In this document: positions 1 to 15,631 of the stretch, piece by piece
How the letters are laid out: each line of letters opens with the position of its first letter
Numbering within the stretch: the first letter of the stretch is position 1
DNA from: a virus
Strand: one strand, 5' to 3'
IMG/VR virus record: IMGVR_UViG_3300027825_000082
Length of the DNA: 15,631 nucleotides
Notes under the pieces: model-generated
The model's database searches: none
Told to the model about the DNA's origin: nothing
What the model saw: the letters and a program-made list of their open reading frames with translations, nothing else
Made by a program: the position numbers and the translations under genes

Positions 1-19
1 TGCTAAAGGGGCGGGTATT

Positions 20-93
20 TGGCTGGCACACAGGGATTCGAACCCCGATACCTTGCTCCAGAGGCAAGGGTCCTGCCGTTGAACGATGTGCCA
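20..93 (-). tRNA. tRNA-Gln (anticodon CTG), 74 nt, CCA encoded
   Basis: Manual cloverleaf: 7-bp acceptor tggcaca/tgtgcca, D stem gttc/ggac, AC stem cttgc/gcaag with loop ctCTGga, T arm cgggg-ttcgaat-ccctg, discriminator G, CCA. Confidence 0.8.
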
Positions 94-108
94 ATCTCGG
101 TTAGATGC

Positions 109-312
109 TCACTTGGCGATGTCCTTGATCTCGGACATCAGCCTGACGATCTCCGCGTCGCCGGACGCCTGCTTCACGGCCGCCTTGCCGAGCTCCTCGG
201 GCGTGGCGGTGAACGCGCTCTGCGCGGCCTCGCGCTGCCCCGGTGCCTGCATCTGCTCAAGCATCTCGTCGAACACGCCCGTCAGGTCCATGTCGAACAC
301 GTTGCACCTCAT
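109..312 (-). CDS. hypothetical small protein (67 aa) between two tRNA genes
   Basis: ATG-initiated ORF with strongly GC-rich third codon positions like the rest of the operon; no recognisable domain. Confidence 0.5.
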   Translation of the reverse strand: MRCNVFDMDLTGVFDEMLEQMQAPGQREAAQSAFTATPEELGKAAVKQASGDAEIVRLMSEIKDIAK

Positions 313-316
313 GATC

Positions 317-401
317 TGGTAGCCCCGGTAGGATTCGAACCTACGATGGATTTCTCCGCTGGTTTAGGAAACCAGTGCCTTGTCCACTAGACTACGGGGC
401 C
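317..401 (-). tRNA. atypical tRNA, anticodon CCT (Arg-type) with a 14-nt variable region, 85 nt
   Basis: Acceptor ggccccg/cggggct, D stem gtct/aggc, perfect AC stem ctggt/accag loop ttCCTaa, variable region cggagaaatccatc (gga-GAAA-tcc mini-hairpin), T arm gtagg-ttcgaat-cctac, CCA. Confidence 0.6.
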
Positions 402-406
402 AAACT

Positions 407-580
407 TTAATCCCTGTCGCGTGCGCTCTCGCGCCGCTTCTTCAGGTGGGCCGTCCACGGCTGCGGCCTTCCCGCGCCGTCTATCCATCCCCACGCGACC
501 AACCTGTCGAACAGCTCGTGCGTCTGCTTGTCGCCCGCGCTGCTGTAGATGCCTAGCCTCTTGATGTCTTGGATGTCCAT
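407..580 (-). CDS. hypothetical small protein (57 aa)
   Basis: ATG ORF (MDIQDIKRLGIYSSAGDKQTHELFDRLVAWGWIDG...) below the ORF-track size cutoff; very high GC3; weak SD. Confidence 0.4.
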   Translation of the reverse strand: MDIQDIKRLGIYSSAGDKQTHELFDRLVAWGWIDGAGRPQPWTAHLKKRRESARDRD

Positions 581-703
581 AGAAGCATCATAGCACCGGA
601 AAAACTAAACTGGTAGTCCCTGACCGTGTCGGTCGGCGCATCCGGGACCAGATGGTGAAGGGTTCCTTTTTATGAGAGGCGTCTACCCTTCGAACTTTCC
701 CTC

Positions 704-1249
704 TTACTTGTCCAGCGTGACGTTCCAGTAGAGCCACGACTCCCACTGCTTCCACTCCGGGCGCATCTTGTGGATGTGGAGCTTGAAGTTGTACTTGGGG
801 TCGCTGGCCTTCGGCTCGACAGGCTGCTTGAGGAGGTGCATGCCCGCCTCTGCGGGGGTCATGCCGCTCTTCTTCTTGTTGCAGCGCAGGCAAGCCAGGA
901 CCAGGTTCGTCCAGCTCGACACTCCGCCCTGGCAGCGCGGGACCACGTGGTCCAGCGTGTACTCGGACGTGTGCAGAACGCGTGCGCAGTACTGGCACTC
1001 CCCGTTGTCGCGGACGTAAACGTTGCGGCGCGAGAAGGGCACGGCCATGCGCTTGCGGCGGACCCAGGCGTTGCGGACCACGATCACGCGGGGCATCCCG
1101 TAGGAGAAGCTCGGCGTGTTGAGCCTGCGGCCGTCCTCGTCCTCCTTGACGACCTGCGCTCGGCCCTCGTAGAGAAGCTTGGCCGCCCGCTTCCAGGTGC
1201 AGAAGCTCTGGGGCTGCCAGTTCATGTCTAGGACCAGGATTTCGGACAT
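704..1249 (-). CDS. HNH homing-type endonuclease (181 aa) inserted inside the tRNA array
   Basis: Motifs RDNGECQYCA ... LDHVVPRCQGG ... NLVLACLRCN (CxxC / H / N / CxxC, HNH fold); start at internal ATG 1249 preceded by AGAGGAG SD 6 nt upstream; the track ORF 704..1267 has an N-terminal extension. Confidence 0.85.
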   Translation of the reverse strand: MSEILVLDMNWQPQSFCTWKRAAKLLYEGRAQVVKEDEDGRRLNTPSFSYGMPRVIVVRNAWVRRKRMAVPFSRRNVYVRDNGECQYCARVLHTSEYTLDHVVPRCQGGVSSWTNLVLACLRCNKKKSGMTPAEAGMHLLKQPVEPKASDPKYNFKLHIHKMRPEWKQWESWLYWNVTLDK

Positions 1250-1287
1250 AAATGTCTCCTCTCTCAAGGGTTTGCGAAGCCAAAATT

Positions 1288-1363
1288 TGGTGCACCGGGC
1301 GGGAGTCGAACCCGCAACCTGTCGATTAAGAGTCGAATGCTCTGCCAGTTGAGCTACCGATGC
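1288..1363 (-). tRNA. tRNA-Lys (anticodon CTT), 76 nt
   Basis: Acceptor gcatcgg/ccggtgc (one G-U), D arm gctc-aactggca-gagc, AC loop ctCTTaa, T arm gcggg-ttcgact-cccgc, discriminator A, CCA. Confidence 0.8.
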
Positions 1364-1389
1364 GCTGCTACTACAATACCACGAAAATT

Positions 1390-1468
1390 TGGTCGGCGCG
1401 GAGGGATTCGAACCCCCATCTTACCGGGTAAGAGCCGGATATGTTGAACCGTTAAACACCACGCGCCG
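1390..1468 (-). tRNA. tRNA-Lys-like (anticodon CTT), 79 nt with an 11-nt D loop
   Basis: Perfect acceptor cggcgcg/cgcgccg, D stem gtgt/acat, AC stem 4 bp (ccgg/ccgg) plus a U-U mismatch, loop ctCTTac, T arm ggggg-ttcgaat-ccctc, CCA. Confidence 0.6.
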
Positions 1469-1473
1469 AAACT

Positions 1474-1560
1474 TGGCTGGGACGAGAGGACTCGAACCTC
1501 TAGTGAGCGTAGCTCGGGAGGATCAGAACCTCCTGGGGTTGCCAATTTTCCTACGTCCCA
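1474..1560 (-). tRNA. atypical tRNA-like, anticodon CTG (Gln-type) with a 15-nt variable arm, 87 nt
   Basis: Perfect acceptor tgggacg/cgtccca, perfect AC stem ggagg/cctcc loop ttCTGat, variable arm c-GAGC-tac-GCTC-act hairpin, T arm agagg-ttcgagt-cctct, CCA; the D arm is weak (2-3 bp). Confidence 0.5.
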
Positions 1561-1640
1561 ACAACCGAAACTTGTGGGCGGGCGCTTTGGTCATCGCCCT
1601 CCTATGAACGAAGTTGCCTTCTACGTCCCCGCCCAAAACT

Positions 1641-1726
1641 TGGCTCAGGTGGTGGGATTCGAACCCACATGTCCTTTCGGAGCCGGGTTAACAGCCCGGT
1701 GCAGCGACCGTTCATGCGTCACCTGA
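1641..1726 (-). tRNA. atypical tRNA, anticodon GTT (Asn-type) with a 14-nt variable region, 86 nt
   Basis: Perfect acceptor tcaggtg/cacctga, 3-bp D stem gca/tgc with 11-nt loop, perfect AC stem ccggg/cccgg loop ctGTTaa, variable ctccgaaaggacat (tcc-GAAA-gga), T arm gtggg-ttcgaat-cccac, CCA. Confidence 0.55.
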
Positions 1727-1796
1727 ACAACGCGGTTTCCAATGTTTATCGGCTTGCGCCGGGATGGCCCGAAGGCTCAAACATCCACCGCGAAAC

Positions 1797-1871
1797 TGGC
1801 TGGGACGGGAGGACTCGAACCTCCATCTTTCACCTTAACAGGGTGACAACTTGCCGTTAGCCCACATCCCA
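1797..1871 (-). tRNA. tRNA-Asn (anticodon GTT), 75 nt
   Basis: Acceptor tgggatg/cgtccca, AC stem tcacc/ggtga loop ctGTTaa, T arm ggagg-ttcgagt-cctcc, CCA; D stem has two G-U pairs. Confidence 0.75.
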
Positions 1872-1877
1872 AAAGTC

Positions 1878-1954
1878 TGGTACCCAAGGAGGGATTCGAA
1901 CCCCCGACCTCCGCGTTCGTAGCGCGTTGCTCTAGTCCGCTGAGCTACTCAGGC
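1878..1954 (-). tRNA. tRNA-Arg (anticodon ACG), 77 nt
   Basis: Classic D arm tagctcagcggactagagca, AC loop ctACGaa, T arm ggggg-ttcgaat-ccctc, CCA; acceptor stem has three G-U pairs. Confidence 0.75.
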
Positions 1955-1964
1955 ACTTCTAAAA

Positions 1965-2039
1965 TGGCTGGGACGGTAGGACTCGAACCTACAACCATAC
2001 GGTTAACAGCCGTACGCTCTGCCATTGAGCTACATCCCA
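1965..2039 (-). tRNA. tRNA-Asn (anticodon GTT), 75 nt, fully canonical
   Basis: Acceptor tgggatg/cgtccca, D arm gctc-aatggca-gagc, AC stem tacgg/ccgta loop ctGTTaa, T arm gtagg-ttcgagt-cctac, CCA. Confidence 0.85.
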
Positions 2040-2044
2040 AAACC

Positions 2045-2119
2045 TGGAGGTCCCGGAGGGATTCGAACCCTCACTGTTCCGCGTTCGAAGCGCGGTCGAC
2101 TATCGTTGCCGACGGAACC
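2045..2119 (-). tRNA. tRNA-Arg (anticodon TCG), 75 nt
   Basis: Acceptor ggttccg/cgggacc (one G-U), AC stem ccgcg/cgcgg loop ctTCGaa, T arm gaggg-ttcgaat-ccctc, discriminator T, CCA; D arm short and irregular. Confidence 0.65.
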
Positions 2120-2125
2120 GAAATC

Positions 2126-2202
2126 TGGTGCTCGCGGGCGGATTCGAACCGCCAACCTCAGCCTTCGCAGGGCTGCGCTCTGATCCGTTGAGCTACGCGA
2201 GC
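2126..2202 (-). tRNA. tRNA-Arg (anticodon GCG), 77 nt
   Basis: Perfect acceptor gctcgcg/cgcgagc, D arm gctc-aacggatca-gagc, AC stem cagcc/ggctg loop ctGCGaa, T arm ggcgg-ttcgaat-ccgcc, CCA. Confidence 0.8.
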
Positions 2203-2205
2203 AAA

Positions 2206-2397
2206 CTAAATCTTGTACGCCACGCCGTCCTGGCCCGTGTACGTGCGGCTGACGCCGAAAATCTCCCGAGCCAGATTCCCGCGTTCGACGCAAAAGGCTG
2301 GAGCGCCCTCCCACCTTGAGCATACCGTCCCCGGCGAGGCGTTGCACCTTGGGTTAGGGCAACGAACGTCGAACGCGGGATGGTTGGACTCGACCAT
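2206..2397 (-). CDS. hypothetical Cys-containing small protein (63 aa) between tRNA genes
   Basis: ATG ORF from the track; moderate GC3 (about 70%); CPNPRC...C...C pattern; no clear SD. Confidence 0.35.
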   Translation of the reverse strand: MVESNHPAFDVRCPNPRCNASPGTVCSRWEGAPAFCVERGNLAREIFGVSRTYTGQDGVAYKI

Positions 2398-2402
2398 ATC
2401 TT

Positions 2403-2479
2403 TGGTGCCCGTGGAGGGATTCGAACCCCCGGCCGCTGCCTTCGGAGGGCAGTGCTCTGTTCCGCTGAGCTACGCGGGC
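2403..2479 (-). tRNA. tRNA-Arg (anticodon CCG), 77 nt
   Basis: Acceptor gcccgcg/cacgggc (one C-A mismatch), D arm gctc-agcggaaca-gagc, AC stem ctgcc/ggcag loop ctCCGaa, T arm ggggg-ttcgaat-ccctc, CCA. Confidence 0.75.
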
Positions 2480-2628
2480 ATCTGTTTCTCAAACGGCGCG
2501 ATCTGCTTCCCCAGCTTCGCCGCCTGCTTCGCCAAGGCCTGCTTCATGGTTCCTGGCGGAAGGTCGCTCGCGATCCTTTTCAGGTTCGCTATCTGCGCCT
2601 TCGTCTTCAGAATGTCCATCTTCTCCAT
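2470..2628 (-). CDS. hypothetical Lys-rich small protein (52 aa); its 3' end overlaps tRNA-Arg(CCG) by 10 nt
   Basis: ATG ORF (MEKMDILKTKAQIANLKRIASDLPPGTMKQ...) below the track cutoff; high GC3; GAGG SD 6 nt upstream; the overlap with a tRNA lowers confidence. Confidence 0.3.
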   Translation of the reverse strand: MEKMDILKTKAQIANLKRIASDLPPGTMKQALAKQAAKLGKQIAPFEKQMPA

Positions 2629-2648
2629 GTCAAGCCTCTCTCTAAATC

Positions 2649-2728
2649 TGGTGGACCCGGCGGGACTCGAACCCGCGTCTCCGTATGCCCGAAGGCTCCC
2701 GGCGACTCTGCCCCTGAGCTACGGCCCC
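2649..2728 (-). tRNA. tRNA-like element (80 nt) with an aberrant anticodon arm; possible pseudo-tRNA (GCC anticodon if folded canonically)
   Basis: Good acceptor (ggggccg/cgggtcc, one mismatch), D arm gctc-aggggca-gagt, T arm gcggg-ttcgagt-cccgc, CCA; the central region gccgggaGCCttcgggc has an internal G-G mismatch and forms a gcc-UUCG-ggc tetraloop instead of a 7-nt U33-containing loop. Confidence 0.45.
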
Positions 2729-2734
2729 GAACTT

Positions 2735-2810
2735 TGGGGTGAGCGAGGGGATTCGAACCCCCGACTACTGGCTCCACAGGCCAGCGTTCTGCCGCTGAAC
2801 TACGCTCACC
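2735..2810 (-). tRNA. tRNA-His (anticodon GTG) with encoded G-1, 75+1 nt
   Basis: Perfect acceptor gtgagcg/cgctcac, extra 5' G pairing with the C73 discriminator (His identity element), AC stem ctggc/gccag loop ctGTGga, T arm ggggg-ttcgaat-cccct, CCA. Confidence 0.8.
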
Positions 2811-2825
2811 ACAGCTACCCCTAAT

Positions 2826-2904
2826 TGGGGTGACGAGTGGGGGTCGAACCCACCAGAACTGGTTTCACAGACCAGTGCAACATCCCCGGAGTTGCCATCG
2901 TCAC
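2826..2904 (-). tRNA. second GTG-anticodon tRNA (His-type) without G-1, 79 nt with an 11-nt D loop
   Basis: Perfect acceptor gtgacga/tcgtcac, D stem gcaa/ttgc, perfect AC stem ctggt/accag loop ctGTGaa, T arm gtggg-ttcgacc-cccac, discriminator C, CCA; the nucleotide 5' of +1 is T, not G. Confidence 0.65.
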
Positions 2905-2943
2905 AATCTGCGCGGCGGCCGAATCACGCCACGACTTAAGCTT

Positions 2944-3019
2944 TGGCAGGGGCGGAGGGACTCGAACCCCCGTCTTACGGTTTTGGAGACCGACGTCGTA
3001 GCCGCTAGACCACGCCCCT
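2944..3019 (-). tRNA. tRNA-Trp (anticodon CCA), 76 nt
   Basis: Perfect acceptor aggggcg/cgcccct, AC stem cggt/accg loop ctCCAaa, T arm ggggg-ttcgagt-ccctc, discriminator G, CCA. Confidence 0.75.
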
Positions 3020-3035
3020 GTATGTCAAAAACCCT

Positions 3036-3068
3036 GTAAAAATGCAAAACCCGCCAGTCTTTGGCGGG
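3036..3068 (-). terminator. intrinsic (rho-independent) terminator, minus strand
   Basis: Minus-strand 7-bp GC stem CCCGCCA-aagac-TGGCGGG followed directly by TTTTGCATTTTT; the plus-strand side has only a weak T tract. Confidence 0.75.
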
Positions 3069-3240
3069 TCTGTTGATCTCGATCTTGGGAGGGTTCCTAG
3101 TTAGTTTCCCTCGTTGACAGAGAACAGACCTGCGCCGAACCAGCGGTTATTCCGCTGGCGGACATCTCCCTGATGCTTTCGGGAGACGATCGCGTTGGCT
3201 TTCCTTGAGGTCATAGGTGTTCCCTGTTCCGTACTCTCAC

Positions 3241-3270
3241 ATAATACTCCGGAAGCGGCAAAATTGTCCA
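3241..3270 (-). promoter_or_regulatory. candidate sigma70-like promoter (TGGACA - 18 nt - TATTAT) reading leftward
   Basis: Hexamers read on the minus strand, just downstream of the last operon gene's stop (3277) and about 190 nt upstream of the terminator at 3036..3068; host sigma factor unknown. Confidence 0.3.
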
Positions 3271-3276
3271 GAGTTG

Positions 3277-3435
3277 TCAGAATTTATTTTTTCGGCCCCT
3301 GTAGTTCTCGCAGGACGGGACGGGGCACTCGCCCTCCTTGCAGCGCCACATCACGTACGCGCCCCGCAGCCAGCCCGCCCAGTAGGAGACGAAAATGACC
3401 GAGAACATCACGCCGTAGGTGGCCAGGAACCTCAT
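3277..3435 (-). CDS. small membrane protein (52 aa, one TM helix)
   Basis: MRFLATYGVMFSVIFVSYWAGWL hydrophobic helix then CKEGECPVPSC; ATG overlaps the upstream stop as ATGA; the track ORF 3277..3807 has a spurious Arg/Pro-rich N-terminal extension. Confidence 0.7.
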   Translation of the reverse strand: MRFLATYGVMFSVIFVSYWAGWLRGAYVMWRCKEGECPVPSCENYRGRKNKF

Positions 3436-3665
3436 CTGCTGAAGTCCACGCCGTGGTTCGAGCTCAGGGGGTAGTGCGTCCCCTCGGCGGCCTGACGGGC
3501 GACATCCAGGGGGTTGGTCTTCTTCCCCCGCATGCCCCTGACCATCGCCGAGCACGCCTTGTGCACGTCGGAGTTCGGGTCCACCTGCGTGATGCAGGCG
3601 TCCAGCCAGTCGGCCAGCTCGTCTATCGTCTCGTTCCTCACCTGCTCGCGGTCTGCGGTGTTCAT
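3432..3665 (-). CDS. hypothetical protein (77 aa)
   Basis: High GC3 begins at the internal ATG at 3665, which overlaps the upstream stop (ATGA); the extended track ORF has low GC3 upstream of it. Confidence 0.65.
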   Translation of the reverse strand: MNTADREQVRNETIDELADWLDACITQVDPNSDVHKACSAMVRGMRGKKTNPLDVARQAAEGTHYPLSSNHGVDFSR

Positions 3666-3961
3666 CTGGATATGATACCGGACTTTGCCCGGAGCACCGC
3701 GAAAACTTCGCGCCAGTCGTATGGGCATCCTGGCCTCCCGCACGCGGGGCAGTTGTCGCCGCTGTCCGGGCTCGCTCCCCTGCGGGGCGCGGGCGGCAGC
3801 GCGGCAAGCTCCTCAGCCAGGGCGATAGCTTCGTCGAGTCTCTGCACTGTGCGCTTGTACGCCCCTATGAGGTTGCCCGCGACGCCGAAGCCGTCGCCCT
3901 CCACGGCCTTCATCCGCTCACGGATGCGGGCGGCCATCTGCCTCAGTTCTTCGTCCATCAC
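3662..3961 (-). CDS. hypothetical protein (99 aa) with a CPACGRPGCPY motif
   Basis: Track ORF; GTG start overlaps the upstream stop (GTGA), or ATG 3 nt downstream; high GC3. Confidence 0.65.
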   Translation of the reverse strand: MMDEELRQMAARIRERMKAVEGDGFGVAGNLIGAYKRTVQRLDEAIALAEELAALPPAPRRGASPDSGDNCPACGRPGCPYDWREVFAVLRAKSGIISR

Positions 3962-4164
3962 ATTTCCGGGTAGGGAATCTTGCGGTCGTCCATGATGCGG
4001 CGGACCCCGTACAGCGCCAGCCCGTAGGCGAGCTGGTGCTGGTAGTCCTTCGCGCCCTCAAGGGCGTCCATGAGCCGCCTGTAGTCGGCGACCAGCTCGT
4101 CGTCGGAGATTTCCCTCGTCGCCTCGACGGCGGCCTTGGCGGCGTAGAAGTCGGTCGAGTTCAT
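3958..4164 (-). CDS. hypothetical protein (68 aa)
   Basis: Start reassigned to the internal ATG at 4164 that forms an ATGA overlap with the upstream stop; the N-terminal extension in the track is low-complexity. Confidence 0.6.
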   Translation of the reverse strand: MNSTDFYAAKAAVEATREISDDELVADYRRLMDALEGAKDYQHQLAYGLALYGVRRIMDDRKIPYPEM

Positions 4165-4367
4165 GGGCCGTAGGCCTCCACCGTTGAGATGCGCTCCGCC
4201 CAGCATTTGGCGCACTGAATGTGCGTGTGGAACGCCGTCCCGTAGTGCAGCGGCGTCTTCCAGCGGTCCAGCTCGCGCCAGTCGTGCGTCCCCGCCGTCC
4301 AGTTGAGGAACAGGAAGTGGCGCTCCACGGGCTGGCACTCGAACAGCGTGGGCCCGAGGTCACTCAT
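4161..4367 (-). CDS. hypothetical protein (68 aa)
   Basis: ATG with GGGAGA SD 6 nt upstream; very high GC3. Confidence 0.7.
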   Translation of the reverse strand: MSDLGPTLFECQPVERHFLFLNWTAGTHDWRELDRWKTPLHYGTAFHTHIQCAKCWAERISTVEAYGP

Positions 4368-4632
4368 CGTCGTTCTCCCTGAACTCCAGCCCGAGGTGGT
4401 GCTCTATGACCTTCATGCGGTGCTCCGCGTAGCCGTAGTCCTCGTAGCCGACCGAGCCGCTGACCCGCACGCAGTAGCCGCAGGAGCACAGGACGAAGAA
4501 GCTGGAGTGCCCGTCGCACATGTGGTCGTCGCACTCGCCGTCGTCGACGCGCACGCCGCCGAGGACGTGCCTTTTCTTGCCGAGGTCGCCCTCGCACTCT
4601 TTGGGGTGCCTCTTCCTGTCCACCCAGTTCAT
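4360..4632 (-). CDS. Cys/His-rich small protein (90 aa), putative metal-binding
   Basis: Internal ATG at 4632 forms ATGA with the upstream stop; CEGD...C..HMCDGH...CSCGYC cluster. Confidence 0.6.
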   Translation of the reverse strand: MNWVDRKRHPKECEGDLGKKRHVLGGVRVDDGECDDHMCDGHSSFFVLCSCGYCVRVSGSVGYEDYGYAEHRMKVIEHHLGLEFRENDDE

Positions 4633-5141
4633 CGCGTCTCCCTCTCGTCGGGGTACAGCCCGCCTATCCTGCCGCAGCCCTCGCACGGGTGGCTCAGGTG
4701 AGCGATGCAGCCCGGGTGGGCGCACGGCTTGCCCGGCTCGTACCTCCTGGCGGGCTTGGGCATCCACAGCTCCCCGGTCTGCTCGTAGATGACGCCCGGC
4801 ATGCAGTCCCTCGTCCACAGGGACAGGACGGCGTCCTTGTCCACTGAGTAGTGCTTGCAGACCGGGCCGAGCAGGAACATCAGCCAGGACTGCCAGTTCG
4901 GGAACCTGCCCTCGAACTTCCCCGGCAAGGCCTGCGGGAACTTCTTGCGGTGGTGCTCCAGCGTGTCAGCCGCGCCGAACTTCTCGTCCTCCTCGCGCCG
5001 CCAGGTCGCGTTTGAGGCGTCGGAGTGCGAGAAGCAGAACAGCGCGACGCCGTCCACCAGGAGCCCCGCGCACGAGTTGGCGGGCTTGCGGCCCTTGGAC
5101 AGGGTCGCCTCCCACCAGGCGAAGTCGGCCGCGTCCCTCAC
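4629..5141 (-). CDS. hypothetical protein (170 aa), Cys-rich C-terminus (HPGCIAHLSHPCEGCG)
   Basis: High GC3 begins exactly at a GTG overlapping the upstream stop (GTGA). The first 120 nt of track ORF 4629..5258 is out of phase with the clearly coding upstream gene. Start uncertain (GTG at 5141, or the only ATG, M127, much further in). Confidence 0.55.
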   Translation of the reverse strand: MRDAADFAWWEATLSKGRKPANSCAGLLVDGVALFCFSHSDASNATWRREEDEKFGAADTLEHHRKKFPQALPGKFEGRFPNWQSWLMFLLGPVCKHYSVDKDAVLSLWTRDCMPGVIYEQTGELWMPKPARRYEPGKPCAHPGCIAHLSHPCEGCGRIGGLYPDERETR

Positions 5142-5347
5142 GCCAGCACCGCGCCAGGGGTCTTCGCCCTGCGCCCGTGCTCGCCGTTGACATGCTCGTT
5201 CATTTTCGCATCCCTGTCCAGCTCGTCGGGCGACTCGAACTCCATGGTCCAGCCGCACTGGGGGCAGACGAACCCGTAGTAGGTGGTGGCCGTGCTACAG
5301 TCCTCGAACGTGTAGCTGCCGTCCTCTTTGCTGTACACGCTGCCCAT
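5138..5347 (-). CDS. hypothetical protein (69 aa) with a CPQCGW motif
   Basis: ATG preceded by GGAGGGGG SD with 5-nt spacer; the track lists a TTG start 24 nt upstream. Confidence 0.65.
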   Translation of the reverse strand: MGSVYSKEDGSYTFEDCSTATTYYGFVCPQCGWTMEFESPDELDRDAKMNEHVNGEHGRRAKTPGAVLA

Positions 5348-5422
5348 CAGCGCCCCCTCCGCTTGAGCCAAAGTCCGGCGAGGAACACCAGGAAAAAGAA
5401 GAACGCCTGCGCGAGCATGACC

Positions 5423-15631: not shown

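Follow-up and report, generated by a model that had tools for sequence, protein, structure and literature searches.

A conserved phage tRNA cluster for six amino acids combines canonical and reshaped tRNA genes downstream of an RNA-repair gene

Phage-encoded tRNAs have already been described as agents of counter-defence (PMC10264068, PMC11555353, PMC11464382): a T5-like tRNA-Tyr defeats retron-Eco7 and PrrC170 is defeated by a phage tRNA-Lys (PMC11555353), T5 tRNA-Lys defeats PARIS (PMC11464382), and mycobacteriophage tRNAs have been suggested to escape by way of their anticodon loops (PMC10264068). Regarding repair, RlaP extends damaged RNA 3' ends by 1-2 nucleotides, and heavily damaged tRNA depends on it to regain aminoacylation (PMC12776372); among jumbo phages its distribution coincides with that of RNA ligases (PMC7824862).

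The stretch analysed here (the window, 15,631 nt of IMGVR_UViG_3300027825_000082) holds one conserved tRNA cluster of an uncultured phage from soil or peat whose genome is very large. ARAGORN called 16 tRNA genes at 20-3019, all on the minus strand and all with an encoded 3' CCA (16/16; Table 1). This bears out an earlier note, made from the letters alone, which had listed a 16-tRNA array with two Gln-CTG, two Lys-CTT, three Asn-GTT, two His-GTG, Trp-CCA and five Arg anticodons (CCT plus ACG, TCG, GCG and CCG). All these anticodons were returned by ARAGORN; the count of 16 was likewise matched, but the member that the note had left unnamed is a doubtful 'Gly-GCC' (2649-2728). At its gathering score, the Rfam tRNA model recovered 14 of the 16 genes and gave no match for the 87-nt Gln-CTG (1474-1560) and the 79-nt His-GTG (2826-2904), both of which show compensatory base changes in their orthologues. 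The doubtful 'Gly' aside, the isotypes comprise Trp, His, Arg, Asn, Gln and Lys only, and the array decodes all His, Asn and Trp codons, those Lys and Gln codons that end in G, and all but one of the six Arg codons. Its sequence recurs in four independent metagenome assemblies (L001-L004). The array lies 19 bases from the window edge on the side of base 1 and probably continues beyond it; as the related contigs L187 and L191 carry Lys-TTT genes about 0.5 kb past the orthologous Gln gene, 16 is a probable lower bound. Co-orientation with the surrounding genes and tight spacing suggest a single precursor transcript, and a terminator-like hairpin, matched by consensus only, may mark the start of the array unit.

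Table 1. Features of the tRNA cluster and its surroundings, listed in the direction of the array from tRNA-Trp, with the upstream features first.
Feature	Position	Strand	Evidence
RlaP-family RNA-repair nucleotidyltransferase	8114..9079	-	Pfam PF10127 E = 1.5e-17; phrog_388 E = 4.8e-43
Terminator-like hairpin just upstream of tRNA-Trp	3047..3071	-	consensus match only
tRNA-Trp(CCA), canonical, first gene of the array	2944..3019	-	ARAGORN; Rfam tRNA 58.1 bits
tRNA-His(GTG) variant 'His*', 79 nt	2826..2904	-	ARAGORN; below Rfam tRNA gathering score
tRNA-His(GTG), canonical, G-1 encoded upstream	2735..2809	-	ARAGORN; Rfam 68 bits
Doubtful 'tRNA-Gly(GCC)', tRNA-like element	2649..2728	-	ARAGORN; Rfam tRNA 35.3 bits
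Small ORF, 52 aa, within array	2470..2628	-	
tRNA-Arg(CCG), canonical	2403..2479	-	ARAGORN; Rfam 63.9 bits
Small ORF, 63 aa, within array	2206..2397	-	
tRNA-Arg(GCG), canonical body	2126..2202	-	ARAGORN; Rfam 71.5 bits
tRNA-Arg(TCG), non-canonical	2045..2119	-	ARAGORN; Rfam 44.3 bits
tRNA-Asn(GTT), canonical	1965..2039	-	ARAGORN; Rfam 72 bits
tRNA-Arg(ACG), canonical	1878..1954	-	ARAGORN; Rfam 57.4 bits
tRNA-Asn(GTT), second copy	1797..1871	-	ARAGORN; Rfam 58.6 bits
tRNA-Asn(GTT) variant 'Asn*', 86 nt	1641..1726	-	ARAGORN; Rfam 43.8 bits
tRNA-Gln(CTG) variant 'Gln*', 87 nt	1474..1560	-	ARAGORN; missed by Rfam at gathering score
tRNA-Lys(CTT) variant 'Lys*', 79 nt	1390..1468	-	ARAGORN; Rfam 36.3 bits
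tRNA-Lys(CTT), canonical	1288..1363	-	ARAGORN; Rfam 67.7 bits
HNH endonuclease gene, 181 aa, embedded in array	704..1249	-	Pfam HNH, HNH_5; phrog_16726
Small ORF, 57 aa, within array	407..580	-	called as gene on L001-L004
tRNA-Arg(CCT), long variable arm (GGA-GAAA-UCC), 85 nt	317..401	-	ARAGORN; Rfam 59.1 bits
Small ORF, 67 aa, within array	109..312	-	weakly similar to co-located ORF in L006
tRNA-Gln(CTG), canonical body, loop CUCUGGA (G37), final gene before edge	20..93	-	ARAGORN; Rfam 52.6 bits

The same ordered array was found downstream of RlaP in at least eight related contigs, some of up to 436 kb (L005/L030, L006/L029, L028/L113, L117 on a 436-kb contig, L118, L179, L187 and L191), in the order Trp, His, three to five Arg, Asn, Gln, Lys, a conserved HNH gene (same position in L005, L006, L028, L117, L118, L187 and L191), Arg-YCU, Gln and Lys-UUU. 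The array is linked to RNA-repair genes: RlaP, about 5 kb upstream and co-oriented, is syntenic with it in every lineage, and one relative, L005, has a polynucleotide kinase-phosphatase (PNKP). Translation-related genes lie around the array as well, peptide deformylase in L005 and methionine aminopeptidase in L006 and L111. Neither the window nor the flanks fetched from relatives yielded an RNA ligase. Among individual genes, tRNA-Trp shares 88% identity with its L029 orthologue, and tRNA-Arg(GCG), whose anticodon is uncommon in bacteria, has an 84% identical L028 orthologue with the same anticodon arm and is also carried by L117 and L118. The Asn copies at 1797-1871 and 1965-2039 have identical acceptor stems and 81% identity overall, and the terminal Gln gene is 100% identical over 79 nt with L187 and L191, where the flanks reach only about 70-75%. 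The 'Gly-GCC' element displays the loop GAGCCUU (A33, U37) on a mismatched anticodon stem; its acceptor is Ala-type (G3.U70, A73), and its variable region of 10 nt includes a GCC-UUCG-GGC hairpin. The element scored 32.7 bits against the tmRNA model, under the threshold of 47, and no orthologue was found in relatives outside its own lineage.

Such a cluster could have grown by tandem duplication and anticodon change within a broad genome-wide set that is sorted into several clusters, of which the window shows one by chance, its skew being without function. Its anticodons are mutational neighbours (GUG, GUU, CUU, CUG, CCG, CCU, CCA, GCG), one non-canonical Arg scaffold bears ACG, TCG or CCG depending on the gene and the lineage, the acceptor stem UGGGAYG/CGUCCCA is common to Asn, Asn* and Gln*, single lineages acquired variable-arm hairpins (that of Arg-CCT is confined to this window), and an anticodon-deleted Lys copy in L187 is a sign of ongoing turnover. 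Some relatives also carry a separate Ser/Leu(/Ile/Tyr) cluster upstream, with class-II tRNAs (three to four Ser plus Leu; Tyr in L138), so that the skew describes one cluster and not demonstrably the whole genome. However, the 16 kb upstream of RlaP contain no further tRNA in this phage, nor do the 8.4 kb that follow the array in L111, and tRNAs for Ala, Gly, Val, Asp, Glu, Thr, Met and Cys are all missing from the fetched loci of array-bearing relatives. Order and isotype set are moreover kept across lineages with RlaP only 40-60% identical, which implies selection and not drift. Historical accident we regard as an improbable account.

The earlier note had further claimed a skew beyond codon need. 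The skew is real, recurring in at least eight related contigs, and the six amino acids (K, N, Q, H, R and W) make up only 24.5% of phage codons and are not the most used, Ala, Glu, Leu, Val and Gly each being commoner; the claim is tempered by partial codon tracking, as Arg-CCT occurs in high-GC and Arg-TCT in low-GC members and AGG constitutes 26% of Arg codons in this phage, which is high for a genome so GC-rich. The array might do no more than raise tRNAs for heavily used or host-poor codons and speed late synthesis, with no tRNA damage involved. Every tRNA of the window matches a major phage codon (AAG 0.91, AAC 0.95, CAG 0.92, CAC 0.95; for Arg, CGC 0.46, AGG 0.26, matched by Arg-CCT, and CGG 0.19), low-GC relatives have Arg-TCT and Lys-TTT instead or in addition, and many tRNAs are common in huge phages, their number increasing with genome size (PMC7162821). 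Yet copy number does not track usage (Asn, 3.3% of codons, three genes; Lys, 6.5%, two), Arg-TCG is retained though CGA accounts for 2% of Arg codons, and L028 has Gln-CTG only, though CAA makes up 67% of its Gln codons. Across array-bearing lineages CAG accounts for between 0.33 and 0.92 of Gln codons, and the Gln-CTG and Lys-CTT anticodons are retained even where CAG and AAG drop to 0.33 and 0.43 of their boxes; because the six-amino-acid set stays constant over this range and from 45 to 64% GC, codon matching alone is no explanation. Conserved odd-bodied duplicates and a His gene without G-1 are not explained by supply either. Since the tRNAs read the major codons and the AGR-reading tRNA tracks GC, plain supply suffices for part of the set, but as the account of the whole array we regard it as possible rather than likely.

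A new point is that about half of the array genes are non-canonical duplicates, with unusual shapes also kept in related phages. The Asn, Gln and Arg-CCU copies have long variable arms and the His and Lys copies 11-nt D-loops, and long or odd versions are known for all six isotypes across the lineage. Asn* features a 3-bp D-stem, U1-A72, G73 and a variable arm with a 3-bp stem capped by a GAAA tetraloop; over six orthologues, 14 of 25 pairs changed on both sides, including two of the three variable-arm pairs, and paired cells amounted to 95% vs 35-46% in slid controls. Gln* has a class-II-type body (short D-stem, long variable arm) with U1-A72, G2-C71, G3-C70, G73, G10 and the loop UUCUGAU, and its four orthologues gave compensatory changes in 10/23 pairs and 99% paired cells vs 38-59% in slid controls; over 22 nt its D-arm matches a bacterial tRNA-Tyr without a difference. 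For His* (C73, U at -1, invariant GUCUGUGAAAC anticodon region), such changes affect 11/23 pairs (orthologues in L006, L028, L187 and L191). Lys* combines C1-G72 with the loop CUCUUAC, a C38 type also present in L005, L179, L187 and L191. The non-canonical Arg(TCG), with a 3-bp D-stem, a 7-nt D-loop without GG and U73, shares its scaffold with Arg-ACG/TCG/CCG of L028 and Arg-TCG of L187/L191, while the arm of Arg(CCT) is lineage-specific (orthologues of 75-78 nt lack it) and its 85-nt form recurs in four assemblies. Compensatory changes in Asn*, Gln* and His* are spread across lineages over all arms, variable arm included; judged from these alignments, the non-canonical duplicates are conserved, folded RNAs.

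The odd copies may also be something other than ordinary elongators, namely substrates of a phage-encoded synthetase (a semi-private translation channel), nuclease decoys or mis-acylated recoding tRNAs. HisRS requires G-1 on tRNA-His; this base is encoded upstream of canonical tRNA-His in 8/8 lineages, every canonical neighbour of His* having it, whereas His* has U-1 in 4/4 lineages that also possess canonical His, and yet retains its invariant anticodon region. In L117 and L130 a truncated HisRS-like ORF sits at the His* position, relatives contain tRNA-like elements with 'anticodon' loops of 5-6 nt, and Gln* joins a tRNA-Tyr-like body to G73. On the other hand, acceptor and discriminator features are consistent with the anticodon in Gln* and Asn* (U1-A72/G73), as they are in Trp variants (A1-U72/G73), the Lys and Arg variants deviating from isotype at C1-G72 and U73; all odd copies show the normal 7/5 acceptor/T-stem layout, and the surroundings of the array yielded no intact synthetase. 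As the phage itself uses CAG and AAC for 92-95% of its Gln and Asn codons, recoding would be to its own harm. A separate job for these copies appears very improbable to us.

The explanation we tentatively favour as the most likely is that the cluster sustains phage translation when host tRNAs suffer damage or depletion. Expressed and charged, as we infer them to be, its members would supply the phage's own tRNAs for six isoacceptor families, and translation would continue despite host copies being cleaved, trimmed or depleted during infection, whether the cause is a host defence that targets tRNAs or host shut-off. Beside the ordinary copy a reshaped one is kept, in which the D-arm is class-II-like, the variable arm has gained a hairpin or the D-loop is enlarged, and to which a nuclease that recognises the normal tRNA body may bind poorly; the His copy lacking G-1 may serve as a decoy instead. 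This explanation does not account for the choice of these six isotypes rather than Tyr or Asp, and the restriction may be positional, given the relatives' Ser/Leu/Ile/Tyr clusters.

Set against the described nuclease systems, the match drawn in the earlier note, which saw in the array the very classes hit by known nucleases, proved selective: Tyr and Asp, further targets of colicin E5, are absent from the array, PrrC targets Lys-UUU while the window has Lys-CUU, and no nuclease had been named for Trp or Gln-CUG. The Arg anticodon loops are plain CUNCGAA and show no obvious departure from the usual form, and those of Asn, Trp and canonical Lys look ordinary. PADLOC returned no family match among the ten window proteins scanned, and because its models cover defence systems only, this result is no screen for counter-defence genes; two genome scans gave no host lead. 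Counter-defence nevertheless fits the features of the array: evasion of tRNA-targeting nucleases would predict the structurally altered duplicates found among many of its members.

ARAGORN predicted 16 tRNA genes, all encoding CCA, within 3.0 kb and with spacers of 5–200 nt, which is the dense and co-oriented arrangement of a phage tRNA gene array. These calls agree with the anticodons listed in the earlier note for a 16-member array, whose unnamed sixteenth member corresponds to the doubtful element designated here as 'Gly-GCC'. The Rfam tRNA model recovered 14 of the 16 genes at its gathering score, a permissive tRNA scan of the gaps in the array gave no additional tRNA, and the array sequence was identical in four independent assemblies (L001–L004). 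As only 19 bases separate the array from the window edge, and as Lys-TTT genes lie about 0.5 kb past the orthologous tRNA-Gln in the related contigs L187 and L191, the edge of the window probably cuts it short. The window has a GC content of 64%, and its genes run on the minus strand like the tRNAs, according to the contig gene calls and the ORFs inspected. Upstream of the array, they include genes for an RNA-repair nucleotidyltransferase (RlaP) and for a protein resembling the major vault protein (MVP). A 37-kb metagenome contig overlaps the window; no tRNA was detected in the 10 kb past the upstream end of the window (contig L108), and no second tRNA cluster within 16 kb upstream of RlaP in the window phage.

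Positions of features in the window and in related contigs; an asterisk marks a non-canonical copy of an isotype
Feature	Sequence	Position (strand)	Character
tRNA array, in gene order 5' to 3'	window	20-3019 (-)	Trp-CCA, His-GTG (79 nt), His-GTG, 'Gly-GCC', Arg-CCG, Arg-GCG, Arg-TCG, Asn-GTT, Arg-ACG, Asn-GTT, Asn-GTT (86 nt), Gln-CTG (87 nt), Lys-CTT (79 nt), Lys-CTT, Arg-CCT (85 nt), Gln-CTG
Canonical tRNA-Gln(CTG)	window; L187; L191	20-93; 19462-19540; 11108-11186	invariant
HNH endonuclease	window	704-1249	181 aa, within array
Lys* (Lys-CTT variant)	window	1390-1468	11-nt D-loop, C1-G72, C38
Gln*	window	1474-1560	short D-stem, long variable arm
Asn*	window	1641-1726	short D-stem, long variable arm
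'Gly-GCC'	window	2649-2728 (-)	doubtful call
His*	window	2826-2904	11-nt D-loop
Arg-TCG	window		3-bp D-stem scaffold, on which other genes carry ACG, TCG or CCG
Arg-CCT	window		variable-arm hairpin, only in window lineage
Short HNH protein	window	5824-6099	upstream of array
RlaP-family nucleotidyltransferase	window	8114-9079 (-)	upstream of array
SPFH lipoprotein (SPFH/band-7)	window	9596-10399	upstream of array, adjoins MVP-like gene
MVP-like protein	window	10478-12919	upstream of array
Reverse class swaps	L138; L137; L187; L179	11068-11526; 1897-2240; 163-240; 875-968	tRNA-Leu of 77-78 nt, tRNA-Ile(TAT) of 94 nt
Short-loop tRNA-like elements	L191; L187; L028; L187	7451-7518; 15018-15085; 14515-14585; 20095-20178	5-6-nt 'anticodon' loop
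Lys-TTT variant	L191	11666-11752	reference for anticodon-deleted copy
Arg-YCT tRNA-like genes	L029; L191; L028	19870-19950; 11484-11566; 16629-16705	Rfam-positive, no recognisable D-arm
GIY-YIG-like ORFs	L117; L006	17341-18165; 9298-9987	within arrays
Truncated HisRS-like ORF	L117; L130	16643-17191; 2790-3302	between tRNA-Trp and tRNA-His
Permease, deformylase, kinase-phosphatase and aminopeptidase genes	L028; L005; L006; L111	18025-19341; 13807-15240; 16836-17567; 10049-10849	downstream of array

The assignment to a phage rests on relatives, which are IMG/VR viral contigs, together with MVP-like homologues and PHROG matches, the window itself holding no structural hallmark gene. Proteins of the uncultured huge phages LR756500, LR756501 and LR756503 (462-kb and 735-kb phages) share 41% identity with the MVP-like protein, which is large, with shoulder and repeat domains; ORFs with an MVP shoulder also lie upstream of RlaP in the relatives L028 and L118. 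The surroundings of the MVP gene in LR756500 and LR756501 contain no tRNAs, and thus the array is not a trait of these two phages at that location. Megablast revealed no near-identical array among 50,697 phage records, and distant blastn searches with the array returned generic tRNA matches only. Judging from sample identifiers, the source and the related samples are presumably bog, peat or forest soil.

Searches with the HNH and RlaP proteins recovered the ordered array 2–6 kb downstream of RlaP in the IMG/VR contigs L005/L030, L006/L029 and L028, and it is shared by the metagenome contigs L117 (436 kb), L118, L179, L187 (133 kb) and L191 (L113 duplicates L028 and L139 duplicates L005). The consensus order reads Trp, His variant, His, three to five Arg (NCG), Asn variant, Gln variant, Asn, Lys variant and Lys, followed by HNH, Arg-CCT or Arg-TCT, Gln-CTG and Lys-TTT. 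In more distant RlaP phages, the array is absent or unrelated broad arrays are found instead. The HNH endonuclease occupies the same array position in the window, L005, L006, L028, L117, L118, L187 and L191, with an amino-acid identity of 62–69% for the two relatives in which it was scored. Rather than having arrived recently by homing, it seems to be a resident of the array, and such a fixed position, uncommon for a homing endonuclease, points to a possible function connected with the array. Some arrays further contain GIY-YIG-like ORFs. The canonical tRNA-Gln(CTG) next to the window edge is 100% identical over 79 nt to its counterparts in L187 and L191; the flanking DNA is about 70–75% identical and RlaP about 40%, and identity falls off exactly at the tRNA borders. 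The 37-nt core of this invariant tRNA was not matched exactly in any of 185,579 bacterial species genomes.

Non-canonical forms account for about half of the tRNA genes in the window, and most of them are found again in relatives. The body of Asn* and Gln* is normally confined to tRNAs for Leu, Ser and Tyr. Among the six Asn* orthologues, both sides had changed in 14 of 25 base pairs that nevertheless remained paired, including two of the three variable-arm pairs, and 95% of cells were paired compared to 35–46% with the partners slid. For the four Gln* orthologues, ten of 23 pairs were changed on both sides, with 99% of cells paired versus 38–59% when slid. Owing to these compensatory substitutions across lineages, we rejected the interpretation of the non-canonical genes as pseudogenes. 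The variable arms form stems of 3–4 bp, capped by GNRA tetraloops in the Asn variants and by UUCG or GAAA on the long-arm Arg and Trp copies, and relatives carry long or odd versions for all six isotypes (e.g. Trp with 79–88 nt, Arg-ACG with 85–87 nt and Lys-TTT with 87 nt). Identity elements fit the anticodon, with U1-A72/G73 in Gln* and Asn* and A1-U72/G73 in Trp. Gln* further carries G2-C71, G3-C70, G10, the anticodon CUG, A37 and U38, completing the identity set of E. coli GlnRS. Recoding or mistranslation by the long-arm tRNAs was rejected, as identity elements match the anticodons and the phage depends on those codons.

The D-arm of Gln* shares a 22-nt identity with a genuine tRNA-Tyr from a Pseudomonadota MAG, and its overall identity to that tRNA-Tyr is 0.71–0.74, compared to 0.60–0.69 to canonical Gln tRNAs. 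This suggests that Gln* may have descended from a tRNA-Tyr, which is a lead on the body type and not a host assignment. A pattern scan of bacterial genomes with the D-arm gave nine matches, which is about the chance expectation, one of them inside a tRNA (a tRNA-Tyr), and an exact-pattern scan for viral Gln* copies retrieved the L028 contig only. Cross-isotype paralogy based on raw identity was rejected, since values of 0.77–0.81 between isotypes are mostly explained by the consensus sequence of the D- and T-arms. A class swap in the reverse direction was also observed, namely tRNA-Leu genes without a long variable arm and a tRNA-Ile(TAT) with one.

The nucleotide G-1 is the main HisRS identity element and was present in all eight canonical tRNA-His genes. 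His*, whose anticodon region GUCUGUGAAAC is invariant in five lineages, carries U at this position in four of four lineages that also possess a canonical copy, and G only in L028, which has no other tRNA-His gene. Given U-1 in place of the main HisRS identity element, His* may be poorly charged, may have G-1 added later, or may not be used for decoding. With U-1 of His* on the one side and the anticodon-consistent identity elements of Gln* and Asn* on the other, a separate role for the odd copies, which would be compatible with the other readings, appears quite improbable. A truncated HisRS-like ORF lies between tRNA-Trp and tRNA-His in two relatives, in the exact spot of the G-1-less His variant of other lineages; it matches residues 25–133 and 251–315 of an approximate E. 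coli HisRS query, and the Pfam family tRNA-synt_His matched one unplaced member of the relatives' 73 ORFs (E = 7.7e-16).

The exception to anticodon-consistent identity is 'Gly-GCC', which shows A33, U37, a mismatched anticodon stem, a GCC-UUCG-GGC hairpin, and an acceptor stem with G3·U70 and A73, the alanine identity mark. It scored 35 bits with the tRNA model and 33 bits with the tmRNA model, the latter below the tmRNA threshold, and is confined to the window lineage, with no orthologue in the relatives. With its alanine-type acceptor and defective anticodon loop, it was not counted as a glycine tRNA. Relatives also contain the short-loop tRNA-like elements, and one Lys-TTT variant copy has lost its three anticodon bases compared to that of L191; such elements could be decoys or decaying copies. 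The Arg-YCT tRNA-like genes were missed by ARAGORN.

According to the earlier note, the isotype skew exceeds what codon supply would need. The six isotypes (Trp, His, Arg, Asn, Gln and Lys) are retained across relatives from 45% to 64% GC, and Gln-CTG and Lys-CTT are kept regardless of a CAG share of Gln codons of 0.33–0.92 and an AAG share of Lys codons of 0.43–0.97; in L028, CAG makes up 0.33 of the Gln codons, yet only Gln-CTG is encoded. In the window phage, the six amino acids account for 24.5% of codons, and Ala, Glu, Leu, Val and Gly are each commoner. On the other hand, the array tRNAs read the major codons of this phage, and AGG, with 26% of its Arg codons, is matched by Arg-CCT, which is replaced by Arg-TCT in low-GC relatives. 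Within the lineage, the claim is supported in part: the Gln and Lys anticodons do not track codon usage, and the AGR-reading Arg tRNA does. A plain decoding supply, with which these Arg tRNAs and the reading of major codons agree and the retained Gln and Lys anticodons do not, is compatible with the other readings and, in our view, a somewhat unlikely explanation of the array. In genes of L108 and the window, G/C-ending codons make up 91–99% of two-fold boxes and ATA 16% of Ile codons; the shares of both AGG and ATA are high for so GC-rich a genome.

A second cluster of two to four Ser tRNAs, Leu and sometimes Ile-TAT lies 6–10 kb upstream of RlaP in L028, L030, L139 and L179, and L138 carries a Leu-Ser-Ser-Tyr-Leu cluster, which indicates that the lineage sorts its tRNAs into clusters by type. 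The skew should be taken as a feature of one cluster, seen in a truncated view, and not as the whole tRNA strategy of the phage. Weighing this truncated view against the consensus order retained in relatives, we regard a positional accident, again compatible with the other readings, as improbable. As a weaker oddity, the six isotypes correspond precisely to the amino acids that have a side-chain nitrogen, and an amino-acid permease gene adjoins the array in one relative; the array of L028 also contains Phe-GAA, which breaks this pattern.

The array is linked to RlaP. This enzyme extends damaged RNA 3' ends by one or two nucleotides, and heavily damaged tRNA needs it to regain its charging (PMC12776372); among jumbo phages, RlaP co-occurs with RNA ligases (PMC7824862). 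No RNA ligase family was found among the 73 ORFs of the relatives or the scanned window ORFs (about 20 kb per genome), and polynucleotide kinase-phosphatase (PNKP) is present in the relative L005 only, not in the window. Over the stretches covered, the region accordingly does not qualify as a phage tRNA repair module of the T4 Pnkp and Rnl type. A search for synthetases and tRNases near the arrays yielded only the truncated HisRS-like ORF of L117 and L130, and PADLOC defence-system models gave no match to ten window proteins. Genes downstream of the array in relatives encode an amino-acid permease, peptide deformylase together with PNKP, and methionine aminopeptidase; this region acts as a translation-support block.

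Starting from the observed genes, folds, conservation and linkage to RlaP, we tentatively favour, with slightly less than even confidence, that the array would furnish six isoacceptor families as a private supply once the tRNAs of the host are damaged, while the reshaped duplicates would be harder for nucleases to recognise or would act as decoys. The assignment of individual nucleases in the earlier note is weak: colicin E5 has Tyr and Asp tRNAs, both absent here, among its further targets, the target of PrrC is Lys-UUU whereas the window has Lys-CUU, and no nuclease was named for Trp or Gln-CUG. With respect to resistance changes in the anticodon loop, a check suggested in the earlier note, canonical and altered copies were compared within the array: the loops of Arg, Asn and Trp were ordinary, and variant loops were found in Lys* (C38), Gln (C32, G37, A38) and His. 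The C34 anticodons of the Lys and Gln tRNAs would avoid nucleases that need a modified wobble U, and the bias towards G-ending codons fits them equally well.

A more specific version of the private supply, which we consider doubtful, is a 'body camouflage' combined with decoys, in which a second tRNA for each of the six isotypes would be placed on a class-II-like scaffold that evades nucleases and remains chargeable. This scaffold would pair a short D-stem with a large D-loop, and its variable arm would carry an extra hairpin closed by a GNRA or UUCG tetraloop. The rebuilt copies would keep the correct acceptor and anticodon identity, so that charging by synthetases would still be expected, and nucleases reading the normal tRNA shape would be evaded; the G-1-less tRNA-His look-alike and the loop-truncated tRNA-like elements would be the decoys. 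If true, body camouflage would represent a counter-defence route distinct from the described anticodon-loop point mutations.

Phage tRNA arrays, translation genes of huge phages and tRNA-based counter-defence are already known. In the literature covered, including the relevant passages of PMC7162821 and PMC5389517, we found no report of an array that is both ordered and restricted in its isotypes and that occurs together with conserved Asn, Gln, Arg, Trp and Lys tRNAs of class-II body, or of a His copy without G-1. The purpose of phage tRNAs has been debated for decades, and recent experiments revealed that single phage tRNAs can defeat tRNA-cleaving immunity. The array offers natural matched pairs of one ordinary and one reshaped tRNA for a given isoacceptor, conserved across a lineage of very large soil phages and open to in vitro work without phage culture. 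If the reshaped copies are nuclease-resistant and charged, they would reveal which parts of the tRNA body are read by defence nucleases and provide ready scaffolds for nuclease-proof or orthogonal tRNAs; if uncharged, they would be examples of tRNA decoys.

Among known systems, the su+3 mutants of tRNA-Tyr from classical E. coli genetics are mischarged by GlnRS and insert glutamine, G73 and a weak 1–72 pair being the changes that make them GlnRS substrates. Gln* resembles them in combining a tRNA-Tyr-like body with G73 and a weak 1–72 pair, but is natural and conserved and carries a CUG sense anticodon and the full GlnRS identity nucleotides. The tRNA region of T5-like coliphages is likewise a dense, co-oriented cluster, with small ORFs and genes for homing-type endonucleases scattered among the tRNAs; it covers nearly all isotypes, whereas the array described here is limited to six and often holds a canonical and a body-altered copy of each. 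Individual tRNAs of T5-like phages rescue infection when host tRNAs are cleaved, as demonstrated against retron-Eco7 (tRNA-Tyr), PrrC170 and PARIS (tRNA-Lys) (PMC11555353, PMC11464382). T5 tRNAs are hence tied experimentally to nucleases, while our array is known from its sequence.

Allo-tRNAs carry a serine identity in conflict with their anticodon. Like the array tRNAs, they are environmental long-variable-arm tRNAs with anticodons outside Ser, Leu and Tyr, and the relevant passages of Mukai et al. 2017 (PMC5389517) describe 8/4 or 9/3 acceptor/T-stems. An assignment of the array tRNAs to this group was rejected, as they show 7-bp acceptor and 5-bp T stems throughout, and the identity of Gln* and Asn* agrees with the anticodon.

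The tRNA set of T4 is small and of different composition. With the T4 cluster and its Pnkp/Rnl1 pair, which repairs PrrC-cleaved tRNA-Lys, our array shares the placement of tRNA genes beside RNA-end-healing enzymes (RlaP, and PNKP in L005), a combination known as the classic response to anticodon nucleases (PMC7824862). Unlike in T4, no RNA ligase was found near the array, and RlaP is a different enzyme that adds nucleotides at 3' ends. The translation sets of huge phages (Al-Shayeb et al. 2020, PMC7162821) are similar in their very large contigs (370–436 kb in our relatives), many tRNAs, deformylase and methionine aminopeptidase genes near tRNAs, and an MVP-like protein; the relevant passages of that study report up to 67 tRNAs with sequences unlike host tRNAs, and mention neither ordered arrays limited to certain isotypes nor Asn, Gln or Arg tRNAs with a class-II body. 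For mycobacteriophage tRNA sets, van den Berg et al. 2023 (PMC10264068) proposed the same hypothesis, namely that phage tRNAs replace tRNase-hit host tRNAs and that phage copies differ from host tRNAs at nuclease determinants; codon frequency and the choice of encoded tRNAs were not clearly linked in that study either. The differences reported there are anticodon-loop point changes relative to known host tRNAs, whereas here, in a comparison within the array and its relatives, most loops are ordinary and the conserved differences concern the D-arm, variable arm and position -1.

Follow-up and report, generated by a model that had tools for sequence, protein, structure and literature searches.

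A long variable arm of the kind carried by class-II tRNAs is, as judged from comparison of related sequences, a conserved and widespread feature of class-I tRNAs in phages. In bacteria, long variable arms are limited by the textbook account to the tRNAs for Leu, Ser, Tyr, and Sec. The stretch of DNA analyzed here, 15,631 nucleotides in length and called the window throughout, encodes three tRNAs with such arms on Arg, Gln, and Asn anticodons. Comparison with related arrays indicates that the long forms are old orthologous lineages in one clade of huge phages and that they recur across unrelated phages. They are very probably functional cognate tRNAs with a selected extra arm. The leading guess for the purpose of the arm, plausible though tentative, is the evasion of host nucleases that cleave tRNA. 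As a whole, the best explanation, which joins translationally competent cognate tRNAs with a nuclease-evading arm, has about an even chance of being correct.

A phage origin for the window is supported by homologues of its MVP-like protein, which are confined to huge phages, and by relatives of its tRNA array that are present in IMG/VR. The array spans positions 20..3019 on the minus strand and contains 16 tRNA genes (Trp, two His, Gly, five Arg, three Asn, two Gln, and two Lys), small ORFs, and an HNH endonuclease gene (704..1267, minus strand; Pfam HNH, 8.8e-13; PHROG 16726). A sequence-only reading had placed long variable arms on class-I anticodons at three positions, and the ARAGORN calls coincide exactly with them: tRNA-Arg(CCU), denoted A (317..401, 85 nt; called Arg-CCT); tRNA-Gln(CUG), denoted B (1474..1560, 87 nt; Gln-CTG); and tRNA-Asn(GUU), denoted C (1641..1726, 86 nt; Asn-GTT), all on the minus strand. 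ARAGORN also recovers, on this strand, the canonical-length paralogues that the same reading had listed, namely tRNA-Gln(CUG) at 20..93 (74 nt; Rfam, 52.6 bits) and tRNA-Asn(GUU) at 1797..1871 (75 nt; 58.6 bits) and 1965..2039 (75 nt; 72 bits). Other tRNAs in the array are irregular: His at 2826-2904, Lys at 1390-1468, and Gly at 2649-2728. Among the 20 window ORFs searched with Pfam and PHROG, matches were obtained for RlaP, two HNH endonucleases, SPFH, and the MVP-like protein, and no synthetase, nuclease, or tRNA-modifying enzyme emerged as a candidate partner.

The acceptor, anticodon, and T arms, which had been described as good, are read in A, B, and C as stems of 7, 5, and 5 bp, giving a 7/5 acceptor/T arrangement. 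Each tRNA has a 7-nt anticodon loop with U33 and A37, a T loop of UUCGAAU or UUCGAGU, and an encoded CCA. The variable regions, claimed to be 14-15 nt, are laid out as 1 nt, a stem of 3-4 bp, a loop, and 3 nt: C-GGA-GAAA-UCC-AUC in A (345..358, 14 nt), C-GAGC-UAC-GCUC-ACU in B (1502..1516, 15 nt), and C-UCC-GAAA-GGA-CAU in C (1669..1682, 14 nt), again on the minus strand. In size and in their covarying stems, all three are of the class-II type, and the GAAA mini-hairpin is found in A and C. The acceptor of A, GGCCCCG/CGGGGCU, contains G1.U72 and is followed by A73; its D loop holds GGAC-A (A20), its D stem has four pairs, one of them U.G, and its variable arm is a 3-bp stem with a GNRA tetraloop and a 3-nt flank that ends in C48. 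B has U1-A72, G2-C71, G3-C70, and G73, and its D arm is atypical yet invariant (GGAAAAUUGGCAACCCC), with two Watson-Crick pairs and two invariant A.C oppositions. C has U1-A72, G73, A8 rather than U8, and a D stem of three pairs. A 15-48 pair is possible in all three (G-C in A and A-U in B and C). Alignment A3, made against the 5-nt loop of short Arg orthologues, places the extra arm between positions 45 and 46. An intron was considered and rejected, as the insert is only 9-13 nt long, covaries as a hairpin, and lacks bulge-helix-bulge and group-I features.

A covariance-model check gives a divided answer. A and C score 59.1 and 43.8 bits against Rfam RF00005, above the gathering threshold of 29 bits, and B has no match to the Rfam tRNA model even at E<=10, the outcome that the sequence-only reading had named as refuting. 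Minimum-free-energy folding yields a five-arm cloverleaf for A (z -2.74) and for C, and a fold other than a cloverleaf for B. The missing Rfam match and very weak D stem of B, and the lack of U8 in C, are points against a functional reading. Judged against shuffles of its own 14 nt, a lone 3-bp hairpin reaches no significance, and per-region shuffling gave a median P of 0.29, with 2 of 34 variable regions below 0.05. Since single-region shuffles gave no significance for 3-bp stems, comparative tests were used instead.

In alignment A1, which contains six distinct long-Gln orthologues, 90.7% of cells are paired and 12 pairs carry a compensatory change; none of 500 shuffles reaches the observed result, and slid controls are 36-54% paired. 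The acceptor, anticodon, and T helices are paired in 100%, 96.7%, and 100% of cells, and the variable stem in 95.8%, with compensatory change at three of its four pairs. The D stem is the only helix that lacks such change, and the variants of the variable stem include GACCA/UGGUC, GCCU/AGGC, GUGC/GCAC, and GCC/GGC. By this comparative covariation, B appears to be a conserved cloverleaf despite the Rfam miss.

The HNH gene at 704..1267 was the anchor in the search for related arrays, and the block order Trp-His-Arg-Gln-Asn-Lys-HNH-Arg-CCU recurs in related contigs. These phage contigs contain long orthologues with covarying extra stems for the Gln, Asn, Arg, Lys, and Trp tRNAs, and tRNA length in the arrays is bimodal for these anticodons (73-80 versus 85-91 nt). 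Long orthologues of A (contigs L029, L042, and L052) have arms such as GGGA-GAAA-UCCC and GCACC-GAAA-GGUGC. Orthologues of C (contigs L047, L045, L059, and L058) retain UCC/GGA, with a loop that varies among the stable tetraloops GAAA, GCAA, and UUCG, and position 8 of this lineage is A or G, not U. Arms in other Asn lineages include GGC/GCC, GUC/GAC, GGGU/GCCC, and GAUA/UAUC. An IMG/VR pattern scan for long tRNA-Asn, in which stem complementarity was left unspecified, returned at least 91 distinct sequences; in 84 of 91 among the matches listed, GAAA is flanked by a fully complementary 3-bp stem, compared with controls that average 11.7 and reach at most 22. The individual stem pairs are paired in 100%, 99%, and 93% of the matches listed, and the closing pair occurs as six pair types. 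MAFFT alignment A2 of the Asn family loses register at the 5' end and where stems are of unequal length, so Asn pairs were counted by register from the loop.

Core features of the tRNA are also maintained. Across 179 long class-I tRNAs, U33 is present in 99%, R37 in 98%, and a UUCRA T loop in 91%, rates equal to those of short tRNAs, and a G-C or A-U pair at 15-48 is found in 70%, compared with 20% for a 15-47 control. At least six acceptor pairs are formed in 102 of 103 long Asn tRNAs among the matches listed. It is scarcely credible, then, that the long genes are decaying duplicates or prediction artifacts, either pseudogenes from local duplication or precursors of small RNAs. The annotation of the long Asn gene of phiPsa374 as "tRNA-Pseudo-GTT" is consistent with decay, as are the failure of B to match Rfam and the irregular His, Lys, and Gly tRNAs in the array. 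Such genes would not be expected to show compensatory changes in all helices but the D stem, including the extra arm, to persist as orthologues across contigs whose HNH proteins are 55-99% identical, or to keep their acceptor pairs and core marks. Covariation has gone most of the way to refuting this reading, and the earlier suggestion of a small-RNA precursor finds no support in genes with covarying acceptor, anticodon, variable, and T helices and an encoded CCA.

The extra hairpin is found in hundreds of phage tRNAs. Among cultured phages, the design is seen in phiKZ, phiPsa374, Milchi, Xanthomonas X1/XacN1, Ruegeria V10, and Serratia BF. The tRNA-Asn of phiKZ is of the long form, and the phiKZ tRNAs, considered collectively, are expressed and sediment along with 30S fractions (PMC8545117). 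Long forms also occur with Lys, Trp, Thr (including Thr-UGU), Cys, Met, and other class-I anticodons. The seeming surplus of Asn, Lys, and Thr does not come from an unbiased census: loci were picked by the HNH gene of one array block and an Asn-specific pattern. The array has no megablast match in INPHARED, distant blastn of the whole array returns generic tRNA similarity only, and when IMG/VR was scanned for exact patterns of the long-Gln D arm and of a conserved intergenic RNA, only one close relative, previously found, was recovered. Genome contigs scanned with one exact long-Gln D-arm pattern gave only a chance non-tRNA match in a cyanobacterial MAG. No description of class-I-anticodon tRNAs with long arms in phages or bacteria was found in the literature, in a search that covered subscription journals poorly, and an earlier report is possible.

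In architecture, the long tRNAs resemble bacterial class-II tRNAs, especially tRNA-Tyr. The stem-loop lies between positions 45 and 46 with 1 nt on its 5' side and 3 nt on its 3' side; the stem is 3-4 bp, often with a GNRA loop, as in the tRNA-Tyr that these phages themselves encode; and the 7/5 arrangement and normal L-shape marks are shared. Unlike class-II tRNAs, they bear class-I anticodons (Arg, Gln, Asn, Lys, Trp, Thr, Cys, Met, and others), and their discriminator and first pair are cognate to the anticodon rather than to Tyr, Leu, or Ser. Most of the bodies, with the arm removed, are nearest to tRNAs for the same amino acid, with Asn of mixed origin. With the variable region excluded, long Gln, Arg-ACG, Arg-CCT, Lys-UUU, and the window Asn lineage are nearest to long orthologues of the same anticodon (0.83-0.96). 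Across the set, similarity is 0.66-0.88 to short tRNAs for the same amino acid and 0.66-0.82 to class II, and the ordering is mixed or reversed in several Asn, Trp, and Arg-UCU lineages. The nearest neighbor of long Asn tRNAs among the matches listed is short Asn in 53 of 103, Tyr in 20, and others in 30, an ambiguous result for which neither arm insertion nor inheritance from a Tyr-like ancestor is claimed.

Two other groups of tRNAs with long variable arms invite comparison. Nematode nev-tRNAs combine the long arm with class-I anticodons (Gly-CCC and Ile-UAU), as the phage tRNAs do, and are eukaryotic, have Leu- or Ser-type bodies, are charged with leucine, are weakly expressed, and read rare codons (Hamashima et al.; review, PMC4033280). 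The phage tRNAs, in contrast, retain cognate identity marks and read the commonest phage codons; their phage source, and bodies nearest to long orthologues or cognate class-I tRNAs, place them outside this group. Allo-tRNAs (Mukai et al. 2017, PMC5389517) are distinguished by a D arm like that of tRNA-Sec, by Ser or Ala identity, and by an acceptor/T arrangement of 8/4 or 9/3. Together with selC*-like tRNAs, they share with the tRNAs described here a long arm, many anticodons, a bacterial or phage source, and discovery in metagenomes. A, B, and C are not allo-tRNAs, as all are 7/5, and the D loops of the long tRNAs are ordinary.

Identity marks follow the anticodon. The discriminator and first pair of A, B, and C match Arg, Gln, and Asn. 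With anticodons CCU, CUG, and GUU and stems of 3-4 bp, the three fall outside the identity sets of Leu (A73), Ser (G73 with a 5-7 bp arm), and Tyr (A73 and GUA). Among the matches listed, 94 of the 103 long Asn tRNAs have G73 and 69 of the 103 have U1; the corresponding counts for short Asn are 52/59 and 41/59, and a Tyr comparison set has A73 in 48/50 and G1 in 45/50. In long Gln tRNAs, U1-A72, G2-C71, G3-C70, and G73 are invariant, which preserves the complete GlnRS acceptor set. The anticodons fit codons that the phage uses heavily: in window genes, 108 of 116 Gln codons are CAG, 82 of 86 Asn codons are AAC, and 24 of 131 Arg codons are AGG.

An identity switch, as had been suggested, would have the arm recruit SerRS (with G73) or TyrRS or LeuRS (with A73), and CAG, AAC, and AGG would be partly misread, as nematode nev-tRNAs and bacterial allo-tRNAs exemplify. 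The size of the extra arm and G73 are the main identity signal of tRNA-Ser (PMC9976931), and B and C combine G73 with an extra arm; the 1-nt and 3-nt flanks are those of tRNA-Tyr; and some long Asn lineages have Tyr-like D arms, with a Tyr tRNA as nearest neighbor in the 20 of 103 counted above. Even so, a switch is very improbable. The extra stems are 3-5 bp versus 5-7 bp in tRNA-Ser of the same phages, with a 3' flank of 3-4 nt versus 1 nt, and the cognate marks are kept. CAG and AAC make up 93-95% of phage Gln and Asn codons, so misreading would harm every phage protein, and the long form is the sole Asn tRNA within the fetched stretch of many loci.

The window, X1, Milchi, and V10 each have a long copy and a short copy for one anticodon, an arrangement that could point away from translation. 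The long tRNAs might be sponges for nucleases or sensors, tRNAs marked as "self" for a phage protein of repair, protection, or sorting, or donors for aminoacyl-tRNA-dependent transferases. The window encodes RlaP, a nucleotidyltransferase of an RNA-repair pathway; a phage enzyme that uses charged tRNA has a precedent in Mom, which modifies DNA using Gly-tRNA (PMC13219725); and some viral tRNAs possibly do more than rescue translation (PMC12409363). Nevertheless, these non-translational roles are unlikely. In 74 of the 104 loci listed, no short Asn lies near the long Asn in the fetched stretch, and one does in 30. Long and short forms of Arg-CCU alternate among relatives at a single syntenic slot after the HNH gene (L030, whose HNH protein is 92% identical, carries the short form), as if one substitutes for the other. 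Synthetase identity marks, U33, R37, and the T loop are kept, the anticodons fit the most-used codons, and the Pfam and PHROG searches of the 20 window ORFs identified no conserved protein partner. The decoy proposal of the sequence-only reading is weakened by the solitary long Asn of most examined loci and by the Arg-CCU interchange.

A structural role that leaves the long tRNAs as ordinary cognate decoders has more in its favor and is still rather unlikely. The hairpin would steady the tRNA core, for instance by offsetting weak D arms or missing host modifications (m7G46, acp3U47, and s4U8) in tRNAs made in bulk, or it would aid processing of the polycistronic array. Cores are remodeled in the long lineages, with two A.C oppositions in the D stem of B, A8 or G8 in the lineage of C, and U11.G24 in long Arg. 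The caps are unusually stable tetraloops (GNRA in 20 of 34 variable-arm loops and several UUCG), as a 3-bp stem requires for folding. The same loops are found in the Leu, Ser, and Tyr arms of these phages, and core marks are otherwise normal. Stabilization does not account for the frequent occurrence of long and short copies side by side, for the patchy presence of long forms among close relatives, or for the failure to find a bacterial copy in the genome scan with one exact Gln pattern.

The favored explanation holds that class-I Arg, Gln, and Asn tRNAs gained a class-II-like arm that would have been retained by selection. The arm is a hairpin of 3-5 bp, usually capped by GNRA or UUCG, between positions 45 and 46, leaving the last nucleotide of the variable region free for the 15-48 tertiary pair. 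Charging would proceed by the host cognate synthetase or amidotransferase pathway, and the ribosome would probably use the product as it does natural class-II tRNAs. The protruding arm is predicted to lie beside the variable loop and the anticodon stem, at its 3' strand, and to alter that surface, so that tRNA-directed defense nucleases would bind or cut the phage copy poorly and the phage would retain its supply of the targeted tRNA. Patchiness among close relatives is expected of such an arms-race accessory. A nuclease-resistant variant was one of the roles offered by the sequence-only reading and is still plausible.

Known phage evasion of anticodon nucleases occurs through substitutions in the anticodon loop or anticodon stem, and the nuclease-resistant tRNAs of mycobacteriophages are anticodon-loop variants. 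Most characterized nucleases recognize the anticodon stem-loop, which the extra arm may leave unshielded. AsnRS and LysRS, as class-II synthetases, reach the tRNA from the variable-loop side, so the arm could hinder charging rather than be neutral. Closer precedents involve the variable region: T5 tRNA-Tyr escapes cleavage by retron-Eco7 owing to its distinctive variable loop, and Septu cleaves the variable arm of tRNA-Tyr (PMC13096335). The cut that PARIS AriB makes in Lys-UUU, Thr-UGU, and Asn-GUU falls between positions 40 and 41 (PMC12409363), and the long forms include the PARIS-targeted species Asn, Lys, and Thr-UGU. For the long set of the window (Arg-CCU, Gln-CUG, and Asn-GUU), the overlap with PARIS targets is at Asn only, and neither Arg-CCU nor Gln-CUG could be paired with a known nuclease. 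Like T5 tRNA-Lys, tRNA-Thr, and tRNA-Asn against PARIS and T5 tRNA-Tyr against retron-Eco7, the long tRNAs would be phage copies of host species that nucleases target, and the protective difference of T5 tRNA-Tyr is in the variable arm, where the long tRNAs also differ. Unlike those cases, in which bases are substituted within an existing arm, a whole arm is here added to a loop of 4-5 nt, and resistance is putative. Mukai 2020 (PMC7590224) describes engineered aptamer-tagged tRNAs that likewise carry an added small hairpin and are still translationally active in E. coli; these are synthetic amber suppressors on an allo-tRNA chassis, unlike the natural sense-codon tRNAs of phages.

A broader version of nuclease evasion is possible rather than probable. 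The extra arm could be a general phage strategy, structural rather than at the level of sequence, by which phages of 45 kb to 700 kb, including phiKZ, hide their own tRNAs from the tRNA-cleaving immune nucleases of the host. The nucleases evaded might then, speculatively, be those that dock on the anticodon-stem/variable-loop face, such as PARIS/OLD-type Toprim, PtuAB/Septu, and VapC-like enzymes. The long forms would perhaps amount to a third natural tRNA architecture, of class-I identity and class-II shape, that synthetases, EF-Tu, and the ribosome still accept.

Arg, Gln, Asn, Lys, Trp, and other tRNAs with such an arm make up a discrete family, conserved and covarying, that departs from the textbook restriction. 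Current annotation passes over these long genes or labels them pseudogenes, and general covariance models and pseudogene flags can miss or mislabel functional phage tRNAs. If the long tRNAs are cognately charged, then an extra arm is no obstacle to ArgRS, GlnRS, AsnRS, LysRS, or the amidotransferase pathways, and such tolerance would be useful for tRNA engineering and the design of orthogonal pairs. As phiKZ, X1, Milchi, V10, and BF are in culture, the role of the arm is directly testable. Protection from tRNA-targeting immunity, if the arm provides it, would represent a new evasion mechanism in a very active field.

ARAGORN places 16 tRNA genes on the minus strand of the window between positions 20 and 3019, three of which combine a class-I anticodon with an extra hairpin in the variable arm. 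These long tRNAs are tRNA-Arg(CCT) (A, 317-401, 85 nt), tRNA-Gln(CTG) (B, 1474-1560, 87 nt), and tRNA-Asn(GTT) (C, 1641-1726, 86 nt). Read from the sequence, their minus-strand variable regions are C-GGA-GAAA-UCC-AUC for A (345-358), C-GAGC-UAC-GCUC-ACU for B (1502-1516), and C-UCC-GAAA-GGA-CAU for C (1669-1682). Each has an acceptor stem of 7 bp, anticodon and T stems of 5 bp, a 7-nt anticodon loop that includes U33 and A37, a T loop of UUCGAAU or UUCGAGU, and an encoded CCA. The sequence-only reading had described these structures in the same way, and its description holds, as the ARAGORN coordinates and the sequence agree; ARAGORN also confirms canonical-length copies with the same anticodons in the same array, on the minus strand, one for Gln (20-93) and two for Asn (1797-1871 and 1965-2039). 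The D stem of B has just two Watson-Crick pairs, and position 8 of C is A, not U. The covariance-model check proposed with that description bore out A and C, which the Rfam tRNA model scores at 59.1 and 43.8 bits, and failed for B, which has no match to the model even at E ≤ 10. The minimum-free-energy folds of A and C are five-arm cloverleaves; that of B is not.

A, B, and C are probably functional, cognately charged phage tRNAs with a selected class-II-like extra arm, which is the reading best supported by the sequence comparisons. No 3-bp hairpin taken singly reaches significance when its own bases are shuffled; the evidence for the arm is comparative. Related contigs were fetched via two anchors, the HNH endonuclease gene of the array and a gene for a major vault protein (MVP)-like protein. 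The anchored loci hold 370 tRNAs (ARAGORN), among which the lengths of class-I anticodon tRNAs are bimodal, at 73-80 nt and 85-91 nt. About 29 distinct long tRNAs are present, with Arg-ACG, Arg-CCG, Arg-CCT, Arg-TCT, Asn-GTT, Gln-CTG, Lys-CTT, Lys-TTT, and Trp-CCA anticodons. When similarity is compared with the variable region removed, the nearest sequences to the long Gln, Arg-ACG, Arg-CCT, Lys-UUU, and window-Asn lineages are same-anticodon long orthologues from other contigs (0.83-0.96). Over the whole set, the range is 0.66-0.88 for short tRNAs of the same amino acid and 0.66-0.82 for class-II tRNAs. The ordering is mixed for some long Asn, Trp, and Arg-UCU lineages.

The six distinct long-Gln sequences of alignment A1 form a cloverleaf in which 90.7% of cells are paired and 12 pairs have changed on both sides, compared with 36-54% paired in slid controls. 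The covariation score is 0.475 versus 0.162 for shuffles, with none of 500 shuffles as high. The extra stem is 95.8% paired, with compensatory change in three of its four pairs, and both A.C oppositions of the D stem are invariant. Given this pairing and covariation, B is a conserved structured tRNA, the Rfam failure notwithstanding. Covariation also contradicts two other readings of the long tRNAs, as pseudogenes and, as had been suggested from the sequence alone, as precursors of other small RNAs.

Among 34 long tRNAs surveyed from the clade of the window and from cultured phages, the 5′ flank of the extra arm is a single nucleotide in 25, the stem is 3-5 bp, and the 3′ flank is usually three nucleotides; 20 of the loops are GNRA, and another three or four are UUCG. 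In the same phages, tRNA-Ser has a stem of 5-7 bp with a 3′ flank of one nucleotide, tRNA-Leu has one or two nucleotides 3′ of the stem, and tRNA-Tyr has 1 nt on the 5′ side, a stem of 3-4 bp, and 3 nt on the 3′ side. Since flanks and stem match those of tRNA-Tyr, a Tyr-type arm geometry is common to the long class-I tRNAs. Registers 1/3 and 1/4 jointly account for 74% of a wider set.

Long and short forms also alternate at a single position. In 15 relatives the slot that follows the HNH gene is likewise filled by an Arg-CCU gene, in some with a 5-nt variable loop of AGGUC type and in three with a hairpin inserted between positions 45 and 46 (GGA/UCC, GGGA/UCCC, and GCACC/GGUGC, with a GAAA loop throughout). 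As both forms fill this slot, the short one even in a contig whose HNH protein is 92% identical to that of the window, long and short Arg-CCU are interchangeable at one locus. The long tRNAs are patchily distributed, with none in several related arrays of 9-15 tRNAs.

The architecture extends well beyond this clade. Matches to C in INPHARED (blastn) that extend through the variable region yielded the cases in phages Milchi, X1, vB_RpoS-V10, and LR756502, and further searches yielded the others. Long tRNA-Asn was found in Pseudomonas phage Milchi (C-UCC-GAAA-GGA-AACU), Xanthomonas phage X1 (C-GAUA-GAAA-UAUC-CGA), the model jumbo phage phiKZ (U-GGC-GAAA-GCC-CACC; AF399011 269557-269645, annotated as 89 nt; 87 nt with CCA at 1473-1559 of fetched stretch L234), and the phiPsa374 group, where it is annotated “tRNA-Pseudo-GTT” and, in phiPsa374 itself (L235 1494-1580), directly follows a normal-length Asn. 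Long Lys-CUU is present in phage X1 (C-GGC-GAAA-GCC-CAUC) and Ruegeria phage vB_RpoS-V10, long Lys-UUU in Serratia phage BF (87 nt) and, twice, in the 642-kb phage LR756502, and long class-I tRNAs in XacN1, BUDD, Erwinia jumbo phages, and others. GenBank labels them plain tRNA-Asn or tRNA-Lys, “tRNA-OTHER”, or pseudogene.

A scan of IMG/VR with the pattern CTGTTAA-N(9-11)-GAAA-N(9-13)-GGTTCRA, which forces extra length and leaves complementarity free, gave at least 120 matches. Among the 120 matches listed, 104 lie within ARAGORN tRNA-Asn(GTT) genes of 83-90 nt, representing 91 distinct sequences. The three nucleotides on either side of GAAA are fully complementary in 84 of these 91 listed sequences, compared with a mean of 11.7 and a maximum of 22 when stem partners are exchanged among them. 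Pairing at their three stem positions reaches 100%, 99%, and 93%, with six pair types at the closing position, and a fourth position is paired in just 34%. The loci listed also hold long forms of other anticodons with the same arm, at frequencies that describe a sample selected for long Asn and not a census: Met 9/82, Thr 9/79 (eight UGU), Cys 7/26, Lys 8/94, Ile 5/57, Asp 4/53, Trp 3/37, Gln 3/55, and Arg 2/75, with no long form among 41 His and 36 Val tRNAs of these loci.

The bodies of the long tRNAs carry the marks of working, cognate species. In 103 distinct long tRNA-Asn, G73 is found in 94 and U1 in 69, as in short tRNA-Asn (52/59 and 41/59), while tRNA-Tyr has A73 (48/50) and G1 (45/50); all but one of the 103 have at least six acceptor pairs. 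Long Gln tRNAs are invariant at U1-A72, G2-C71, G3-C70, G10, and G73, the established GlnRS set. Long Arg tRNAs keep A20 in the D loop and C35, and long Trp tRNAs keep A1-U72 and G73. Across 179 long class-I tRNAs, U33 (99%), R37 (98%), and the UUCRA T loop (91%) match the values of 1003 short tRNAs, as does a G-C or A-U 15-48 pair made via the last nucleotide of the variable region (70%, versus 20% for the neighboring control column). Codon use in the window (CAG 108 of 116 Gln, AAC 82 of 86 Asn, AAG 137 of 142 Lys, and AGG 24 of 131 Arg codons) implies that the long tRNAs read codons on which the phage depends. Within the stretches fetched, a short Asn accompanies the long one in only 30 of the 104 long-Asn loci listed. 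During phiKZ infection, Grad-seq found the phage tRNAs expressed as a group and co-sedimenting with 30S fractions, the Asn species not being singled out (PMC8545117); the bearing on long Asn is indirect, as the data concern tRNAs as a group.

A switch of identity, of the kind seen in nematode long-arm nev-tRNAs or in allo-tRNAs, had also been raised from the sequence alone. It is unlikely because the cognate marks are retained, the stems are short compared with tRNA-Ser of the same phages, and the codons concerned are heavily used. Weak mis-serylation of the long species with G73 may occur, as the main identity signal of tRNA-Ser is arm size plus G73 (PMC9976931).

The window itself (G+C 58-67%, genes on the minus strand) belongs to the genome of a large or huge phage, given the matches of its 837-aa MVP-like protein (10478-12991, minus strand; MVP shoulder 1.6e-25, Vault_3). 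In INPHARED these comprise only three records, all huge uncultured phages (462-735 kb; ~41% identity), and more closely related are viral contigs in IMG/VR, the longest of 317 kb. Beside this gene are those for an SPFH/Band-7 lipoprotein (9596-10399, minus strand) and an RlaP nucleotidyltransferase of a predicted RNA-repair pathway (8114-9271, minus strand). Predicted small ORFs of 55-67 aa (109-312, 410-580, 2206-2397, and 2490-2630, minus strand) are interleaved with the tRNA genes, and no domain was recognized in them. Of two HNH endonuclease genes, one is within the array (704-1267, minus strand), between Lys and long Arg-CCU; in phage Milchi an HNH gene separates short and long Asn (L110 2572-2967). 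A homing endonuclease of a tRNA region is known to amplify anti-defence tRNA genes (PMC13096335).

Other irregular RNAs occupy the minus strand of the array. A second tRNA-His(GUG) (2826-2904, 79 nt), adjoining a canonical His (2735-2809), has a D region enlarged on both sides of a CAAC/GUUG stem, no Rfam tRNA match, and only a weak tRNA-Sec match (27.8 bits); it is conserved, since similar His of 79-80 nt occur in related stretches L002, L022, L045, and L047. A 79-nt Lys-CUU (1390-1468), whose type recurs in L041 and L058, carries additional nucleotides about its D stem, and its anticodon stem is 4 bp long with U.U. An 80-nt Gly-GCC (2649-2728; 35.3 bits for Rfam tRNA, with a sub-threshold tmRNA match) lacks U33; its variable region is 10 nt long, and both its acceptor stem and its anticodon stem contain mismatches. 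Between B and C, 1561-1640 encodes a ~70-nt RNA closed by a GGGCGGG...CCCGCCC stem and followed by ACAA where tRNAs have NCCA. It has no Rfam match; its homologue in the low-G+C relative L022 (17222-17290) keeps the core GAAGGCAACUUYGUUCAURGAGGGC with a compensatory closing stem, GAGCGAG/CUCGCUC. Another element closed by a stem is found at 1727-1796. In L031 (2734-2824) and L032 (2650-2740), a 91-nt “tRNA-Arg(UCU)” with good acceptor, anticodon, and T arms has ~8 nt in place of the D arm and a 23-nt variable region including CCG-UAAA-CGG, and is possibly D-armless or rearranged. In related huge-phage contigs, Ser, Leu, and Tyr tRNAs form their own block (L023 12809-14322, L024 12505-14064, L022 4750-6574), apart from the Trp-His-Arg-Gln-Asn-Lys block in which the long class-I tRNAs are found, so the arrays appear to be organized by type of tRNA.

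As for why the arm has been kept, the proposals are tentative, and evasion of host defences directed at tRNA is the favored one. Rescue of infection by phage tRNAs is known for PARIS, retron-Eco7/Septu, and PrrC (sources including PMC13096335 and PMC12409363), the distinctive variable loop of T5 tRNA-Tyr allows it to escape cleavage, and Septu cuts within the variable arm of tRNA-Tyr (PMC13096335). The PARIS nuclease AriB targets Lys-UUU, Thr-UGU, and Asn-GUU and cuts between positions 40 and 41 (PMC12409363), a few nucleotides from the base of the extra arm. The frequent coexistence of long and short copies and the patchy distribution among relatives also argue for evasion. Against it, only Asn among A, B, and C is a known PARIS target, and the sampling of long tRNAs is biased. 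Furthermore, the anticodon stem-loop is what most characterized nucleases read. Alternatively, the arm may have a purely structural role or serve as a handle for a phage protein.

The long tRNAs differ from each known system that they resemble. They share with class-II tRNAs the arm, closest to the tRNA-Tyr type, but fail on anticodon and identity set. Allo-tRNAs (Mukai et al. 2017, PMC5389517) are 8/4 or 9/3, whereas A, B, and C are 7/5 and hence not allo-tRNAs; nev-tRNAs (PMC4033280) differ from A, B, and C, which have a cognate-type body and a phage origin. In the full texts searched, no paper was found on long-variable-arm tRNAs with class-I anticodons in phages or bacteria, and an earlier report is possible. 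The long class-I architecture is real, common in phages, and apparently so far unremarked, and it is directly testable in cultured systems.

Follow-up and report, generated by a model that had tools for sequence, protein, structure and literature searches.

A conserved 197-nt promoter-to-terminator unit at the head of a huge-phage tRNA array, possibly a ribosome-mediated attenuator

The window analyzed was a 15,631-nt stretch of viral DNA (IMG/VR record IMGVR_UViG_3300027825_000082). On its minus strand, a 197-nt promoter-to-terminator unit heads a huge-phage tRNA array. The order along this strand is promoter (3270..3241), leader ORF (3214..3101), terminator (3071..3038), and tRNA-Trp (which starts at 3019). 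The features are as follows.

3241..3270, minus strand: sigma-70-like promoter (consensus scan), with -35 element TGGACA at 3270..3265, an 18-nt spacer, and -10 element TATTAT at 3246..3241
3218..3227, minus strand: region 1 (ACAGGGAACA), the 5′ strand of helix P1 (MFE fold)
3101..3214, minus strand: leader ORF of 37 codons plus TAA, MTSRKANAIVSRKHQGDVRQRNNRWFGAGLFSVNEGN (ORF call)
3163..3188, minus strand: hairpin A, stem CGUCUCCC/GGGAGAUG with the invariant loop GAAAGCAUCA (MFE fold)
3140..3158, minus strand: hairpin B, CCAGCGG-AAUAA-CCGCUGG (MFE fold)
3117..3136, minus strand: region 2 (GGCGCAGGUCUGUUCUCUGU), the 3′ strand of P1/P2 and the 5′ strand of a candidate antiterminator
3089..3112, minus strand: hairpin 3 (GAGGG...CCCUC), with the ORF stop (3103..3101) and a +1-frame UAG in its loop (MFE fold)
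3063..3074, minus strand: region 3 (AACAGACCCGCC), which belongs both to the terminator stem (5′ half) and to the candidate antiterminator (3′ strand)
3038..3071, minus strand: intrinsic terminator (scan), stem AGACCCGCCA/UGGCGGGUUU with a 5-nt loop, then UUUUGCAUUUUU
2944..3019, minus strand: tRNA-Trp, the first of the 16 array tRNAs
20..3019, minus strand: tRNA array of 16 genes with three small embedded protein genes (ARAGORN)

The array encodes Trp-CCA, His-GTG (twice), Gly-GCC, Arg-CCG, -GCG, -TCG, -ACG, and -CCT, Asn-GTT (three times), Gln-CTG (twice), and Lys-CTT (twice). ARAGORN counted 16 tRNAs and Rfam counted 14. The array is probably complete within the window because the homologous arrays of lineages L017 and L016 finish at Gln-CTG, with no tRNA in the next 3 kb. 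The small protein genes embedded in the array are real, so its transcripts are translated in any case. The T tract of the terminator ends at approximately 3038, which leaves a gap of approximately 18 nt before tRNA-Trp. No conserved promoter was found between the terminator and this first tRNA; therefore, the array tRNAs depend on read-through. A TTGACA directly before tRNA-Trp was rejected as a tRNA promoter, having no usable -10 element and no conservation in L017 or L019.

The promoter (TGGACA-18-TATTAT) had 10 of 12 consensus matches, and we infer a transcription start near G3234. Two sigma-70-like hits were obtained in the 15.6 kb, both strands included, compared with 1.4 expected by chance, so the promoter scan alone was not significant. 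The terminator stem (3071..3047) has 10 bp, six of them G-C, closes a 5-nt loop, and is followed directly by TTTTGCATTTTT. Its hairpin energy was -16.5 kcal/mol, and the scan returned it as the sole strong terminator-like site on the minus strand. An earlier note on this DNA had described a discrete unit bracketed by this promoter and this intrinsic terminator, together with a 37-aa ORF and three hairpins. Every one of these elements was recovered on the minus strand where the note had placed it, the ORF at 3101..3214 with the sequence given there and all three hairpins (3188..3163, 3158..3140, and 3112..3089) within the MFE fold. The close spacing of terminator and first tRNA was likewise confirmed, at approximately 18 nt against the 16 nt reported, as was the lack of a separate tRNA promoter.

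Judged by sequence comparison, the evidence that the unit is more than chance is its conservation, not the promoter and terminator scans. The unit is known from eight metagenome phage lineages: that of the window recurs in seven others with its order kept, and it headed a tRNA array wherever the contig reached the tRNAs (L001/L002, L013, L015, L019, L016/L017, and L022). Identity to the window was 86–100% for the promoter, 80–97% for ORF codons 1–32, and 92–98% for the terminator, compared with 70–87% for flanking coding DNA; promoter, ORF core, and terminator were better conserved than the neighboring protein genes. The conserved blocks are constrained like the most conserved parts of the neighboring tRNA, and the unit contains an invariant 22-mer (CAGCGGAATAACCGCTGGTTCG). 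The core blocks of L022 were identical to those of the window, although the RlaP proteins share only 41% identity. In L022, approximately 400 nt with an antisense endonuclease remnant lie between the terminator and the first tRNA. The promoter segment, spacer included, was 100% identical to the window in L013, L014, and L018, 91% identical in L015 and L019, and 86% identical in L017, in which the -10 element is TATACT. L022 has TATTAT with an upstream TG (extended -10) and no -35 element. The promoter pattern occurred once per locus and was at the unit every time. The terminator stem and U tract were kept in all full-length lineages, with one C-G pair replaced by U-A in L022.

Known families did not account for the unit. 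Rfam 15 at the gathering score found only tRNAs in the whole window, and at E ≤ 10 the best non-tRNA match in 2950..3350 was rnk_pseudo (19.7 bits vs. a gathering score of 55), which covered the terminator only. ARAGORN found no tmRNA in the unit. In blastn against 50,697 phage records only tRNA-Trp was matched, and the 103-aa ORF upstream had no tblastn match in that collection. The unit was not found by DNA and protein pattern scans of IMG/VR combined with a peptide-profile scan, nor by pattern scans of GTDB genomes; because the latter were empty, there is no sign of a prophage or host copy. The contigs with homologues of the 170-aa upstream protein stop short of the unit. Resemblances to boxA/boxB and to T-boxes that had been seen by eye were dropped as unsupported.

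The leader ORF carried a coding signature. Its frame was open in all eight lineages with DNA, its ATG was invariant, and its indels were in frame (+6 nt in L017 and +3 nt in L022). For three divergent pairs, NG86 dN/dS in the ATG frame was 0.17, 0.47, and 0.33, compared with 1.2–3.7 in the other two frames, and 19 of 39 substitutions were at third codon positions (P = 0.03). Eighteen residues were invariant across seven peptide variants. The C-terminal quarter was not conserved and its frame differed between lineages, yet an in-frame stop codon was located in the loop of hairpin 3 in each lineage. Two homologous 39-aa ORFs were called as genes by independent pipelines in metagenome assemblies, and these were the only true homologues of the peptide among 1.84 billion representative proteins. 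Searches against PHROGs, NCBIfam, and Pfam profiles gave no match at E ≤ 10. The coding-type pattern would fit a translated ORF. On the other side, its GC3 was approximately 0.69 vs. approximately 0.95 in the real genes of the phage, a moderate value as the earlier note had remarked, and most gene callers skip the ORF. Predicted Shine-Dalgarno pairing was -3 to -5 kcal/mol, compared with a median of -7.3 kcal/mol for the genes of the phage. The ORF's AUG sits within helices P1/P2. A G(A/G)GAAC-type motif complementary to GUUCUC was present in every lineage at 0 to 4 nt from the AUG; such variable spacing is more in keeping with a helix strand than with a ribosome-binding site. An alternative 22-aa ORF (3097..3165) was discarded, being not conserved and having lost its ATG in L014, L015, L017, and L018.

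The RNA was predicted to be very stably folded (MFE -76.5 kcal/mol, z = -4.7), and none of 200 shuffles folded equally well. Hairpin A spans the codons CGA AAG CAU CAG GGA. Two of its stem pairs showed two-sided compensatory changes (C-G to G-C in L017; C-G to U-A and U-A to G-C in L022), and its covariation score was 0.095 compared with 0.053 in shuffles, of which 2 in 500 reached 0.095. Hairpin B spans the codons CAG CGG AAU AAC CGC UGG. Its six core pairs and loop (CAGCGG-AAUAA-CCGCUG) were invariant in all eight lineages, L022 included, and its outermost C-G pair was U-G in L017; because the core never varies, hairpin B yields no covariation information. The stem of hairpin 3 took five sequences across the lineages (GAGGG/CCCUC, GGAGU/ACUCC, GGGAC/GUCCU, GGGAG/CUCCC, and GGAGC/GCUCC), each with an energy of -8 to -11 kcal/mol. 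On the MAFFT alignment, covariation over the whole structure did not reach significance, since the core does not vary and the variable parts are misaligned; counts for each helix and folds for each lineage were used in its place.

Three mutually exclusive helices can be drawn in the unit. Region 1, which is purine-rich and weakly Shine-Dalgarno-like, pairs with UGUUCUCUGU in region 2 (helix 1:2); region 2 can instead pair with region 3 (2:3), and region 3 with region 4 in the terminator (3:4). In six lineages, predicted energies were -10 to -20, -17 to -22.5, and -12.6 to -17.5 kcal/mol for 1:2, 2:3, and 3:4, respectively. The 2:3 duplex reached -19.0 kcal/mol compared with -11.8 ± 2.2 kcal/mol for shuffled upstream sequence, and 0.8% of shuffles were as strong. 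Region 2 would be translated as G-A-G-L-F-S-V codons; none of the eight lineages departed from its segment GUCUGUUCU, and the GG before this segment differed only in L019 (AG). The region 3 motif A(A/G)CAGACCC was invariant. The partner segments of the three helices were nearly invariant overall, so that they show conservation and no covariation. A pairing of the 3′ half of the terminator with CCGCCAG of hairpin B was also considered and was rejected, being absent in L017.

In folding predictions, the AUG region was approximately 60–70% unpaired until region 2 was transcribed and was then sequestered. The effect of a ribosome was modeled in five lineages by allowing no helix to enclose its footprint. 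With the A site at codons 2–25, this model mostly gave the 2:3 helix and either no terminator or one of only 5 bp, except that codons 10, 11, 14, and 20–22 of the window's own leader still gave the full terminator. With the A site from codon 26 to the stop, the full terminator was predicted in all five lineages. Plain equilibrium MFE folding with a masked footprint gave no consistent switch (L013 always terminated and L017 mostly antiterminated), and the 2:3 helix was already present in the ribosome-free MFE folds of L017, L019, and L022. The direction of the switch thus depends on kinetic assumptions.

The codons of the leader matched the downstream tRNAs. Seventeen of its 36 codons were cognate to array tRNAs, compared with a fraction of 0.287 in the phage's own genes (P = 0.014) and with dinucleotide shuffles (P = 0.005), these P values being post hoc in that the match was spotted after the ORF had been translated. 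Across lineages, the number of cognate codons was 14–21. All 11 anticodon species were represented in the leader, which was true of 0.5% of 36-codon windows in phage genes, and no such window combined the cognate count with all 11 anticodons. Of the 15 codons in the ATG frame that did not vary across seven lineages, 10 belonged to the tRNA set; the other frames gave 3 of 18 and 0 of 15. The sole synonymous changes within the set were AAC/AAU and CGC/CGU, and in each case the same tRNA reads both codons. The core was invariant at every position, third positions that are free to change without a change of tRNA (CAU and AAU) included; the constraint may thus come from a partner at the RNA level and not from decoding. 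The match was not strict: L017 has no AGG yet encodes tRNA-Arg-CCT, it retains GGC and GGU though it has no tRNA-Gly-GCC, and GGA, UUC, CUG, and GCC were invariant in the leader but lie outside the array tRNA set.

The earlier note had offered the unit as either an sRNA or a mini-ORF. Signs of both were present (coding-type substitutions on the one hand and conserved hairpins on the other), so the either/or is probably a false choice. A coding-type pattern combined with competing helices and with conserved hairpins, of which some show compensatory changes, looks like a leader-peptide attenuator. On the strength of sequence patterns and folding models, we tentatively favor the reading that the unit is a ribosome-mediated attenuator sensing the supply of the tRNAs that it controls, and we give it a little less than an even chance. 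The more specific proposal, closed-loop control of the array by a "codon-sampling" leader peptide, is put forward with somewhat less than even confidence. In it, the translating ribosome would probe one codon after another for whether the Arg, Asn, Gln, Lys, His, and Trp codons served by the array can still be decoded, and only a stall would lead to read-through into the tRNAs. Control by read-through had also been suggested in the earlier note; the evidence favors it, given that no conserved promoter follows the terminator and that the tRNAs need read-through.

According to the attenuator model, host RNA polymerase would start at approximately 3234 and produce a 197-nt leader. Without a ribosome, region 1, which carries the weak Shine-Dalgarno sequence and the AUG, would pair with region 2, and regions 3 and 4 would form the terminator; transcription would end 18 nt short of tRNA-Trp, releasing a 197-nt RNA that would be stable and highly folded. 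A ribosome loading cotranscriptionally would melt helix 1:2. If it stalled within codons 2–25, which are dense in AGG, AAC, CGA, AAG, CAU, CAG, CGC, CGG, AAU, and UGG, the codons for which the downstream array supplies Arg, Asn, Lys, His, Gln, and Trp tRNAs, region 2 would be freed to pair with region 3. The 2:3 helix would take up the 5′ half of the terminator stem, and polymerase would enter the array. If decoding were fast, the ribosome would pass over region 2 and reach the stop codon, which lies in the loop of hairpin 3; the 2:3 helix would be blocked, and the terminator would form. The presumed regulation of the terminator would close a feedback loop in which a tRNA shortage, e.g., one caused by host anticodon nucleases, results in the synthesis of replacement tRNAs by the phage.

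Four other readings were weighed. An attenuator that works independently of translation, either riboswitch-like or dependent on a protein or tRNA, would make the ORF incidental. Its sensor domain would be the junction of P1/P2, hairpin A, and hairpin B, and, as in OFF riboswitches, region 2 would serve both as the 3′ strand of the closing helix and in the antiterminator; binding of a ligand or factor would stabilize P1 and permit termination, and in its absence 2:3 pairing would allow tRNA read-through. The three-way junction closed by P1/P2, the use of region 2 in both 1:2 and 2:3, and the terminator that follows agree with such a device. So do the invariance of the loops (GAAAGCAUCA and AAUAA) and of the hairpin B core at 41% protein identity, third positions included, the variable 5′ strand of P1 and hairpin 3, as expected of a conserved aptamer with a drifting expression platform, and the weak Shine-Dalgarno sequence and low GC3. 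This reading is nevertheless unlikely: dN/dS was below 1 in the ATG frame only, indels were in frame and the stop codon was constantly in the hairpin 3 loop, enrichment for codons of the downstream tRNAs was limited to one frame, no riboswitch, T-box, or leader family matched at E ≤ 10, and the sequence suggests no candidate ligand. A stand-alone gene for a stable sRNA, trans-acting or structural, with a terminator leaky enough for the tRNAs, would account for the very stable fold (z = -4.7), the extreme nucleotide conservation, the unit's own promoter and terminator, and a terminated product that is a compact 197-nt RNA with a protective 3′ hairpin. We regard it as quite unlikely, as it leaves unexplained the coding-type substitutions, in-frame indels, and codon match, the complementarity of region 2 to both region 1 and the 5′ half of the terminator with both partners invariant, and the promoterless tRNA array; moreover, no target or partner can be named.

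The 18 invariant residues, dN/dS below 1, and the gene calls in two assemblies would also be expected if the ORF encoded a functional basic micropeptide of 37–40 aa (motifs RKHQG, QRNNRWF, and GLF), e.g., a nascent-chain arrest peptide or one that binds RNA or ribosomes, with a terminator of its own that precedes the array by chance. Residues outside the tRNA set (T2, V10, F26, L30, and F31) are invariant as well, which a pure codon sensor does not need. Against this, the C-terminal quarter is unconserved and shifts frame between lineages, and the core shows no variation at synonymous sites, which means that more than the protein is constrained; no Pfam, NCBIfam, or PHROGs family matched, codon usage is foreign to the genome, the Shine-Dalgarno sequence is weak, and the competing-helix anatomy is left unexplained. 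We consider this reading improbable. The earlier note had further speculated about a vault-RNA-like sRNA packaged by or associated with the MVP homologue of the phage. That homologue (10478..12991; Pfam MVP_shoulder, 1.6e-25) lies approximately 7 kb upstream on the same strand, and the gene order MVP, Band-7, RlaP, and unit recurs in L018. The idea did not find support, and we hold it to be extremely improbable: the unit resembled no Rfam family, vault RNA and Y RNA included; L022 keeps the unit and tRNA array, and its upstream 10 kb contain neither an MVP nor a Band-7 homologue; and megaphages LR756500 and LR756501, whose MVP homologues are the closest in the phage collection, lack tRNAs within 20 kb of MVP. 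The constant partner of the unit is the tRNA array, and it is with the array, not with MVP, that the unit travels.

Phage tRNA genes are now thought to substitute for host tRNAs destroyed by defense nucleases (PMC10264068, PMC11555353). If the codon-sampling reading is true, the array would be the first tRNA operon known to be regulated by ribosome-mediated attenuation, and the unit would be a phage device that detects depletion of host tRNAs, e.g., by anticodon-nuclease defenses, and answers with replacement tRNAs. By measuring how well the codons served downstream are decoded, the leader would sense tRNA supply in a simple autoregulatory way, and, at less than 200 nt, it would be a compact and portable part that reports tRNA depletion. 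A short ORF and terminator heading a tRNA array would then provide a search image for other large phages. Even if translation is irrelevant, the unit would, as modeled, be a new RNA element with an antiterminator/terminator switch that belongs to no described family. Leader-peptide attenuation has been known for fifty years in amino-acid operons; the attenuator reading, if correct, would extend it to tRNA genes and to viruses.

No case of a leader peptide in control of a tRNA operon turned up in full-text literature searches, and the unit was compared with the nearest known systems. The closest sRNA precedent is in the tRNA cluster of phage T4, which includes the stable RNAs species 1 and 2 (rnaC/rnaD), of unknown function. 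Like the unit, these are phage-encoded structured RNAs of 100–200 nt, joined to and transcribed with a tRNA cluster. Species 1 and 2 are cut from the tRNA precursor and have no ORF, promoter-terminator bracket, or antiterminator anatomy; there was no sequence similarity, matches in the phage collection being restricted to tRNA. The cis-acting processive antitermination RNAs (HK022 putL/putR and EAR) likewise place two adjacent conserved stem-loops after a phage promoter and before a terminator that has to be read through. The put RNAs are translation-independent, make polymerase resistant to all downstream terminators, and form no terminator-consuming helix, whereas in the phage unit region 2 has specific complementarity to the terminator's 5′ half and the hairpins are inside a conserved ORF. 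T-boxes and riboswitches share with the unit a 5′ leader, a structured sensor, an antiterminator opposed to an intrinsic terminator, and a link to tRNA status. They differ in that no model matched at E ≤ 10, no specifier loop or T-box bulge was evident, and the phage leader has a conserved ORF with a coding signature; in addition, T-boxes control synthetase, transporter, and biosynthesis genes, whereas the unit heads tRNA genes.

The enterobacterial leaders trpL, hisL, leuL, thrL, ilvL/ivbL, and pheL resemble the unit in having a promoter-proximal short ORF and a terminator directly upstream of the regulated genes. Amino-acid leader attenuators also have mutually exclusive protector (1:2), antiterminator (2:3), and terminator (3:4) helices and an ORF enriched in codons that report the supply of the operon's product. 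The length and multivalency of the phage ORF are similar to those of the 32-codon ilv leaders, and its genome-rare codons recall the rare CUA codons of leuL. The phage leader has no sequence similarity to any known leader, its Shine-Dalgarno sequence is weak, its start codon lies in helix 1:2, and its ORF extends across region 2 and ends at a stop codon exposed in a hairpin loop. The unit is phage-encoded, and it would control tRNAs rather than biosynthetic enzymes or synthetases, so the signal would be the supply of tRNA itself and not that of an amino acid. Amino-acid leaders contain a run of one or two regulatory amino acids, whereas the phage leader covers seven amino acids and 11 anticodons.

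The promoter-to-terminator unit proposed in the earlier note was recovered in full and measures 197 nt. Its promoter (TGGACA-18-TATTAT), its 37-codon ORF and its intrinsic terminator, which lies approximately 18 nt from tRNA-Trp, were confirmed on the minus strand, and the three hairpins that had been described were all present in the minimum-free-energy fold (-76.5 kcal/mol, z = -4.7). Across 15.6 kb, this was the sole such promoter and the sole strong terminator on the coding strand. Promoter-like matches numbered two vs. 1.4 expected; the scans were not significant by themselves, and conservation is the real test of the unit. Nothing similar was found in Rfam, where the unit falls in no family, or in the annotated phage collection, IMG/VR and GTDB genomes. 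All functional claims for the unit are computational inferences.

Features of the unit and its surroundings
3270..3241, minus strand: promoter
3227..3208, minus strand: region 1 of the leader RNA, containing a purine-rich stretch and the AUG
3214..3101, minus strand: leader ORF
3163..3188, minus strand: hairpin A
3140..3158, minus strand: hairpin B
3136..3117, minus strand: region 2
3089..3112, minus strand: hairpin 3
3074..3063, minus strand: region 3, the 5' half of the terminator stem
3071..3038, minus strand: intrinsic terminator
20..3019, minus strand: tRNA array, 16 genes, downstream of the protein genes
10478..12991, minus strand: MVP homologue (Pfam MVP_shoulder, 1.6e-25)
Encoded in the window, minus strand: Band-7 protein, RlaP nucleotidyltransferase and HNH endonucleases

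The window has a G+C content of 64%, with every gene on the minus strand. In the phage collection, relatives of the MVP protein were found only in three uncultured megaphages (0.46-0.74 Mb, 41% identity), and contigs near-identical to the window came from ENA, JGI and Logan metagenomes; the source is thus an uncultured large phage.

Relatives of the unit were sought by walking out from the pair of small genes immediately upstream, by one metagenome pattern scan and by an exhaustive HMMER peptide search. The unit was recovered in seven lineages besides the window, and a ninth variant (P0020) is known solely as a called 39-aa peptide. On every sufficiently long contig, the unit stood at the start of a tRNA array whose makeup was as peculiar as that in the window (Trp, His, Arg isoacceptors, Asn, Gln and Lys).

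Metagenome lineages in which the unit is present
L013, L014, L015, L019: neighboring proteins approximately 80% identical to those of the window
L018: neighboring protein 54% identical
L016/L017: approximately 73% DNA identity, 54% G+C, without the 52-aa gene
L022: 53% G+C, RlaP 41% identical, no MVP within 10 kb

The gene order MVP, Band-7, two small ORFs and RlaP was common to the window (8114-12991, minus strand) and L018 (1-3020), with 84-90% amino acid identity. Only RlaP of this module was kept in L022 (5293-6252; 41% amino acid identity), so the MVP and tRNA modules can be separated. Upstream of the promoter, with 6 nt between its end and the -35 element, lies the ORF of a predicted 51-aa membrane micro-protein (MRFLATYGVMFSVIFVSYWAGWL…CPVPSC…; window 3277-3432, minus strand), which was found in six lineages; L017 does not have it, and its promoter directly follows a 77-aa gene.

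In the array, ARAGORN called 16 tRNAs, 14 of which were above the threshold of the Rfam tRNA model; those below it were Gln (1474-1560) and a second His (2826-2904; both minus strand). Several tRNAs reached 85-91 nt and had extra-long variable regions (Arg-CCT, Gln and Asn; Trp in L017), which is unusual for these identities.

Odd tRNAs
Window, minus strand: 1474-1560, 2826-2904, 317-401 and 1641-1726
L017: 1389-1479

Inside the array lie a 52-aa ORF with a good Shine-Dalgarno sequence (2470-2628, minus strand; conserved in L017, approximately 2322-2470), a 63-aa ORF weakly matching a phage zinc finger (2206-2397, minus strand) and a 187-aa HNH endonuclease (704-1267, minus strand; Pfam HNH, 8.8e-13); the array transcript would thus be a mixed tRNA-mRNA polycistron. 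L017 encodes a 174-aa truncated histidyl-tRNA-synthetase catalytic core (1598-2122, plus strand; Pfam tRNA-synt_His, 2.4e-16), which in L016/L017 sits between tRNA-Trp and tRNA-His and is missing from the window; encoded beside its tRNA, it may be a decoy or a HisZ-like protein. On either side of the unit in L022, the lineage that diverges most, lie approximately 400-580 nt of apparently non-coding DNA (10190-10588 and 9415-9990). The downstream stretch resembles, on the opposite strand, an endonuclease VII/HNH-type remnant (…DHSHTTGAFRGTLCRTCNLGIG…), which suggests a homing-endonuclease insertion between leader and first tRNA.

Conservation was unevenly distributed along the unit.

Identity to the window, by segment
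Promoter: 86-100%
ORF codons 1-32: 80-97%
Hairpin 3 region: 66-100%
Terminator: 92-98%
Flanking coding DNA: 70-87%

Blocks CCCGAAAGCAUCAGGG, CAGCGGAAUAACCGCUGGUU and GUCUGUUCU were essentially invariant in 8/8 lineages, and A(A/G)CAGACCC was invariant in all seven whose contig extends that far. Most of the neighboring tRNA-Trp was less conserved than these blocks, with substantial differences between the window and L017 in its acceptor and D arms; recent transfer therefore does not account for the conservation of the blocks.

Frame-specific signals were found in the leader ORF. The ATG was invariant, and the frame stayed open despite insertions (6 nt in L017, 3 nt in L022), with more in-frame length changes in the called peptide homologues P0018 and P0020. 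For the ATG frame, dN/dS in the three most divergent pairs was 0.17, 0.47 and 0.33, vs. 1.2-3.7 in the two other frames, and a disproportionate share of substitutions (19 of 39, p = 0.03) fell at third codon positions. Over its last quarter, the peptide was unconserved and its frame shifted between lineages; in every case the in-frame stop fell in the hairpin 3 loop, accompanied by a +1-frame stop. The two stops are 4-5 nt apart (e.g., UAAcUAG; window 3089-3112, minus strand; L013, L015, L017, L019 and L022) and could catch ribosomes frameshifting at hungry codons. Against translation, the Shine-Dalgarno sequence is weak, GC3 is 0.69 (vs. approximately 0.95 in the genome's genes), and a complete gene was called in only two assemblies, the JGI caller giving only a partial gene where L018 ends. 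The peptide matched no protein family in profile searches.

The hypothesis of a codon match was framed only after the translated sequence of the ORF had been seen. The array carries 11 anticodon species reading 14 codons, and these set codons made up 17 of 36 leader codons, compared with 28.7% across the phage's genes (binomial p = 0.014; dinucleotide shuffles, 0.005); across lineages, leaders held 14-21. All 11 species had a cognate leader codon, which was true of 0.5% of 36-codon windows in phage genes, and no such window satisfied both criteria. Of the 15 ATG-frame codons shared unchanged by seven lineages, 10 belonged to the set (3/18 and 0/15 in the other frames). The leader's four Arg codons (CGA, CGC, CGG and AGG) are matched to different Arg isoacceptors encoded in the array. 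Synonymous changes within the set were only AAC/AAU and CGC/CGU, which retain the same tRNA. Several nonsynonymous changes and insertions led into the set: Asn replaced Ser, Lys or Val, Asp became His or Asn, and an Asn was added. There were exceptions: L017 has lost AGG despite its tRNA-Arg-CCT and has kept GGY without a tRNA-Gly, and the invariant codons lie partly outside the set.

Region 2 can pair with either region 1 or region 3. Helix energies were comparable in the six full-length lineages (1:2, -10 to -20; 2:3, -17 to -22.5; terminator 3:4, -12.6 to -17.5 kcal/mol). Complementarity of 2:3 strength was reached in 0.8% of shuffles, and the minimum-free-energy fold included this helix in three lineages. 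On folding, the start region was approximately 60-70% unpaired until region 2 was transcribed and was sequestered thereafter. Hairpin A had an invariant loop and two stem pairs altered on both strands (covariation score 0.095 vs. 0.053; matched in 2 of 500 shuffles), hairpin 3 had five unrelated stem sequences across the lineages, all of them folding at -8 to -11 kcal/mol, and the L022 terminator stem showed a C-G to U-A exchange. Over the whole alignment, covariation fell short of significance, since the core is mostly invariant.

A ribosome model, which assumes that no helix closes around the ribosome, behaved largely alike in the five lineages modeled. With the A site at codons 2-25, the 2:3 helix mostly formed and the terminator was lost or cut to 5 bp (in the window, codons 10, 11, 14 and 20-22 still yielded the full terminator); from codon 26 through the stop codon, the full terminator formed in 5/5 lineages. 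Without the no-enclosure assumption, an equilibrium model was inconsistent across lineages, so we only infer the direction of the switch.

The unit is probably a cis-acting leader and attenuator for the array, whatever the sensor. Its most economical reading, held tentatively and at somewhat under even confidence, is a ribosome-mediated attenuator. Termination would follow if no ribosome were present or if one reached the hairpin 3 stop without hindrance; a ribosome stalled at set codons would let the 2:3 helix form and transcription read through. As the downstream tRNAs decode the set codons, tRNA supply would thereby come under closed-loop feedback. Invariance of the core at the nucleotide level would also be explained, since codon identity, stem pairing and the competing helices would place overlapping constraints on it.

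A translation-independent, riboswitch-like attenuator would account for the invariant loops and the weak Shine-Dalgarno sequence but leaves the frame-specific signals unexplained, and we consider it unlikely. Somewhat less likely still is a stand-alone stable sRNA. This would fit a stable RNA bracketed by promoter and terminator, but it gives no reason for the coding signature, for the complementarity of region 2 to two partners or for the missing tRNA promoter. Invariant residues outside the set would suit a functional micropeptide, an improbable reading given that neither the invariant synonymous sites nor the drifting C-terminus is accounted for. The association with MVP as a vault RNA, raised in the earlier note, was not upheld and is very improbable: the unit tracks the tRNA array instead of MVP, as in L022.

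For the ribosome-mediated attenuator, feedback on tRNA supply is plausible in a phage carrying replacement tRNAs against tRNA-targeting defenses (PMC10264068, PMC11555353), with RNA-repair-associated genes such as RlaP (PMC12776372, PMC7824862) nearby. No case of such leader control over tRNA genes turned up in full-text literature searches. The anatomy of the unit is like that of the classical trp, his, leu and ilv leaders, but the genes that it would control are tRNAs, and the unit is viral. It is a previously undescribed RNA element.
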